In this document: piece after piece, positions 1 through 64,000 of the stretch | How the letters are laid out: every line of letters begins with the position of its first letter | Numbering within the stretch: position 1 is the first letter of the stretch | From: an uncultured Saprospiraceae bacterium | Lineage (GTDB): Bacteria > Bacteroidota > Bacteroidia > Chitinophagales > Saprospiraceae | Reading direction: 5' to 3' | Length of the DNA stretch: 64,000 bases | Assembly (NCBI GenBank): GCA_937921825.1 | Contig: CAKZVK010000019.1 | Span: 966 to 64,965, forward strand | Notes under the pieces: generated by a model | Told to the model about the DNA's origin: nothing | What the model saw: the letters and a program-made list of their open reading frames with translations, nothing else | The model's database searches: none | Program-made: the position numbers and the translations under genes

Positions 1-1057
1 AAATGAAGGAGACTTTATCTGTGCTGCAGAAAAGGTGACTCCAGAGGTCATTAATTTCATGGCCACCTATGGTAGAGGCTTGATTTGTACACCTGTTACA
101 GTAGAAAGAGCCCAGCAGTTAGAGCTTAATAAGATGGTCTCTAGTAATACGGCTCTTCACGAGACAGCCTTTACAGTTTCGATAGACCTCATCGGTCAAG
201 GATGCAGCACTGGAATATCCGCCTATGATAGATCTACAGGCATCAAAGCTATGGTCAGTCCAGAGACTAAAGCCACTGACTTTGCCAGACCAGGCCATAT
301 TTTTCCTCTCATCGCAGAAAATGGTGGCGTCCTGAGAAGAACTGGGCATACAGAAGCCGCAGTAGATCTAGCAAGACTAGCAGGTCTCTATCCTGCGGGA
401 ACGCTAGTAGAAATCCTTAATGAGGATGGCACCATGGCTAGATTACCTCAGTTGGCTGAGCTAGCTAAAAAACACGACCTCAAACTAATCTCCATCAAAG
501 ACTTAGTCGCCTTCAGAATGAATACCGAGAGGCTCATCAAAAAGATGACCAGTGTAGAGATAGATACGCAATATGGTCCTTTCGAGATTATAGCTTTCAA
601 TGAAGTGAATTCTGGTGTCACCCATCTCGCTATCAAAAAAGGAGAGTGGTCTGCCGACGAACCTATTCTTACCAGGGTGCACTCCTCTACTAATACTATG
701 GATATCTTAGGAGCATTGCTGCATGGTTATGGAGTACAACTTCATAGAACTCTAGAGATGATCTCTGAAGAAGGCAAAGGCGTCCTCATCTATCTAAGAC
801 AAAAGGATGATGACGATCCAGTACTTGCGAGCATAGAGGCGATCAAAAAAATGAAAGAAACTGGAACACCTCAGAAAATATTTCCTTCTAGGACCAGTAG
901 TACTCAGCAGAGAGACTTAGGTATCGGCGCTCAGATATTAAATGAGTTAGGAGTCAGCAAAATCAGACTATTGACTAATAACCCAAGAAAGAGAGTTGCA
1001 TTGAACGGATACGGTCTGGAGATAGTAGAAAACATAGCTTTCAAAGATCCTTCTTAG
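1..1057 (+). CDS. ribB: 3,4-dihydroxy-2-butanone-4-phosphate synthase fused to a degenerate GTP cyclohydrolase II-like domain (5' end lies outside the window)
   Basis: Frame 2 is open from the window edge (NEGDFICAAEKVTPEV...). DHBP synthase motifs are present (RTGHTEAAVDLARLAG). The C-terminal half resembles RibA (RLLTNNPRK) but lacks the zinc Cys triad. Confidence 0.85.
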   Translation, partial: NEGDFICAAEKVTPEVINFMATYGRGLICTPVTVERAQQLELNKMVSSNTALHETAFTVSIDLIGQGCSTGISAYDRSTGIKAMVSPETKATDFARPGHIFPLIAENGGVLRRTGHTEAAVDLARLAGLYPAGTLVEILNEDGTMARLPQLAELAKKHDLKLISIKDLVAFRMNTERLIKKMTSVEIDTQYGPFEIIAFNEVNSGVTHLAIKKGEWSADEPILTRVHSSTNTMDILGALLHGYGVQLHRTLEMISEEGKGVLIYLRQKDDDDPVLASIEAIKKMKETGTPQKIFPSRTSSTQQRDLGIGAQILNELGVSKIRLLTNNPRKRVALNGYGLEIVENIAFKDPS

Positions 1058-1071
1058 TTTTTTTGATTTAG

Positions 1072-1102
1072 GCAAAAAAAAAGTCAGGATTTTCACCCTG
1101 AC
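1072..1102 (-). terminator. Candidate rho-independent terminator of the giant adhesin gene
   Basis: 6-bp stem GTCAGG/CCTGAC (1083-1088 / 1097-1102). On the minus strand it is followed by a U-tract (plus-strand A-run 1072-1082). It lies just downstream of the stop at 1148. Confidence 0.45.
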
Positions 1103-1147
1103 CTCTCTCAACTTTCTTGAATTGAAACCTTATATCTTGAAGTAAGC

Positions 1148-4100
1148 TTAGTGACTTACTTTTATTATTCTTAAGTGTTCTACTCTTCTACCTGTCATGA
1201 GCTTGATGAAGTAGACTCCTTCTTCTAGAGGTTCTACACCTACAGCATATTCATGGATGCCTTTAGAAGCAGATTGATCTAATACTTCCGTACCGATTAC
1301 CCCACCTTTACTATCTGTCATCAAGTATGAAACTTCTAGGTCATCTTTATAGACCTCTGCTGTTATCGTTACTTCTGGACCTGAGACTGGGTTAGGATAG
1401 ATTTGTGATGGTCTTTTCTTTTTTAGAGCAACAAAACCCACATTCACATTTCTGACTACAGTACCATCTTGTACAGTGATCATTTCAGAGTTACCATCAC
1501 TATCGAAATCAGAATCTATATCATCATCTATACCAAAATTTTCTAAGGTGAAGGTAAAGTCTACCGGAGCCGCAGCTTTGATAAAGTACTCACCGTCTTC
1601 CAAATCCTTAAAGAGATAAATCCCTGCTGTCCCTGTTTCCATCTCTATCATGACCAGACTATTTTCATTCATCAACCAGATAGTTACATCTTCTCTGTAT
1701 GGTTCTCCAGCATCGATGACACCATTTTCATTTTGATCCTCCCATGCAAAACCACCAATCTGATTTCCTGGTCTTACGAGACCGAAGTCTATTGTTTCAT
1801 TAGAGACACTATTAGAAATAGTAAAGACCTCTGTTACTCCTAGTGCATTAGCATCACTATCTAAAGAGTCATCAGTACCTATATCACTTAAGGTCGGCTC
1901 AAAATCCTCAGATGGATAGATAATGAGGTAGTAATCACCGTTAGCTACTCCATTGAATCTATATTCGCCTAATCTATCTGTTCTTATTTCTGCTAGTTCT
2001 ACATCACCTGTGTCAGTTCTCTGCATGAGTTTAATCGCGATATCTTCTACTCCTGGCTCATTGGCGTCCTGCAGTCCATCTTTATTTCTATCGTGCCACA
2101 CCTTATCTCCTATAAATGCATCTAAGAAGACACCACCATCTACATCTAGATCTGTCTCTGCAGGTGATAGCAAAAATATACTAGTAGTCCCCAGTCCATT
2201 ACTATCATCTATATCTGAGTCATTGGCATCTACGCCGCCTTCATCTGCTTTAGTCGTGACATAGCCATCAGGAATCAAGAATTTGACATAATACTCTGTC
2301 GGGTAGATATCTTCAAAGAGATAGATACCATCCTCTCCATTGACTGTAGCAGTCACTGTTGTTCCTACAAGATTATCATGTATGTTATATAACTCAACTG
2401 TCACATCATTAAGACCCACTTCGCCATCATCATTTATGCCGTTCCCGTTTGCATCTATCCACAATTGATTACCTAGAGTAGCTGGTGCCAAGACAAGCCC
2501 GATATCGATATCATCGAGTTGCATACCAGAATTCAGATCTATTAAGTCTGTAGATCCAGCACCGTTTGTATTGGTGATATTAGAATCGTTATCAGCATCT
2601 GTAGCCTCCGCTGGAGAAAAAGCGATCCCTTGCTGAGTGGTTACTCTGATAATATATTGCCCAGGAGCAAGATCATTAAACTGATAGAATCCCGGATTTA
2701 GATTCGCATCAAAGTTAGACCATACCCGTTCTATGAAATTATTATCAGCATCATGAAGATTAATGATATAGTTATTTGCCCCTTCTTCGTCAGGGTCTTG
2801 TACACCATTCCCATTGATATCTAGCCATACATAGTCACCTATACTTGCAGGGTAAAAATAACCCGCATTTACTCCACTGAGCGCCGTACCAGTAACTTCT
2901 ATCTGAGCAAAACCAGTCTCCGCATCTATATCAGAATCTATCTCTTCACTTCCTTGGTCCTGTGCCGTCGCTTTAGAATCCAATGGCAAAGTAAAGGCTA
3001 TTACATAACTGCCATTAGGTACAGCACTGAAGAGATATCTACCACCTGGACCTGTAGTCTGAACAGCTACGATTCCTCCATTCTCTTCCCTCAGCACCAC
3101 TCTCACTGATTCAGTAAATTCTTCTCCAGCATCTATCAGTCCATTGCCATTGAAATCTTCCCATACATTTCCAAAAACATCGCCTTCTTCAGCACCTTCA
3201 GGTGTTTCGTAGAATCCCGCATTGATTCCCGTACGGCTCTGAGCAGTCTGGACTTCGAATACATTTGTATTAGAGGTCACAAAATTTACTACTTCAGAAT
3301 CTAGATCTGAGGTGCCGTTTGCATTAGGTATAGTATGCGTATAACCATCTGGTTTTGCAACTGAAACATAATAGAATCCTGGCACCACATCAGTAAAGTT
3401 ATAATCTCCGTTTTCATCAGTTATCACTTCGCCTATAAAACTATTAGCATCATCATAGAGGCTCACAGAGACATTATCTAGTCCAGCTTCTTCTTCATCG
3501 ATTATACCATTTTCATTTTCATCCTCCCATACGTTACCGGCAATCTGACCTGGCTCAAAAGCAGTAAAGTACAAGCCTGCATTTATTCCTGTGAGTACTT
3601 CCTGATCAGCCAGAGGATATAGCGGCGTATAGCCCATATCTAAGTTTAAGACCTCAGAATCTATATCTAATGTACCTCCTACATTAGGCATTACAAAAAT
3701 GTAATCCCTCTGCTGGAACCAGACAAAGTATAATCCAGCATGAAGATTTTCAAAAGCATAGTTACCAGTCGCATCAGAAAGAACCCGTGTGACCTCTGCA
3801 TTATTATCATCCATCAAGATGACTGTCACATCAGCTACGCCTGTCTCCATATCTGAGATAAGACCATCTTGATTTTCATCGAACCATACCTGACCTGATA
3901 TAGAAGCCGTACCCAGTGCTAGTTCTGAATAGAGCCCTGCATTGATACCTACTAATTGATCTCCTTCCTCTAGCACATAGATTCCTGTATATCCTGAGAC
4001 AGAGTTAATCACTTCTGAGTCTAAGACAGAGAAGCCGCCAGCTGCCTGAGCATCTGAAAAGAAATAATCCATTTTTCCGAAGCCTAGATAATACATACCA

Positions 4101-7100
4101 GCATCGAGATTATGGAACTTATAATATCCTTCTGCATCAGTCGTCGCAAATGATACTTCTGTATTAGTATCATCATAAAGTGTGACTATGATATTTTCTA
4201 TCCCTGCCTCATCAGCATCTATTAGACCATTCACATTTTTATCTAGCCATACAGATCCACTAATGAATGTTTCTCTGGCTGGTATCTCAGTATACATTCC
4301 TGCATTGACACCATGCACCTCATCACCGACATTAACTATATAGAGTCCCGTAAACCCATCAGTTGTATTCAACACTTCGGAGTCCAAGTCTGAATTGCCT
4401 CCTAATTTCGGGTCACTAAAGAAATAGCTTTGCCTCTCAAAAGCAACATAGTACAAGCCCGCTTCTAAATCAGTAAAGCTGTAGTTACCTTCGCTATTAG
4501 TCGCTGTTTGTGCCACTGTAGAATTAGTATCATCTCTAAGTATCACTGCTATGTTCTCTATGCCCAGTTCAGCATCATCTATGAGACCGTTTGCATTCAC
4601 GTCTAACCATACTTGGCCATTCATTGAGCCTTTAAGATTAGAGATATCTTCTTGCAGACCAGCATTAATACCTACGTAAGAAGATATGCCATCTACATTA
4701 TAAAGTCCTGTGTATCCAAGATCCGTGTTTACGACTTCAGAATCTGCCAGTGAATTACCAGCGACGTTTGGTGCTGCAAAATCATAAATCCCTTTATCAA
4801 AAGCTATATAATATAGACCCGCTGCTAATCCAGAAAAACTATATTGCCCCTGTGCATTAGTCACAATTTGTGCAACTTCTACATTGCTATCATTCATCAG
4901 CTTTACTACTGATCCTTCTACACCACCTTCTTGAGCATCGATCTCACCATTCCTGTTTTCGTCTAACCATACCTGCCCACTGATGACACTGATAGCTGGC
5001 GCAGAGACTGTATACAGACCGGCATTAACACCTGTCAACTGATCACCAGCATTAACGATGTACAAACTCGTAAATCCATCTACCAGATTAATCACCTCAG
5101 AATCTACATCGGAAGTTCCTCCAACATTTGCTTCAGTGAATGTGTAATCTTGATTCTCGAATACCAGGTAATACATGCCTTCAGATAAATTTGAAAATTC
5201 ATACTGGCCATCAGCGGCAGAAGTCGTTTGAGTGACTTCTATATTCATGTCATCCATCAGTCTAATAACGACACCTTCTATACCTTGCTCAGTTGCACCT
5301 ACTAATCCGTCTTGGTCAGCATCTAGCCAAACTTGTCCACTAATCATAGCAGTAGGTCTTTCTACAAAGCCCGCATTAATATATTCGACATTGCTACCCT
5401 GAACGGAAATTGTATCCGTCATGCCTAGATTAAGATCTATGACTTCAGAATCTTCATTGGAGACACCACCTGCTCTGTAACTGGTAAAGCGGTAGTCTTG
5501 CAATCTCTCAAACTGAATAAAATAATCCCCATCCTCTACATCTTGGAATGCATAGACCCCTTGTATATCGGAATAGGTATCTTCTAGAAGTAAGAGATCT
5601 TCATTATATAAGCTGACCCGAACTTGATCCATAGCCGCTTCGCTTGCATCTCTGATTCCATTTATATCTGAGTCTAACCAAGTCACTCCTGACAAAGAAG
5701 CTGAAGCTGCTACTACTTCTCTTACGTATCCAATATTTATGGTTTGTTCCGTGCCTATAGAAATACAATCTGTGGTAGCTAAACCATTAGCATCTGTAAT
5801 CACACTACCGTCAGTAAAGGTATATCCATCTATAAGATCAACTTGCAAATAGTAATCGCCTGGCACCAATTGCATAGTGTATGCTTCCAAAGCCAAGTCA
5901 TATTGCATAGCTCCAATAAATATATCGTTACATGAGAACACCATTACTGAGAGATTATCAAAAATGGGCTCATCCATACCTGGGCTGGTATCAGCATTTA
6001 TATCTTCAAAAAGCACTGCAGAAAGTGTCACTGGCAGTACCTCCTCTTGCTCCTCTACTAAAGCTATATCTATCGTAAGATCACTATTGACTAAAAAGCA
6101 ATCTGTAGTCCCTGGACCAAAGGCCTCCGTTATAGGACTGAGATCTCCCGCCTCATACCCATCAGGTGTAGTCATAGACAAGTAATACTCTCCTGCTTGA
6201 AGACTAGAGATACAAGCAACACCTGTTGCGTCACTGATGATACTCTGCACAAGATTACCAGAGCAATCCAATATATCAAACTCAAGAGATCCAATTACAG
6301 ATTCTCCATTGTCCTGCAAGTTATTGTCATTCGTATCATCCCATACATTAGTACATACCGTGTATGTTTCTGGCACTACAACATTGGTCAATCCGACTCT
6401 TATAGTCCTGCCTATTCCTTGCACATCAAAACAATCTGAGGTCCCTACCCCATTAGCTCCTGTGATATCTCCACCGTTAGTAATGAAAGAATATTCTGCA
6501 GGCAAGATGACTCTTATGTAATAGTTTCCCGGCTCTAAATCTGCAAACCAAGAGCCCCCTATGGCATCAGTATCATCCGCCGCGACCAGTTCTCCTGCAC
6601 AAGTATATAGTTCTGTCATAATACCAGGTACTAAAGTCTCGTTATCATCTCTGAATCCATTACCGTTGGCATCAACATATACTTTAGAATCAACTGTCGC
6701 TCTTTCGAGTATCAATCCAAAATCTTTCTCGAAGTCATCAGCAGACCCATCATGCAAAAAGCAAGTGGTACAATTTCCTCCAGTTACGACTGCAGGGTTA
6801 ACCGTGTACTCTCTATATGATTCATCGATACATATAATATAGTTACCACCCCCTACTTCATCAAAACGATAGTTACCCGCTGCATCTGTAAGCTGTGACT
6901 GAATCACATTATTATTACAATCTGAAAGTGTTACTGTGACGTCAGAAAGTCCTGATTCTCCTTGATCTAACTGGCCATTCTCATTAGCATCATACCACAC
7001 AACATCTCCTATCGTAGAGCTACTAAACACAAAACCAAAATCAAGATCAGCACGAGTAGTGTCATCCATTATAGAGAAGCAATCTGAGCAACCATCAGTA

Positions 7101-8905
7101 TTAGCGACAGACCCCATATCTGATGAGGTATCTTTTATAGTAGGCGCATACCCGACAGGTGTAGTTTCTACACAGACATAGTACTCACCCGGGCTCAATC
7201 CTCTAAACTGATAGGCTCCCCAAGCATCCGTAGTGGTTGTCTGTACAAACTCATCACTACATCTGAATATATTAAGTCTTACGTCTGGGATACCCGGCTC
7301 ACTAGGGTCCATGACACCATTGCCATTTTGATCATCCCATACTCTATCACCAACATTACTTAACATGTAAGCACTGATATCATTACCAAGGCTACTGTCA
7401 TCATAGTCAAGCATAAGGGATACTTTTCCTGTTGTAGGGTCCGCAATATTCACTAGACCATAAGATCTTACAAAGTAGCCATCTGGCAAATCATAATCTA
7501 AGAAATAAGAACCCCCTCCCAAATTATCAAAGCAATAATTTCCTTCTGCATCTACAGGTGTAGAACCAATGAGACTGCAAGAACTGTCATAGAGACTGAC
7601 AGTAACTACCGTCAAATCAGAGTCTGCATCAGTCTCTATACCATCACCATCTCTGTCTCTCCATGCATGTCCACAGATCTGGCTGTATTTTATAAGACCG
7701 AGATCGATATCGTTTCTATTTTCTCCAGGACCTAAATTGATAACACTAGTACTCCCATAGTAATAGAGCCCTGTCAGATCTGAATTATTATCTGTATCTG
7801 AATCAGTAAATTGTGTCTGCTTATAGTCTTTAAGATCTACTGCTACGACGTACTGGCCCATCTCCAGATTTTCAAATCGGTATCTTCCATTCTGAGCAAT
7901 AGTGGTAGCGACAAGCTGAAAAGAGGCATCGAATAACCTTACATTAAAACCATCTAAATCCGGCTCACCTGCATCTTGTATACCGTTACCATTTCTATCT
8001 TCCCATATTCTGTCCCCTATACTTCCTGGCGTACAGTCATCATAGTGCACCGGTCTACAACAGTTATCCGTCTGACCATCAGCATAAGTCATGGTCAGGC
8101 AGATTTCATAATCTCCGTAAGGGGATTGGTCTGCATATATATTAACGACATTGTCCAGTTGCTCAGAAGTTTCTGCTACTAAAGACTCATGTACGTTCCA
8201 ACTGTAAGAGACGACATCATTATCCATAGGTGTCATCACTGCGATACATGGATGCTCACAGATCTGCAAGACTGGTTGATAATGTACTCTTACGGCTAGT
8301 TGATCTAAGTACGCATGTACGATGGTATCCATTCTGTTACTCATCTGTACGATGACGCCAAAAGAACTATTATTTATTGCACTGTAATCTAGGTCAGCAC
8401 TCCACATATCATGGACACTTCCATAGCTCCAAATATTGGAGTGAGACCATGGCTTACCTCCAAATGACCTATTTGCTTTATTGGAACCGATTGCTTGATT
8501 AGCACCTGTAGCAAGTGATACTGCAATATCTCTTAAAGCGTTTGGCACAGAGGCATTACCCGCTATTATCACTTCTACACCTGTAATATTGACTCCTGTA
8601 GGGAGATTAAATCCAAAATCACTGAGATAAAGCGTAGAGGAATTTTGACGTGGGGCAAGAGTTATATCTACGGTCTGTTCATCTCTACCTATGACATTAG
8701 TCAGATTATCAAAGGCAGGACCAGTAGTGGCATTATTAGTAACCATTCTAGGTGCGCCTAAAATCGAAGAAAGCTCTTTAGGATTATCAATGAAAATGGG
8801 ACAGCCATAGTTGTTCTGTCCATAAGATTGAAAAGAAATTAGCAGTAATGTGGCGAAACCAAAAGCCGTCAAAGAGCTAATCCAAGTTCGAAAATATTGA
8901 GTCAT
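1148..8905 (-). CDS. Giant (2585 aa) T9SS-secreted adhesin-like protein built of SdrD-B/Cna-B-type repeat domains
   Basis: N-terminal signal/TM segment. I count at least 19 copies by eye of the motif [VL]WxDxNxNGxxDxxExG...V.L, followed by G.Y.F..L..G.Y. The C-terminus IYPNPVSG...GVYFIKL...IIKVSH is a type A T9SS sorting domain. Confidence 0.9.
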   Translation of the reverse strand: MTQYFRTWISSLTAFGFATLLLISFQSYGQNNYGCPIFIDNPKELSSILGAPRMVTNNATTGPAFDNLTNVIGRDEQTVDITLAPRQNSSTLYLSDFGFNLPTGVNITGVEVIIAGNASVPNALRDIAVSLATGANQAIGSNKANRSFGGKPWSHSNIWSYGSVHDMWSADLDYSAINNSSFGVIVQMSNRMDTIVHAYLDQLAVRVHYQPVLQICEHPCIAVMTPMDNDVVSYSWNVHESLVAETSEQLDNVVNIYADQSPYGDYEICLTMTYADGQTDNCCRPVHYDDCTPGSIGDRIWEDRNGNGIQDAGEPDLDGFNVRLFDASFQLVATTIAQNGRYRFENLEMGQYVVAVDLKDYKQTQFTDSDTDNNSDLTGLYYYGSTSVINLGPGENRNDIDLGLIKYSQICGHAWRDRDGDGIETDADSDLTVVTVSLYDSSCSLIGSTPVDAEGNYCFDNLGGGSYFLDYDLPDGYFVRSYGLVNIADPTTGKVSLMLDYDDSSLGNDISAYMLSNVGDRVWDDQNGNGVMDPSEPGIPDVRLNIFRCSDEFVQTTTTDAWGAYQFRGLSPGEYYVCVETTPVGYAPTIKDTSSDMGSVANTDGCSDCFSIMDDTTRADLDFGFVFSSSTIGDVVWYDANENGQLDQGESGLSDVTVTLSDCNNNVIQSQLTDAAGNYRFDEVGGGNYIICIDESYREYTVNPAVVTGGNCTTCFLHDGSADDFEKDFGLILERATVDSKVYVDANGNGFRDDNETLVPGIMTELYTCAGELVAADDTDAIGGSWFADLEPGNYYIRVILPAEYSFITNGGDITGANGVGTSDCFDVQGIGRTIRVGLTNVVVPETYTVCTNVWDDTNDNNLQDNGESVIGSLEFDILDCSGNLVQSIISDATGVACISSLQAGEYYLSMTTPDGYEAGDLSPITEAFGPGTTDCFLVNSDLTIDIALVEEQEEVLPVTLSAVLFEDINADTSPGMDEPIFDNLSVMVFSCNDIFIGAMQYDLALEAYTMQLVPGDYYLQVDLIDGYTFTDGSVITDANGLATTDCISIGTEQTINIGYVREVVAASASLSGVTWLDSDINGIRDASEAAMDQVRVSLYNEDLLLLEDTYSDIQGVYAFQDVEDGDYFIQFERLQDYRFTSYRAGGVSNEDSEVIDLNLGMTDTISVQGSNVEYINAGFVERPTAMISGQVWLDADQDGLVGATEQGIEGVVIRLMDDMNIEVTQTTSAADGQYEFSNLSEGMYYLVFENQDYTFTEANVGGTSDVDSEVINLVDGFTSLYIVNAGDQLTGVNAGLYTVSAPAISVISGQVWLDENRNGEIDAQEGGVEGSVVKLMNDSNVEVAQIVTNAQGQYSFSGLAAGLYYIAFDKGIYDFAAPNVAGNSLADSEVVNTDLGYTGLYNVDGISSYVGINAGLQEDISNLKGSMNGQVWLDVNANGLIDDAELGIENIAVILRDDTNSTVAQTATNSEGNYSFTDLEAGLYYVAFERQSYFFSDPKLGGNSDLDSEVLNTTDGFTGLYIVNVGDEVHGVNAGMYTEIPARETFISGSVWLDKNVNGLIDADEAGIENIIVTLYDDTNTEVSFATTDAEGYYKFHNLDAGMYYLGFGKMDYFFSDAQAAGGFSVLDSEVINSVSGYTGIYVLEEGDQLVGINAGLYSELALGTASISGQVWFDENQDGLISDMETGVADVTVILMDDNNAEVTRVLSDATGNYAFENLHAGLYFVWFQQRDYIFVMPNVGGTLDIDSEVLNLDMGYTPLYPLADQEVLTGINAGLYFTAFEPGQIAGNVWEDENENGIIDEEEAGLDNVSVSLYDDANSFIGEVITDENGDYNFTDVVPGFYYVSVAKPDGYTHTIPNANGTSDLDSEVVNFVTSNTNVFEVQTAQSRTGINAGFYETPEGAEEGDVFGNVWEDFNGNGLIDAGEEFTESVRVVLREENGGIVAVQTTGPGGRYLFSAVPNGSYVIAFTLPLDSKATAQDQGSEEIDSDIDAETGFAQIEVTGTALSGVNAGYFYPASIGDYVWLDINGNGVQDPDEEGANNYIINLHDADNNFIERVWSNFDANLNPGFYQFNDLAPGQYIIRVTTQQGIAFSPAEATDADNDSNITNTNGAGSTDLIDLNSGMQLDDIDIGLVLAPATLGNQLWIDANGNGINDDGEVGLNDVTVELYNIHDNLVGTTVTATVNGEDGIYLFEDIYPTEYYVKFLIPDGYVTTKADEGGVDANDSDIDDSNGLGTTSIFLLSPAETDLDVDGGVFLDAFIGDKVWHDRNKDGLQDANEPGVEDIAIKLMQRTDTGDVELAEIRTDRLGEYRFNGVANGDYYLIIYPSEDFEPTLSDIGTDDSLDSDANALGVTEVFTISNSVSNETIDFGLVRPGNQIGGFAWEDQNENGVIDAGEPYREDVTIWLMNENSLVMIEMETGTAGIYLFKDLEDGEYFIKAAAPVDFTFTLENFGIDDDIDSDFDSDGNSEMITVQDGTVVRNVNVGFVALKKKRPSQIYPNPVSGPEVTITAEVYKDDLEVSYLMTDSKGGVIGTEVLDQSASKGIHEYAVGVEPLEEGVYFIKLMTGRRVEHLRIIKVSH

Positions 8906-8983
8906 GCTTGTAGTTTATGCTTATCTACGTTGAGTATAGAGCAAAGTCAAGCGCTAATATACATATTATATTTATTTATATAT

Positions 8984-8991
8984 CAAAATTA
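8984..8991 (-). promoter_or_regulatory. Candidate Bacteroidota -7 promoter box (TAATTTTG on the minus strand) for the adhesin gene
   Basis: Plus-strand CAAAATTA is TAATTTTG on the minus strand and matches TAnnTTTG. It sits about 80 nt upstream of the ATG in a very AT-rich intergenic region. Confidence 0.25.
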
Positions 8992-9067
8992 TTATAATAT
9001 GTTATCGAGTGACAATCAAGGTAAGATTAGTCTGAATGACAAATTGACGACCTTTGATTAGGGGCAT

Positions 9068-9097
9068 AAAAAAAGGGGTGATTTAAATAACCACCCC
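9068..9097 (-). terminator. Candidate rho-independent terminator of the glycosyltransferase gene
   Basis: Stem GGGGTG/CACCCC (9075-9080 / 9092-9097). On the minus strand it is followed by 7 U (plus-strand A-run 9068-9074). Confidence 0.5.
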
Positions 9098-9194
9098 AAG
9101 ATAATGAGAATGAAACCTGGATTTATTTTGAGCATTAAGCTCGGATTCAAAGATAGTTAAACCCATGAATTTCCAAACAAAAAATGCTGTTTTA

Positions 9195-10292
9195 TCAGTT
9201 AGAAATTTCTTGTAACACATTCATAATCAGTTTAATATGTTCTTCCGCATCAAACTGTTCTAAATGCTCTTCCACACCTATCATCTTCTTCTTTCTTTCG
9301 CCTTCATCATTCATTAAGATAAGGGCTTCTACAAGTAACTCTGGTCTATCATATTCAATTATTATACCATATTTGCCAACTACCTCAGGCAAAGAGGAAT
9401 TAGGCAAGGTGATGACTGGAATTCCTGAGCTTAATGCTTCTACCACTGGTCTACCAAAACCTTCATAATAACTAGGAAAGACTAGCGCTATGGACTGACT
9501 ATACAAGTCTTTAAGTTCTACATCACTCACTCCCGATAAAAAAGTAAAATATGCCCCCAATCTATTTTGCTTGATTTCCTCATCGACCTCTTTTCTATAC
9601 TTTTTCCCGCTTCCTACCACGACCACCGGTCGTCTATGCTTCTCTGGGAGCAAGGCATAAGCTCTAATCAGTAGCTTTAGATTCTTTCTTTCGTTTATGG
9701 TGCCTACAACTAGGTAATGCTGGCCAGAGGAATTCTCAGAGTTATTTCTGTATAGAGGTGACACAGATTGATAGGCGACTTCCATTCTTTTCTTTGGTCG
9801 GAAATAATGCTCTATATCCTTTGCTGTGCTCTGACTAGTAGCGATAATACAATCCGCCGCAGAGATAGCATGAGAAAACTTACGTTGGTAGATCCATCTA
9901 TCTATAAGTGAAAATTGCTGAGGAAACCTCTTATAAAGAACATCATGAATAGTTACAACAGACGGCACCGAAGATTGGGCTATACCAAAGGGCAACTCAT
10001 TACTGAGACCAAAGTAGACATCTACATCCTCTGACTCTAGGCTCTTTAAGACCCCTCTACTTCTCCAATAGCTGTCGCTAATGCCATCGGAGCTTATAAT
10101 TCTGTATTTAGAGGCATCTAAGAACGGAAGGGTAAACTCTGCCTTATTTATCTGAGGTGTACAGAGAATATATTCGTGCTCAGGATGTAAGCGCTGCATA
10201 TCCGACACCAAAGTTCTAGCATAGGAACCTAATCCTTCCCTATTCCAAAACAACCTTTTGGCATCAAATGCAATTTTTAATTTTTTCTCCAC
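9195..10292 (-). CDS. Glycosyltransferase, GT4 (GT-B fold) family
   Basis: 365 aa. The C-terminal half carries the typical GT4 signature (VFPSYYEGFGRPVVEALSSGIPVI). Confidence 0.8.
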   Translation of the reverse strand: MEKKLKIAFDAKRLFWNREGLGSYARTLVSDMQRLHPEHEYILCTPQINKAEFTLPFLDASKYRIISSDGISDSYWRSRGVLKSLESEDVDVYFGLSNELPFGIAQSSVPSVVTIHDVLYKRFPQQFSLIDRWIYQRKFSHAISAADCIIATSQSTAKDIEHYFRPKKRMEVAYQSVSPLYRNNSENSSGQHYLVVGTINERKNLKLLIRAYALLPEKHRRPVVVVGSGKKYRKEVDEEIKQNRLGAYFTFLSGVSDVELKDLYSQSIALVFPSYYEGFGRPVVEALSSGIPVITLPNSSLPEVVGKYGIIIEYDRPELLVEALILMNDEGERKKKMIGVEEHLEQFDAEEHIKLIMNVLQEISN

Positions 10293-10367
10293 GCTACTAC
10301 AAATATAAACTCCCCAGCAACACTTGAGTTACTGAGGAGTTTGGTGCTGATTAAATTGGTTTTGAGT

Positions 10368-12491
10368 CTAGGCGACTACTGCTTCTAAAGTAGACTCCTT
10401 GATCAGTTGCTTCTGTAAGTCACCAGGCAGTTTCATATATTCAGAGAATTCTCGCGTATACTTTGCCCTACCCTGGCTCAAAGCCCTAAGAGAAGCATTG
10501 TACTTATACATTTCTGCCAGTGGTACTTTGACATTTATCTTTTGATAGTGTCCATCACTATCCATTCCCTGAATGATCGCACGTCTAGTCTGCAGATCAC
10601 TCATTATGTCCCCCATAGATTCATCAGGACAGAGTATTTCTACATTATAGATAGGTTCTAGCAACTGAGGCTTGGCATTTTCGAAAGCCGTCTTGAAGGC
10701 TTGACTAGCCGCTATCATAAAGGCCATATCATTTGAGTCCACCGAGTGCATCTTGCCATCATATATAGCCACTCTTATGTTCTGGCAGCGAGAACCTGTC
10801 AGCGGCCCCTCCTCCATTTTATTCATAATGCCTTTCTTTATCGCATTGATATATTTGCTATCTATAGCTCCTCCGACGATACACCAGAGAAACTCTAGCT
10901 TGCCACCCCATGGCAATTCTTCTGTTTGCTTTTGTTTGACATTGAGATCAGAGGGATCTGCCATTCCTTCATAGTAAGGTTCTATACGCATAGATACCTG
11001 AGCAAACTGCCCCGAACCTCCGGATTGCTTCTTATGTCGATATTCTTCATCTGCACTGATCGTAATGGTCTCCCGATATGGAATCTTTGGTTTTTCAAAC
11101 TCCATCAGGATACCATTCACTTTTTCTATTCTGTACCTTATAAGATCTAAATGCAGCTGCCCCTGACCATGAAGCAAGGTCTGCTTAAGTGTCGCAGACT
11201 GCTCTACATGAAGAGAAGGATCTTCTTCTTCTATCTGATGCAGGGCTCTCATAAGTTTTTCCATGTCATTTTTGCCTGGCGGCTTGATAGCGACTCTTAT
11301 CTTGGATGGCGGAAAGGTCATCTTCATGACTTGCATTTCGGCACCCTTGCCTGACAAAGTATCATTGGTATGTGAATTTTTTAATTTTACAGTAGCACCT
11401 ATATCTCCCGCGATGAGACTATCCGTAGCGACCCTTACCTTACCGAGAGAAAGAAAGATTTGGTTAATACGTTCGGAAGAACGATTAGATTGATTCACCA
11501 GGTCTTCGCCTGCGCTCAGCTTACCAGAATATACCTTAAAGTATGAAACCATCCCGACCTGAGGCTCTGACATACTTTTATATACAAAGGCCAGATTAGG
11601 ACCCTGCTCAGAAATATCTAACTCTCCGCCGGTCTCCATAGGGACGGGTGGTCTATCAGATGGACAAGGCGCAATGTCGTTTATAAAACCCATAATTCTT
11701 CCACTACCCATGTTCTGAATTGCAGAACTGCAGAACACAGGATAGATCTGCTGATTAGCTAGTGCCACAGTGAGCCCTTCAGCAAGCTCTTCCTCATTGA
11801 GACTACCAGCCTCAAAAAACTTCTCCATCAGCGTCTCATCGTTTTCAGCAGCAGCCTCTACGAGCTGATTGTGCATTTCTTGAGCTTGCTGAACATAAGC
11901 TTCAGGTATCGGTTTTTTTTCGGGCTTTCCTCCATTGGTAGAAAATTCATAAAGGACCATTCTCAGCGCATCTACTATAGAGGTGAATCCTGTTCCTTGG
12001 TTTATTGGGAATTGTACAGGAATGACTTTGGCTCCAAATCGGCTTTTTATTTGTTCGTATGCAGTATCATAATCAGCTTTTTCATGATCTAGCTGATTGA
12101 CCACAAACATTGTCGGTGTCTTAAAATCATTGACATAGGACCAGACGAGTTCGGTCCCTACTTCTACTCCTTGAGATCCATTAATTATGATTAATGCAGT
12201 ATCTGCGACTTTCAGTGCGGAGATCACTTCTGCATTGAAGTCATCCAGACCTGGCGTATCGATAATATTAATCTTACGGTCTCTCCAATGAGTATGCATT
12301 AGGGTGCTGAATACTGAATTACCTCTTTCCTTTTCAATATTGGTAAAATCAGAAACGGTGGTTCCATTTTCTACTGTACCTCTTCTATTAATCGCTCCAG
12401 ACTCAAATAACATAGTTTCAGAAAACGTCGTTTTGCCGGAACCCGAATGCCCAATAAGGCATATGTTCCGTATGTTTTTAGTAGTAAGCAT
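10368..12491 (-). CDS. Elongation factor G paralogue (EF-G-like translational GTPase, divergent G domain)
   Basis: 707 aa and collinear with EF-G: P-loop GHSGSGKTT, G3 DTPGLDDF, G4 NQLD, and domain IV/V-like regions. See findings for the deviations. Confidence 0.85.
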   Translation of the reverse strand: MLTTKNIRNICLIGHSGSGKTTFSETMLFESGAINRRGTVENGTTVSDFTNIEKERGNSVFSTLMHTHWRDRKINIIDTPGLDDFNAEVISALKVADTALIIINGSQGVEVGTELVWSYVNDFKTPTMFVVNQLDHEKADYDTAYEQIKSRFGAKVIPVQFPINQGTGFTSIVDALRMVLYEFSTNGGKPEKKPIPEAYVQQAQEMHNQLVEAAAENDETLMEKFFEAGSLNEEELAEGLTVALANQQIYPVFCSSAIQNMGSGRIMGFINDIAPCPSDRPPVPMETGGELDISEQGPNLAFVYKSMSEPQVGMVSYFKVYSGKLSAGEDLVNQSNRSSERINQIFLSLGKVRVATDSLIAGDIGATVKLKNSHTNDTLSGKGAEMQVMKMTFPPSKIRVAIKPPGKNDMEKLMRALHQIEEEDPSLHVEQSATLKQTLLHGQGQLHLDLIRYRIEKVNGILMEFEKPKIPYRETITISADEEYRHKKQSGGSGQFAQVSMRIEPYYEGMADPSDLNVKQKQTEELPWGGKLEFLWCIVGGAIDSKYINAIKKGIMNKMEEGPLTGSRCQNIRVAIYDGKMHSVDSNDMAFMIAASQAFKTAFENAKPQLLEPIYNVEILCPDESMGDIMSDLQTRRAIIQGMDSDGHYQKINVKVPLAEMYKYNASLRALSQGRAKYTREFSEYMKLPGDLQKQLIKESTLEAVVA

Positions 12492-12786
12492 GATGAGAAA
12501 TTATATTTTATGAAAAAATAGAATGCGATATATTAATTCGCATTTAAAAGATAGTAAAATATATACAGTAAACAGAACGGATAATCACGTAATATAATTT
12601 GTGGTAGAAAAAATTTACATATATAAAATTTTGTAATACTTAAGCAATTGACTGCTAATGCATGGAAAATATTAGTTTTAAGACCATTTGTATTGAAATA
12701 ATTTACTTTTGAAGAATTATTATCTGATATAATTCCTATATTTAATAGAGTATTTGCCTTATATGGGTATTTATAAAACAAATGAC

Positions 12787-13146
12787 ATGAAAGTACATAG
12801 CCGAGAACTCCTTTTATTCTATAATCCTCAATCAAGCGCAGATAGAAAGACCCTAGCTCATGCTAGAGGGACAGGTCAGAAAGTGATCTCTTACGACCAT
12901 AAAAATTCTCGTTCGACCACCACTATCTGGCGATCGATACTCTCTACCATGAATAAACATCCTAAAGAACTTCTAAATAAAGCCCACCCTTATTATCAAG
13001 CCAATATCAAAGGCAAGGAATTCGACATGCATGGATGGCTCAACATCTTGCAGCGCAATCCTGACTTGATAAGGCATCCCATCGCAATCAAAGGCAGTAA
13101 AGCCATATTCTGCGAAACACCAACTGATGTGTACAAAATTGCTTAA
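12787..13146 (+). CDS. ArsC/Spx-family thioredoxin-fold protein lacking the N-terminal redox Cys
   Basis: About 119 aa counted from MKVHSRELLLFYNP. The C-terminal LIRHPIAIKG resembles the ArsC/YffB family (L.RPI..). The ORF track starts at 12754 and I prefer the ATG at 12787. Confidence 0.5.
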   Translation: MKVHSRELLLFYNPQSSADRKTLAHARGTGQKVISYDHKNSRSTTTIWRSILSTMNKHPKELLNKAHPYYQANIKGKEFDMHGWLNILQRNPDLIRHPIAIKGSKAIFCETPTDVYKIA

Positions 13147-13167
13147 AGAACATCGTGCACAAAAAAA

Positions 13168-13191
13168 AGAGGGACTCATCCGAGTCCCTCT
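13168..13191. terminator. Bidirectional rho-independent terminator between convergent genes
   Basis: 10-bp stem AGAGGGACTC/GAGTCCCTCT with loop ATCC. It is flanked by an A-run upstream and a T-rich tract downstream. Confidence 0.75.
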
Positions 13192-13219
13192 ACTTTATTT
13201 ATTAGTTTTTTATTTCTGC

Positions 13220-14635
13220 CTAGCTCTTAATGAACCTATGGACATATTTATTAGTGCCCTCTATAAGAACTAAATAATAAACGCCTGCTTCTAGGTGATC
13301 TACAACTAATCTTCTTGCTGCCTTCTGTTTATGCACCATCTTTCCATTCATGTCATAGATCTGCAGATCCATACCTATGATATTTCCGTCTTTATCATCT
13401 ATGATTAAGAAATCCTTGACTGGGTTAGGATACAGCTCTATCTCACTAGGTACAGGTACAAAAGCACTACTGGCTACATTTCTAGCTATAGAAACATAAG
13501 AGCCTGAGATTCCATTTTCTGCAAAAGAGTTAGCGATATACAACACCTCTCTATTTCTAGTATATACTACATCAAGAGATACAGATTCATCTGTAAGCAA
13601 TCTAGAAGTGTAGTAATCTAATTCATTTCCTTCATTGTCTATTTGCAATACGAAGGCATCAGTTTTTTCTCTTCCATCCTCTTCACCTCCCACATGTCCT
13701 GTGATAGCAAAGATGTTCGTTCTGATTGCCTTAATCCCCGAAAAAGTAAAATGTGCAGTCTCGAAGTCTGGATTGTCAAGGTACTCTGAGTCGAAACGCT
13801 TTTCCCACAATAACTCTCCATTCTGATCATAAGCTACAGCAATACCTTGCATATGATTAGGATTAGCCTCGTCTACTACTGTACCTACTGCATACACATC
13901 TTGATCATAAGAGACCATGACATCATGTAGTTTGATATCACCCTGGTCTAAGCTTTTCTCCCAGATCAAATCTCTGAATCTACCGAATCTCAATAAATGA
14001 GCTGTACTAGCATTAGTCAAACTATCTATACTGTTATAGCCATCTACGACACCAGCATCTCTAAAGAGACCTATACCTATAGAACCAGCTATATCAGGAA
14101 ATAGATTATTGAATTTTTGACTACCGATCTCCTCATTTGTAGTATTAATACTTGTATGCAAGAGCCCTTTGATACCATCCTTAAGTGCAGAAGATACAAC
14201 GATTACAAAATCATTGTTCTCAAGAACCTGATAAGCATCGATGCTTTCAAATTCTGACTCTTCGATATTGTAAAGGAATCTTGTCTCGGCTAGGTCTAGA
14301 CTAGAGACAAAAATATCTCCGTTAGATCTCACGTGGAACAATTCATTATTAGCGGTCTCTTTGGTAAAGACAATTTCTCCAGAGGAGCTACAGCTCTCAC
14401 AAATAGGTTTTCTAGCAAGCTCTTCCCCATCTGAGGAGATCAAAATGACTAGGTCAGATTTGTTTCCAATCTCGAAGGTTCTACCGGATAACAAAAAGTT
14501 GCCATTAGAGAGCCTCACGACTTGCTTCATTTCTTCTCGCTCCTCAAAGGTGGTAACCCAAGGTGCTTCTTGAGAATAGCAAAAAAACGGTAATAGTGCG
14601 AGCATGATCATGCTCCATCTTAGATGTAAGTTCAT
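13220..14635 (-). CDS. Secreted hypothetical protein with T9SS C-terminal sorting domain
   Basis: N-terminal signal peptide (MIMLALLPFFCYSQ). C-terminus LYPNPVKDFLII...GVYYLVLIEGTNKYVHRFIKS. Confidence 0.75.
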   Translation of the reverse strand: MNLHLRWSMIMLALLPFFCYSQEAPWVTTFEEREEMKQVVRLSNGNFLLSGRTFEIGNKSDLVILISSDGEELARKPICESCSSSGEIVFTKETANNELFHVRSNGDIFVSSLDLAETRFLYNIEESEFESIDAYQVLENNDFVIVVSSALKDGIKGLLHTSINTTNEEIGSQKFNNLFPDIAGSIGIGLFRDAGVVDGYNSIDSLTNASTAHLLRFGRFRDLIWEKSLDQGDIKLHDVMVSYDQDVYAVGTVVDEANPNHMQGIAVAYDQNGELLWEKRFDSEYLDNPDFETAHFTFSGIKAIRTNIFAITGHVGGEEDGREKTDAFVLQIDNEGNELDYYTSRLLTDESVSLDVVYTRNREVLYIANSFAENGISGSYVSIARNVASSAFVPVPSEIELYPNPVKDFLIIDDKDGNIIGMDLQIYDMNGKMVHKQKAARRLVVDHLEAGVYYLVLIEGTNKYVHRFIKS

Positions 14636-14695
14636 TCTTCAGGTTTATCTTACCTGTTACCCTGCAAAAAACTTACCAAATTGTACAAGATAAAA

Positions 14696-15109
14696 TTACT
14701 GGCAGTCTGCGCAGACCCCAGTGAGCGCTAGATTTATACTTTTGACTTGATACTGATCTGGCAATTGGATCTCTAAACTACCCGCATCTTCGAGGCAATA
14801 AGTAGTGTCGCAATGCTCACAGTGAAAATGCGCATGCTCTTTATTAGCTCTATGTACCTCACACTGATCATGACATAAGGCAAACTTGCTCTCGCCTTTA
14901 CCATCAGTCACCTGATGAATAAGTCCCTTGTCTTCAAAACTCTTAAGTGTTCGATACAAAGTGATTCTATCATGTGCCCCCAAGAGGGACTCTATCTGGC
15001 TAGTAGAAAGCGCAGAATGAGGCTTAATGTTGAATACCTCTACGACCCTCTGCCTGAAAGGTGTATTACGTAATTTGTATCTTTTTAGAATGGCTTCTGT
15101 CTCACTCAC
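14696..15109 (-). CDS. Fur-family metalloregulator
   Basis: 137 aa. Winged-helix N-terminal half, HAHFHCEHC...CADC metal-site motifs, and family-typical size. Confidence 0.85.
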   Translation of the reverse strand: MSETEAILKRYKLRNTPFRQRVVEVFNIKPHSALSTSQIESLLGAHDRITLYRTLKSFEDKGLIHQVTDGKGESKFALCHDQCEVHRANKEHAHFHCEHCDTTYCLEDAGSLEIQLPDQYQVKSINLALTGVCADCQ

Positions 15110-15143
15110 AGATACAAATCTAGCTTTAACTTGGCTTTTTTCC

Positions 15144-15164
15144 TATATTTGCAACAACATTGCA
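15144..15164 (+). promoter_or_regulatory. Candidate -7 box (TATATTTG) overlapped by the short palindrome TGCAA-N5-TTGCA
   Basis: TATATTTG at 15144-15151 matches TAnnTTTG. The inverted repeat TGCAA/TTGCA lies at 15150-15164, in the Fur/MerC-like divergent intergenic region. Confidence 0.3.
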
Positions 15165-15174
15165 TTTAGCTCGA

Positions 15175-15543
15175 ATGAATAGAAATCTGAGAAAACTGGA
15201 CTATTGGGGAACGACCACTTCCTTATTATGTGCTATACACTGTGCCTTGTTGCCAGTTCTCATCTCCTACGGCTATGTAAAAGCAAGTGCTTTGATGAGT
15301 CACCCCTTGCTAGAAGTTTTGATACTAGGGACTACGGCTGTCTTAGTCTACCTCTCAATTCTCAAGCCCTATCTTCAAAATAAAGAAAAGCCTTTGCCCT
15401 TTTACCTGGCAATCGGGGGAATCATCCTCATTCTTACCCACCATATGATACCTTTCGGCCATAGTTTTGTGATTATTCTGGGAGGTCTTATGATCGCTTC
15501 CAGTCATTTATTGAACCTCAAAGAGTCTAAAAGCACGACTTAA
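15175..15543 (+). CDS. MerC-domain inner-membrane protein
   Basis: Four hydrophobic helices. The first carries LLCAIHCALLP, the MerC-family signature. I prefer the ATG at 15175 to the TTG at 15160. Confidence 0.7.
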   Translation: MNRNLRKLDYWGTTTSLLCAIHCALLPVLISYGYVKASALMSHPLLEVLILGTTAVLVYLSILKPYLQNKEKPLPFYLAIGGIILILTHHMIPFGHSFVIILGGLMIASSHLLNLKESKSTT

Positions 15544-15769
15544 GAGCTAGACCACTTAACGTATTATCTAGGAAAGGGTAAATATTTCCATGTATAACTG
15601 AACCTTTTAGCTAAAATGCACGTATTTTTGGTATATAGTTGGTGGAAATGAAAAGTCAGAACCCGACTATAATTTCTTGTAATGATTTTTTTAGCCTTAG
15701 ATAGAATAACTCTAGTTTAAATTTTGCTTTATAAAATCTTACTTTTTTATAACTTTTTTAATTTTTATC

Positions 15770-16042
15770 ATGAACATTTTTGTAGCAAAATTAAACTACA
15801 GCACTGAAGATGGAACTGTAAGAGACGCATTCGAAAGATTCGGCGCAGTTGAATCAGTGAAAATTATTTTCGACAGAGACACTGGCCGTTCTAAAGGTTA
15901 TGGCTTTGTAGAAATGCCTGACAGCGGAGAAGGACAAAGTGCAATCGATGCACTTAACGAATCTGAGCTAGACGGTAGAACTATCGTAGTAAAAGAAGCT
16001 AGACCTCGTGAAGGCGGAGGCGGTGGAGGAAGAAGATATTAA
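15770..16042 (+). CDS. RRM-type RNA-binding protein with glycine-rich tail
   Basis: RNP2 NIFVAKL, RNP1 KGYGFVEM, and C-terminal GGGGGGRR. Confidence 0.9.
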   Translation: MNIFVAKLNYSTEDGTVRDAFERFGAVESVKIIFDRDTGRSKGYGFVEMPDSGEGQSAIDALNESELDGRTIVVKEARPREGGGGGGRRY

Positions 16043-16099
16043 TCTAAACTTCCCTTCTTATTAAGAACAGAAGAAAATATTAAAATATATATTTTTCTC

Positions 16100-16137
16100 G
16101 AGGGCTTCATTCCAAATGAAGCCCTCTTCTTTTTTTC
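16100..16137 (+). terminator. Rho-independent terminator of the RRM gene
   Basis: 11-bp stem GAGGGCTTCAT/ATGAAGCCCTC with loop TCCAA, followed by TTCTTTTTTT. Confidence 0.85.
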
Positions 16138-16266
16138 TACCAGTCAATGTATAAGCACATTCTCCCAAAAATCTACAAGAACAAGACCTTCAAATTGCCT
16201 TTGGCTCCCTCAGGATATAGTAATTTATATGAGAGTTTATTCATTGATAAGAATCACGGTTAATTC

Positions 16267-16274
16267 TAAATTTG
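16267..16274 (+). promoter_or_regulatory. Candidate -7 promoter box (TAAATTTG) upstream of ddl
   Basis: Matches TAnnTTTG about 30 nt upstream of the GTG start at 16305. Confidence 0.3.
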
Positions 16275-16304
16275 TGAGCTCCATCATATATAACTAAGAT
16301 AGAA

Positions 16305-17399
16305 GTGGATAAGCATAAAATTAAAGTTGCAATCATCTTCGGTGGGAGATCACCAGAACATCAGATATCATTACTTTCTGCACAGAACGTATTAGCATCT
16401 CTAGATAAGGATATATACGACCCCCTGCTCATAAGTATAGATAAAAATGGAACATGGCAGCTCAATGGTGACTCTATGATCTTAGATCATGCCGAGGACC
16501 CCAACAAAATTGCCTTAGGCAAAATAGACCGCCCTATCCTACTCTCTCAAAACACCAATGAGAGATCTATCTTATCTGCAAGAACCCAAGAGCCCCTTGG
16601 CAAAGTAGATGTGATCTTCCCAGTTCTTCATGGGACCTTTGGAGAGGATGGTTCCATACAAGGTTTTGCTAAGCTCGCCAATATTCCTTGTGTCGGTTGC
16701 GGCATCTTAGGATCTGCAGTGGGTATGGACAAGGATATGATGAAACATGTCTTACGATCAGCAGGTATCAAAGTGGCAAAATGGGCAACAATCAGAAATA
16801 GTGTAGCTAATGCAGACTACAAGAAAATAGAAGCCGTACTCGGCAATGAGCTATTTATAAAACCTGCCAATCTGGGCTCTTCTGTCGGTGTCTCCTATAC
16901 TAAAAACGAACATGAATTTGATCATGCTCTGGCAGCCGCTCTCAAGTATGATCACAAAGTCATCATAGAAGAAAAGATAGTCGGAAGAGAAATAGAATGT
17001 GCAGTACTCGGTAATGCAGAACCAAAAGCCTCTGTACCGGCGGAAGTCACGGTAGCTGAGGGTTTCTATTCTTATGAAAATAAATACCTAGACGAGAAAG
17101 GTGCACAACTTTCTATTCCAGCAGACCTTACAGAAACTCAAGTCAAAAGAGTACAAGAGCTCGCCGTACGTACCTACGAGCAGTTAGAATGCAGAGGAAT
17201 GACCCGTGTAGACATGTTCTTAACTGAGGACGATGAACTCATCATCAACGAAATAAATACCATTCCGGGCTTTACGAATGTCAGCATGTACCCTAAAATG
17301 TGGGAAGCGAGTGGTCTCTCACAGACGGACCTTATCTCTAGACTTATAGAACTGGCCATAGAAGAAAACAATAAAGAAAATCAACTTCTACTGACATGA
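16305..17399 (+). CDS. ddl: D-alanine--D-alanine ligase
   Basis: 364 aa. KVAIIFGGRSPEHQISLLSA N-terminus, ATP-grasp motifs (FIKPANLGSSVGV, EINTIPGFT). GTG start. Confidence 0.92.
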   Translation: MDKHKIKVAIIFGGRSPEHQISLLSAQNVLASLDKDIYDPLLISIDKNGTWQLNGDSMILDHAEDPNKIALGKIDRPILLSQNTNERSILSARTQEPLGKVDVIFPVLHGTFGEDGSIQGFAKLANIPCVGCGILGSAVGMDKDMMKHVLRSAGIKVAKWATIRNSVANADYKKIEAVLGNELFIKPANLGSSVGVSYTKNEHEFDHALAAALKYDHKVIIEEKIVGREIECAVLGNAEPKASVPAEVTVAEGFYSYENKYLDEKGAQLSIPADLTETQVKRVQELAVRTYEQLECRGMTRVDMFLTEDDELIINEINTIPGFTNVSMYPKMWEASGLSQTDLISRLIELAIEENNKENQLLLT

Positions 17400-17839
17400 T
17401 AATCAGACAGGCCACAGAAGCAGATCTGGAACAGGTCGTAGTACTTTTTGATGCCTACAGAGTATGGTATAGAAAAGAATCAAACAAAGTACAAGCTGAG
17501 GCGTTTATAAAAAGTAGGTTAGCCATTAAAGATTCTGTCATATATGTAGCAGAGTCTGAAGGACGACTTACTGGATTCACACAGCTCTATCCCCTATTCT
17601 CTTCAGTGAGAATGAAAAAGATGTGGCTCCTGAATGATCTTTATGTTATGAAGACTCACAGAGGCAAAGGCCACTCTAGAATGCTCATAGCAGAGGCAAA
17701 AAAACTTTGTGTAAATACAGACGCCTGTGGTATCCTTTTGGAAACCGAAACGTCTAATGATATAGGAAATCGATTGTATCCCTCGGAAGATTTCCACTTA
17801 GAAGAAAACAATTTTTATTTCTGGACTAACAACAATTAG
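17396..17839 (+). CDS. GNAT-family N-acetyltransferase
   Basis: 147 aa. Acetyl-CoA motif region HRGKGHSRMLIAEA. Overlaps the ddl stop by 4 nt. Confidence 0.75.
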   Translation: MIIRQATEADLEQVVVLFDAYRVWYRKESNKVQAEAFIKSRLAIKDSVIYVAESEGRLTGFTQLYPLFSSVRMKKMWLLNDLYVMKTHRGKGHSRMLIAEAKKLCVNTDACGILLETETSNDIGNRLYPSEDFHLEENNFYFWTNNN

Positions 17840-17850
17840 ATCTTTACAGT

Positions 17851-20163
17851 ATGACAGTTTTATCCAATGATGTGCTTAGCCTAATACCTCTTATCTACGT
17901 AGGATGGTCTGATTCTATTCTGAGTCCCTCGGAAATGAAAATGATATCTGGGAAAATAAATGCTATGGAGCACCTCTCAGACGAAGACAAAAAGTATTTA
18001 CTACAATGGGTGAACCCTATGAACCCGCCAACTCAAAAAGAATTTAAATTTTGGGCTAACTCTATCAGAAAGGTCTCAGCAGATATGGATTTGAGCACTA
18101 AAAATTCTCTTGTTAATCTTGGTCTAGAGATCGCCATGAAAGGTGAAGACCCTGAAGATGGAATATTCGGCAAAGTAGAAGAAACTAAAGAAGCCTTACT
18201 AGATCTTAAAGAGGCCCTTGGACTCAGCCAGAGCAGTGATGCCTTACTTATCAAAAAAATATTTCCTGAATCAACTACAGAAAAAACAGATAGCTATACT
18301 CCAGATTTTGATCCATTAGAAATCAAGAAGATTCTAGATGGTGATCATGCCGAAACTAGAGATAGAGTCAAAGAACTCCTGAGAGACCCTGTTTTTTCTG
18401 TCGTCGAAGACAGAGACAAAGAGGTTTTTAGAACTAAAACATTAGAAAGACTAAGAGAGTTATGTAAGCAAGGCCTCAGTGCCTATGCCTTCCCAGTAAA
18501 GTATGGAGGACTCGAAAAAAATGGAGAACACATTGCCGCCTTTGAAAGTCTAGGCTATGGTGATCTCAGTCTAGCGATAAAGTTCGGTGTACAGATAGGC
18601 CTATTCGGTGGTGCCGTGTACCAACTAGGTACAGAAAAGCATCATGAGCTCTATGTAGAACCTTTACTCAAGGGAGAACTCCTAGGCTGCTTTGCTATGA
18701 CAGAAACAGGTCACGGCTCTAATGTCAAGGACTTAGAAACGACGGCAACCTACAATCATGACACTAAAGAAATAACGGTACATTCTCCACGGTTTGCTTC
18801 TGGCAAGGAGTATATCGGTAATGCCATGGATTCTACAATGGCCGCTGTCTTTGCACAGCTTATTGTCAATGGGGAAAATCACGGTGTCCATACAGTCCTA
18901 GTTCCACTTAGAGATAAAGATCACAATGTCTTGCCAGGCATCAAGATAGAAGACTGCGGATATAAGGTCGGCTTGAATGGTGTGGATAATGGTAGAATCT
19001 GGTTTGATCAGGTCACAGTACCTAAAGCAAATCTCCTAAACAAATATGGGGACATAGATGCTACCGGCGCTTATACCAGCCCGATAAACAATCCATCTAA
19101 GAGATTCTTTACAACGCTAGGGGCTCTCGTAGCTGGTAGAGTTACTGTCGGTATGTTAGGACTCAATGCCTCTAAAGTGTCGCTTGCCGTGGCTCTTAAA
19201 TATGCCTACAGAAGAAGACAATTCGGACATAAAGGGAGCACTGAAGAAACACTAATAATTGACTACCCTACGCATCAAGAAAGACTCTTCCCTCTACTAG
19301 CAAAAAGCTATGCCCTCTATCTCGCCTCATTAGATCTGGCAGATATGTACTGTAATGCTGATGAAGATCAAATAAGAGAAGTAGAAACACTAGCAGCAGG
19401 CCTTAAAGCGAAATCCACTTGGCATGCAACTAAAACTATACAGACCTGCAGAGAAGCTTGCGGCGGAAAAGGTTACCTCTCAGAAAATAGATTTGCAGCA
19501 CTCAAGGCAGACACAGATATCTTCACCACCTTCGAAGGAGATAATACGGTGCTGATGCAATTGGTAGCGAAGGGAGCTCTTACAGAATTCAAGCAATCGT
19601 TTCATGATGATGGCTACAGAGCGGTGATGCGATTTATTCTGACCAAGGCAAAGCATGAGGCGTATGAGTACAATCCTCTATTTACCAGAAATACAGATGC
19701 AGAACATCTCCTAGATTCTAAATTTCATTTTCATGCCTTCAACTATAGGAAGAGAAAAGTTCTGATCAGCCTGAGTGAAAGAATGCAGAAATATATCAAA
19801 AGAGGTAACGACAGTCATCAGGTATTTCTTAAGGTGCAGAGTCATATGATGGACCTAGCCCATGCCTTCATAGACCAGACTGTGCTTAATTCCTTCTACA
19901 AGCATATAGATAAGTGCACAGATGCTAAGGCAAAGAAAGGCCTGAAACAATTGGCACAGCTCTATGCACTAGACAACATTTATTCTGACCGTGCTTATTT
20001 CTTAGAGAGCGACTATATGGATGGCGCTAAGACTAAGGCCATAAGAAGAGTCATCAATAAATTGTATCAGGATATAAAACCAAATGCACTTGGATATGTA
20101 GAAGCCTTTGGTATTCCAGATGAGCTTATAGGAGCGCCTATCGCTATGAAGGAGTGGTCATAG
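17851..20163 (+). CDS. Acyl-CoA oxidase/dehydrogenase-family flavoprotein with an N-terminal extension of about 150 aa
   Basis: 770 aa. The core has the ACAD/ACOX signatures (CFAMTETGHGSNV, GENHGVHTVLVPLRD, ACGGKGY) and a long ACOX-type C-terminal helical domain. Confidence 0.8.
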   Translation: MTVLSNDVLSLIPLIYVGWSDSILSPSEMKMISGKINAMEHLSDEDKKYLLQWVNPMNPPTQKEFKFWANSIRKVSADMDLSTKNSLVNLGLEIAMKGEDPEDGIFGKVEETKEALLDLKEALGLSQSSDALLIKKIFPESTTEKTDSYTPDFDPLEIKKILDGDHAETRDRVKELLRDPVFSVVEDRDKEVFRTKTLERLRELCKQGLSAYAFPVKYGGLEKNGEHIAAFESLGYGDLSLAIKFGVQIGLFGGAVYQLGTEKHHELYVEPLLKGELLGCFAMTETGHGSNVKDLETTATYNHDTKEITVHSPRFASGKEYIGNAMDSTMAAVFAQLIVNGENHGVHTVLVPLRDKDHNVLPGIKIEDCGYKVGLNGVDNGRIWFDQVTVPKANLLNKYGDIDATGAYTSPINNPSKRFFTTLGALVAGRVTVGMLGLNASKVSLAVALKYAYRRRQFGHKGSTEETLIIDYPTHQERLFPLLAKSYALYLASLDLADMYCNADEDQIREVETLAAGLKAKSTWHATKTIQTCREACGGKGYLSENRFAALKADTDIFTTFEGDNTVLMQLVAKGALTEFKQSFHDDGYRAVMRFILTKAKHEAYEYNPLFTRNTDAEHLLDSKFHFHAFNYRKRKVLISLSERMQKYIKRGNDSHQVFLKVQSHMMDLAHAFIDQTVLNSFYKHIDKCTDAKAKKGLKQLAQLYALDNIYSDRAYFLESDYMDGAKTKAIRRVINKLYQDIKPNALGYVEAFGIPDELIGAPIAMKEWS

Positions 20164-20166
20164 GAA

Positions 20167-21486
20167 TTACTTCTTCCTATTCATTTCTCTGACGGCATTT
20201 TCTATACCTCTAGGTGTAAGTGGATACATATCTATCATTTGCTTGATTACATTCAAGGTATAGGTATGTCTCCAATATTTTTCAGGTTCAGGATTGAGCC
20301 AGACACTTTTCTTGAATTTCTTTTTCATTTTTCTATAAGACCTCAGACTCATCTTGTTGAGTTCATAAGGAGCCATAGAAGCATCTCCGATTATGAATAC
20401 ACGATAGTTGGGATCTTTAGCTAGGATGGTTTCTATCTTTACAGATTTAGATCTTCGGGGATCAGAAAATACTCGATCATAAATAGTATTGTGGAAATAG
20501 TAAGTCTCTAGATCATGAGAGAATCTCGTCTTCATCTTCTTGAAGAGTTCACGGATCACATAGACATAAGGCGACATAGAATAGCCTCCATTATCTATGA
20601 AGAGCAAGACTTGTAATTTCTTCTCTTGTACACGGGTCAGCTCTGGTATGAATAGACCACCACGCTTTAGTCCGACGTCAATAGTCTTCTTGACATCTAA
20701 AGCTTCATGTGCTGATTCTTCTACTATGCCTTTTAGTGAGGCTAAGGCTGCATCTACATTATCATCATTGATAATTCTATCCATATCTACAGGAAAGAAG
20801 TTCTGATCTCCTATGACTTTTCTTGCCATTCTACCTCCCCCTGAGCCTCCTGTTCTGATACCATTCTTAGCGGCACCTCCATGCCCATACGGCGATATAC
20901 CTCCTGTCCCTATCCAATGGCTTCCACCAGAATGTTTGGACTTTTGCTGCTTTCTTATTTCTTCCATCCTCTCCATCAGTTCTTCTAGAGAAAGATCCGA
21001 GTAGTCTGCCATCTTATCCAGTCGTCTTTCTAGATTGGCCTCTAGATTATCTCCTTGATCTTCATCTTGTAAGTAGGGGTCATCTTTATCCCACAGCTCT
21101 TTGCCTGAGAATATTTCTTTGATATCGTAGGAAGTTAAGTGCACCTCGTCTAGAAACTTATTGACAAGTTCCTCTAGATCTATATCCTTTAGATTGTGTC
21201 TTTCGATGTGGTCTTCTTTCCACTTCCTAAAAGTTTCTGAACGCAAAATGGCGTCTTCTAATCGCTCACCATTTTGAATATCAATATTGAGAAAGTAATC
21301 ATAGTAAGCTCTCGTATAGGGACCTAGCATTTCAGGATCTTTCACTACGAAGCCTTTCAGTACATTATAGATATCCCCTAAAGTTTTCACTAGGCCATGC
21401 TTCATACTTTTCTGTAAAAGCAGTAGCGTCCGCACATCAGCAGTCAGCCCATATGATCTAAACTTTTCTGGTAGGGTTTCTAACAT
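20167..21486 (-). CDS. VWA-domain protein (CoxE-like partner of a MoxR ATPase)
   Basis: 439 aa. Gly-rich linker (GTGGISPYGHGGAAKNGIRTGGSGGG), then a VWA-like C-terminal half with the MIDAS-like segment LLFIDNGGYSM. Confidence 0.65.
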   Translation of the reverse strand: MLETLPEKFRSYGLTADVRTLLLLQKSMKHGLVKTLGDIYNVLKGFVVKDPEMLGPYTRAYYDYFLNIDIQNGERLEDAILRSETFRKWKEDHIERHNLKDIDLEELVNKFLDEVHLTSYDIKEIFSGKELWDKDDPYLQDEDQGDNLEANLERRLDKMADYSDLSLEELMERMEEIRKQQKSKHSGGSHWIGTGGISPYGHGGAAKNGIRTGGSGGGRMARKVIGDQNFFPVDMDRIINDDNVDAALASLKGIVEESAHEALDVKKTIDVGLKRGGLFIPELTRVQEKKLQVLLFIDNGGYSMSPYVYVIRELFKKMKTRFSHDLETYYFHNTIYDRVFSDPRRSKSVKIETILAKDPNYRVFIIGDASMAPYELNKMSLRSYRKMKKKFKKSVWLNPEPEKYWRHTYTLNVIKQMIDMYPLTPRGIENAVREMNRKK

Positions 21487-21488
21487 GC

Positions 21489-22403
21489 TTAGTTGAAATT
21501 ACTGCGCTTATTGTAATCACTAGGATCATTCAGAACCAACTTCTGTATTTTCTCTAGATCCGTTTGGGTCTTTACTAGGGCACCAATACCATCTAGAGCT
21601 TGTATCTTTTCTATGGCTTCATCAGTGGCATACTGCTTGACATATTTCAGCCAGTTGAGAATCTCTCTCGTCGTCGGTGCTCTTTCTAGTCCTATATTTC
21701 TAAGGTAGTAGAATACATCCAAGGCAACATCGACTATCTTGTTATCAATCTTAAGGTGATGCTTAGAAATTATTTCTCGCATCAGGTCCGCATCAGGAAA
21801 ATGAATGTAGTGATAGATGCATCTCCCTTTGAAGGCAGTCGGTAATTCCTGCTCACGATTAGACGTAATGACAATGGCGGGCATATCTTCCTCGCTGACC
21901 TCTATCACTTCTCCCGATTCTGGCATAATGAACTTTCTGTGACTGAGGGCATATAGGAGATCATTAGGAAATTCTCTGGGTGCCTTATCTATCTCATCTA
22001 TCAGTAAGACGGAGTTCGGTGAGGAGAACGCTTTTGCAGCTGGTCCTTTGGCAACATAATCTGCAAGGTTTTCAGAATTTCTGCCTCCTGTAGATAACTT
22101 AGTAGACATACCCTTTTCTTCTCTCTGGGCATTCAATATTTCTATCTGAGAATCTCTCAAATACTTCACATGATCAAATCGTGCGACAAACTGATCTACA
22201 TTACTTTTAGAACCTGTCGCATAGACATGTAAGTCAAGGCCTTTATCCTCAGCATATCTCAAAGGCAGTTCTGTCTTACCTGTGCCCGGCTCTCCTTCTA
22301 TAAGCAAAGGCATCCCCAGTACTCTAGACATATGAAAAGCCTGAGCCAAACTCTGGTCGCATATATATTTTTCGGACCCCGTCCAGTATTCTTTATGAGC
22401 CAT
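21489..22403 (-). CDS. MoxR/CbbQ-like AAA+ ATPase
   Basis: 304 aa. Walker A GEPGTGKT and Walker B VLLIDEIDKA. A 2-nt gap to the downstream VWA gene suggests an operon. Confidence 0.8.
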   Translation of the reverse strand: MAHKEYWTGSEKYICDQSLAQAFHMSRVLGMPLLIEGEPGTGKTELPLRYAEDKGLDLHVYATGSKSNVDQFVARFDHVKYLRDSQIEILNAQREEKGMSTKLSTGGRNSENLADYVAKGPAAKAFSSPNSVLLIDEIDKAPREFPNDLLYALSHRKFIMPESGEVIEVSEEDMPAIVITSNREQELPTAFKGRCIYHYIHFPDADLMREIISKHHLKIDNKIVDVALDVFYYLRNIGLERAPTTREILNWLKYVKQYATDEAIEKIQALDGIGALVKTQTDLEKIQKLVLNDPSDYNKRSNFN

Positions 22404-22498
22404 ATCTCAATTTCTTGTTTTATTCACGAGTGCATCAAGTTGCCAAATTATGAGAACAATATCTCATAAGCTACCTTTATAACACAAATAAATTAAAA

Positions 22499-23557
22499 TT
22501 GATTGCAATTGGTGTCATGTCAGGGAGTTCTTTAGATGGACTAGATATGGCTATGGTGAAATTTGAAGGAAAGAACTGGGAGCTCATAGCCTCAGAAACT
22601 TTCTCTCTCCCCTCTGAGCTCAAAGCACTCCTAAGTGACAGCCCAAATCAAACTGCATTAGAACTGGTCAAAACAAGAAGCCAGTTTTCTAAGCTCATCT
22701 CTGAAAGCTTACACAAATTTATAGACCCCACTCATGACCTCGACTGCATCGGTGTGCATGGACATACGATCTGTCATTTCCCAGAGCTAGACACTAGTTG
22801 GCAATTAGTCAATGGCGCTTATCTCGCTGCCACCACTGCAAGACCAGTAATCTGTGATTTTAGAAACCAAGACCTAGCACTAGGTGGACAAGGTACACCT
22901 ATGGCAGTCATCGCAGACAGGGATCTCTTCTCAGGTTATGACTACTATCTCAATCTCGGCGGCATAGCGAATATTAGCTACCGATCACCGCAAGGATGGG
23001 TCGCTTATGATCTCTGTCCATGCAATCAGTTACTTAATCACATAAGCCGTCTTACAGGCCAAGAATATGACAAGGATGGTCAGACCGCTGCACAAGGAAA
23101 AATACATCAGGCCTTGTTACAGCAATTAAAATCTCATCCCTACTATAATCAAGCACCACCCAAGTCAATAGACAACAACTGGATCAGATCTACGATCATT
23201 CCTGAGCTAGACAAGTTTCCGCTTAGCCCGGCAGATAGCTTGAGGACGATAGTAGAGTTCGTCACGGAAGTAATTGCAAATAATGTATCTATAACCGCTG
23301 GTAAAATGTTCATCACGGGAGGAGGCACTAAGAATAAATTCTTTATTGAAAAATTAGAGGAGAAACTAGCACTTCAAAATGTAGAACTTGTTATTCCTTC
23401 TGAAGCACTCATTGACTACAAAGAAGCCATATTGATTGCCTACTGCTCAGTACTAAGAATAAAGAAACAACCTAATTTTATCAGTAGTGTTACTGGTGCT
23501 AGTCATGACACTATTGGCGGATGTCTGTACCTGCCTCCAATTAATACTGATACATGA
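22499..23557 (+). CDS. anmK: Anhydro-N-acetylmuramic acid kinase
   Basis: 352 aa. N-terminal IGVMSGSSLDGLD and the overall AnmK pattern. TTG start as given in the track. Confidence 0.85.
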   Translation: MIAIGVMSGSSLDGLDMAMVKFEGKNWELIASETFSLPSELKALLSDSPNQTALELVKTRSQFSKLISESLHKFIDPTHDLDCIGVHGHTICHFPELDTSWQLVNGAYLAATTARPVICDFRNQDLALGGQGTPMAVIADRDLFSGYDYYLNLGGIANISYRSPQGWVAYDLCPCNQLLNHISRLTGQEYDKDGQTAAQGKIHQALLQQLKSHPYYNQAPPKSIDNNWIRSTIIPELDKFPLSPADSLRTIVEFVTEVIANNVSITAGKMFITGGGTKNKFFIEKLEEKLALQNVELVIPSEALIDYKEAILIAYCSVLRIKKQPNFISSVTGASHDTIGGCLYLPPINTDT

Positions 23558-24546
23558 AGAGAATATTCCTGACTGGAGCTACGGGTTTTGTTGGTTCTTA
23601 CATTGCTCGTCATTTACTCCAAGCTAACTATGAGGTCGTGGCTATTCATAGATCTCAGAGCAAATTCTCATTGGTATCAGATATCTATGATCGGATAGAG
23701 TGGATAGAATGTGATCTAAAAGAGCTCGATTTAATAGAGGATCGATTACAAGATATAGATGCTGTGATTCATTCCGGAGCCTTAGTCTCATTTTCTCCAG
23801 AAGACAATGATGAACTGATGGCTGTAAATGTTGCTGCAACGGAAGAACTTGTCAATATCTGCCTTGAACATAAGGTCAAAAGACTGGTGCATCTTAGTTC
23901 TATAGCTGCTCTAGGAAGATACAAGGGCAATCACCTCATAGACGAAAAAGCAGAGTGGTCAGACAGCCCTCAAAATACCCCATACGCAGCCTCAAAAAAC
24001 TTAGGCGAAAGAGCTGTCTGGAGAGGTGCTGCAGAAGGACTCGACACTATTATCTTAAATCCGTCTCTAATCATAGGACCAGGTGATTACATTAATGGCA
24101 CATCAGCTATAATCCCTAAGCTCTTAAAAGGCATACCCTTCTATCCTATTGGAAGTACCGGCTTCGTAGATGTAAGAGATGTTGCGCGATTTGCTGTTGC
24201 CTCACTGACGACTGAGATGAGCGGAGAAAGATTTATTATATCAGCAGAAAATAATACCTACAAGGCCTACCTAAGTCTAATCTCAAAGGAATTAGCTATC
24301 AAAGCTCCGGGCATTCCACTTAATAAATTCTTAGGCGCTCTGGCATGGAGAGGCGACTATCTCAGAAATAAGATATTTGGAAATGGCCGATTATTCACCA
24401 AAGAAATGATTCACGCCTCCTCTACAGATGCTAAATTCTCAAATAAGAAGTCCTTTATGCTCTCTTCAAAGGACTACATCACCCTAAGCCATTCTATCAA
24501 AAACCTAGTAGAACAGTACAAACTGACACTAAATAAGCTGCGATAG
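23554..24546 (+). CDS. NAD-dependent epimerase/dehydratase (extended SDR) family protein
   Basis: GATGFVGSYI Rossmann motif and a catalytic YAASK (YxxxK). Confidence 0.8.
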   Translation: MKRIFLTGATGFVGSYIARHLLQANYEVVAIHRSQSKFSLVSDIYDRIEWIECDLKELDLIEDRLQDIDAVIHSGALVSFSPEDNDELMAVNVAATEELVNICLEHKVKRLVHLSSIAALGRYKGNHLIDEKAEWSDSPQNTPYAASKNLGERAVWRGAAEGLDTIILNPSLIIGPGDYINGTSAIIPKLLKGIPFYPIGSTGFVDVRDVARFAVASLTTEMSGERFIISAENNTYKAYLSLISKELAIKAPGIPLNKFLGALAWRGDYLRNKIFGNGRLFTKEMIHASSTDAKFSNKKSFMLSSKDYITLSHSIKNLVEQYKLTLNKLR

Positions 24547-24669
24547 GAACTAAATACCAAGAGGATTAAGCTATTAAGACAAATTGCTATTCTTTTTAGG
24601 GAGCATTAACTTTTAAGAATTAAATTTGTTAATTACAGCGTAACTCTTCTTTTTATAAGCAACATAGAT

Positions 24670-25047
24670 ATGATATCAAGATTTATCCCCTTACTAATAC
24701 TGGTATTTATTGCCTTAGCCTGCAAGACAAATAGAGTGCAAGACGACCTAAACGAGAAAGTGGCATTCAATAATAGAGTAATGGTCACCATGAAAGACAA
24801 AATTACTGCAGAAGATCTCGAAAAGGAATATGAGATGTATGCTCTAAAAGCCAAGGGACTTGCAAGTAAATCTTCGAATAAGGTTCTATTTGAATTTGAT
24901 GATTCATTGATATCGAACTCAAAAATGCTAGCCATACTCAACAAAAATAAAAATGTCATCAAAGCAGAGAAACTGACTGATGCCAGCGAAAGAAAAACCA
25001 CTTCAGGAACAAGTCAAAGAAAAGGTACTGCCAACCCAACAAAATAA
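24670..25047 (+). CDS. Small lipoprotein, function unknown
   Basis: Signal peptide with lipobox-like FIALAC. 125 aa. Ends 4 nt before the ATG of the next T9SS gene. Confidence 0.55.
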   Translation: MISRFIPLLILVFIALACKTNRVQDDLNEKVAFNNRVMVTMKDKITAEDLEKEYEMYALKAKGLASKSSNKVLFEFDDSLISNSKMLAILNKNKNVIKAEKLTDASERKTTSGTSQRKGTANPTK

Positions 25048-25051
25048 GACA

Positions 25052-28000
25052 ATGAAAACGACCAAACTTATATTCAGCATTCTCCTGATTATCTTTTCAC
25101 AAAATTTAATCAGCCAGAAGGTAGTCCCTACTTCAAATGAACAAACGATAGCTGTCAAACTAGGAACTGTAAATCCCGTAAAGGAGTATAAAGAAATTCT
25201 GGCTTCAGAAACAGAAAAAAGAGCAGCTCGAAAAAAAGAAACAAAGCCGCCTCGTAATTTTGAGGGTCGCTTCCCTAGAAAAATTGTAGATCCTTCTAAG
25301 CAAGGTACAGGTCCTGACCCAGTACTACAGACGGATTATACACCTAAGAAATTCAGACCTATAGAAACTATAGTTAATAGAGAGGGTCTGACTTCAGGTT
25401 CTCCGCCTAATGACCCTTCTGGCGATGCAGGAAACAACTATTATCTGCAAGCCATCAATTCCACAAGGATAGGTGTCTATCAGAAAGATGGCACCTTCGT
25501 AGATGACTTTACTGGAAACAGTTTGTGGAGTTCTGTGGGTTTTAGATCAGCAGGCGACCCAATAATTCTCTTTGACCAAGAAGCAGAAAGATGGATTATT
25601 ACGGAATTTCCCCCTGGCAACTTTCTTCTAGTGGCTATCTCAGTAACGGATGATCCATTAGGTGATTATGACGTCTACAGCTTTGGTACACCAAACTTTC
25701 CTGACTACCCGAAATATTCTATCTGGAATAACGAATACATGGTGACCACTAACGAGGAGGGTCCTAATTCTCTAATTGTATACTTTCTAAACAGGCAAGA
25801 TCTGCTAGACGGTGAAGATGAAGTAAGAATGATTAGATCTACAATACAAGGTCCGACTAATTCGGAGCAGTTCTTTATAGTGACAACACCTGTAGATTGG
25901 TCTGGCAATGAAAGGCCTCCATCAGAGAGAGGACCTATTTCTCTAAGTCTGGCAGATGCTAGCTGGACTACCGGACAATTACAAGATGTCATAAATGTGC
26001 ACTCCTATGAGGTGGACTGGGATGCTTCTGATGTGGTGTCAAGTATTTCGCAAGTGCCTGTTGCTGATTATAATTCCTTCCCCTGTGCAGATACAGACGG
26101 GCCAGGATTTCCTTGTGTACCTCAGCCTTCTGGTCATGGACTAGATGCTCTTCCAGAAATCGTAGGGTATCAACCACATTACAGAAACTTTGGCACTCAT
26201 GAATCTATGGTCTTCACCTTTCCTACAGACGTTGGAATCTCGCCAGATATAAGAGCAGGAATAAGATGGGTGGAACTACGAAGAGATACCACCGAGGACT
26301 GGAGCTTATATCAGGAAGGCACTTATGCTCCTGATGACGATCTTCATCGATTTATGGCTGGGATATCGATGGACGAGGGCGGCAATATAGGAATGGCCTA
26401 TGTTACTTCTTCAAGTTCAGAATTTGCGGGCATTAGATTTACAGGACGAAACAGCAGTGATACTCCAGGACAAATGACTCTCGGAGAAGTCATCGCAATA
26501 GAAGGAGAGAATACAATAAGTGGCAGAGGTAGATTCGGAGATTATGCACATATGACCATAGATCCAGCTGATAATCGTACCTTCTGGTATACTTCTGAGT
26601 ATGCTGGCGATGGCAATGCAGCTACAAGAATACTTGGGTTCCGAGTATCTAAAAAAGACTATGACCTCTCGGCTACAACAATTAACCAACCTGTAAGCTC
26701 TACAGACTTGACTGCCTCAGAAAGAGTGCAGATGACAATAAGAAATGTAGGCAATCTTCCTATTGACAACTATACGGTAGGTTATCAAATTGAAGATCAG
26801 CCTCCTGTAATAGAGAGTATTGGTTTTCGAATAGAACCTGATGCTAACTTCACTTATGACTTTGCTCAGAATGCAGATTTATCTGAGATTAGAACCTATG
26901 ATGTCAAAGTCTTTTCGAGTTATGTACAGGATGATTTTTTCATCAATGATACAACGAGGACAACATTAGAAAAATTTGCTAAGAGAGATCTTGCAGTGAC
27001 CTCAGTATCTAGTCAACCGACAATCTGTGGTACAACATTCGATCTAAGTTATACAGTCCAAAATCTAGGAAAGCAAAGCATCTCTAGTTTTAATGTAGAG
27101 CTTGATCTCAATGGAACGAATATCTTAAATGAAACTGGGCAATACAATCTTATGCCTGGCCAAGATACTACCCTAATGATTACTGTCGATGATCTACTAG
27201 ATGGCAACAATACCGTAGACGTCAGAGTTTCTAACCCTAATGGACTCACAGAAGAACTGCCTAATGACAATAGTGCCTCTCTAACTGTCAATGCACTTAC
27301 ACAAACTGAAGAGGTTATCCTAGATATACTGACAGACTTCTATCCAGAAGAGATAACTTGGGAATTACTAGATGCCTCTAACAACGTGTTATTTCAGAGC
27401 CAAGAGTCTTTAGTGGGCAAAAGAGAGGAGCATATCATAGAATCTTTATGCTTGGTTAGAGATAGCTGCTATACCTTTAGAATCTTTGATGCCGCAGGAG
27501 ATGGTCTTACATCTATCACCAGGGATGATGGTTCCTACGAGATTAGAGATGCATCTGGCTCAGTACTCGCTAGTATCATAAGATCAGACTATGGTGATGA
27601 GGAAACAAATTATTTTTGCTTCAATGAGGAGTGCCAATTACAGGCAGACTTTGAAATCTCAGCTCCAGGAACAACAGATGATGGTGTGATCATAGTTACT
27701 GTAACCAATGGTTCAGGACCTAATTTTTCTTACAGCATAGATGGTGTCAACTTTCAAGAAGAGAATATTTTCGACAATCTCGCTGAAGGCACTTATGAAG
27801 TCATCGTCAGAGATGAGTATGGTTGTCAATTAAGTAATGCAGTCCAATTGCAGACCAGTTCTATATCTGAACTTTCCTCTGGCGCAAGACTTGTTTTATC
27901 CCCTAACCCTACCGAGGCCGTGTTTAAAATAGAGTTACAAGGGTATGATTCTAATAAAGTTTTTCTACCCGTAAGTATCTATAACACTTCGGGAGAAATA

Positions 28001-28138
28001 ATCAGAAACACTAAAATCACAAGGTTCAGCGGTGTATACAAAGGAGCGATCTCTTTGCATAGTTACCCTTCAGGAACGTATCTTGTAAAAGTGGGACTGG
28101 GTCAAGAAATAAGATTAGCCAAGCTCGTAAAAAACTAG
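25052..28138 (+). CDS. Large secreted multidomain protein with CARDB-like repeats and T9SS C-terminal sorting domain
   Basis: Signal peptide MKTTKLIFSILLIIFSQNLISQ from the ATG at 25052. CARDB-like segments (DLSATTINQP..., DLAVTSVSSQP...). C-terminus LSPNPTEAVFKIEL...GTYLVKVGLGQ. Confidence 0.8.
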   Translation: MKTTKLIFSILLIIFSQNLISQKVVPTSNEQTIAVKLGTVNPVKEYKEILASETEKRAARKKETKPPRNFEGRFPRKIVDPSKQGTGPDPVLQTDYTPKKFRPIETIVNREGLTSGSPPNDPSGDAGNNYYLQAINSTRIGVYQKDGTFVDDFTGNSLWSSVGFRSAGDPIILFDQEAERWIITEFPPGNFLLVAISVTDDPLGDYDVYSFGTPNFPDYPKYSIWNNEYMVTTNEEGPNSLIVYFLNRQDLLDGEDEVRMIRSTIQGPTNSEQFFIVTTPVDWSGNERPPSERGPISLSLADASWTTGQLQDVINVHSYEVDWDASDVVSSISQVPVADYNSFPCADTDGPGFPCVPQPSGHGLDALPEIVGYQPHYRNFGTHESMVFTFPTDVGISPDIRAGIRWVELRRDTTEDWSLYQEGTYAPDDDLHRFMAGISMDEGGNIGMAYVTSSSSEFAGIRFTGRNSSDTPGQMTLGEVIAIEGENTISGRGRFGDYAHMTIDPADNRTFWYTSEYAGDGNAATRILGFRVSKKDYDLSATTINQPVSSTDLTASERVQMTIRNVGNLPIDNYTVGYQIEDQPPVIESIGFRIEPDANFTYDFAQNADLSEIRTYDVKVFSSYVQDDFFINDTTRTTLEKFAKRDLAVTSVSSQPTICGTTFDLSYTVQNLGKQSISSFNVELDLNGTNILNETGQYNLMPGQDTTLMITVDDLLDGNNTVDVRVSNPNGLTEELPNDNSASLTVNALTQTEEVILDILTDFYPEEITWELLDASNNVLFQSQESLVGKREEHIIESLCLVRDSCYTFRIFDAAGDGLTSITRDDGSYEIRDASGSVLASIIRSDYGDEETNYFCFNEECQLQADFEISAPGTTDDGVIIVTVTNGSGPNFSYSIDGVNFQEENIFDNLAEGTYEVIVRDEYGCQLSNAVQLQTSSISELSSGARLVLSPNPTEAVFKIELQGYDSNKVFLPVSIYNTSGEIIRNTKITRFSGVYKGAISLHSYPSGTYLVKVGLGQEIRLAKLVKN

Positions 28139-28157
28139 TATAAACAAAAAGTAAAAG

Positions 28158-28192
28158 AAAGCCATTCAATAAGTGTTGAATGGCTTTTTTTG
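28158..28192 (+). terminator. Rho-independent terminator
   Basis: Stem AAAGCCATTCAA/TTGAATGGCTTT with loop TAAGTG, followed by a T-run. Confidence 0.85.
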
Positions 28193-28301
28193 TTTCCATC
28201 TCAAGCGAAACAAGCTAGCTGATTTGTTGTTTTTAGTTTTAAATCTACAGTTACTTCAATATTAATATTTCGTCTCAATAATTACGAACCATATAGACCT
28301 T

Positions 28302-30959
28302 GTGAAAAGTAGAGTTGTCCTCATATTCATTATCATCATCTTCGGCTCTTTGAGTCCTGCACAGCTATCGGCACAGTGCGAGCAGAGGATAACTATAGAA
28401 TTTACCAGTATCAATTTTTTGGCAGGTTGTGATTTTGGAGATAGTGGAGGGTTAGACCCCGTTCTAGAAGTTTATGATCCTATATCTGGCAATCGACTTT
28501 ATATCTCCCATTATGGTGACCTCTCCCAAGTTACTGGCCCTATGAATGAGGTGCCAATAGATTTTAGCCAGAGTTGGAATCCGTGTGGTAATAACTCGAA
28601 AGAGTTTCTCCTAGGCACCTATCCGATAGAAACTACAGATGTCACAGTGGATGCTGAAGTCTATGAAAAGGATAGTAATTTTTTCAATAGCGAATGTGGT
28701 GGCTACAATGTTCTCTTTGATACCAATCATGAAGAAGGCTCCTACAGCTTTGACCTGACCCAGTCTATGGGCACTCTAGAAATAGGTGGACTTATGTCTT
28801 ACAATTACATTCTCACAAAAGAAGTCAGCGGCACTTTTGAACTGAGCATTAATGAAACTATCTGTGCCAAAGATACTTTTGAAATAGCAGGCACTCAGTT
28901 CTACTCTGGTAAGGCCAGTGAAGATATATTCATAAAAGGTGCTACTAATACTTGCGATACTCTCTTTCGTGTAAACATTGATTTCTATAGCACTCCTTCT
29001 CTCTCTATAGTGGGCCCTGATATTATCTGCCTTGGTGAGTCTATCACTTTGAAGGCTAGTACAGGTTTTGAAAATTACACCTGGAATGAAGGCACTAATG
29101 CAGATTCACTAAAGGTCACACAAGGTGGCACCTATGTAGTCCATGCGATTAGCAGAGATGGCTGTATTGTCAGTGACAGTGTTATGGTGGAACTTTCTAG
29201 TCTTCAACCTGCAGAAATTACGGGAGCACAATTCTTTTGCTCTGGCAGCTCTTCAGATTTAGAAGTAAACATCCTCTCTACAGAGACGGTACAGTGGAGT
29301 AATGGCAATACTACTAATACCTTGACTGCCGCAAGTCCAGGTGATTACTCAGTAACTCTCACGGATATCTATGGTTGCACTAGTTCAGACACTATTCTAG
29401 TCGATGAATTTCAAAATCCTACACCGACCTTAAGCGGTCTTACAGAAATCTGTGAAGGAGAGAAAGCCGTTCTTACTCTGCAAGACAACTACATCGCCTA
29501 TCTCTGGGATGATAATTCTAATGCCGACACCTTAGCGATTACTGCTACGCAGCTGTATTCAGTTACTGTCACAGATGACCATGGATGTACGGGGGCGACA
29601 GACCTACAAGTGGATGTCATCCTGACGGAAAACCCAAATGTATTAGGGCCTCAAGAGTTATGTTCTGGAGAGATTGGAGTATATACTATCGAACAAAATT
29701 TTAGTTCCTACTCATGGAGTAATGGTAGCACTAGCGAAAGTATCACCTTAGAGGATGCAGGACTCTATAGTGTCATGGTGACAAATGCTCAAGGCTGCAC
29801 TTCTGAATCCAGTTTTGAACTTATAATCAAAGACGCAGTCCTTCCAGCCATCGAAGGCAGCCTAGAGATCTGCGAAGGAGAATCTACAGTTCTGAGCCTG
29901 AGTGACGTTTATGAAACCTACCTATGGGAAGACAATAGTCAGTCCCCGACTATTGATGCTACAGAAGCTGGAACTTATGCAGTCACAGTGACTGATGATT
30001 CTGGTTGCACAGGTACAAGTGCAGTAAGGGTTAGTGTCATAACTCAAGGGTTGACGATGATTGATTCTTTTACTTGCAACCCCTCTCTAGTAGGTGTCGT
30101 AGAGGAGTACATCACTTCAGCTGGCCTTTGTACAGATACTCTCCGTTACAATATCCAATTAGCTGAAGTAAGCAACTGTGATATAGATTATCTTTTCAAT
30201 ATTAAAAACGAAAGCTGCGAAGATGCCAATAATGGCAGATACGGCATACACCTCGTAAAAGGAGATATCCCTGTAGAAGTTCATTTATTGAATAGCGCAG
30301 GTCTTATCCTACAGACTGACCTCATAGAAGAACTAGATGCATTTACAAATTATGACTTCCTAGCCGCTGACAATTATACTCTAGCCATCACTACCGCAAG
30401 TGGACATCAGCAAGAAATAGCGTTCACAATAGTAACTGAGCCCTTCGAGTTAATGGTGACGGAGGAATACAATATAAACCTAGGAGACTCTATTACTTTA
30501 CAAGCAGAAGTAGATCCTACTCTTCTATTAAGTTATAATTGGCTGCAGAATGGAAATACATTGTGCAGTACGAACTGTACAGCAGTCGTCGTATCACCGA
30601 CAGAGAGCACGACCTACACTTTTGACTTGACTACCATAGAGGGAGACTGTACTCTTCAGGCCAGCACCTTGGTTAGAGTCAAAACTTCTGACAACATATA
30701 CTTCCCTACAATCTTCAACCCAAGCGAACTTAATGACAACTCAGAGTTCAAGGCCTATGGACCAGGAGCTACCTACCTGACCGAATTAAACATCTACGAT
30801 CGCTGGGGCTCTCTAGTCCATAGCACTGAGGACAATTCAGGATGGAGTGGAAGATATAATGGCTCAGACTTAGCAGCAGGTGTCTACGTGTATGTTGCTT
30901 CATTTGATAACAATGAAGAGCAATGGGTCAGACAAGGTCATATTACACTTATAAAATAG
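28302..30959 (+). CDS. Ig-like-repeat surface protein with T9SS type B (gliding motility-associated) C-terminal domain
   Basis: GTG start and a signal peptide. About six Cys-framed repeats of roughly 75 aa (C.G......L......Y..Y.W.....GC). C-terminus IYFPTIFNP...YDRWGSLVH...GWSGRYNG...GVYVYV is the type B sorting domain. Confidence 0.85.
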   Translation: MKSRVVLIFIIIIFGSLSPAQLSAQCEQRITIEFTSINFLAGCDFGDSGGLDPVLEVYDPISGNRLYISHYGDLSQVTGPMNEVPIDFSQSWNPCGNNSKEFLLGTYPIETTDVTVDAEVYEKDSNFFNSECGGYNVLFDTNHEEGSYSFDLTQSMGTLEIGGLMSYNYILTKEVSGTFELSINETICAKDTFEIAGTQFYSGKASEDIFIKGATNTCDTLFRVNIDFYSTPSLSIVGPDIICLGESITLKASTGFENYTWNEGTNADSLKVTQGGTYVVHAISRDGCIVSDSVMVELSSLQPAEITGAQFFCSGSSSDLEVNILSTETVQWSNGNTTNTLTAASPGDYSVTLTDIYGCTSSDTILVDEFQNPTPTLSGLTEICEGEKAVLTLQDNYIAYLWDDNSNADTLAITATQLYSVTVTDDHGCTGATDLQVDVILTENPNVLGPQELCSGEIGVYTIEQNFSSYSWSNGSTSESITLEDAGLYSVMVTNAQGCTSESSFELIIKDAVLPAIEGSLEICEGESTVLSLSDVYETYLWEDNSQSPTIDATEAGTYAVTVTDDSGCTGTSAVRVSVITQGLTMIDSFTCNPSLVGVVEEYITSAGLCTDTLRYNIQLAEVSNCDIDYLFNIKNESCEDANNGRYGIHLVKGDIPVEVHLLNSAGLILQTDLIEELDAFTNYDFLAADNYTLAITTASGHQQEIAFTIVTEPFELMVTEEYNINLGDSITLQAEVDPTLLLSYNWLQNGNTLCSTNCTAVVVSPTESTTYTFDLTTIEGDCTLQASTLVRVKTSDNIYFPTIFNPSELNDNSEFKAYGPGATYLTELNIYDRWGSLVHSTEDNSGWSGRYNGSDLAAGVYVYVASFDNNEEQWVRQGHITLIK

Positions 30960-31096
30960 GGCATTTGCTCATCTTATAAGTTTCAATTCATTCTTCTACA
31001 ATTACAATTCAATCTAGATTTTTAGCCCTTTGGCAGATTAGGCTTTAGCAAGCAGCTTACAATCACAATATTTGTGAAGGAAAAACCAATAAAACC

Positions 31097-31128
31097 ATGG
31101 AAACTTTGAACAAACAAATAGTTTCCAT
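31097..31128. promoter_or_regulatory. Candidate TetR operator (9-bp inverted repeat ATGGAAACT-N14-AGTTTCCAT)
   Basis: Perfect 9-bp arms at 31097-31105 and 31120-31128, immediately upstream of the tetR-efflux operon. Confidence 0.4.
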
Positions 31129-31141
31129 CGTTTACTATTCC

Positions 31142-31149
31142 TAATTTTG
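31142..31149 (+). promoter_or_regulatory. Candidate -7 promoter box (TAATTTTG) 5 nt upstream of the tetR ATG
   Basis: Matches TAnnTTTG. Its position implies a leaderless or near-leaderless transcript. Confidence 0.3.
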
Positions 31150-31154
31150 CACCT

Positions 31155-31772
31155 ATGAGTACAATAGCTAAGCAGCAATTACTTACCCAAGCCAGACAGC
31201 TCTACCTCAGCTATGGAGTGAAAAGCGTCAGCATGGACGACATTGCTAGATTGATGGGTATCTCAAAAAAGACCATCTACAACTTTATCAGCAATAAGAA
31301 GGACTTAGTCCATGCCGTTGTAAAATCCTATATAGATGAAGAGGAGGCCCGATGTGACTCTATCACTGAAAATTCAAAAAATGCGATAGACGAAATTATT
31401 TCTGTGGCAAGGCATGTTCAGAATACCTTGAAAGAAATGAAGCCTACCCTCACTTATGATCTTCAGAAATACTATCCTAAAACTTGGATGCTGATACAAG
31501 GGGAGCACTTCGATTTCATTGAAAAATTTATCACCCGTAATCTCAAGAGAGGCATTAAAGAAGGACTCTTCAGAGACAATCTAAATCTGGACATTATACC
31601 CATTATGTACATGACACTAGCTAGATTGGTTTCTCATCATGAAGTCCAATCTGTGAAGAAGATAAAACAATCAGATCTACACGAAACAATGATTCTCTAT
31701 CACCTACATGGGATACTGAATGCTAACGGTAGAAAAGAACTTAAAAAATACTTAAAGAACGAGACTATATGA
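31155..31772 (+). CDS. TetR/AcrR-family transcriptional regulator
   Basis: N-terminal HTH (GVKSVSMDDIARLMGISKKTIYNFISNK). 205 aa. Confidence 0.88.
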   Translation: MSTIAKQQLLTQARQLYLSYGVKSVSMDDIARLMGISKKTIYNFISNKKDLVHAVVKSYIDEEEARCDSITENSKNAIDEIISVARHVQNTLKEMKPTLTYDLQKYYPKTWMLIQGEHFDFIEKFITRNLKRGIKEGLFRDNLNLDIIPIMYMTLARLVSHHEVQSVKKIKQSDLHETMILYHLHGILNANGRKELKKYLKNETI

Positions 31773-33148
31773 AGCCCTTAATTTCAACACTTATATTTTT
31801 CACCTGTCTTGTCGCCGCTACTGCCCAGCAGAGCTTTAGCTTGGATGAGGCCATTGCCTATGGCTTGCAAAATAGCGCCGAGATAAAACTCAATGGTCTA
31901 GAAGTAGAGGATGCAGAAGCTAGGATCACAGAGATCAAAGCAACAGGCCTACCACAGGTCAATGCAGGCATAGATTATAACTACTATTTTATTACCCCAC
32001 AGCAGCCGGTAGAGGACTTTATTAGTCCTGCGGTCTATGGTGTCCTAGTGCAAGAATTTCCAGGGCAAGTAACACCTCCTACTGGTGACCCAGAAATATT
32101 TGAGTTCTCTTTCTTTACTAATCATAACCTTACCGCCAAAGTAGATGCGAGCATGCTGCTCTTTGATGGTTCCTATCTGACAGGACTGAAAGCCGCTAGA
32201 CTATATAGAGAACTAGCCAGAAAAAGAAAAGGGGTCAAAGAGGAAAACATCAAAGCCAATATTACTAAAGCCTACATGAATATCTTAATAGCGGACCAAA
32301 ACAAAAAGACGCTAGAGAATAACTTAGTCTCTATAAACAAATCTCTGACTGAGGCAGAGGCTTACTACGAAAATGGCTTTATTGAAAAACTAGAGGTAAC
32401 AAGAATCCAACTGTCCAAAGAATCTGTAGAAACAGAAATCGAGAAACTGTATCAATTAATAGACCTCAGTCATGATCTACTTAAATTTCAAATGTCATAT
32501 CCTCTGGGAGATAAAATTGCACTTACTGAAAATCTAGATGAGTTAGTTGCCTTGTTCAGCACAGATGAGAACTACCTCGATGCAGAAGTGGACTTCAGTA
32601 ATAAAGCACAATATGCTGAAATAGAAATGGGTCAAGAACTCAATGCCCTAAATGTAGAAAGACTGAAAAAAGGCTATCTCCCTAGCTTGCGCGCACGTGC
32701 AGGCGTCAGCGAAGCCTTACAGAGAAATAATCTCTTCGATAGTGAGCAAGCTGGCTGGCTCCCTACTTTATATGCTGGTCTAGCACTGAACATTCCTATT
32801 ACAGATGGTAAAAGAAAAAAAGGACTCATACAGCAGGCAGAAATAGAAATGGAGAAAACCGAAATCCAAAAACAAGAATATGAAAGAGGTATCAGAATGC
32901 AAGTGCAGACTAATAGACTCCAACATATCAATGCCAAGAAGACACTAGAGAACACTAAAAGAATCTTAGAAGTCAATGAAGAGATATATGAGACGGCACA
33001 AATAAAATTCAGAGAGGGAGTAGGCTCAAGTCTAGAAGTAACACAGGCAGAAAATTCACTCTTTGATGCGCAAGCTCAATATATCAATGCTCTATATCAA
33101 TTACTCATTACAAAAACCGACCTAGACATCGCTCTAGGAGAACTATAA
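31769..33148 (+). CDS. TolC-family outer-membrane efflux protein
   Basis: 459 aa, signal peptide, and duplicated coiled-coil/beta repeats typical of TolC. Overlaps the tetR stop by 4 nt. Confidence 0.85.
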   Translation: MKPLISTLIFFTCLVAATAQQSFSLDEAIAYGLQNSAEIKLNGLEVEDAEARITEIKATGLPQVNAGIDYNYYFITPQQPVEDFISPAVYGVLVQEFPGQVTPPTGDPEIFEFSFFTNHNLTAKVDASMLLFDGSYLTGLKAARLYRELARKRKGVKEENIKANITKAYMNILIADQNKKTLENNLVSINKSLTEAEAYYENGFIEKLEVTRIQLSKESVETEIEKLYQLIDLSHDLLKFQMSYPLGDKIALTENLDELVALFSTDENYLDAEVDFSNKAQYAEIEMGQELNALNVERLKKGYLPSLRARAGVSEALQRNNLFDSEQAGWLPTLYAGLALNIPITDGKRKKGLIQQAEIEMEKTEIQKQEYERGIRMQVQTNRLQHINAKKTLENTKRILEVNEEIYETAQIKFREGVGSSLEVTQAENSLFDAQAQYINALYQLLITKTDLDIALGEL

Positions 33149-33153
33149 TAATT

Positions 33154-34335
33154 ATGAAAACCATTCAGATGAAATACTTTATACTAGGCCTCTTCATTTG
33201 CTCAGTGTATGCCTGCGGGAATAACAACCCTGATACAATTCCTGAAGACCTTGACGGCAAGAAGAAATATCTCGCAGCAAAGAAAAAGGAACTAAAAGAG
33301 CTCCAAGCCCAAATAGATGAAGTCAATAGAGATATTCTAAAGTTAGATCCACCAAAGGAGAAAGCACCACTCAAAGTCGAGACCCTCCTACTCCAACCTA
33401 AAGAGTTCAAAAGATTCATAGATGTCCAAGGACAAGTCGTCGCCGCTGATATAGTGAATGCCTCCTCGGAGATAGGAGGAAGAATACTCTCTCTGAAGGT
33501 AAAGGAAGGGGATAGAGTCCGCAAAGGCAGTCTTATCGCAGTGACAGACATGAGTACAATGGAAACTCAGATAGCAGAAATAAATACTGCCTTGGATCTA
33601 GCCACTACAGTATTCGAAAGACAAGAGAGACTGTGGAAACAAAACATCGGGTCCGAACTACAATTTCTAGAAGCCAAAACGAATAAGGAAAGATTAGAAA
33701 AATCACTTTCTACGCTGAATAGTCAGATAGCAAAGAAAAATGTCTATGCCCCTATCAGCGGTGTCGTAGATATGGAATTTCTGAGCCAAGGAGAGACCGC
33801 AGGTCCCGGCATGCCAATAGTACGAATTCTAAATACTTCAAAGCTGAAGATAGTCGCTGACTTACAGGAAAACATGCTAGGCTCTATAAAACAAGGGCAA
33901 GTAGTAGAGGTCTATATTCCCTCTCTAGACAAAACCATAAACAGCAAAATCTCTATGCTCGGCAGAACGATAGATCCATCGAATAGAACTTTCAAAATTG
34001 AAATAAAGACCTCTAGCATGAATGGTCAACTAAAGCCAAACCTGATGGCGCAAGTTAAATTTAATGACCTGACCCAGAAGGATGCAATAATGATTCCTAT
34101 AGATGCCATCCAAGAAGATGTAAGAGGTAACAAATTCGTATTCGTGACTAAGGAGGACAATGGAAAAACAAGGGCAGAAAAAAGACTGATTGAGATCGGT
34201 GAGAGTAATGGAAATGAAGCCATCGTCATTATAGGTCTAGATGCTAATGACCAGCTCATTACTGCAGGTGGTATGAACCTTTCTGAAAATGATTTAATAA
34301 CACCAGTAGAGACAGACCGAAAAGATGGAGAATAA
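33154..34335 (+). CDS. Efflux RND periplasmic adaptor (membrane fusion protein)
   Basis: Lipoprotein signal (VYAC), coiled coil, and lipoyl/beta-barrel motifs (VKEGDRVRKGSLI, APISGVV). Confidence 0.85.
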   Translation: MKTIQMKYFILGLFICSVYACGNNNPDTIPEDLDGKKKYLAAKKKELKELQAQIDEVNRDILKLDPPKEKAPLKVETLLLQPKEFKRFIDVQGQVVAADIVNASSEIGGRILSLKVKEGDRVRKGSLIAVTDMSTMETQIAEINTALDLATTVFERQERLWKQNIGSELQFLEAKTNKERLEKSLSTLNSQIAKKNVYAPISGVVDMEFLSQGETAGPGMPIVRILNTSKLKIVADLQENMLGSIKQGQVVEVYIPSLDKTINSKISMLGRTIDPSNRTFKIEIKTSSMNGQLKPNLMAQVKFNDLTQKDAIMIPIDAIQEDVRGNKFVFVTKEDNGKTRAEKRLIEIGESNGNEAIVIIGLDANDQLITAGGMNLSENDLITPVETDRKDGE

Positions 34336-37300
34336 GCTCACTCAAAAACTAAAGGAATTCAAACTCTCGTCGGTCGCTATAGATAATGCGACTAGTGTAT
34401 TCCTACTGACTTTTATGATTCTGCTATTCGGTGTGCAGAGTTATAGGGATATGCCTAAGGAGCAATATCCTGATGCGGCTCTACCTACCATTACCATACA
34501 GACGCCACACTTTGGCAACTCCGCAGAAGAAATAGAAAACCTCATCTCTAGACCTATAGAGAAGGAGGTAAACTCTATAGTCGGATTAAAAAAACTAGTG
34601 TCTAATTCCATCCAGGACTTCTCGGTAATCACTGCAGAATTTCAATCTGACATCCCTTCAGAGAAAGCTCTACTCAAAGTAAAGGAGGCAGTAGATAGAG
34701 CAGACTTACCGACCGATCTAGATCAAGACCCTCAGATAGATGACTTGGATTTTTCTCAGATCCCCATTATGTCCATTAATATCTCCGGAGATTACAATAT
34801 GGACATCCTCAGAAGCAATGCCGAATATATACAGGACAAAATAGAAGATATACCAGAAGTCTCTGAAGCAAGAATGAGCGGTGATCAGGAAAGAGAGGTG
34901 AAAATAAAAATGGACTTACTGAAAATGCAAGCCCTAAAAGTAAACTACACTGATGTAGAAACGGCTATAGCCCGAGAGAACGTCACCATGTCAGGTGGGG
35001 AGTTAGTAACTAATGGCAGCAGACGAGCTATCAGGGTAGTTGGAAAATTCGAGTCTATCGATGAACTCCGTAACCTCATTATCACAGCTGAAAAACAAAG
35101 GCCCATCTACCTAAAGGACATAGGTGAGGTCGTGTATGGTTTTGAAGAAAGAACTTCCTATTCTAGATCTGATGGCAAGCCAGTTATCTCATTAGAGGTC
35201 ATCAAACGTTCTGGCGAAAATCTACTTTCTACAGCGGAGAAAATAAAAGCCGTACTAGCGGAAGAAGAAAAAGCAATGCCTTCAGGTATCACTATTAAAT
35301 TATTTAATGATATCTCAATCTATACCAAGAATGAAGTAAGCAATCTTGAGAACAGTATCATCTCAGGTGTGATCTTAGTGATTATGGTATTACTCTTTTT
35401 CTTAGGATTGAGAAATGCCCTCTTTGTGGGTATTGCAATACCGCTCTCAATGTTGACCGGTATTATGATCCTTTATCTCTCAGGAGTGACCATGAATATC
35501 GTCGTACTCTTCGGACTCATATTGGCCTTGGGCTTACTCGTGGATAATGGTATTGTTGTCGTAGAAAACATCTACAGATATAGGCAGAATGGATACTCTG
35601 GTATGGATTCCTCTAAGTACGGAACTGGAGAAGTCGCATGGCCTATCATCGCTTCTACTGCGACGACTTTAGCGGCCTTTCTTCCTTTGATGTTTTGGCC
35701 AGGGATGATGGGAGTATTTATGGAATATCTGCCTAAGACTTTAATTATCGTACTCAGCTCTTCACTCTTTGTGGCACTTGTCATCAATCCTGTACTGACC
35801 AGTAGATTCATGAAAGTAGACACTAAGTCGGAGGATGCACAACAGAAAAAAAAGAAATCGAGAAACGTCGTCGTAGGAGCTATCCTGATGCTCATCGTAG
35901 CCGCAGTGGCTCATCTAGGAGGTGTAGAATGGCTAAGAAATATTTTTGTCATTGTCGCCCTACTCTCTTTATTGAATCACTTTATCTTGAGACCTGCGTC
36001 TTTTGGTTTTCAAAATCGTGTCTTGCCTGTCTTGGAAAGAGCTTACAATAAATTGATTCGATTTGTTCTAAAAGGTAAGAATCCAATAGTTGCTTTCTTC
36101 TGCACCTTCCTCTTAATGTTTGGGGCTATAGCACTTCTCGTGATCAGTAAGCCTACAGTAGAGTTTTTTCCTGAGGCCGATCCACTTTATGTCAATGTCT
36201 TTGTGGAACTGCCCTTTGGGAGTGATATAGAACAGACTAACGAAGCGACCTTCGAACTAGAAGACAAAATCAATAAGGTCATAGAGCCTTATAAAGATAT
36301 CGTAGAATCAGTACTGACCTTGGTAGGAGAAAATACTTCTGATCCTAACCAGCCTCCAGTACCTGGTGTCACCCCATATAAAGCTAGAATTACGATTACG
36401 TTTCTAGAATTCAAATACAGAAATGGCATCTCTACTAAGAAGATACTCAATGAAATCAGAGACGAAATAAAAGGCTACCCAGGGGTAATCGTCTCAGTAG
36501 ATCAGAATGCCTCAGGTCCTCCTGCTGGTAAAGCTGTCAACTTAGAACTCAGAGGTGATGAGATAGATTCTCTGATCGTTCTATCTAGCCAAGTCATCAA
36601 GGATATCAACAATTCTAACATCGCAGGTATAGAAGAACTCAAAGCAGATGTAGAATTAGAAAAACCAGAATTGCTCGTAGACATAGATAGAGACGCGGCT
36701 AGGAGATATGGTATCAGTACAGGTCAGGTGGCCTCTACCTTGAGGACTTCGGTATTTGGAAAAGAAGTATCAAAATTCAAAGTAGGAGAAGATGAATATC
36801 CTATTGTCATCAGACTGAATGAAAATTCTAGAAATGACATTAATGGACTTATCAATCAGAGGGTCACATTTAGGGATCAGACAGATGGACGTATCAAGCA
36901 GGTCCCCATTTCTTCAGTTGCAAAATTCAGATACTCCTCTACCTATAATGCTATCAAAAGATCTGAAGCTCAGAGAGTCATCACTGTGGCCTCTAATGTC
37001 TTAGATGGTTACAATGCTAACCAGATAAATGCGGACCTTGAAGAGTACATGTCCACCTATCCCTTACCAGATGGAATCAGTTATGCATTTACCGGAGAGC
37101 AGCAACAGCAAGCAGAAGATTCAGCATTCTTAAGTCTTGCTTTCTTGATCGCACTTTTTATCATTTTCATAATTATCGTCACACAGTTTAACTCTATAAT
37201 TTCTCCATTCATAATCATCCTATCAGTACTCTTTAGTACCATCGGTGTTTTCTTGGGTTATGCTATTTCAGGCATGACTATCAATATCATTTTTACTGGT

Positions 37301-37771
37301 GTAGGGATTATTGCCTTAGCAGGAATCGTCGTGAATAACGCGATTGTATTAATAGACTACATCAACTTAGTGATCAAGCGAAAGAGAGAAAGTCTAGGTT
37401 TAGAATCTATGAATGACATGAGCATCGATCATGTAAGAGAATCCATCATAGAAGGAGGAGCCACAAGATTACGTCCTGTACTATTGACTGCAATAACGAC
37501 AGTCCTTGGCCTGATTCCTCTGGCTATTGGTTTCAATTTCAATTTCTTCTCTTTTGTGGAGCGATTGGATCCTCAGTTTTTCTTAGGTGGTGACAACACC
37601 GCGATGTGGGGTCCTATGGCGTGGACTATAATTTATGGGATACTATTCGCAACCTTTTTGACCCTGATTGTTGTTCCTGTTATGTATTGGTTAGCGTACA
37701 GAGGAAAAACGAGCTTGGTTAATTCGATCAAGAGGAAACCAAAGGTTAATATTGCAGAACAAACTACTTAG
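34325..37771 (+). CDS. RND-family efflux permease (AcrB/HAE1-like)
   Basis: 1148 aa with 12-TM RND architecture (GLLVDNGIVVVENI, IVVNNAIVLIDY). Confidence 0.9.
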   Translation: MENKLTQKLKEFKLSSVAIDNATSVFLLTFMILLFGVQSYRDMPKEQYPDAALPTITIQTPHFGNSAEEIENLISRPIEKEVNSIVGLKKLVSNSIQDFSVITAEFQSDIPSEKALLKVKEAVDRADLPTDLDQDPQIDDLDFSQIPIMSINISGDYNMDILRSNAEYIQDKIEDIPEVSEARMSGDQEREVKIKMDLLKMQALKVNYTDVETAIARENVTMSGGELVTNGSRRAIRVVGKFESIDELRNLIITAEKQRPIYLKDIGEVVYGFEERTSYSRSDGKPVISLEVIKRSGENLLSTAEKIKAVLAEEEKAMPSGITIKLFNDISIYTKNEVSNLENSIISGVILVIMVLLFFLGLRNALFVGIAIPLSMLTGIMILYLSGVTMNIVVLFGLILALGLLVDNGIVVVENIYRYRQNGYSGMDSSKYGTGEVAWPIIASTATTLAAFLPLMFWPGMMGVFMEYLPKTLIIVLSSSLFVALVINPVLTSRFMKVDTKSEDAQQKKKKSRNVVVGAILMLIVAAVAHLGGVEWLRNIFVIVALLSLLNHFILRPASFGFQNRVLPVLERAYNKLIRFVLKGKNPIVAFFCTFLLMFGAIALLVISKPTVEFFPEADPLYVNVFVELPFGSDIEQTNEATFELEDKINKVIEPYKDIVESVLTLVGENTSDPNQPPVPGVTPYKARITITFLEFKYRNGISTKKILNEIRDEIKGYPGVIVSVDQNASGPPAGKAVNLELRGDEIDSLIVLSSQVIKDINNSNIAGIEELKADVELEKPELLVDIDRDAARRYGISTGQVASTLRTSVFGKEVSKFKVGEDEYPIVIRLNENSRNDINGLINQRVTFRDQTDGRIKQVPISSVAKFRYSSTYNAIKRSEAQRVITVASNVLDGYNANQINADLEEYMSTYPLPDGISYAFTGEQQQQAEDSAFLSLAFLIALFIIFIIIVTQFNSIISPFIIILSVLFSTIGVFLGYAISGMTINIIFTGVGIIALAGIVVNNAIVLIDYINLVIKRKRESLGLESMNDMSIDHVRESIIEGGATRLRPVLLTAITTVLGLIPLAIGFNFNFFSFVERLDPQFFLGGDNTAMWGPMAWTIIYGILFATFLTLIVVPVMYWLAYRGKTSLVNSIKRKPKVNIAEQTT

Positions 37772-37779
37772 ATACTTTT

Positions 37780-38421
37780 ATGTCAGATTTAGCAGATAGT
37801 AGAAAAAGTTACGAAAAAGGAGAGATGAACCGAAAGGACCTCTCTTCAGATCCTATCATTCAGTTTGAGAGATGGTATCAGGATGCAGAACGAGCAGGCA
37901 TAGAAGAGCCTAATGCAATGACCTTAGCTACGGCTAATAGAGATGGTCAGCCTTCTGCACGAATAGTCCTGCTTAAGGGATTCGGACCTAAGGGTTTTGC
38001 CTTCTATACCAACTACGCCAGTCGTAAAGGTCAGGAACTCATTACTAACCCACAGGCTGCTTTGGTATTCTGGTGGAAGGAACTAGAACGTCAAGTCAGG
38101 ATAGAAGGTGAAGTCGTCAAGACCTCAGAAGACTCCTCCATCAGTTATTTCCACTCACGTCCTAGAGGTAGTCAGATCAGTGCCTGGGCCTCGCCTCAGA
38201 GCCAAGAAATCAAGGAACACTATCTAGATGAAAAAAGAAAAGAAGTAGAAAGTCGCTTCGAAAGTGTAGACCCTATTCCTCTACCCCACTTCTGGGGAGG
38301 TTTTATCCTGAAACCTTTCAACATAGAATTTTGGCAAGGGAAAGCCAATAGATATCATGACAGATATCGCTTTACACTTTCTGATGATAAACATTGGGGA
38401 GTAGAAAGGTTGGCGCCTTAA
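37780..38421 (+). CDS. pdxH: Pyridoxamine 5'-phosphate oxidase
   Basis: 213 aa. Motifs EPNAMTLATA..GQPSARIVLLKG, RQVRIEG, IEFWQG...R.HDR. Confidence 0.92.
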   Translation: MSDLADSRKSYEKGEMNRKDLSSDPIIQFERWYQDAERAGIEEPNAMTLATANRDGQPSARIVLLKGFGPKGFAFYTNYASRKGQELITNPQAALVFWWKELERQVRIEGEVVKTSEDSSISYFHSRPRGSQISAWASPQSQEIKEHYLDEKRKEVESRFESVDPIPLPHFWGGFILKPFNIEFWQGKANRYHDRYRFTLSDDKHWGVERLAP

Positions 38422-38480
38422 GATAGAAGAACAACGAGTTGCAGAAAACAGCTCTCGACAATTATAAAAGAAATAGAAGA

Positions 38481-38516
38481 AGAGGAAAGCATATAATATT
38501 TGCTTTCCTCTTTTTT
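38481..38516 (+). terminator. Rho-independent terminator after pdxH
   Basis: 11-bp stem AGAGGAAAGCA/TGCTTTCCTCT with a 9-nt loop, followed by a T-run. Confidence 0.85.
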
Positions 38517-38636
38517 ATAGTTCACAGCTGGCCTGTTTTCAAAAAGTAATTATCTAAAACCATTTGCTTCCATTAGCATTCTATTAGCATCTATGCTAGA
38601 TAAATCTAGTACCTTTATAACAGATTCAGTACGACT

Positions 38637-40994
38637 ATGAAAAACATCTTTACTCTGATAGCCCTTATTCTTTCAGTAGCCCTTGTCGGTCAGAATACTT
38701 ACACAATCACAGGCACAGTATTAGAGGCTAGTACTGGAGAGCCGATAGATTATGCTTCTGTCGTCTTAAATGAAATATCAACGGGTGACCTGATCACAGG
38801 AGTCACCACAGAGAACGGTGGACAGTTTTCTATAGAATCCTCGACTAAAGACATATCTGTAGAAGTGAGTTTTATAGGTCTTCAGACTCTAGAAATAACT
38901 GATATCACTTTCAATGGGAATACAGCAGCGCTGGGGAACATAAACCTATCAGCAGAGGCGAATGACCTGGATGAGGTACTCATAACTGCCGAAAAGTCTA
39001 CCACTGAATTCAAGTTAGACAAAAGAGTATTTAATGTTGGCACTGACCTGAGTTCTACTGGAGCAGGAGCTCTAGAAGTACTGAATAATGTTCCTTCAGT
39101 TAATGTCAATATAGAAGGAGAAGTTTCGCTGAGAGGTTCTACAGGTGTGCAGATACTTATAGACGGCAAGCCCTCCATCCTCTCTGACGATGCGAGTAAT
39201 GCCTTAGGAACTATTACTGCAGATATGATAGACAAAATAGAGGTCATCACTAATCCTTCTGCTAAATATGAAGCTGAAGGCACTGCGGGAATCATAAATA
39301 TCGTCCTTAAGAAAAATGAAAAGAAAGGCCTGAATGGTTCTATCTCTCTCAATACTGGCGCACCGCACAATCATAGTGTAGGCGTTAGTCTCAATAAACG
39401 GACTGAAAAATTTAATCTATTCAGTCAGCTGGGTGCTGGTTATCGAGAGCTTCCTAGGTTCAATGAAAACACCAACCTAGATAGAACCACTGGTAGAAAA
39501 TTATTCTCGGATGGCACAGAGTATAGAAATGAAAACTTCTACAATTTCGTATTAGGCTCAGATTATTATATCAATCCTCAGAACGTTATTACACTATCGG
39601 GAAGTTTTGCCTATGAGGTAGAAGATCAGCCTTCAGAAACTTTGTTTGCATTAAGCACTAATGATGTACTAGAAAGTGAATGGATCAGAAATGAATCTAC
39701 AGAAGCTACCAATCCAAAGTTACAGTATGAGCTTCAGTACAAAAGAGACTTTACCGATCACAAAGAACACAAATTACTCTTCAGTGCGATAGGCCGATTC
39801 TTTGGAAAAGATCAAGCATCTACCTTTACCAATACACTTACTTCTGGCAATGCTGACCTTAATAATCAGACCACAGAGACGGCATTCCAAGAGGGGAAGT
39901 ATACATTCAATCTAGATTACACAAAACCGTTCAATGAAAACTGGACGCTAGAGACAGGGACTCAGTATCTAACTAATGCTGTAAGCAACGACTTTTCTGT
40001 AAGTAATGAAATAGGTGGAGAATTAATAGTAGACCCAAATCTTACTAATCTATTTGAGTACGATCAGAAAGTACTCGGTGTCTATAGTACAGGATCTTAT
40101 GAGGGCAATATCTGGGGCATCAAATTAGGCCTCCGAGCAGAATACACAGATCTAAAAACTTTACTGGTTACAACTAATGATCCTAACGATCAGCAGTTCA
40201 CGAATCTATTTCCTTCTCTGCATACTTCTTATAAGTTTACAGAAGCTATTTCATTCCAAGCGGGATACTCTAGAAGAATCTATCGTCCTCGACTATGGGA
40301 CCTAAATCCTTTCTTTAATATCAGAAACAACTTTAGCATCAGAGCTGGGAATCCTAAGTTACTCCCAGAATATACTGATAGTTATGAGGTAGGAAGTATT
40401 TTCATATTCCAAGATCTATCATTGAATATCAATGTCTATCATAGATATACGACCGACAAGATAGAAAGAGTATTTATTGTCGAAAACAATGTCAATACCT
40501 CTCGCCCAGAAAACATAGGCACCAATAAAGCGACTGGTATAGAAGCGAATTTCAAGTATACCCTTTCTAGAAAACTAACGCTTAATGGGGATGCAAACTA
40601 TAATGTCTTCCAAAGAGATGGTCGATTCAATGATCAAATATTTGATTTCTCCGCTGATAAATGGAATAGTAAACTGACGGCTAAGTATAAGATCCGAAAA
40701 AACCTCGATGTAGAACTGACTGGTAGAAATCAATCTAGAGAAAGAACAATACAAGGAATAATCAGTCCCTACTCTACTTTGGATGCAGGCCTAAGAATAA
40801 AAATTCTCAAAGGCAAAGGCGTCTTTAATCTAAGTGCACGAGATATTTTTGCCTCCCGACTTAGAGAATCTACGCTAGATCAAGAAGACTTCTTTGTATT
40901 GAGAAGAGGACTAAGAGGCCGCTTTCTCACGGCTGGATTCAGCTATGGATTTGGAAAAGGCGAAGCTATGCACTTTTCAGGCAGAAGAAGATAA
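38637..40994 (+). CDS. TonB-dependent-receptor-like outer-membrane beta-barrel protein with CarboxypepD_reg-like N-domain
   Basis: 785 aa. Signal peptide, N-terminal YTITGTVLEASTGEPIDYASV, a plug-like region, and a long beta-strand-rich C-terminus ending in an aromatic-rich segment. Confidence 0.8.
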   Translation: MKNIFTLIALILSVALVGQNTYTITGTVLEASTGEPIDYASVVLNEISTGDLITGVTTENGGQFSIESSTKDISVEVSFIGLQTLEITDITFNGNTAALGNINLSAEANDLDEVLITAEKSTTEFKLDKRVFNVGTDLSSTGAGALEVLNNVPSVNVNIEGEVSLRGSTGVQILIDGKPSILSDDASNALGTITADMIDKIEVITNPSAKYEAEGTAGIINIVLKKNEKKGLNGSISLNTGAPHNHSVGVSLNKRTEKFNLFSQLGAGYRELPRFNENTNLDRTTGRKLFSDGTEYRNENFYNFVLGSDYYINPQNVITLSGSFAYEVEDQPSETLFALSTNDVLESEWIRNESTEATNPKLQYELQYKRDFTDHKEHKLLFSAIGRFFGKDQASTFTNTLTSGNADLNNQTTETAFQEGKYTFNLDYTKPFNENWTLETGTQYLTNAVSNDFSVSNEIGGELIVDPNLTNLFEYDQKVLGVYSTGSYEGNIWGIKLGLRAEYTDLKTLLVTTNDPNDQQFTNLFPSLHTSYKFTEAISFQAGYSRRIYRPRLWDLNPFFNIRNNFSIRAGNPKLLPEYTDSYEVGSIFIFQDLSLNINVYHRYTTDKIERVFIVENNVNTSRPENIGTNKATGIEANFKYTLSRKLTLNGDANYNVFQRDGRFNDQIFDFSADKWNSKLTAKYKIRKNLDVELTGRNQSRERTIQGIISPYSTLDAGLRIKILKGKGVFNLSARDIFASRLRESTLDQEDFFVLRRGLRGRFLTAGFSYGFGKGEAMHFSGRRR

Positions 40995-41094
40995 CTGAGA
41001 GTATATTCTTAATAAATTATGTAGTCAACAAATTTAGTCCCTAGACGCAACATTCTTGAGGTAGTAAGTATATATCTACTAAAACTTACTAGTG

Positions 41095-42297
41095 ATGAAA
41101 AACTTTGCAATTTCATTTTATGCCTTTTTTATCCTACTTCTCATTGGCTGCGGTGGTGGCGATAATTGTATAGTAGAAGATATTCTTGTAGAGACTGCTG
41201 ATTGCTCTTGTGAAACAGTTTATGAATTAACTCTAGACTTCTCTTATCAAGATGCTCCCTCAGAGTATTTCACCTTATATGCTAGACAAAATCAAGTCAT
41301 TGGATATTACAAACTAACAGATCTACCACTCACCATAGATAAATTCGAAACAAGTGGCTTGGAACATGAGTACATAAAAATCTGCCTAGACGAGGAAGAA
41401 GACTGTTGTACTGAGTTTGAATTCATGCCCGCCGATTGTTTAGAAGAAAGTACTTGCTCGATTAGTGATCTCATTGTAGAAACAGGAGAATGTAATCGTG
41501 ATGGCACCTATTTATTGGAGCTAGATTTTAATTATTCAAATGCAGGCAATGATTACTTTGATGTATTCGTCAGCAACAATGAAATATTCGATACTTACCT
41601 TTTGGAGGATTTGGCTCTAACAATAGATAATTTTCAACCTAGGGGTACTGAGTATGATTACATCAAAATATGTATCAATGATAATCCGGATTGTTGCCAA
41701 GAGATTGAATTCATGACTCCAGATTGTGAGGAAGAATGTAGCATTTCTGAGATAGTTTATGAAGTAGGCAATTGCACTTCAGAAAACACCTATACTCTTT
41801 ATCTAGATCTAGAAGTGAGTGGTTCTACTGACGATAGCTTTGATGTTTTTGTTAGCCAAAATGAATTCATAGGCTATTATCAATTTTCTGATCTGCCCTT
41901 AGAGATAACTGACTTCGAGATGAGCGGTGAGGACTACGACTACATCAAGATTTGTATCAATGATAACCCAGGCTGCTGTAAGGAAATAGAATTCATGAGC
42001 CCAATCTGTGAAGAAGAAGAATGTAGTATTTCTGAAATAGTTTATGAAGTAGGCAATTGCACTTCAGAAAATACCTATACTCTTTATCTCGATCTAGAAG
42101 TGAGTGGTTCTACTGACGATGGCTTTGATGTTTTTGCTAGACAAAATGAATTCATAGGCTATTACCAATTTTCTGATCTGCCCTTAGAGATAACTAACTT
42201 CGAGATGAGTGGCGAAGACTACGACTACGTAAAGATCTGTATCAATGATAACCCAGACTGCTGCAAAAAGATAGAATTTCTACCTCCAGATTGCTAG
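41095..42297 (+). CDS. Cys-rich lipoprotein made of four tandem modules of about 95 aa
   Basis: Lipobox LLIGC. Four modules of the form C.I.....E.G.C....Y.L.LD......D.F.V......IG.Y...DLPL.I..F......YDYIKICINDNP.CC.EIEF..P.C. Confidence 0.75.
   Translation: MKNFAISFYAFFILLLIGCGGGDNCIVEDILVETADCSCETVYELTLDFSYQDAPSEYFTLYARQNQVIGYYKLTDLPLTIDKFETSGLEHEYIKICLDEEEDCCTEFEFMPADCLEESTCSISDLIVETGECNRDGTYLLELDFNYSNAGNDYFDVFVSNNEIFDTYLLEDLALTIDNFQPRGTEYDYIKICINDNPDCCQEIEFMTPDCEEECSISEIVYEVGNCTSENTYTLYLDLEVSGSTDDSFDVFVSQNEFIGYYQFSDLPLEITDFEMSGEDYDYIKICINDNPGCCKEIEFMSPICEEEECSISEIVYEVGNCTSENTYTLYLDLEVSGSTDDGFDVFARQNEFIGYYQFSDLPLEITNFEMSGEDYDYVKICINDNPDCCKKIEFLPPDC
41734..42297 (+). repeat. Near-identical tandem duplication (2 x about 285 nt) inside the Cys-rich lipoprotein gene
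   Basis: The unit starting GAATGTAGCATTTCTGAGATAGTTTATGAAGTAGGCAATTGCAC at 41734 recurs at 42019 with only scattered substitutions. Confidence 0.85.
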
Positions 42298-42308
42298 AAG
42301 TAGTAGCA

Positions 42309-42752
42309 TTATGCGACAGCTGGAACTGGAATAGGATGTAGTAATTGTTCCTTCAAGGCTATCAACTGCTCATAATTCTGAGCGATAATCATTCGACTGA
42401 CTTTACTCAGATCCTTATTGCTTAAAGCTGCCTGATACAAAGGTTGGAATCTTACCAACTGACCATGAATATTCCAGAGAGTCATATCATCCTCTCTAAG
42501 CTGAGAAACGGAATAGCTCAAGGTCTTGTTGGTCTTGCTAGGACTATAATCTTGCTTAGCGAGTAAGCCTGTGTACTTACTTATGCAATCCATGTTGACC
42601 TTTCTTACGCCTATCAATAGATCTATGACATTAAGGTCATTTGACTTAGCTGCTAACCTGTCTAGAAATTGGTGAAACTTCTGATGTTGCGCATGTAACT
42701 GCACTAGGGTATTAGAAGTGTCTGTTGTTTGGTTTAAGTTATTGGTTCTCAT
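42309..42752 (-). CDS. Hypothetical helical protein (possibly a four-helix-bundle/ferritin-like family)
   Basis: 147-aa ORF with coding-like composition. No confident motif. Confidence 0.45.
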   Translation of the reverse strand: MRTNNLNQTTDTSNTLVQLHAQHQKFHQFLDRLAAKSNDLNVIDLLIGVRKVNMDCISKYTGLLAKQDYSPSKTNKTLSYSVSQLREDDMTLWNIHGQLVRFQPLYQAALSNKDLSKVSRMIIAQNYEQLIALKEQLLHPIPVPAVA

Positions 42753-42938
42753 AAGTGATTATTTATCAGATAATTACACATATAATTCTCAACATATGAA
42801 CGTCCGAAAAGGGGAAAAAGATCGGAAAAAAGCAATTATTAACATTTTTTTTAATGTTTTTCCTTTCCTATGACTTCGGACGACATTTTATGATGCTATC
42901 CAATCTTACAAACAACTGATTATCAGAGTCTTAATAAG

Positions 42939-44834
42939 TTATTTCTTACCGCGCTTCTTCTTTGATCTGGCCTTGATAACCATGCGCTTTTGTTGTTTTT
43001 TCTTGTCTTGAAGCAGTTTTTCTACCAGATCTGGCCTGCCCATCCCAGTTAATTTATCTCTGATGACACTATAATTCTCTCTTTTATACCAGAAGAAGAA
43101 TAGATGTTGATTTTTCTTTTGCTTTGGAGATTTGGCGGTAAAGACGGGTCTCAGGGTATAAGGATGGAGTCCTGTATAGTAAATGATAGTCGCTACTGTC
43201 ATAGGCGTAGGCGTAAAGTCTTGCACCTGCTCTAGTTTGAAACCCATGGCTTTAGTCTCTGCGGCGAGATTGGCCATTTCTTCTTCTGTACTCCCTGGGT
43301 GACTAGATATGAAGTATGGAATCAAAGGCTGATTCAGCCCATGCTTTTTGTTATAGTGCTCGTATCTTTCCTTGAACTGATGAAAATGCTTGAATGAGGG
43401 CTTACGCATGATCTTTAGTGTCTCATCAGAGGTATGCTCGGGTGCGACCTTAAGTCGACCACAGACGTGCCTGCTAACAAGCTGATCCATATACTCATCT
43501 AGACTGCCGTCGTTATTCTTGTTATAGTCTTCTACTACGAGATCATATCTTATCCCACTACTGACGAAGGCTTTCTTCACCTTTGGATGCTCATCTACCT
43601 TTCTATAGATATTGGTGAGTGGCTTGTGACTGGTGTCTAGATTGCTACAGATCACAGGATGGATACAGGACGGTGCCACACATCTATCACAGATAGATTG
43701 CACCTTGCCTTTCATTCTATACATATTAGCAGAGGGGCCGCCGAGGTCACTGATATAACCCTTATAGTCAGGCATAGCTGTGACCGCCTCCACTTCCTTC
43801 ATTATCGATTGCTCCGATCTACTGGATACAAATTTTCCTTGATGCGCAGAAATAGTACAGAAGCTACAGCCTCCAAAACATCCTCTATGCATATTAATAG
43901 AGAATCGTATCATCTCATAGGCAGGTATACTTCCACGTTTATTATACTTGGGATGTGGGAGTCTTGTATACGGCAAGTCAAAAGAACCATCTATCTGCTC
44001 TTCTGTCATAGGAGGGTAAGGCGGATTGATCACTAAATTCTCATCCCCTACTCCCTGTATTAGTCTTCTAGCTGCGACTTTATTGGATTCTTGTTCTACG
44101 TGCTTAAAGTTTGCTGCAAAGGCCTTTTTGTCTCGCAGACATTTTTCATGCGAACTCAAGACGAGGTCTTCCCATGATTTATTCTTAGGGAGTTCTTCTT
44201 GTCGCGGATGTAATACTGCCGTCTGAGGTATCGTTTTGATAGAAGAAAAAGGCACGCCTTTCTTGAGTAATCGGACTAGTTCCCTAAGAGGCATTTCTCC
44301 CATTCCATAGACCAGCATATCTGCACCACTCTGTGAGAGGATATTAGGGAACAATTTATCTGCCCAGTAATCATAATGCGTCACACGTCTAAGTGAGGCT
44401 TCTATCCCACCTAGTAAGACTGGCACATCAGGAAATAACTCCTTTAGAATCTTAGTATAGGTAGTGGTACTGTAGTCGGGCCTGAATCCCGCCTTACCGC
44501 CTGGTGTATAAGCATCTGTGGATCTCTTTCTTCTGCCGGCCGTATAGTGATTGACCATGGTATCCATACAACCAGAGGTCACTCCAAAAAATAGATTAGG
44601 CTTGCCAAATTTTTTAAAATCTCTCAGATCATCTTGCCAGTTAGGCTGTGGCACTATTGCTACTTTGAGATCTAACTCTTCTAGGATTCTTCCTATGACA
44701 GCAGTGCCAAAAGCGGGATGATCCACATAGGCATCTCCAGAAATCAAAACGACATCTACATCCTCCCAATCTCGATACTCTAATTCCTTCTTAGTTATCG
44801 GTAACCAATCTGTAACAGGCCTTTTCGTTTCCAT
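42939..44834 (-). CDS. ygiQ: YgiQ-family (UPF0313) radical SAM protein
   Basis: 631 aa. N-terminal YgiQ-type domain (DVVLISGDAYVDHPAFG), CFGGCSFC radical-SAM cluster motif, and a Lys-rich C-terminal tail. Confidence 0.88.
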   Translation of the reverse strand: METKRPVTDWLPITKKELEYRDWEDVDVVLISGDAYVDHPAFGTAVIGRILEELDLKVAIVPQPNWQDDLRDFKKFGKPNLFFGVTSGCMDTMVNHYTAGRRKRSTDAYTPGGKAGFRPDYSTTTYTKILKELFPDVPVLLGGIEASLRRVTHYDYWADKLFPNILSQSGADMLVYGMGEMPLRELVRLLKKGVPFSSIKTIPQTAVLHPRQEELPKNKSWEDLVLSSHEKCLRDKKAFAANFKHVEQESNKVAARRLIQGVGDENLVINPPYPPMTEEQIDGSFDLPYTRLPHPKYNKRGSIPAYEMIRFSINMHRGCFGGCSFCTISAHQGKFVSSRSEQSIMKEVEAVTAMPDYKGYISDLGGPSANMYRMKGKVQSICDRCVAPSCIHPVICSNLDTSHKPLTNIYRKVDEHPKVKKAFVSSGIRYDLVVEDYNKNNDGSLDEYMDQLVSRHVCGRLKVAPEHTSDETLKIMRKPSFKHFHQFKERYEHYNKKHGLNQPLIPYFISSHPGSTEEEMANLAAETKAMGFKLEQVQDFTPTPMTVATIIYYTGLHPYTLRPVFTAKSPKQKKNQHLFFFWYKRENYSVIRDKLTGMGRPDLVEKLLQDKKKQQKRMVIKARSKKKRGKK

Positions 44835-45046
44835 GCTCTACAAAGTTAAGCTACTTTTCCATGATTAGTGCGGAGACTTCGGAATACTCTTGGGGTAAAT
44901 AGACTAGTTGACCCATCAAGCGAAGAGGCAAAATAAAAAAGAGGCTGACTCATAGCTATGAGACCAACCTCTTATTATATTCTTTAGGCTTCCTTTATCA
45001 GCGGTTCTAAAGGTATCTTCAGCAACCACTCAGGAGTTCTAAGATT

Positions 45047-45616
45047 TTACATATTTGTTCCAGTAGGAAAAGCGGTGTTTATTTTCCATGTCTTACCATC
45101 TAGGTAGAACATCTGAAACTGCTTAGAGGACCCTGAACTCACTGTTAGAGTAGGTAGCACCTCAGCAGTTCCTGGAAAATAATCCATTGTTAGATCGCCT
45201 TTCGGTATCGTGACATTAGGCTGAGGAAAATTTGTGTTTTTCTTCCATTGCTTTTCCTGTAGGTAATACTGCTCCCACTCACCTGTAGTTGCTGAGTAGA
45301 CGACTAGTCCTGGTAGAGTTGTTTCTGTATCAGGAAGGTATTGCATACGTAAGTTTCCTTTCGTAATGTTTGTCTTTAAAGATGGGAAGTTTGGATTCTT
45401 TTTCCACTTACCATCATTAGCATACATCTGTGCATACTCGCCTGTCTTTTGCGAGAAAACATGGACAGCCGCATATCTACCAAATGAAGCTGGTTCATAT
45501 TGGATATCCCATTCTCCTGAATTAGAACTCTGACTAGTACATCCTTGGAAGGAGAAAGCAGAAATCAATAGGATTAATGAGAAGGCACTGAAGTGTTTAA
45601 TTAAGTACTTGTACAT
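45047..45616 (-). CDS. Lipoprotein with three internal repeats of about 48 aa
   Basis: Lipobox FQGC. The motif TGE[WY].Q.Y.....WKKN.NFP......KG.L.M.Y.P is repeated three times. Confidence 0.6.
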   Translation of the reverse strand: MYKYLIKHFSAFSLILLISAFSFQGCTSQSSNSGEWDIQYEPASFGRYAAVHVFSQKTGEYAQMYANDGKWKKNPNFPSLKTNITKGNLRMQYLPDTETTLPGLVVYSATTGEWEQYYLQEKQWKKNTNFPQPNVTIPKGDLTMDYFPGTAEVLPTLTVSSGSSKQFQMFYLDGKTWKINTAFPTGTNM

Positions 45617-45808
45617 ATTTTCTTATTTAATGTAATTAAGAGAGATAAAGTCAGTAGATAGGAAATAATCTGACTTAGGGAATGCAAACGTACAATAAAC
45701 TATCCATGTAATTATGACTTCCAAAAGGAAGTTTCACATATATATTTCTGCCATTTATCCCTTATGTATTGCACTTTAGCTTTAATTCATTGCTTGAATT
45801 ATTATTTT

Positions 45809-45824
45809 ATCGTAATATTGCGAT
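45809..45824. promoter_or_regulatory. 16-bp near-palindrome ATCGTAATATTGCGAT abutting the arsR-like start codon (candidate operator/promoter)
   Basis: 15/16 identical to the perfect palindrome at 46172-46187. It contains TAATATTG, which differs by one base from the -7 consensus TAnnTTTG. Confidence 0.55.
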
Positions 45825-46142
45825 ATGGGCTTATCTAAGACAGAGCTTTTTACTGATTATCAGAACAGTATAGCCACTATGGCGAAGGCCATAGCACATC
45901 CAGCACGGATTGCTATACTAGAATTGATGATCAAAAAAGGCACATGTGTCTGTGGCGATATCGTAGAGGAATTACCTCTGTCTCAGAGTACCGTCTCTCA
46001 ACATCTGAAGGCAATGAAACAAGCAGGTATAATCAAAGGGATCGTAGATGGTCCTTTCAGATGCTACTGCATAGATTGCAAGAACTTAGGCGCTCTCATG
46101 GGTCAGCTGAAAAGCATATTTACACAAGCTAAATGTTGCTGA
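45825..46142 (+). CDS. ArsR/SmtB-family metal(loid)-responsive repressor
   Basis: 105 aa. HPARIAILELM, then CVCGDIVEEL (alpha3 thiolate site position) and the recognition helix SQSTVSQHLKAMKQAG. Extra CYCIDC and a C-terminal KCC. Confidence 0.85.
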   Translation: MGLSKTELFTDYQNSIATMAKAIAHPARIAILELMIKKGTCVCGDIVEELPLSQSTVSQHLKAMKQAGIIKGIVDGPFRCYCIDCKNLGALMGQLKSIFTQAKCC

Positions 46143-46171
46143 CAGTCTGACGATTTTTTTTGGCTATAGCT

Positions 46172-46187
46172 ATCGTAATATTACGAT
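46172..46187. promoter_or_regulatory. Perfect 16-bp palindrome ATCGTAAT|ATTACGAT (candidate ArsR-type operator)
   Basis: Perfect dyad 62 nt upstream of the small Cys-rich ORF. A near-identical copy lies upstream of the regulator gene. Confidence 0.55.
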
Positions 46188-46248
46188 GTACAAATATGAT
46201 TCTATGTAAAGACATACAATCTTTTAATTCATCATTAAAATGTAAAAA

Positions 46249-46341
46249 ATGAAAAAGTTATTTTTTGCAGTAGTTGGACTAGCAAGTCTTGCAGCGATTA
46301 CATGCTGTGATCTGCCTTGCTGTTCAGGTGCATGCTGCTAA
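46249..46341 (+). CDS. Unannotated 30-aa Cys-rich micro-protein: hydrophobic N-segment followed by CC-x3-CC-x3-CC
   Basis: The ATG at 46249 to the TAA at 46339-46341 encodes MKKLFFAVVGLASLAAITCCDLPCCSGACC. It has its own palindrome upstream and a strong terminator downstream. Confidence 0.55.
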   Translation: MKKLFFAVVGLASLAAITCCDLPCCSGACC

Positions 46342-46349
46342 ATAAAGAG

Positions 46350-46380
46350 GGGGCCAGTGACTGCTACTGGCCCCTATTTT
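46350..46380 (+). terminator. Rho-independent terminator after the micro-protein gene
   Basis: 9-bp GC-rich stem GGGGCCAGT/ACTGGCCCC with a 7-nt loop, followed by TATTTTTATTTT. Confidence 0.85.
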
Positions 46381-46551
46381 TATTTTCAGCCTTTAACAAA
46401 AAAAAAAACAGAACCCCTCAGGACTCTGTCTGCTTTACACTAATTTCTTTTTTTTGATAGGAAGTTGTTCTACAACACTAAGCCAGTGCTATTACTATCC
46501 ATTAATGTCACCAGCAGACATTAGGTCACTCTCCACAGAAACATTATTGTC

Positions 46552-46559
46552 TATATTTG
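46552..46559 (+). promoter_or_regulatory. Candidate -7 promoter box (TATATTTG) upstream of the esterase gene
   Basis: Matches TAnnTTTG 17 nt upstream of the ATG at 46576. Confidence 0.3.
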
Positions 46560-46575
46560 AATCCAAACTCAATCA

Positions 46576-47529
46576 ATGAAAAAGGTTACGGCTATAATAC
46601 TCTTTAGTTTTCTCTGTCTTGTAAATCTGATGTCTCAAGCTATAGATGGTTCTTTTGCTTTTGATACTGATCCTGATAAGCAATACTCTATATATGTGCC
46701 CACCAGCTATGATGCAGGTATTCCTCAGAAACTTATGCTGGGTCTACATCCATTGAATACTTCTCGATGGAATGCAAAAGCTTGGAGAGATACTTTAGTC
46801 ACCTTCGCTGAGACCAATAACCTATTACTCGTATGCCCCGATGGAGGAGCAGATGGAAGAATAGATGACCCTATAGATACAGCATTTACAACCATACTTT
46901 TAGACTCTATATACCAATGGTATAATGTCGATCAGAGTCAAAAATATATCATGGGCTTCTCCTGGGGAGGAAAGACTACCTACACTTATGGGCTGAGAAG
47001 GACAGATGAGTTTGCGGGTTATCTAGCCATAGGTGCTGCAGTAACTGTCAGTGAAATATCTTCCCTGGTCACTAATGCAAAAGATGAATCATTCTACCTC
47101 GTACATGGTACGCAAGATAATGTACAGACCAGATACTCCTCTATACTAGAACAGTTAGAACTTAATGGTGCCTGTACTAATTCTACACTAATGGATAATG
47201 TCGGACATACCATAGATTTCCCCAATAGAAATGAGATTCTAACTGATGCCTTTATATGGCTCGAAAACAGTAATTGTCTCTCCAGTACCGAAGAGGAAGA
47301 ACAGGACCTGATAGCCAATAGAGTATATCCTAATCCTTTTGAAGATTACATAACTATTCCTTCCCTGCACATATACTCTAAGATTAGTCTCTATAGTACG
47401 AATGGACAATTACAGCCTTTTACTCTAGGTGATGATAAAATCAATGTCCCTAATCTAAATCCAGGACAATACATTTTATCTTTATTTACAGAACAAGGAA
47501 TAGACAATCATCTACTTCTAAAACTGTAA
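46576..47529 (+). CDS. Secreted alpha/beta-hydrolase (esterase) with T9SS C-terminal sorting domain
   Basis: Signal peptide, nucleophile elbow GFSWGG, HGTQD and GHT for the triad. C-terminus VYPNPFEDYITIPS...GQYILSLF. Confidence 0.75.
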   Translation: MKKVTAIILFSFLCLVNLMSQAIDGSFAFDTDPDKQYSIYVPTSYDAGIPQKLMLGLHPLNTSRWNAKAWRDTLVTFAETNNLLLVCPDGGADGRIDDPIDTAFTTILLDSIYQWYNVDQSQKYIMGFSWGGKTTYTYGLRRTDEFAGYLAIGAAVTVSEISSLVTNAKDESFYLVHGTQDNVQTRYSSILEQLELNGACTNSTLMDNVGHTIDFPNRNEILTDAFIWLENSNCLSSTEEEEQDLIANRVYPNPFEDYITIPSLHIYSKISLYSTNGQLQPFTLGDDKINVPNLNPGQYILSLFTEQGIDNHLLLKL

Positions 47530-48213
47530 ATGGATCCAGAGAAAGTAAAACTACATCCCTCCTGGAAGAAACTCCTAAAGGAAGAATTCCAGAAACCTTA
47601 CTTTGATCAGCTCAGTGCTTTTCTCCATGAAGAAAAACTCAAAGGCTCTACAGTATATCCTCCTGGTAAGCTAATATTCAATGCTTTTGAGCTCACACCA
47701 CCAGAAGAATTAAAAGTGGTCATACTGGGACAAGACCCCTACCACAATCCAGGAGAAGCTATGGGTTTATGTTTCTCTGTGCCTAAGGAAATTAGAATAC
47801 CACCTTCCTTAAAAAATGTCTACAAAGAAATCAATCGAGATTTAGGGCTGGACATTCCTACACATGGGGATCTAACCAAATGGGCGCGCCAAGGTGTCCT
47901 TCTACTCAACGCAATGCTCACCGTGGAACATAAGAAAGCGGGGTCCCATAGTAAGATAGGCTGGCAAGCCTTTACTGATGCGGTCATCGCCACTATCTCT
48001 AAGGAGATGGAAGGTATAGTATTTCTACTATGGGGCAATTTTGCAAAGAGCAAAAAAGTACTGATTGATACTAACAGACATCACGTATTAGAGGCTGCTC
48101 ACCCTTCTCCCCTAGCCAGGAACGCCTTCAACAATTGTAAACATTTCTCAAAAACAAATGATTTTCTTCGGAATAATGGAAAGAATGAAATAGATTGGAG
48201 TATTGATTCTTAG
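47530..48213 (+). CDS. ung: Uracil-DNA glycosylase (family 1)
   Basis: 227 aa. GQDPYH, GVLLLN and HPSPL motifs. Confidence 0.95.
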   Translation: MDPEKVKLHPSWKKLLKEEFQKPYFDQLSAFLHEEKLKGSTVYPPGKLIFNAFELTPPEELKVVILGQDPYHNPGEAMGLCFSVPKEIRIPPSLKNVYKEINRDLGLDIPTHGDLTKWARQGVLLLNAMLTVEHKKAGSHSKIGWQAFTDAVIATISKEMEGIVFLLWGNFAKSKKVLIDTNRHHVLEAAHPSPLARNAFNNCKHFSKTNDFLRNNGKNEIDWSIDS

Positions 48214-48215
48214 TT

Positions 48216-48620
48216 ATGCAATCCAAGTTTAAATTTCTAATCTTATTAACCTCTGCTCTAGGGTCTATAGCCGTTATACTTGGCGCTTTCGGTAGTCACT
48301 ATCTAGCAGAAAGATTAAGTACTAAATCCCTTAGTGCCTATAAGACAGGCGTTGAATATCAATTTATTCATACCCTTGCTTTATTCGGTACAGCCTTGCT
48401 CTACAGAATATACCGCATCAAAGGACTATTCTATGTCGGCCTTTATTTTTTATTTGGTATCCTCATGTTCTCTGGCAGCTTGTACATATTAGCTCTTAAA
48501 GATTTCCTGGGTTGGAATATACCGAAGCTATTTGGGCTTATTACGCCTCTTGGAGGGATGGCCTTATTGGGTGCATGGGCCGCAATGTTCTTTACAGTCA
48601 TTAAAATAAAAACTGAATAA
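48216..48620 (+). CDS. DUF423 (YgdD-like) small membrane protein
   Basis: 134 aa with four TM helices. GAFGSH near TM1 is typical of DUF423. Confidence 0.7.
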   Translation: MQSKFKFLILLTSALGSIAVILGAFGSHYLAERLSTKSLSAYKTGVEYQFIHTLALFGTALLYRIYRIKGLFYVGLYFLFGILMFSGSLYILALKDFLGWNIPKLFGLITPLGGMALLGAWAAMFFTVIKIKTE

Positions 48621-48642
48621 TCAGACTCTAATACAACTTACG

Positions 48643-49071
48643 ATGAAAAACATATTCACATTACTAGTTATCGTCATAGGCTTGCATACTGCAGCCAAGG
48701 GACAATTCAGAGTAGGCTTTGGATCACAAGCTATTTTCGAAACCACTACCATAGGTTCCCAAGGCAAGCTTATCTATGAATCGGATAATGCTTGGAGAAT
48801 AGGAAGTACATTCACCTATCATTTCAGGAAAAGTAACAATTGGACGATAGATCTAGATGGACAGTATAGATTGATTACTGTAGGTGAAAGTGTAGAATTC
48901 TATCCATTACTAGGATTCTCATACAACGATAATGACGTCAGTAATAATCTGAATTTTAATGGAGGGGTCTTTGTAGAGTTGCCTATCGGCGATTATACTT
49001 TCTATATAGAACCAAAATATACTTTCAATAAGTTGAATGCATTCATACTCTCAGGCGGACTATTATTTTAG
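48643..49071 (+). CDS. Small outer-membrane beta-barrel-like protein
   Basis: Signal peptide, alternating beta-strand pattern, and a terminal aromatic (LLF). Confidence 0.5.
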   Translation: MKNIFTLLVIVIGLHTAAKGQFRVGFGSQAIFETTTIGSQGKLIYESDNAWRIGSTFTYHFRKSNNWTIDLDGQYRLITVGESVEFYPLLGFSYNDNDVSNNLNFNGGVFVELPIGDYTFYIEPKYTFNKLNAFILSGGLLF

Positions 49072-49101
49072 ACCAATAGTCTGAGTACTAAGAAACTAAA
49101 A

Positions 49102-49130
49102 AAGGCATCCCAGATTGGAATGCCTTTTTT
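49102..49130. terminator. Bidirectional terminator between convergent genes
   Basis: Stem AAGGCAT/ATGCCTT, flanked by an A-run and a T-run. Confidence 0.6.
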
Positions 49131-49153
49131 TATGTCTATAATATTTCTTAAGC

Positions 49154-49510
49154 TTAGTTCTGATATAAGCTTTCTATTTCTTCTGCATTGTCAGCCCAAG
49201 GTGTTCCATCACATACTGTTTCTTGGTCAGGTCCGCCTAACTCACATAATAGGATACAATCTTCAGTGTAAATCTCTATCGTTTTATTAGGATTACATGA
49301 CCCCCAGTTAAAACAGTACACTGTCTCTGCTCTGAAGGCAAAAGTCACTAAGTTGCCACCTATAGATCCTGCTGTTGATTCACAGACAGTATCGTCTGCT
49401 TCGAACTCATCAAGTTTTTCTTGAATGCAAACTGGAAGCTCATCATCTCCGCAAGATGAAATAGAAAAGCTTAATAAGATTGCTGAGATAAAAAATGAAA
49501 GTAGTCTCAT
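49154..49510 (-). CDS. Cys-rich lipoprotein, function unknown
   Basis: Lipobox ISSC. 118 aa with 7 further Cys. Confidence 0.55.
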   Translation of the reverse strand: MRLLSFFISAILLSFSISSCGDDELPVCIQEKLDEFEADDTVCESTAGSIGGNLVTFAFRAETVYCFNWGSCNPNKTIEIYTEDCILLCELGGPDQETVCDGTPWADNAEEIESLYQN

Positions 49511-49530
49511 ACGATATAATTTTAAAGTTA

Positions 49531-49806
49531 TTAATTATCAGAAAACGGCTCACTGTAGATCTCATCTGCGAGTCTCCTTCTGTTCTTCCACCATAAGAAT
49601 CCCAAACCAAAAACAAGTAGGTAGGGCACAGAAAGCATATAGAGGATACCTCTATTCAAGCCTTGTCCAGCACTACCTCCATCTTTAAGATTAGATTCTG
49701 CTGACATCTTACACATAGGGCACTGAGCCAAAGCTTCTACATCCAATCCTAGGACAAGGAGAAGAACCAAACTTGTAATGAGTAATATTCTATGCGATGC
49801 ATTCAT
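49531..49806 (-). CDS. Small bitopic membrane protein with a CPMC motif
   Basis: 91 aa. N-terminal signal/TM segment, AQCPMCKM, then a C-terminal TM segment (ILYMLSVPYLLVFGLGFLWW). Confidence 0.6.
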   Translation of the reverse strand: MNASHRILLITSLVLLLVLGLDVEALAQCPMCKMSAESNLKDGGSAGQGLNRGILYMLSVPYLLVFGLGFLWWKNRRRLADEIYSEPFSDN

Positions 49807-49836
49807 ACTTTAAAATTAAGCTATATAAATCAAGCA

Positions 49837-50382
49837 TTAATGATTGTAACATGGTCTTAACATCAGATAGACTAGAGGGCCTGTAATCATAACATATAAC
49901 CATATGGGATAGACCCAGCGAGCTATTTTCTTATGCTTAGCCACTGAGAAAGTAATCCCCCTATTGAAAGTCAAGAGTATAAAAGGCAGACTGAGTCCCG
50001 CCAGAATGATATGTGTTATCAATATAAAAAAGTAAATATATCGTATGGTGCCGACGCCACAGTACTTTGTCTCAGGGGTAGTAAAATGATAACCTACATA
50101 TGAAAGCAAAAAGAAAAAGGAACAAAGGATAGCTCCAAATATCATGTTGCGATGTGCGGTAATGTTTTTCTTCTTGATGAATACTAACGCCATTATTAGG
50201 AAGACGGAAGCGACAGTATTGACGATGGCATGAAATGCCGGCATCCAACTGGTATCGAAATCCACCTCAAATCGCTTAGCAGGTCTCATAGCAATGACTA
50301 GGGCTATAACTACTACAGAAAGGACGTAAGCGACCTTATCTAAGGTTTTTAAAAGTTGTGGATTCTCTTTTCTAGCTTTCAT
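49837..50382 (-). CDS. DUF420 (CtaM-like) membrane protein
   Basis: 181 aa with 4-5 TM helices. Its position next to the oxidase cluster is typical of the DUF420/CtaM family. Confidence 0.65.
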   Translation of the reverse strand: MKARKENPQLLKTLDKVAYVLSVVVIALVIAMRPAKRFEVDFDTSWMPAFHAIVNTVASVFLIMALVFIKKKNITAHRNMIFGAILCSFFFLLSYVGYHFTTPETKYCGVGTIRYIYFFILITHIILAGLSLPFILLTFNRGITFSVAKHKKIARWVYPIWLYVMITGPLVYLMLRPCYNH

Positions 50383-50864
50383 TACTCTTTACCTCTTACT
50401 TTGATATCTCTTTCTTTTCTCTGTGGAACAATCAAGGCAAGGTCTTCCACTAACCTACTGATAGTCGCTTCAGTATCATCTGGATAAAGTTGTCTTACGA
50501 CCATCCCCGTATCTATGATCATATATTGATGACGCTTAATATCTAATTTCTCTGTAAAGGATGATGGTAGATCACTCGGTGTTTTCACCTGAAAAGTAAA
50601 GGCATCTTTAAACTGATCTGTCACTACCTCGGACTGAACACTAGCATCCTTGCACAGTAGCAGAGTCGTCTTGTAATAGAAGAGTTCCTTGAGTTGCATC
50701 TGTTCCTCTGGAGACCAGTCCAGTTCATTCATTAGATGTGTCTTAGGCACTAGTTGGTCTCGCTTCACTTTTCTCCACTCCAGACCATGCTGTAGAAATA
50801 ACCATGACCCCGCAGGAAACCCTACGATCATTATCAGAATTGCTATGGTCTTTAGGTACTTCAT
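50382..50864 (-). CDS. Membrane-anchored hypothetical protein (possible SCO/thioredoxin-fold relative lacking CxxxC)
   Basis: 160 aa with an N-terminal TM segment and a single Cys in the soluble domain. Its stop overlaps the start of the DUF420 gene. Confidence 0.4.
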   Translation of the reverse strand: MKYLKTIAILIMIVGFPAGSWLFLQHGLEWRKVKRDQLVPKTHLMNELDWSPEEQMQLKELFYYKTTLLLCKDASVQSEVVTDQFKDAFTFQVKTPSDLPSSFTEKLDIKRHQYMIIDTGMVVRQLYPDDTEATISRLVEDLALIVPQRKERDIKVRGKE

Positions 50865-50978
50865 ATAATCACAATAAAAAGTCTAGATGCTGTAAGGATA
50901 TACTGCAAAGATGTTGGTCTCTATTTAGAAAGGGTACTTTCAGTAAGAAACAATATTCTTCATGTATACCTAAAGAAA

Positions 50979-50997
50979 AAGGCCAACAAGTGGCCTT
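50979..50997 (-). terminator. Candidate terminator at the end of the ACIII-oxidase operon
   Basis: Stem AAGGCCA/TGGCCTT with loop ACAAG. U-rich on the minus strand. Lies about 25 nt downstream of the coxIV stop. Confidence 0.6.
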
Positions 50998-51021
50998 TTC
51001 TAATTTATCATATAAACTGAA

Positions 51022-51447
51022 TTAATGTCCAGTTTGTTTATGGTCTAGTTGTTTTGTTTGAGTGGATTGGACTCTTGGTTTGACCACAGTTTCTATCTCT
51101 GCTTGGTTCTTATCTTGGATTCCACTTCTACTATTCTTCCAGTAGTTTCCTTCCATTATAAAGGCAATGATAGCCCATACTAAAAGTCCTAATGGTAGCA
51201 ACACTGACTTTACCATGCCTGGTACTTCATACTTCATGTGCATGAATTCATATACGATAAGGTAAGCTTTCACTATACTCATCAGTATCATCATCCCTGC
51301 TATAAGCAGCTCTGGAAAATGAATACCTTCTACTAGATAGCCTTTTCCTAATAAGGCGAAGAGTACCTCTCCGATAGTAATTAAACCTAAAATGGTAATT
51401 ACCTTATATGCCTTACTCTTTGATTCTTCATATGTCAAATGACCCAT
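51022..51447 (-). CDS. Cytochrome c oxidase subunit IV-family small membrane protein
   Basis: 141 aa with three TM helices. Last gene of the oxidase operon. Confidence 0.65.
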   Translation of the reverse strand: MGHLTYEESKSKAYKVITILGLITIGEVLFALLGKGYLVEGIHFPELLIAGMMILMSIVKAYLIVYEFMHMKYEVPGMVKSVLLPLGLLVWAIIAFIMEGNYWKNSRSGIQDKNQAEIETVVKPRVQSTQTKQLDHKQTGH

Positions 51448-51480
51448 AGCTTAAATCTTAATTTCTGTTAGTCTATTAAT

Positions 51481-52404
51481 TTATATAAGGTAGAATACCA
51501 AGAAAACAAATACCCATACTAAATCGACAAAGTGCCAGTATAGGCCTATCTTCTCGACCATCTCGTATCCATTTCTTCTCTTGACATATAGGCCTGTAGC
51601 AGAATTGATACAGATAATAATCAAGAAGATAACTCCCGATAGAACGTGAAATCCGTGAAAGCCAGTTATGAAAAAGAACAAAGCACCGAAGGCTTTAGGA
51701 CCAAAGGCTTGGTTCTTCACTAACTTGTTACCACTGTCATCCATCATATTCTTACCATCCGCATCTAGTACTTCGTAAGGTAGATTGCCCCATTCGCCAT
51801 CATGCTTGTGGATTAGGTAAGAATCACCTGGCTGGAAGGTATCTCCAGCTTTTATTTCGTGGCCGTCTCCAGCTAAGTATCTTCCATGTTCTGTGTGCGC
51901 ACTGAATGGGTTCTTAGTAACACTTACATGCTCTGCCTTTATTAATGTCGTCCACTCCCATGCCTGACATGATAAGAAACCAATACCACCAATAATAGTC
52001 AGTACCATCCAGAATACAACACCTTGCTTATTCTCTCTGTGGCCTTCCTGTACCGCTCTTACCATAGTAAATGAACTAAAGAGTAGAACGAAAGTCATCA
52101 GGGTTACGAAAAGTAGAGGCTTATGATGTAGTGTCCCAGTAAACCATGGAAAGGCACTGAAAACAAAATCTGGAATTGGCCATGTAGGCATACTCATTCT
52201 GAGGGTTCCATATGCAATCAAAAAACCTGCAAAGGTAAATGCATCTGAAAGTAGAAAATACCACATCATCAATTTTCCATAGCTCGCCTTGAAAGGCTGC
52301 TTGCCACCATCCCATAGTTTCTCATCCCCACCATGATCGTGGTGATCAGTACCATGATCGGTGTGATGTGTCATTGTATCTGCCATTGAAATCTTATTTA
52401 ACAA
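51481..52404 (-). CDS. Cytochrome c oxidase subunit III (long form)
   Basis: C-terminal GFHGFHVLSGVIFL and YWHFVDLVWVFVF signatures. The start is either 52404 or the ATG at 52386. Confidence 0.88.
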   Translation of the reverse strand: MLNKISMADTMTHHTDHGTDHHDHGGDEKLWDGGKQPFKASYGKLMMWYFLLSDAFTFAGFLIAYGTLRMSMPTWPIPDFVFSAFPWFTGTLHHKPLLFVTLMTFVLLFSSFTMVRAVQEGHRENKQGVVFWMVLTIIGGIGFLSCQAWEWTTLIKAEHVSVTKNPFSAHTEHGRYLAGDGHEIKAGDTFQPGDSYLIHKHDGEWGNLPYEVLDADGKNMMDDSGNKLVKNQAFGPKAFGALFFFITGFHGFHVLSGVIFLIIICINSATGLYVKRRNGYEMVEKIGLYWHFVDLVWVFVFLVFYLI

Positions 52405-52990
52405 ACATTAAAAAGCATAATAAATAAATCCATAGTACATCAACAAAATGCCAGTAATGCAATACCAGCTTAAATCTTGTCTTTCTCTTTTCTGTAACTA
52501 TGAATGGTAAGGTATAGGCATGTAGGATCGCAACCGTAATTGCACCTATGCCTCCTATTATATGTAAGGCATGTAAGCCTGTGATGAGATACATAAATGA
52601 CCCACTCACATTGGCTACAAAATCTACACCTCCTTCAAAAAGTGTAATCCATCCCTTGTATTGTAATACAACGAAAGCTACTCCGAGTACAAATGAAACT
52701 AAAAGTAAGCTCTTATATCCTCCTTCCTTATTCTTAGTAAAAGAATTATAAGAGAGATGCAATGTCACGCTACTTAGTAATAAGGTAGCTGTACTGAAAT
52801 AGAAATAATCTGGAATAATATATTCCAACCAATCACCTTGCGCATGCTTAACAATATAGGCACTCGTCAAAGCAGCAAACATCATCATGATACTCCCGAA
52901 TGCAATGTAGAGTGCAAAGAGCTGAGGATGAATTCTGTTCCTAACTGTAAGAGGATTGATCGTTTGTGTCTTCATTTTCTGCTTAGCCAA
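52394..52990 (-). CDS. Cytochrome c oxidase subunit III (short form)
   Basis: 198 aa. GLHALHIIGG and YWHFVDVLW signatures. Confidence 0.88.
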   Translation of the reverse strand: MAKQKMKTQTINPLTVRNRIHPQLFALYIAFGSIMMMFAALTSAYIVKHAQGDWLEYIIPDYFYFSTATLLLSSVTLHLSYNSFTKNKEGGYKSLLLVSFVLGVAFVVLQYKGWITLFEGGVDFVANVSGSFMYLITGLHALHIIGGIGAITVAILHAYTLPFIVTEKRKTRFKLVLHYWHFVDVLWIYLLCFLMFVK

Positions 52991-53879
52991 TTAGGTAAAG
53001 GAATAATACTACTGGTAGGTAGAAAAATGAACTAAACATCAGACCTAAAGCGGTCTTTCTAGAAGGATTAAGTTGCAGTCTTAATCCCATTATAGTATAG
53101 GCTATGGTAGAAACCACAATAGCCAACGTTGCTATTAAACTTGTATCTACTCCTGACATGTAAGCCCACCATACAGTCGGTAGTATAAGTAGACTGTAGG
53201 CCGCAGAATAAATACCCAAATTCTTATCGATCTTTCCATCAGAAGACTTTGGTAATAGCTTATACCCTGCTTTTTCATAATCATCGAAAGAGAGGTAGGC
53301 TATAGCCCAAAAGTGTGGAAACTGCCATAGAAATTGAATCAAAAAAAGTGTCACACCTAGTACCGTTATAGTACCGCTTTGTGCGACGACACCTATCAGC
53401 ACAGGTAAGGCTCCTGGAATACCCCCTATTGCTACCGATAGTGTAGTGTATCTTTTAAGTGGTGTATATAAGAATGCATATAAGACAAATGAAATCATCC
53501 CTAAGAAGGCAGTGAGTGGATTTATTAAACCCAAACAAAGGATTCCAAATACTAATAAGATCCCACTAAATAATACAGCCTCAGAACTCTTCATTCTGTC
53601 TGTAGCTAGTGGTCTATTCTTAGTTCTGTCCATGATCGCGTCATGTTCCTTTTCCAGAACTTGGTTCACAGCATTAGCCGCTCCTGATACAGCAAAACCA
53701 CCTACGAAAAGTAATGAAGCAATCACTAGATCAAAACCCAAACCTGCAGCTATGCCATAAGCTAAGACTGATGATACAACGACCATCAAAGTCAGCTTAA
53801 ACTTCACCAGCATCTTGTAGTCCTGTATCTTGGATACTGGAACTGTGGTTTCGATATTTTTAGCGAGTACTTTGCTCAA
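52983..53879 (-). CDS. ctaB: Protoheme IX farnesyltransferase (heme O synthase)
   Basis: 298 aa. UbiA-family motifs (NQVLEKEHDAIMDRTKNRPL, WQFPHFWAIA). Confidence 0.92.
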   Translation of the reverse strand: MSKVLAKNIETTVPVSKIQDYKMLVKFKLTLMVVVSSVLAYGIAAGLGFDLVIASLLFVGGFAVSGAANAVNQVLEKEHDAIMDRTKNRPLATDRMKSSEAVLFSGILLVFGILCLGLINPLTAFLGMISFVLYAFLYTPLKRYTTLSVAIGGIPGALPVLIGVVAQSGTITVLGVTLFLIQFLWQFPHFWAIAYLSFDDYEKAGYKLLPKSSDGKIDKNLGIYSAAYSLLILPTVWWAYMSGVDTSLIATLAIVVSTIAYTIMGLRLQLNPSRKTALGLMFSSFFYLPVVLFLYLIG

Positions 53880-53901
53880 AACTTTCTTTTCAAAAAATCT
53901 A

Positions 53902-55752
53902 TTAGTGGTCTCCTGCTACTTCTCCTTCCTCTAGAGGGAAAATCTGTGGTACGAATTCCTTACCATCTTTTCCATAATCATATGGCCATCTATGTACTGA
54001 AGGAATCTTTCCAGGCCAGTTACCATGACCAGTTTCTATAGGTGTAGTCCACTCAAGTGTATTAGCACCATAAGGATTCTTAGTCGTCATCTTCTTACCA
54101 TTGAATATGCTATAGAAGAAGTTAATTACCATTAGAACCTGAGCTGCAAATACGACTACTGCTGCTACAGTTATAAACTGATTCATCTCACCAAAATGTT
54201 TGAAGGCATCGAAGGTTTCGAAGCTATAATATCTTCTTGGTACTCCTGCCATACCTAGATAATGCATAGGCCAGAAAATAGCGTAAGCACCTACTAGAGT
54301 AACCCAGAAGTGAATTTTTCCTAAAGTCTCGTTCATGAACCTTCCGAACATCTTAGGGAACCAGTGGTAGACCCCTGCGTACATCCCAAAGAAAGCAGCG
54401 ACCCCCATCACGATATGGAAGTGAGCGACTACGAAATAAGTATCATGCAGTTGTATATCAATAGCTGAGTTTCCTAAGAAGATTCCTGTCAGTCCTCCTG
54501 AAATAAACATTGAAACGAAACCTATCGAAAACAACATCGATGAGGTAAAACGTATGTTACCTCCCCATAGAGTTGTAATCCAGTTAAAGACCTTGACGGC
54601 TGAGGGGACGGCTATGATCAGTGTGAATATCACGAAGAAATTAGATAAGAATGGATTTACACCTGACATGAACATGTGATGCGCCCATACTATAAATGCT
54701 AGGAACCCAATTCCTAAGATAGAATATACCATCGCCATGTAACCAAATATTGGTTTTCTAGCATGTACAGATAATACTTCTGATACAATTCCCATCGCTG
54801 GGAGGATGATAATATATACTTCAGGGTGGCCTAAGAACCAGAATAAATGCTGGTATAAGATTGGGCTACCTCCTACTCTATCAAGTGCCTGTCCCTCTAT
54901 GAATATTTCACTCAAGAAGAAACTCGTTCCTAATCCCCTGTCAAACATCAACATGAAAAACCCTGATGCTAATACTGGGAATGATAATACTCCTAGAATG
55001 GCAGTGACAAAAAATGCCCACATAGGTAGTGGCATTCTAAACATTGTCATTCCTTTAGTTCTAAGGTTAAGTATAGTAGTGATATAGTTTATTCCTCCTA
55101 ATAAGGCAGAAACAACAAATAAAGTCAAACTAACTAACCATAAGGTCATACCAGTTCCGGATCCACTAGAGGCCTGTGGTAAGGCACTCAGCGGAGGATA
55201 GGCTGTCCAACCACCTGCGAAAGGTCCAGTACTCAAGAATAGTGAGTAAAACATCACTACACTAGCTAGGAAAAAGAACCAGTACGATAACATATTCAAG
55301 AAAGGTGAGGCCATATCTCTGGCTCCTACCTGCAATGGAATCAATAAGTTACTAAAGGTTCCACTTAGTCCTGCGGTCAATACAAAGAAGACGAGTATCG
55401 TTCCGTGCATCGTCACTAGGGCATAATAAAACTCAGGTGACAATTGACCGACGCCTTCGTTTACAGTTATCCACTTACCTAGGATAGGCTTTATCCATTG
55501 TAAGTCTGCTTCAGGAAATCCTAACTGGAGTCTGAATACAATTGACATAGCTGCACCAATTATCGCCCAGAACATTCCTGTAATAAGGAATTGTCTCGCA
55601 ATAATTTTATGGTCCATACTGAATATGTAGTGACCTATAAAACTAGATTGGTACTTATCACCATGATGATGCTCATGAAAATGATCATCGTATCCTTGCT
55701 CTTCTATCAAGACCTCTACTGGGTCATTTGGATTTACATGTACGTGTGCCAT
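53902..55752 (-). CDS. ctaD: Cytochrome c oxidase subunit I
   Basis: 616 aa. WFLGHPEVYIIILP, VWAHHMF and HDTYFVVAHFH heme/CuB ligand motifs. Confidence 0.95.
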   Translation of the reverse strand: MAHVHVNPNDPVEVLIEEQGYDDHFHEHHHGDKYQSSFIGHYIFSMDHKIIARQFLITGMFWAIIGAAMSIVFRLQLGFPEADLQWIKPILGKWITVNEGVGQLSPEFYYALVTMHGTILVFFVLTAGLSGTFSNLLIPLQVGARDMASPFLNMLSYWFFFLASVVMFYSLFLSTGPFAGGWTAYPPLSALPQASSGSGTGMTLWLVSLTLFVVSALLGGINYITTILNLRTKGMTMFRMPLPMWAFFVTAILGVLSFPVLASGFFMLMFDRGLGTSFFLSEIFIEGQALDRVGGSPILYQHLFWFLGHPEVYIIILPAMGIVSEVLSVHARKPIFGYMAMVYSILGIGFLAFIVWAHHMFMSGVNPFLSNFFVIFTLIIAVPSAVKVFNWITTLWGGNIRFTSSMLFSIGFVSMFISGGLTGIFLGNSAIDIQLHDTYFVVAHFHIVMGVAAFFGMYAGVYHWFPKMFGRFMNETLGKIHFWVTLVGAYAIFWPMHYLGMAGVPRRYYSFETFDAFKHFGEMNQFITVAAVVVFAAQVLMVINFFYSIFNGKKMTTKNPYGANTLEWTTPIETGHGNWPGKIPSVHRWPYDYGKDGKEFVPQIFPLEEGEVAGDH

Positions 55753-55758
55753 GATGAT

Positions 55759-57252
55759 TTATTTTGAAATTATTTTTAATTCGGTTCTTCTATTCGCTTG
55801 TCTGCCTTCAGGGGTTTCATTAGTCTCTATCGGACTATTTTCACCATACCCTCTTGCAGTCAAGTTTGCGGCAGAGACTCCTTTTGTTCTTAGGAAATTG
55901 AGAACTGACTGAGCTCTATCCTGAGATAATATTTGATTAGCGCCATCGTCGCCTTGGCTGTCGGTATGACCACCAAGTTCTACTTTGACATTTGAATTTG
56001 CTTGGAGTAGAGCAGCTAGGTTATTTAACTCGAACTTAGACTGATCCTGTAGCAGAGAAGATCCTGACTGGAAGAATACATTCTTCAAGTTGATCGTCGT
56101 TGCGCCTTCGCCTGTTAATGCTGAGCTAAACTCTTCTTTGAGCTCTTTGTCTCTCATTAGAATTTCCTGATCTAATAATTGACCTATGAAAGGATCATCT
56201 GCTGTATTTCTAATGTTAGACAAGTAGTATGAATTCTGCTCGCTTAACCAATTTTCATATTCCTCTTGAGAAACGATTTCTACAATTCTTCTCATACTGT
56301 AGTGCCCCTTGCCACATAACTCTGCACAAGCGAGCTCATATTGGAATTCTTCCCACATTTCAGGACCACTTGGATCTGTAGGATCTGCTGGCACTTGCCA
56401 CTCTGGATATTCTTTAAGTGATTGTCTGTATTCTGCAGTAGTCTTAGTCGGCGTAAATATGAAATACGTCGGTAAGCCAGGTACTGCATCCATCTTCACT
56501 CTGAAGTGAGGGAGATAGAAGTTATGTAGTACATCTTTAGAGTTAATTCTCACTCTTACTTTCTTACCTACTGGCAGAACAATTTTATCAGGATGAAAAT
56601 CATCTACATTTTTTAGATCTGTCCAGTCTTGACCTAGTGGATTTACACCTGGTTTTATAAGTCTAAAGTTCTTAGTTCCTAATTTACCATCTGCTCCAGG
56701 GTATCTTATATCCCATGCAAATTGGTATCCAGTAGCTTCTATTTCTATATGCTCTTCTTCTGGGTCGACATCTGCCATTACAATATTCCAAACGTTCAGA
56801 CCTCTTACAACTAAGAAGATCAAAACGATACTCGGTATTACAGTCCAGATTATCTCTAGCTTAGTACTGTGAGAAAAGAACGTTGCTTTTCTATTGTTGT
56901 CTTGTCTGTACTTGTAACTGAACCAGAACAAAGCAATATGCGTCAGTACGAATACGATACCTGTAAAGAATAAGGTAACATTGAATATACTATCCAACTC
57001 TGCCCCATGTTCAGAGGCAGCCCCATGCGGACCATAACCTAACATCACATCTTTATAAGCATAAGCAGAGTATACACAGAAGACTAGAAATGCTACTAAG
57101 AACACAAGCATATAGAAACCTGTTCTGTTGTTCTTCTGCAGTTCTACCTCTTGCTCTCCTCTAATCTTGGCAGATAACTCTGATACACGTCCTAGCTGCA
57201 CGACTATCACCGCGAGAAGGATTACTATCAATATGGCTACTAAACCTATCAT
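55759..57252 (-). CDS. ctaC: Cytochrome c oxidase subunit II with a C-terminal OmpA-like domain
   Basis: CuA site HNFYLP...CAELCGKGHYSM. The C-terminal segment of about 110 aa, NVFFQSGSS...LGGHTDSQGDDGANQILSQDRAQSV...GYGENSPI...NRRTELKI, is an OmpA/MotB-type domain. Confidence 0.88.
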   Translation of the reverse strand: MIGLVAILIVILLAVIVVQLGRVSELSAKIRGEQEVELQKNNRTGFYMLVFLVAFLVFCVYSAYAYKDVMLGYGPHGAASEHGAELDSIFNVTLFFTGIVFVLTHIALFWFSYKYRQDNNRKATFFSHSTKLEIIWTVIPSIVLIFLVVRGLNVWNIVMADVDPEEEHIEIEATGYQFAWDIRYPGADGKLGTKNFRLIKPGVNPLGQDWTDLKNVDDFHPDKIVLPVGKKVRVRINSKDVLHNFYLPHFRVKMDAVPGLPTYFIFTPTKTTAEYRQSLKEYPEWQVPADPTDPSGPEMWEEFQYELACAELCGKGHYSMRRIVEIVSQEEYENWLSEQNSYYLSNIRNTADDPFIGQLLDQEILMRDKELKEEFSSALTGEGATTINLKNVFFQSGSSLLQDQSKFELNNLAALLQANSNVKVELGGHTDSQGDDGANQILSQDRAQSVLNFLRTKGVSAANLTARGYGENSPIETNETPEGRQANRRTELKIISK

Positions 57253-57275
57253 TTATCTTTAATTAAAATTGTGAT

Positions 57276-58634
57276 CTAAGTATGATGATGGATACTTTCC
57301 TGAATGTATGGATCTGTATCACTGGACAAAGATGCACTAGCTACTCTATTGAGTACGAAGTACAAGAATAAACAGAGGAAGCCTATAAAGGTTCCGAATT
57401 CTAATATGCCAGGAAAAGTAAATCCAAGTTCGAAAGGTAATCCAGAAGCATGGTGTGCAACTTCGTGTGCCGCCTCATGTGCTCCATGTCCAGCACCGTG
57501 TGCTACATCATGTGCAGCTTCGTGTCCATGACCTCCATGTGCATCACCATGGCCGTGACCATGTCCTAATGCTTCATGTGCGGTATGTCTTATTCCTGGT
57601 CTGATCATCAAGAAGAAATCTATCCAGTGACCCACAAGAACTAAACCTGCTACGAATCCTAATGACCCCATCTTTCTCTTTGTATCATTCCTCATTAAAA
57701 TGAAAAATGGAGCTATAAAGTTTATCAAAATATTTATCCAGAATAGTGCTGGGTAGTTATCTACTCGCTCTCTGAAGTATATTGTTTCCTCACCTACATT
57801 AGCATACCAGATCAACATGTACTGAGAGAACCATACATAAGTCCAGAAAATACTGAAGGCGAATAAGAACTTACCTAAATCATGAAAATGCTCAACAGAG
57901 ACATTCTGATAAAAGCCTTGACTCTTAAGGAACAATAAAATCATTATCGTCAGGGCGATCATAGATACGAACCAACTTGCACCAGTATACCATGCAAACA
58001 TAGTACTGTACCAGTGTGCATCTATAGACATGATCCACTGCCATACCACAAAGGCACTACCAAAACCTGCTAGTGGCAAAAATGCCGCTGCATACTTTCT
58101 CATGCTGTAGTGGTAGCTGAAATCATTAAGGCTTCCATGCTTCTCCTCTGCAATAGACAAAGCTCTTATGCGTATAACTATAAAAGTCCAGATAGCCATT
58201 AAGACCATACTGCCTATGAGGTAAACGCCTTTATTTAGGAAGCCAGCTTTGCCAGCTATAATTCTATCATAATTGGGATTGCCTACTTCTGCGATCCCTT
58301 CCATATTCCAATGGTAGAGGTGATGCAAATCAAAGAAGGTCGCGAGACCTAGTATGAGAATAAGTACACATCCTACTATAAGGAAAAGAGACATGGCCTC
58401 CCATACCCTTTTGAAAGCCACATACCATCCTGCCCAAGCTGTGATACTTACAGACATAAAGAATGCCGCCATAAGACCTATACCTGTAAAGAAGGTAGCG
58501 TTATGTAAAATGTTACCCCAAAATCGAGTATGAAAACTATCATCACCCATCCACACGAATGCTAAACATAATAAACCAACCAACATACCTGCGATCAGAG
58601 TTATTCTAGTCTTGCTTGTTAAATCGTAAGTCAT
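57276..58634 (-). CDS. actF: Alternative Complex III subunit ActF (quinol:cytochrome c oxidoreductase membrane subunit)
   Basis: 452-aa polytopic membrane protein positioned between actE and coxII, as in Bacteroidota ACIII clusters. Confidence 0.75.
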   Translation of the reverse strand: MTYDLTSKTRITLIAGMLVGLLCLAFVWMGDDSFHTRFWGNILHNATFFTGIGLMAAFFMSVSITAWAGWYVAFKRVWEAMSLFLIVGCVLILILGLATFFDLHHLYHWNMEGIAEVGNPNYDRIIAGKAGFLNKGVYLIGSMVLMAIWTFIVIRIRALSIAEEKHGSLNDFSYHYSMRKYAAAFLPLAGFGSAFVVWQWIMSIDAHWYSTMFAWYTGASWFVSMIALTIMILLFLKSQGFYQNVSVEHFHDLGKFLFAFSIFWTYVWFSQYMLIWYANVGEETIYFRERVDNYPALFWINILINFIAPFFILMRNDTKRKMGSLGFVAGLVLVGHWIDFFLMIRPGIRHTAHEALGHGHGHGDAHGGHGHEAAHDVAHGAGHGAHEAAHEVAHHASGLPFELGFTFPGILEFGTFIGFLCLFLYFVLNRVASASLSSDTDPYIQESIHHHT

Positions 58635-58658
58635 CTCTTCTTTCTTTTAAAGCTATGT

Positions 58659-59498
58659 TTAGTGATTATCATGATCATCGTGACTATGGTCTCCATCATG
58701 AGAATGGTCTCCATGATCACTGTGTGATGAATGGTCATCAGAATGGCCATGATCATCATGACTATCTTTAGATAACTCTGCTACTTGTTTTAGTTCCCCT
58801 GCTGGTCTATCGATGTTGTTCAGGGTATTAGAGAATTGGTTGTAATCAACCTTCTTCTCTTTTGCTTGTAGAGATCTGATGTAATGGATTACATCCCATC
58901 TCTCTTTGTAAGCCAATTTATCTTTATAAGAACCCATCAGATTCTTACCATACATAATCGAATGGTAATATCTTCCGTTAGAGGCCGTTACGAATTCATC
59001 ATTCGTAAGGATAGCTGGTTGTACTGGATAGACACCACCGTTATCTCTAACTAGGTAGCCGTTACCATCTCCTTTCTCACCATGGCAGATAGCACAGTTG
59101 ATATTGTATAGCTCCTTCCCATTTGCAATAGCTGCATCAGTTATAGGGTAAGGATTATTTATGAGCTCCTTAGTCGCTCTAGTTCTTTCTTCTTCTGTAT
59201 CACCATAATAGTAAGGCGTATTATCACCTACTGAAGAAATAGAAATATTATCTGCTTTCCTTCTCGGGATAGTACCATTTACGGGTAGCCTTGGCTGTGC
59301 ATACTTGTAGTAGTCCTCTTCTGAGCCCCAAGTATTATTATAGTAATAATTATAATAGTTTGACTCGTAAGCGATAGAGTGCGCCATATCAGGCATGAAT
59401 TCACTTCCAGTACTGTCGCCACCAGGTCTAGAGCAAGATGCTAGTAAAAGCATCATCCCGATAATTAGTGTCAGTGTATATGTATGTAGTTGCTTCAT
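58659..59498 (-). CDS. actE: ACIII monoheme cytochrome c lipoprotein ActE with a His/Asp-rich tail
   Basis: Lipobox LLASC and a single CAICHG heme motif. Gene order also fits. Confidence 0.8.
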   Translation of the reverse strand: MKQLHTYTLTLIIGMMLLLASCSRPGGDSTGSEFMPDMAHSIAYESNYYNYYYNNTWGSEEDYYKYAQPRLPVNGTIPRRKADNISISSVGDNTPYYYGDTEEERTRATKELINNPYPITDAAIANGKELYNINCAICHGEKGDGNGYLVRDNGGVYPVQPAILTNDEFVTASNGRYYHSIMYGKNLMGSYKDKLAYKERWDVIHYIRSLQAKEKKVDYNQFSNTLNNIDRPAGELKQVAELSKDSHDDHGHSDDHSSHSDHGDHSHDGDHSHDDHDNH

Positions 59499-59500
59499 TC

Positions 59501-60019
59501 TTATATAGTCTTAGAGTGAACTTCAGAAGCACCTGAACTTCTTAAAAATGATTCTGCCTTTCCTGCATTGACTTCTGACTTATCAAAAGCAATACAAAAT
59601 TTGTCATCAGTAATTCTTAAATCTATAGTAGGGTTTACAACCCCAGGGCCTAAGCCATTAATCACATAAAAAGTAACCACCATCCCTATAGAAGCAAACA
59701 GTACCGTAAGCTCAAAAGTGATAGGAATAAATGCGGGTACAGGCCAGTGTGGCTTGCCACCAAATATTTGTGGCCAGTCTCTAGTAAAGATCCAAGACAT
59801 ACCACCAAATGCCGTCAAGGTACCTATCGCACCATAGATGAATCCGGCAATGTGTAATCTTGACTCTGACAATCCTATTAAAGGATCAAGACCGTGAACT
59901 GGAAATGGAGTATATACATCCATGATTTCTAGATGATCCTCATTCGCTTTTTTCACAGCTCTTAAGAGATCTTCTTCATCGTTGTACAATCCGTAAACTA
60001 TATCTTTAGTATGTGCCAT
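59501..60019 (-). CDS. actD: ACIII subunit ActD (DUF3341 family)
   Basis: 172 aa with two central TM helices. Lies between actC and actE. Confidence 0.75.
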   Translation of the reverse strand: MAHTKDIVYGLYNDEEDLLRAVKKANEDHLEIMDVYTPFPVHGLDPLIGLSESRLHIAGFIYGAIGTLTAFGGMSWIFTRDWPQIFGGKPHWPVPAFIPITFELTVLFASIGMVVTFYVINGLGPGVVNPTIDLRITDDKFCIAFDKSEVNAGKAESFLRSSGASEVHSKTI

Positions 60020-60043
60020 TTTCTTTTGTTGTCGCTTTTTGAA

Positions 60044-61825
60044 TTAAACGTACTTACCACCGTCTAGTCTGTCCTGTAAATCTTCTAACTCATCCCACTT
60101 TCCATCTCTAGCTAGACCTGCTTGTTCTGGCCAAGATTCTGGAACTTGCATTTTGTATCTAGGTCCAGCCGCAGCCAATATTTCAGATAATCTACTTACA
60201 GGCGTATCTGCTAGTTGATTAAAGCTGTAGATATTTGCATCATTTAGAAGCCCAGCTACTTTAGGACCGATGCCTTCTATCTTCGTTAGATCATTTTTAG
60301 TCGTTGCTACTGAGGAATCTGCCTCATGAGTTTCTGCCATAGACGCTGCAGCTACATTAGAAGAAACAACTTTTAAGTGATCTCCTCTGTGTGAGTCATG
60401 TCCATGACCTGCAGGTACTGAATGATGATCATCATGTCCGTGTCCGTGGTGTAATTTATTAGGACCAGTATACTGATCTCCTGCAGTCTTCAAGATACTC
60501 TTGACCTCAGCAATTGCAACCACTGGTGCTACTCTCGTAAACAATAAATATAGAGTCATGAAGAGTCCCATAGTCCCTATGAAGATACCCATCTCCACCC
60601 ATGTAGGTGAGTAGTAACTCCAAGACGATGGTACATAATCTCTTGCTAGTGTCGTCGCTATAATCACAAATCTCTCGAACCACATACCAATGTTGATCAC
60701 GATAGATACAAAGAAGGTCACGGCTATATTTCTTCTCATTTTTCTAGACCAGAAAATCTGAGGAGAAATTACATTACAGAACATCATACCAAAGTATGAC
60801 CACCAGTAAGGACCGACGGCTCTATTAAAGAACGCAAATTGCTCATAGACATAACCTGAATACCATGCTATAAATAGCTCCGTCAAGTAGGCAACTCCTA
60901 CTATGGTACCTGTTACTACAATAACTTTATTCATAGACTCTACGTGAGCAATAGTTATGTAGTCTTCTAGTCCTAATAATTTTCTTGTAACTATCATCAA
61001 GGTCAGTACCATTGCAAATCCTGAGAAGATCGCTCCTGCCACAAAGTATGGAGGGAAGATCGTCGTGTGCCATCCAGGTATAACTGAAGTGGCGAAATCA
61101 AAGGATACAATTGTATGTACTGAAAGTACGAGTGGTGTCGCTATACCTGCTAGGATAAGAGAGAGTGACTCCCATCTCTGCCAGTGCTTAGCTGACCCTG
61201 TCCAACCGAATGATAAGAAGTTATATATCTTTCTTCTAAGTCCTTTTGCTCTATCTCTTACTGTTGCAAAATCAGGCACTAGACCTGTATACCAGAATAA
61301 TAGAGATACAGTGAAGTACGTTGATATCGCAAATAAATCCCAAAGTAGTGGGGAATTAAAGTTAGGCCATAGAGGCCCTCTCGTATTCGGATAAGGGAAG
61401 AAGTAGAAAACTACCCATGCTCTACCGACGTGTATCCCTGGGAATAAGGCGGCGCAGATTACGGCAAATATTGTCATGGCCTCTGCGGCTCTGTTTACAC
61501 CAGTTCTCCATTTCTGTCTGAAGAGTAGAAGGATCGCTGATATTAGTGTCCCTGCGTGACCAATACCGATCCACCAAACGAAATTGGTGATATCCCATCC
61601 CCAACCTATCGTTCTATTCAGGTTCCACGTTCCGATACCATGCCACACCGTCCAGGCAATACAAAATAACCCAAAGGCCAACATAGTCAAGGAAAGAATA
61701 AATCCTACAGTCCATCCAAAACCCGGAGCTCTCTCCGTGGGAGAGACAAGATCCTCTGTAATATCATGGTACGACTTATGTCCATTTATTAAGGGTTCTC
61801 TTATATCGCTTATGTGAGCACTCAT
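60044..61825 (-). CDS. actC: ACIII quinol-oxidising NrfD/PsrC-like membrane subunit ActC with a C-terminal extension
   Basis: NrfD-like polytopic core (WGWDITNFVWWIGIGHAGTLISA). 593 aa including an extension of about 135 aa. Confidence 0.85.
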   Translation of the reverse strand: MSAHISDIREPLINGHKSYHDITEDLVSPTERAPGFGWTVGFILSLTMLAFGLFCIAWTVWHGIGTWNLNRTIGWGWDITNFVWWIGIGHAGTLISAILLLFRQKWRTGVNRAAEAMTIFAVICAALFPGIHVGRAWVVFYFFPYPNTRGPLWPNFNSPLLWDLFAISTYFTVSLLFWYTGLVPDFATVRDRAKGLRRKIYNFLSFGWTGSAKHWQRWESLSLILAGIATPLVLSVHTIVSFDFATSVIPGWHTTIFPPYFVAGAIFSGFAMVLTLMIVTRKLLGLEDYITIAHVESMNKVIVVTGTIVGVAYLTELFIAWYSGYVYEQFAFFNRAVGPYWWSYFGMMFCNVISPQIFWSRKMRRNIAVTFFVSIVINIGMWFERFVIIATTLARDYVPSSWSYYSPTWVEMGIFIGTMGLFMTLYLLFTRVAPVVAIAEVKSILKTAGDQYTGPNKLHHGHGHDDHHSVPAGHGHDSHRGDHLKVVSSNVAAASMAETHEADSSVATTKNDLTKIEGIGPKVAGLLNDANIYSFNQLADTPVSRLSEILAAAGPRYKMQVPESWPEQAGLARDGKWDELEDLQDRLDGGKYV

Positions 61826-61854
61826 TTATTATATAGTTGTGATCCTCTAATTTA

Positions 61855-64000
61855 TTATGAGTCCAATGACTCTTTATTGACAACCTTCATAGTATAAGTC
61901 ACTGATGACCTAACGTTTATTTCATCTAATACTATGTAGTTCATAGGTGATGCAAGTTTCTTGCTTAGTTCACCATTCTTGTTATTTCTATCTCCAAAAG
62001 TAATTGCACCAGTAGGACAAGCTGTCTGACAAGCAGATCTTACATCCGAGTCTTGTAGTCTTCTACCCTCTCTCTTAGCTGTCAGCTTACCTTCTTGTAA
62101 TCTCTGTACACAGAAACTACACTTCTCGATAACTCCTCTTGCTCTTACAGTAACGTCAGGGTTAAGAACCATTCTCGTTAGGTTATCCGCACCGAAAGGA
62201 ACGGCTTCTCCTGGAGCCATTGCTGGCTGATTAGCAGGGAAGATATCCGCAGTGGTATAATCTAGCCAGTTGAATCTTCTTACTTTATATGGGCAGTTGT
62301 TAGCACAGTATCTCGTACCTACACATCTGTTATATGCCATTTGATTCAGTCCTTCAGAACTGTGGTTTGTGGCATTTACTGGACATACATTCTCACATGG
62401 TGCATTATCACAATGCTGACACATCATCGGTTGATATACCGTGTTAGGGTTTTCTGCATCGCCGAAGTAGTATCTATCTATTCTCAACCATGTCATTTCA
62501 TGGTGTCTTGATACTTCTTTCTTACCGACAACAGGAACATTGTTCTCTGCCATACAAGCGACAGTACAGGCATTACATCCAATACAAGAATTGAGATCTA
62601 CATGCATCCCCCAGTGGTGGCCTTGCTTGTATTTGTTCTCAGTATACTCATCATATGGATACAGCGTTGCTTCATTCAGGTGATCAAACTCTGCTTGCTT
62701 ACCGTGTAATCTTGCGATACTTTCTGGGAGATCTTTTACTGTAGTAGGATAGATAATTGACCTTTCTGTCAATGATCCTTGGTAACCCGTCAAACCTACG
62801 CCGTAAGCTGTTTGACCTAGAGTCGCTTCATCAGCATTGATTCTCTCGCCATCATTATTAGTAGCCTTGACACCTATAGTATGGTGATATTGTACACAAG
62901 AGAAGTGATCTTCCTTTCCAACTTTAGTAGACACAGCAACGTCAGTATTATAGTACTGGCTGAGACCTGCTTGGTAAGTCAGACAGTTATTTACATTGAC
63001 ACCTACACCAGTTCCACATTTTCCTGCGGCACTTCTTCCATATCCTAAAGCTAGACCTACTGTACCCGGTGCCATTCCAAATTGCTGGACGACAGGGACA
63101 GTCATAGACTTACCACCGATAGTTATCTGTGCAAGATCTCCGTCCTTTAGATTATTCATTCCTAGGAACTTCTTACCTCCGTCATAGTTGACTGGAATTG
63201 CAAGGTAGTTACCCCAAGATGTTCTCGCTACGGGATCAGGCATTTCTTGTAACCACGGGTTAGAAGAGAACTGACCGTTTCCGATACTTACTGGCTCAAA
63301 GAATACAACCTCTAATTCGTTACCTGAAGGTCTAGAGATACTAGAAAGAGCACCACTCACATTTGCTGAGAATGAACCTGCTCTACTACCTGCTCCACCT
63401 TTAGCTACACCATCTCTGAGTGCATTATCCCAAAATGATCCAGAAAAAGCGAAACCGCTCTGTCCATTGAAAAGACCATTTTTCCAGTTATTTTTTAGAT
63501 ATCCTAAATAGGGTTGGTCACCAGAAACATTTATTCCTGCCCATGCCATTAAGGATTCTTCTGCTTGTCTTGTATTGAAGAGTGGACTTATCGTCGGTTG
63601 GATAAGACTTAATTCTCCTCTTTTGGGTTGCGCATCTCCCCAGCTTTCTAAGCCGTGATGCGTAGGTGCGACCACATTACAAAGCGCCGTGGTTTCATTA
63701 GGCTGATATGCTAGAGCAATTTTAGTATTGACTTTAGCCATTGCATTTGCGAAAGCTTCTGCCTTACAATAGTCATAGGCAGGATTAGCGCCCCATACTA
63801 TAACTGTATCTACTCTTCCGCCTTCTATCTCCGATATTAATGCATCTACTTGTCTCTCGTCTCCTTGTCTCTGTAGTGAAGCATCAGAAAAAGTTAAGGT
63901 AGTACCGTATGCTCCGATAGCGTTATTGATACTATTAACTAGGATCTGCTCACTTACATTGTTAGATCCACTGACTACTAATCCTCTAGAGCCTGCAGAC
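61855..64000 (-). CDS. actB: ACIII subunit ActB (molybdopterin-oxidoreductase-like domain plus 4Fe-4S ferredoxin domain; N-terminus lies outside the window)
   Basis: I checked the frame by hand and it stays open from 63741 to the window edge. Several Cys clusters are present (CIGCNACTVAC, CQHCDNAPCENVCP, CVGTRYCANNCP, CSFC..., CQTACP). Confidence 0.88.
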   Translation of the reverse strand, partial: SAGSRGLVVSGSNNVSEQILVNSINNAIGAYGTTLTFSDASLQRQGDERQVDALISEIEGGRVDTVIVWGANPAYDYCKAEAFANAMAKVNTKIALAYQPNETTALCNVVAPTHHGLESWGDAQPKRGELSLIQPTISPLFNTRQAEESLMAWAGINVSGDQPYLGYLKNNWKNGLFNGQSGFAFSGSFWDNALRDGVAKGGAGSRAGSFSANVSGALSSISRPSGNELEVVFFEPVSIGNGQFSSNPWLQEMPDPVARTSWGNYLAIPVNYDGGKKFLGMNNLKDGDLAQITIGGKSMTVPVVQQFGMAPGTVGLALGYGRSAAGKCGTGVGVNVNNCLTYQAGLSQYYNTDVAVSTKVGKEDHFSCVQYHHTIGVKATNNDGERINADEATLGQTAYGVGLTGYQGSLTERSIIYPTTVKDLPESIARLHGKQAEFDHLNEATLYPYDEYTENKYKQGHHWGMHVDLNSCIGCNACTVACMAENNVPVVGKKEVSRHHEMTWLRIDRYYFGDAENPNTVYQPMMCQHCDNAPCENVCPVNATNHSSEGLNQMAYNRCVGTRYCANNCPYKVRRFNWLDYTTADIFPANQPAMAPGEAVPFGADNLTRMVLNPDVTVRARGVIEKCSFCVQRLQEGKLTAKREGRRLQDSDVRSACQTACPTGAITFGDRNNKNGELSKKLASPMNYIVLDEINVRSSVTYTMKVVNKESLDS

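Follow-up and report, generated by a model that had tools for sequence, protein, structure and literature searches.

A conserved cysteine-pair micro-ORF linked to an ArArsR-type repressor gene in Saprospiraceae, a candidate arsenic-responsive module

What might a peptide of 30 residues with three vicinal cysteine pairs do behind the gene for an ArsR-family repressor? The question is raised by a 64-kb stretch of DNA (64,000 nucleotides, hereafter the window) from an uncultured Saprospiraceae bacterium. The initial annotation, made from the letters alone, had described here a regulator with CVC, CYCIDC and terminal KCC motifs, a palindrome placed before both genes, a micro-ORF with a CC-x3-CC-x3-CC pattern and a strong terminator 8 nt past its stop, and our analysis confirmed each of these elements in place. 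The micro-ORF, at positions 46249-46341 of the forward strand, encodes MKKLFFAVVGLASLAAITCCDLPCCSGACC in 30 codons. Codons 1-18 (46249..46302) specify MKK and a 15-residue hydrophobic stretch, predicted to be a Sec signal peptide and possibly a lipoprotein signal, and codons 19-30 with the stop (46303..46341) specify CCDLPCCSGACC, whose three vicinal cysteine pairs end in CC-stop. No other ATG-started ORF of 15-70 aa in the 64-kb window has three CC pairs; one further ORF in this size range has two non-overlapping CC matches, which form a CCCC run.

The repressor and its operators

The arsR reading frame runs on the forward strand from ATG 45825 to TGA 46142 (45825..46142) and encodes a protein of 105 aa with an ArsR/SmtB winged-helix domain (PF01022, HTH_5, E 2.7e-13; NF033788, 67.2 bits against a cut-off of 55). 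Its cysteines fall in the CVC (C41, C43), CYCIDC (C80, C82, C85) and terminal KCC (C104, C105) motifs. Among 38 homologues C41, C43, C80, C82 and C105 never vary and C104 hardly does, and these six occupy the positions reported for ArArsR, the repressor characterised in Arsenicibacter rosenii SM-1 (Zhang et al., mLife 2025; PMC11868830). Judged by its profile matches and cysteine pattern, the window regulator is of the ArArsR type (the fourth type), a known, published kind of As(III)/MAs(III)-responsive repressor and not a new one. As(III) is bound in ArArsR by C41, C80 and C82, C43 of CVC and the terminal CC are dispensable, and both As(III) and methylarsenite release the protein from DNA; in A. 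rosenii given 10 uM As(III), arsR, arsM and arsC rise 158- to 351-fold (PMC11868830). The sensing site therefore differs from the classical alpha3 CVC site, and the earlier proposal that a thiophilic alpha3 CVC is the sensor did not hold for this homologue, whose equivalent ligand cysteines the window repressor shares. The inducer, expected in the initial annotation to be a metal or metalloid, can be narrowed to trivalent arsenicals. A PDB sequence search with the window repressor returned only distant ArsR-family structures (best E 1e-8), which did not illuminate the sensing site. The search for other ars genes in the 64-kb window found none, so it is through the regulator alone that the locus is linked to arsenic physiology.

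Operator O1, ATCGTAATATTGCGAT (45809..45824), abuts the arsR start codon, and O2, the perfect palindrome ATCGTAATATTACGAT (46172..46187), lies 29 nt past the arsR stop and 61 nt before the micro-ORF ATG. O1 and O2 were the sole sites in the 64-kb window at ≤2 mismatches (chance expectation 0.06), and 0 of 100 shuffles equalled the observed match count. The ArArsR site defined by DNase I/EMSA, TTTTATCGTAATATTGCGATCACAATC, contains O1 exactly as its core (PMC11868830), and the window operator is of a known, published type. The same core stands 5' of arsR in both organisms but differs in position, since the A. rosenii operator overlaps a -35 element 19-46 nt before the start codon (PMC11868830) whereas O1 abuts the arsR ATG in the window, as it does in every locus of the micro-ORF clade. 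Repressor binding may occlude the promoters through a -7 box and the arsR mRNA may be leaderless, as the initial annotation proposed. The A. rosenii paper makes no mention of a second operator (PMC11868830). An operator copy was found 5' of arsR in 95 of 100 related loci; the second operator was present in 17/17 micro-ORF loci of the first set, in 2/2 fetched later and in 60/94 loci overall, which bears out the claim that the same operator precedes both genes.

Two further elements of the intergenic region are conserved. A T-run followed by GGCTATAGCT, directly 5' of O2 (46154..46171, forward strand), is invariant or nearly so in 12 aligned loci and may be a promoter element or the 3' end of arsR. 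An A/T-rich stretch (46218..46248, forward strand; family consensus in the alignment ATATTTnTTAAC, then an A-run) keeps its spacing to the ATG even in loci with a more distant operator, which in L097/98 lies ∼160 nt from the micro-ORF ATG; this stretch may be the promoter -7 region or the translation initiation region. The Bacteroidota -33/-7 consensus, fitted by eye around O2, gave spacings without a clean fit.

A conserved gene linked to arsR

The micro-ORF is a genuine gene, under selection and linked to the repressor, with both operators conserved. Its relatives, of 29-36 codons, occur in one Saprospiraceae group and were present wherever a locus reached via close repressor relatives offered usable sequence downstream (13 loci, 10 distinct peptides), the clade loci being L084, L087/88, L090, L091/92, L093, L099, L100, L101, L102 and L103. 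A blind metagenome scan with the motif [ATV]CCDLPCC, built from five peptides, yielded five confirmed loci, and all five had arsR directly upstream together with both operators. In a neighbour-joining tree the ArsRs of micro-ORF loci form one clade. All six cysteines are invariant in the 14 family peptides, while the spacers between CC pairs, three residues long in the window peptide, vary from two to four across the family. In the codon alignment of eight peptides the cysteine codons TGT and TGC interchange. pS is 0.5-0.9 (synonymous sites near saturation) against a pN of 0.15-0.39, and dN/dS is 0.07-0.44 where calculable, with frames open. Conserved beside arsR homologues and under purifying selection, the micro-ORF passes the first check that the initial annotation had proposed. 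Across at least nine genomic contexts only arsR is conserved beside the micro-ORF and the flanking genes vary. A pseudogene remnant was considered and rejected on the grounds of synteny and selection.

Transcription of the unit is closed by an intrinsic terminator (46349..46385, forward strand), in which a hairpin of 11 pairs, 7 of them G-C (46349-46375), begins 8 nt past the stop and is followed by a T-rich tail, the region folding with a local dG of -23.4 kcal/mol. Behind each of the 14 micro-ORFs stands a GC-rich hairpin, and these hairpins vary in sequence and have dG values of -15 to -25 kcal/mol, in keeping with a discrete transcription unit.

Protein databases hold almost no trace of this family. 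The window peptide matched no Pfam family at E ≤ 0.01, three related peptides matched nothing relevant at E ≤ 1, and NCBIfam gave the window peptide only weak signal-peptide matches (N-terminal lipoprotein family, E 0.015). Neither metallothioneins nor described cysteine-rich small families (SmtA-type, FeoB-associated Cys-rich membrane protein) gave a significant profile match, and Rfam matches at E ≤ 1 were at chance level. A HMMER scan of 1.84 billion representative protein clusters recovered one true relative (P0122, 31 aa, E 5e-6); the second match, a repeat protein, was spurious. With a single relative in so many clusters, the family was studied at the DNA level instead. These profile searches and the literature agree with the earlier view that the architecture belongs to no described family; the literature and family searches, in libraries that are incomplete, turned up no account of a thiol peptide that is induced and exported to deal with arsenic. 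Among the gene tables returned, the gene caller listed the micro-ORF in only two loci. Since it is missing from most annotations, surveys of arsenic resistance in marine or freshwater Saprospiraceae would miss the gene.

A candidate arsenic-binding peptide

In 13 of the 14 family peptides the hydrophobic stretch measures 14-15 residues, less than a typical membrane-spanning helix needs, and positions -3 and -1 before the first cysteine are small in 13/14 peptides, in keeping with the signal peptidase I rule. It looks like a cleaved signal peptide whose removal would leave CCDLPCCSGACC, about 12 residues, as the mature product. The proposal of an exported or membrane-associated product thus finds support in a signal-peptide-like N-terminus, as a prediction from sequence. 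Lipidation is uncertain, since the window peptide has Thr at -1 and 0/14 peptides fit the strict lipobox [LVI][ASTVI][GAS]C; under a relaxed PROSITE-like rule 12/14 fit, with the basic N-terminus and hydrophobic stretch present.

We consider it slightly better than even (a probability of about 0.55) that arsR and the micro-ORF make up a two-gene As(III)/MAs(III) module in one Saprospiraceae clade, composed of the repressor and an induced, exported, thiol-rich arsenic-binding peptide. Operator binding and derepression by As(III)/MAs(III) have been demonstrated for the homologue ArArsR (PMC11868830); we infer the export, cleavage, lipidation and arsenic binding of the peptide, and its physiological benefit. 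An ArArsR-type repressor would bind the two 16-bp palindromic operators, at its own start codon and after its own stop, until As(III) or methylarsenite at C41, C80 and C82 took it off the DNA and turned on both arsR and the micro-ORF. The N-terminal 18 residues of the pre-peptide would act as a Sec signal cut by signal peptidase I or, alternatively, signal peptidase II would cleave and the first cysteine would be lipidated, so that mature CCDLPCCSGACC of about 12 residues would be periplasmic or membrane-anchored. There its three vicinal cysteine pairs would chelate trivalent arsenicals, with two thiolates per MAs(III) and three per As(III), and the inducible peptide would hold arsenic outside the cytoplasm, either as a sink or as a point of hand-off. 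This stoichiometry follows the thiol requirements reported for MAs(III) (two) and As(III) (three; PMC11868830), and tetracysteine tags of the form CC-XX-CC bind biarsenical dyes (PMC3157907). Two considerations weigh against such a role: an oxidising periplasm could convert the cysteine pairs to disulfides unable to bind arsenic, and stoichiometric sequestration by a peptide is a costly route to resistance.

The same regulatory context would serve an arsenic-induced, membrane-tethered small protein, for instance an uncleaved anchor that offers its thiols to an Acr3/ArsB-type pump or an uptake channel, in the manner of ArsD-ArsA or MerP/MerT/MerF. Many bacterial proteins of ∼30 aa are single-helix modulators of transporters, the vicinal cysteine pairs of MerT and MerF relay Hg(II), and signal peptide cleavage is here a prediction from sequence. 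However, a stable transmembrane helix would normally be longer than the 14-15 residues of this stretch, the module has different neighbours in every context and no conserved transporter beside it, and no ars transporter was found in the 64-kb window; we regard such a partnership as unlikely. It is less likely still that the repressor has drifted to Cd, Hg, Cu(I), Zn or Sb and that the peptide is a mini-metallothionein in the fashion of SmtB-SmtA. Ligand specificity shifts readily among ArsR/SmtB proteins, cysteine-rich peptides bind many soft metals and the clade arsR has no linked ars structural genes, but C41, C80, C82 and the operator are unchanged relative to homologues in arsM, arsC and DUF6428 operons, and no metal-efflux gene lies nearby.

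The layout of a leader followed by a cysteine-rich core also resembles that of RiPP precursors, and a radical SAM gene stands 1 kb upstream in the window, as would suit a secreted RiPP- or methanobactin-like product or signal with a modified core. That gene, however, is a housekeeping YgiQ-family member and is missing from the surroundings of the module in L090, L091, L093, L094-L098, L099 and L100, no modifying enzyme or exporter is conserved by the module over at least nine contexts, and the leader resembles an ordinary Sec signal peptide, all of which makes this origin very improbable. We give even less credence to a cysteine-codon-rich attenuation leader or non-coding element that makes no functional peptide. 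The classical attenuator has just such a short ORF, dominated by one amino acid, with a terminator immediately behind it, but there is no conserved same-strand downstream gene to be attenuated: what follows differs or is convergent between loci, with the next gene on the opposite strand in L091, L094-96, L099, L100, L102 and L103. The hydrophobic N-terminus is moreover conserved in character, dN/dS is low and the Rfam search gave nothing beyond chance.

Bacteria are known to defend themselves against arsenic by efflux, reduction, methylation, oxidation and cytoplasmic chaperoning. Taken further, the arsenic-module reading leads to a bolder and more tentative proposal, to which we give somewhat less than even odds: the micro-ORF product might be the first dedicated extracytoplasmic arsenic-binding peptide of bacteria. 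Like a tetracysteine tag made by nature, this 12-mer would be induced by As(III)/MAs(III), exported via Sec and possibly lipid-anchored, and with its three vicinal cysteine pairs it would catch trivalent arsenicals, including the antibiotic methylarsenite, ahead of the cytoplasm. If true, arsenic resistance would gain a new determinant, one that gene callers routinely overlook, and biosensors or bioremediation might draw on a short As(III)/MAs(III)-binding sequence of natural origin. Because regulator and operator type have been validated by experiment in a homologue, the hypothesis is readily testable.

Known systems and other Bacteroidota

Several characterised systems share features with the proposed module. 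As in SmtB-SmtA, an ArsR/SmtB repressor would govern an adjoining small cysteine-rich sequestering protein; SmtA, however, is a cytoplasmic, folded Zn/Cd metallothionein of 56 aa transcribed divergently from smtB, whereas the window peptide has a predicted signal peptide, ∼12 mature residues, no Pfam match and an arsenic-responsive repressor. ArsD binds As(III) through vicinal cysteines; in this member of the ars regulon a vicinal pair and a third cysteine hold the metalloid. Unlike the window peptide, ArsD resides in the cytoplasm, has a thioredoxin fold and a length of ∼120 aa, and passes As(III) to ArsA; we found neither homology to it nor an arsA gene nearby. MerP, MerT and MerF are likewise metal-induced, small and exported or membrane-embedded, with cysteine pairs that hold a soft metal beyond the cytoplasm or within the membrane, but they answer to MerR and another metal, are larger, folded or with several helices, supply a reductase in the cytoplasm, and have no sequence similarity to the peptide. 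The CCPGCC tag (FlAsH/ReAsH) shares the CC-Xn-CC form, a thiol pair holding each arsenic of the organoarsenical (PMC3157907); it is engineered with a two-residue spacer, whereas in the natural peptide the spacers are three residues long and a third CC pair is present.

In other Bacteroidota the slot past the second operator is occupied by arsM, DUF6428 or arsC. Typed by sequence motifs over 100 loci, the gene after arsR was arsM in 32, DUF6428 in 33, arsC in 5 and the micro-ORF in 17. Examples of each were clear in profile searches: arsM scored 353 bits on NF008823 (cut-off 263), DUF6428 gave E 1e-66 and arsC gave 160 bits on the thioredoxin-type arsenate reductase model, a strong match but under its 174-bit cut-off. 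The A. rosenii operon arsRMC, in which arsM and arsC are co-transcribed with arsR, differs in this respect from the window, where the sole linked gene is the 30-codon ORF behind O2. A CC-rich ORF of 60 aa in L040, tried as a member of a wider family, was rejected as a chimera, its first 24 residues coming from a conserved 65-aa hypothetical protein and its cysteine-rich tail occurring in one cluster only. Other CC-rich small ORFs were seen in ars operons, one of 25 aa (L038) and one of 31 aa (L001), each a single sequence.

The repressor and its operators

The arsR-family gene of the window (45825-46142) encodes a 105-residue protein that is identified as an ArsR/SmtB metalloregulator by PF01022 (E 2.7e-13) and NF033788 (67 bits against a cut-off of 55) and has thousands of relatives in Bacteroidota. 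Alignment of 38 relatives showed C41, C43, C80, C82 and C105 to be invariant and C104 nearly so. The cysteines of ArArsR, the As(III)- and methylarsenite (MAs(III))-responsive repressor of Arsenicibacter rosenii SM-1, form exactly the corresponding set, C41, C43, C80, C82, C107 and C108 (Zhang et al., mLife 2025; PMC11868830). There, sensing of As(III) depends on C41, C80 and C82 and that of MAs(III) on C41 and C82, and neither requires C43 or the terminal CC (PMC11868830). Pentavalent arsenic species are not inducers, and 10 μM As(III) raises arsR, arsM and arsC 158- to 351-fold (PMC11868830). Moreover, the ArArsR site obtained by DNase I and EMSA experiments, TTTTATCGTAATATTGCGATCACAATC (PMC11868830), contains letter for letter the palindrome that abuts the arsR ATG in the window (45809-45824). 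The cysteine set and the operator match uphold the ArsR-type sensor with a palindromic operator proposed in the initial annotation, the part that falls being its classical α3 CVC sensing site. Since regulator and operator match the published ArArsR type, the range of predicted inducers shrinks to trivalent arsenicals. Both are already known and experimentally defined in ArArsR; it is the regulated gene that is new.

A second copy of the 16-bp palindrome lies at 46172-46187. Allowing up to two mismatches, these are the only copies in 64 kb, where 0.06 sites are expected by chance; none of 100 shuffled sequences gave as many matches. The second copy is followed by the 30-codon micro-ORF (46249-46341; product MKKLFFAVVGLASLAAITCCDLPCCSGACC), and a terminator-like hairpin of 11 pairs (7 G-C) begins 8 nt past its stop codon. 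The layout first read from the sequence (arsR, a 30-codon ORF, two palindromes and a terminator) was therefore borne out at the locus. Two further non-coding blocks are conserved: TTTTTTTGGCTATAGCT (46154-46171), immediately 5' of the second operator, and a block at 46218-46248 comprising a ATATTTnTTAAC motif and an A-run, 10-25 nt 5' of the micro-ORF ATG. The ATATTTnTTAAC block keeps its spacing to the ATG even with the operator 160 nt off. The 10-mer TTTAATTCAT is found again 5' of arsR (45781-45790).

The gene after the micro-ORF terminator encodes a T9SS-tailed esterase (46576-47529); between the two lies another hairpin (46406-46431) that scores as a terminator on the minus strand and is flanked by an A11 and a T8 run (region 46398-46461). 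The 64-kb window contains no ars gene besides arsR. At 41092-42297 (+) it encodes a 401-residue protein with a lipoprotein-like N-terminus (…LLLIGCGGG) and four tandem repeats of ~95 residues, each closing with a Cys-rich block with a vicinal CC (YIKICxxxxxDCCxEIEFMxPDC); a Pfam search gave it no significant match and one sub-threshold match (E 0.008).

The operator pair in related loci

We surveyed 80 loci from species-representative genomes together with loci from exact protein look-up. Of 100 loci, 95 carried the palindrome upstream of arsR; of the 94 with enough downstream sequence, 60 had a second copy 17-31 nt past that gene's stop codon. Among the taxa covered are Chryseobacterium, Flavobacterium, Mucilaginibacter, Chitinophaga, Cyclobacteriaceae, Spirosomaceae, Balneolaceae and Ignavibacteriota. 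The ArArsR study footprinted the upstream site only and reported a single promoter, with no mention of a second site (PMC11868830). The ~360-bp spacing of the two operators is suggestive of a regulated internal promoter, a roadblock or looping.

By motif typing, the gene behind arsR is arsM in 32 loci, DUF6428 in 33 and low-molecular-weight arsC in 5. Representative assignments are NF008823 at 353 bits against a cut-off of 263 for arsM, E 1e-66 for DUF6428 and, for arsC, the thioredoxin-type arsenate reductase model at E 3.6e-47 with a score under the model's cut-off. Because the second operator precedes arsM, DUF6428 or arsC in these lineages (loci L003-L080), the micro-ORF occupies the slot of the first arsenic-detoxification gene elsewhere. 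At all loci of the micro-ORF clade (L084-L103 and the window, 45809-45827) the upstream operator runs right up to the arsR ATG, whereas ~9-25 nt separate the two in the remaining clades and in A. rosenii. An operator abutting the ATG would be compatible with a leaderless arsR mRNA or with an operator within the transcript 5' end.

Conservation of the micro-ORF

Linkage was examined in both directions. Exact-protein look-ups with the window ArsR and close relatives returned loci in 12 of 12 cases; setting aside three whose sequence ends before the region (L086 and L089, both reached through relatives, and L085, a short duplicate of the L084 contig), all 13 remaining loci carried an ORF of the same design behind the second operator. 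The peptides are MKKLMFAMIGLVSLAAIACCDLPCCAGGACC (L084), MKKLIFAALGIIGLAAVACCDLPCCADLPCC (L087/88), MRKFLFAMIGLAGTLAIACCDLPCCSGGACC (L090), MKKKIMILGTVGITALLAVIGSGCCDGTCCQLLGCC (L091/92), MKKILFGILGAAGLIAAVCCDLPCCPVGCC (L093), MKKLIIAATLLGGAALACCDWPCCVGGGCC (L099), MKKLFAIATVLGGIALACCDWPCCTGGACC (L100), MKKLMFAALGLISLAAIACCDLPCCAGSACC (L101), MKYLIGIVLIGGSLAMACCDWPCCTGGACC (L102) and MKKLILALGILSGLAAACCDLPCCPVGCC (L103). In the reverse direction, an arsR-blind search of 241 million metagenome records with the motif [ATV]CCDLPCC, followed by tblastn confirmation, yielded five loci (L094-L098), all with the repressor gene immediately upstream and both operators. Small ORFs with three CC pairs beside arsR homologues are thus conserved, and the micro-ORF is a real gene tied to an ArArsR-type repressor. 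Flanking genes vary (YgiQ/esterase/UDG, SIR2/RelA, SCO1/YHYH, MerR-like/OmpA, metallophosphoesterase/DUF805, an IS1595 transposase and erythromycin esterase, among others), the sole constant pairing being arsR with the micro-ORF, and the linked ArsRs form a single clade in a neighbour-joining tree. The window's YgiQ neighbour is 80-85% identical to Saprospiraceae-named proteins, which assigns the contig to that family. Among loci returned with gene tables, the gene caller listed the micro-ORF in L099 and L101 only.

Purifying selection on the micro-ORF is evident. Among eight distinct sequences, synonymous difference proportions were 0.5-0.9, near saturation, non-synonymous proportions were 0.15-0.39, and dN/dS was 0.07-0.44 wherever dS could be calculated. 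Over 28 ungapped codon columns the third position varied in 26, the first in 17 and the second in 15, and all six Cys codons were retained with TGT and TGC interchanging. The frame ends CC-stop in every case, and behind every copy stands a GC-rich hairpin whose sequence varies (dG -15 to -25 kcal/mol). This codon pattern, the constant ending and the hairpin therefore exclude a fortuitous ORF, the remnant of a gene in decay and an element acting purely at the RNA level.

The basal locus of the clade in the tree, L001 (Saprospiraceae MAG JBGCDT010000177.1, 3490-3705), carries a different 31-residue ORF, MLNLILNLLNGSCCGCDCCTDGDCCGGGVCC, 120 nt past the second operator and followed by a hairpin. 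This single sequence has nine Cys and no clear signal peptide, and may be a cytoplasmic variant or ancestor of the family.

Predicted product and function

The micro-protein begins M-[KR]-[KR], with a few variants, and continues with a hydrophobic run of 14-15 residues (19 in a single member) around an invariant mid-stretch Gly. Runs of this size are usual for the h-region of a signal peptide, whereas membrane-spanning helices tend to be longer. Together with small residues at -3 and -1 relative to the first Cys (the signal peptidase I rule fits 13 of 14 members), this length makes export likely. A relaxed, PROSITE-like lipoprotein rule fits 12 of 14 members and the strict lipobox none. The predicted mature part is 12-13 residues, CC-D-[LWG]-[PT]-CC-x(2-4)-CC. 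Consistent with the view that this architecture belongs to no described family, Pfam and NCBIfam hold no matching family, a text search of about 8 million papers did not find the string CCDLPCC, and 1.84 billion protein clusters include one representative.

Sequence comparison strongly supports a putative arsenic-responsive repressor of defined operator specificity, with an operator at its start codon and another ahead of the micro-ORF, the two genes being inherited as a unit. As(III) or MAs(III) would release the repressor, whereupon the pre-peptide would be made and exported, and the mature Cys6 peptide would bind trivalent arsenicals, engaging MAs(III) with two thiols and As(III) with three, the numbers these species need (PMC11868830). 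The FlAsH tetracysteine tag rests on the affinity of CC-XX-CC for organoarsenicals (PMC3157907). The main weakness of arsenic binding is that an oxidizing periplasm may turn the peptide thiols into disulfides. A transporter-associated membrane micro-protein is possible, but no transporter gene is linked to the module; the regulator could also have shifted to another soft metal, although its ligand residues and operator are unchanged. Readings as a RiPP or an attenuator fail because neither a modifying enzyme nor a downstream gene is conserved.

In pairing a repressor with a Cys-rich binder, the module follows the logic of SmtB-SmtA, and the chemistry of the micro-protein recalls that of ArsD, of the small Mer proteins and of the tetracysteine tag. 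By sequence, however, the micro-protein belongs to none of these families, and it differs from them in its predicted signal peptide, its ~12 mature residues and its putative arsenic control. What makes the gene interesting is that it is conserved, mostly missing from annotations and open to testing at once.

A CC-stop ending is found in the window ArsR (46134-46142), the micro-protein (46333-46341) and the ArsM proteins of two Chitinophagaceae loci, L038 (3367-4224) and L040 (1281-2126). A terminal CC may therefore be a feature that recurs in arsenic handling within the regulon, although ArArsR can sense without it. Small ORFs with three CC pairs also lie inside the ars operons of these two loci: MNTNTKDPNCCTTNGCCGLTDKDCC after arsM in L038 (4256-4333), and in L040 (2541-2723) a 60-residue ORF flanked by a thioredoxin-like gene and a GDCC/permease pair, a chimera of the N-terminus of a conserved 65-residue hypothetical protein and a unique Cys tail.
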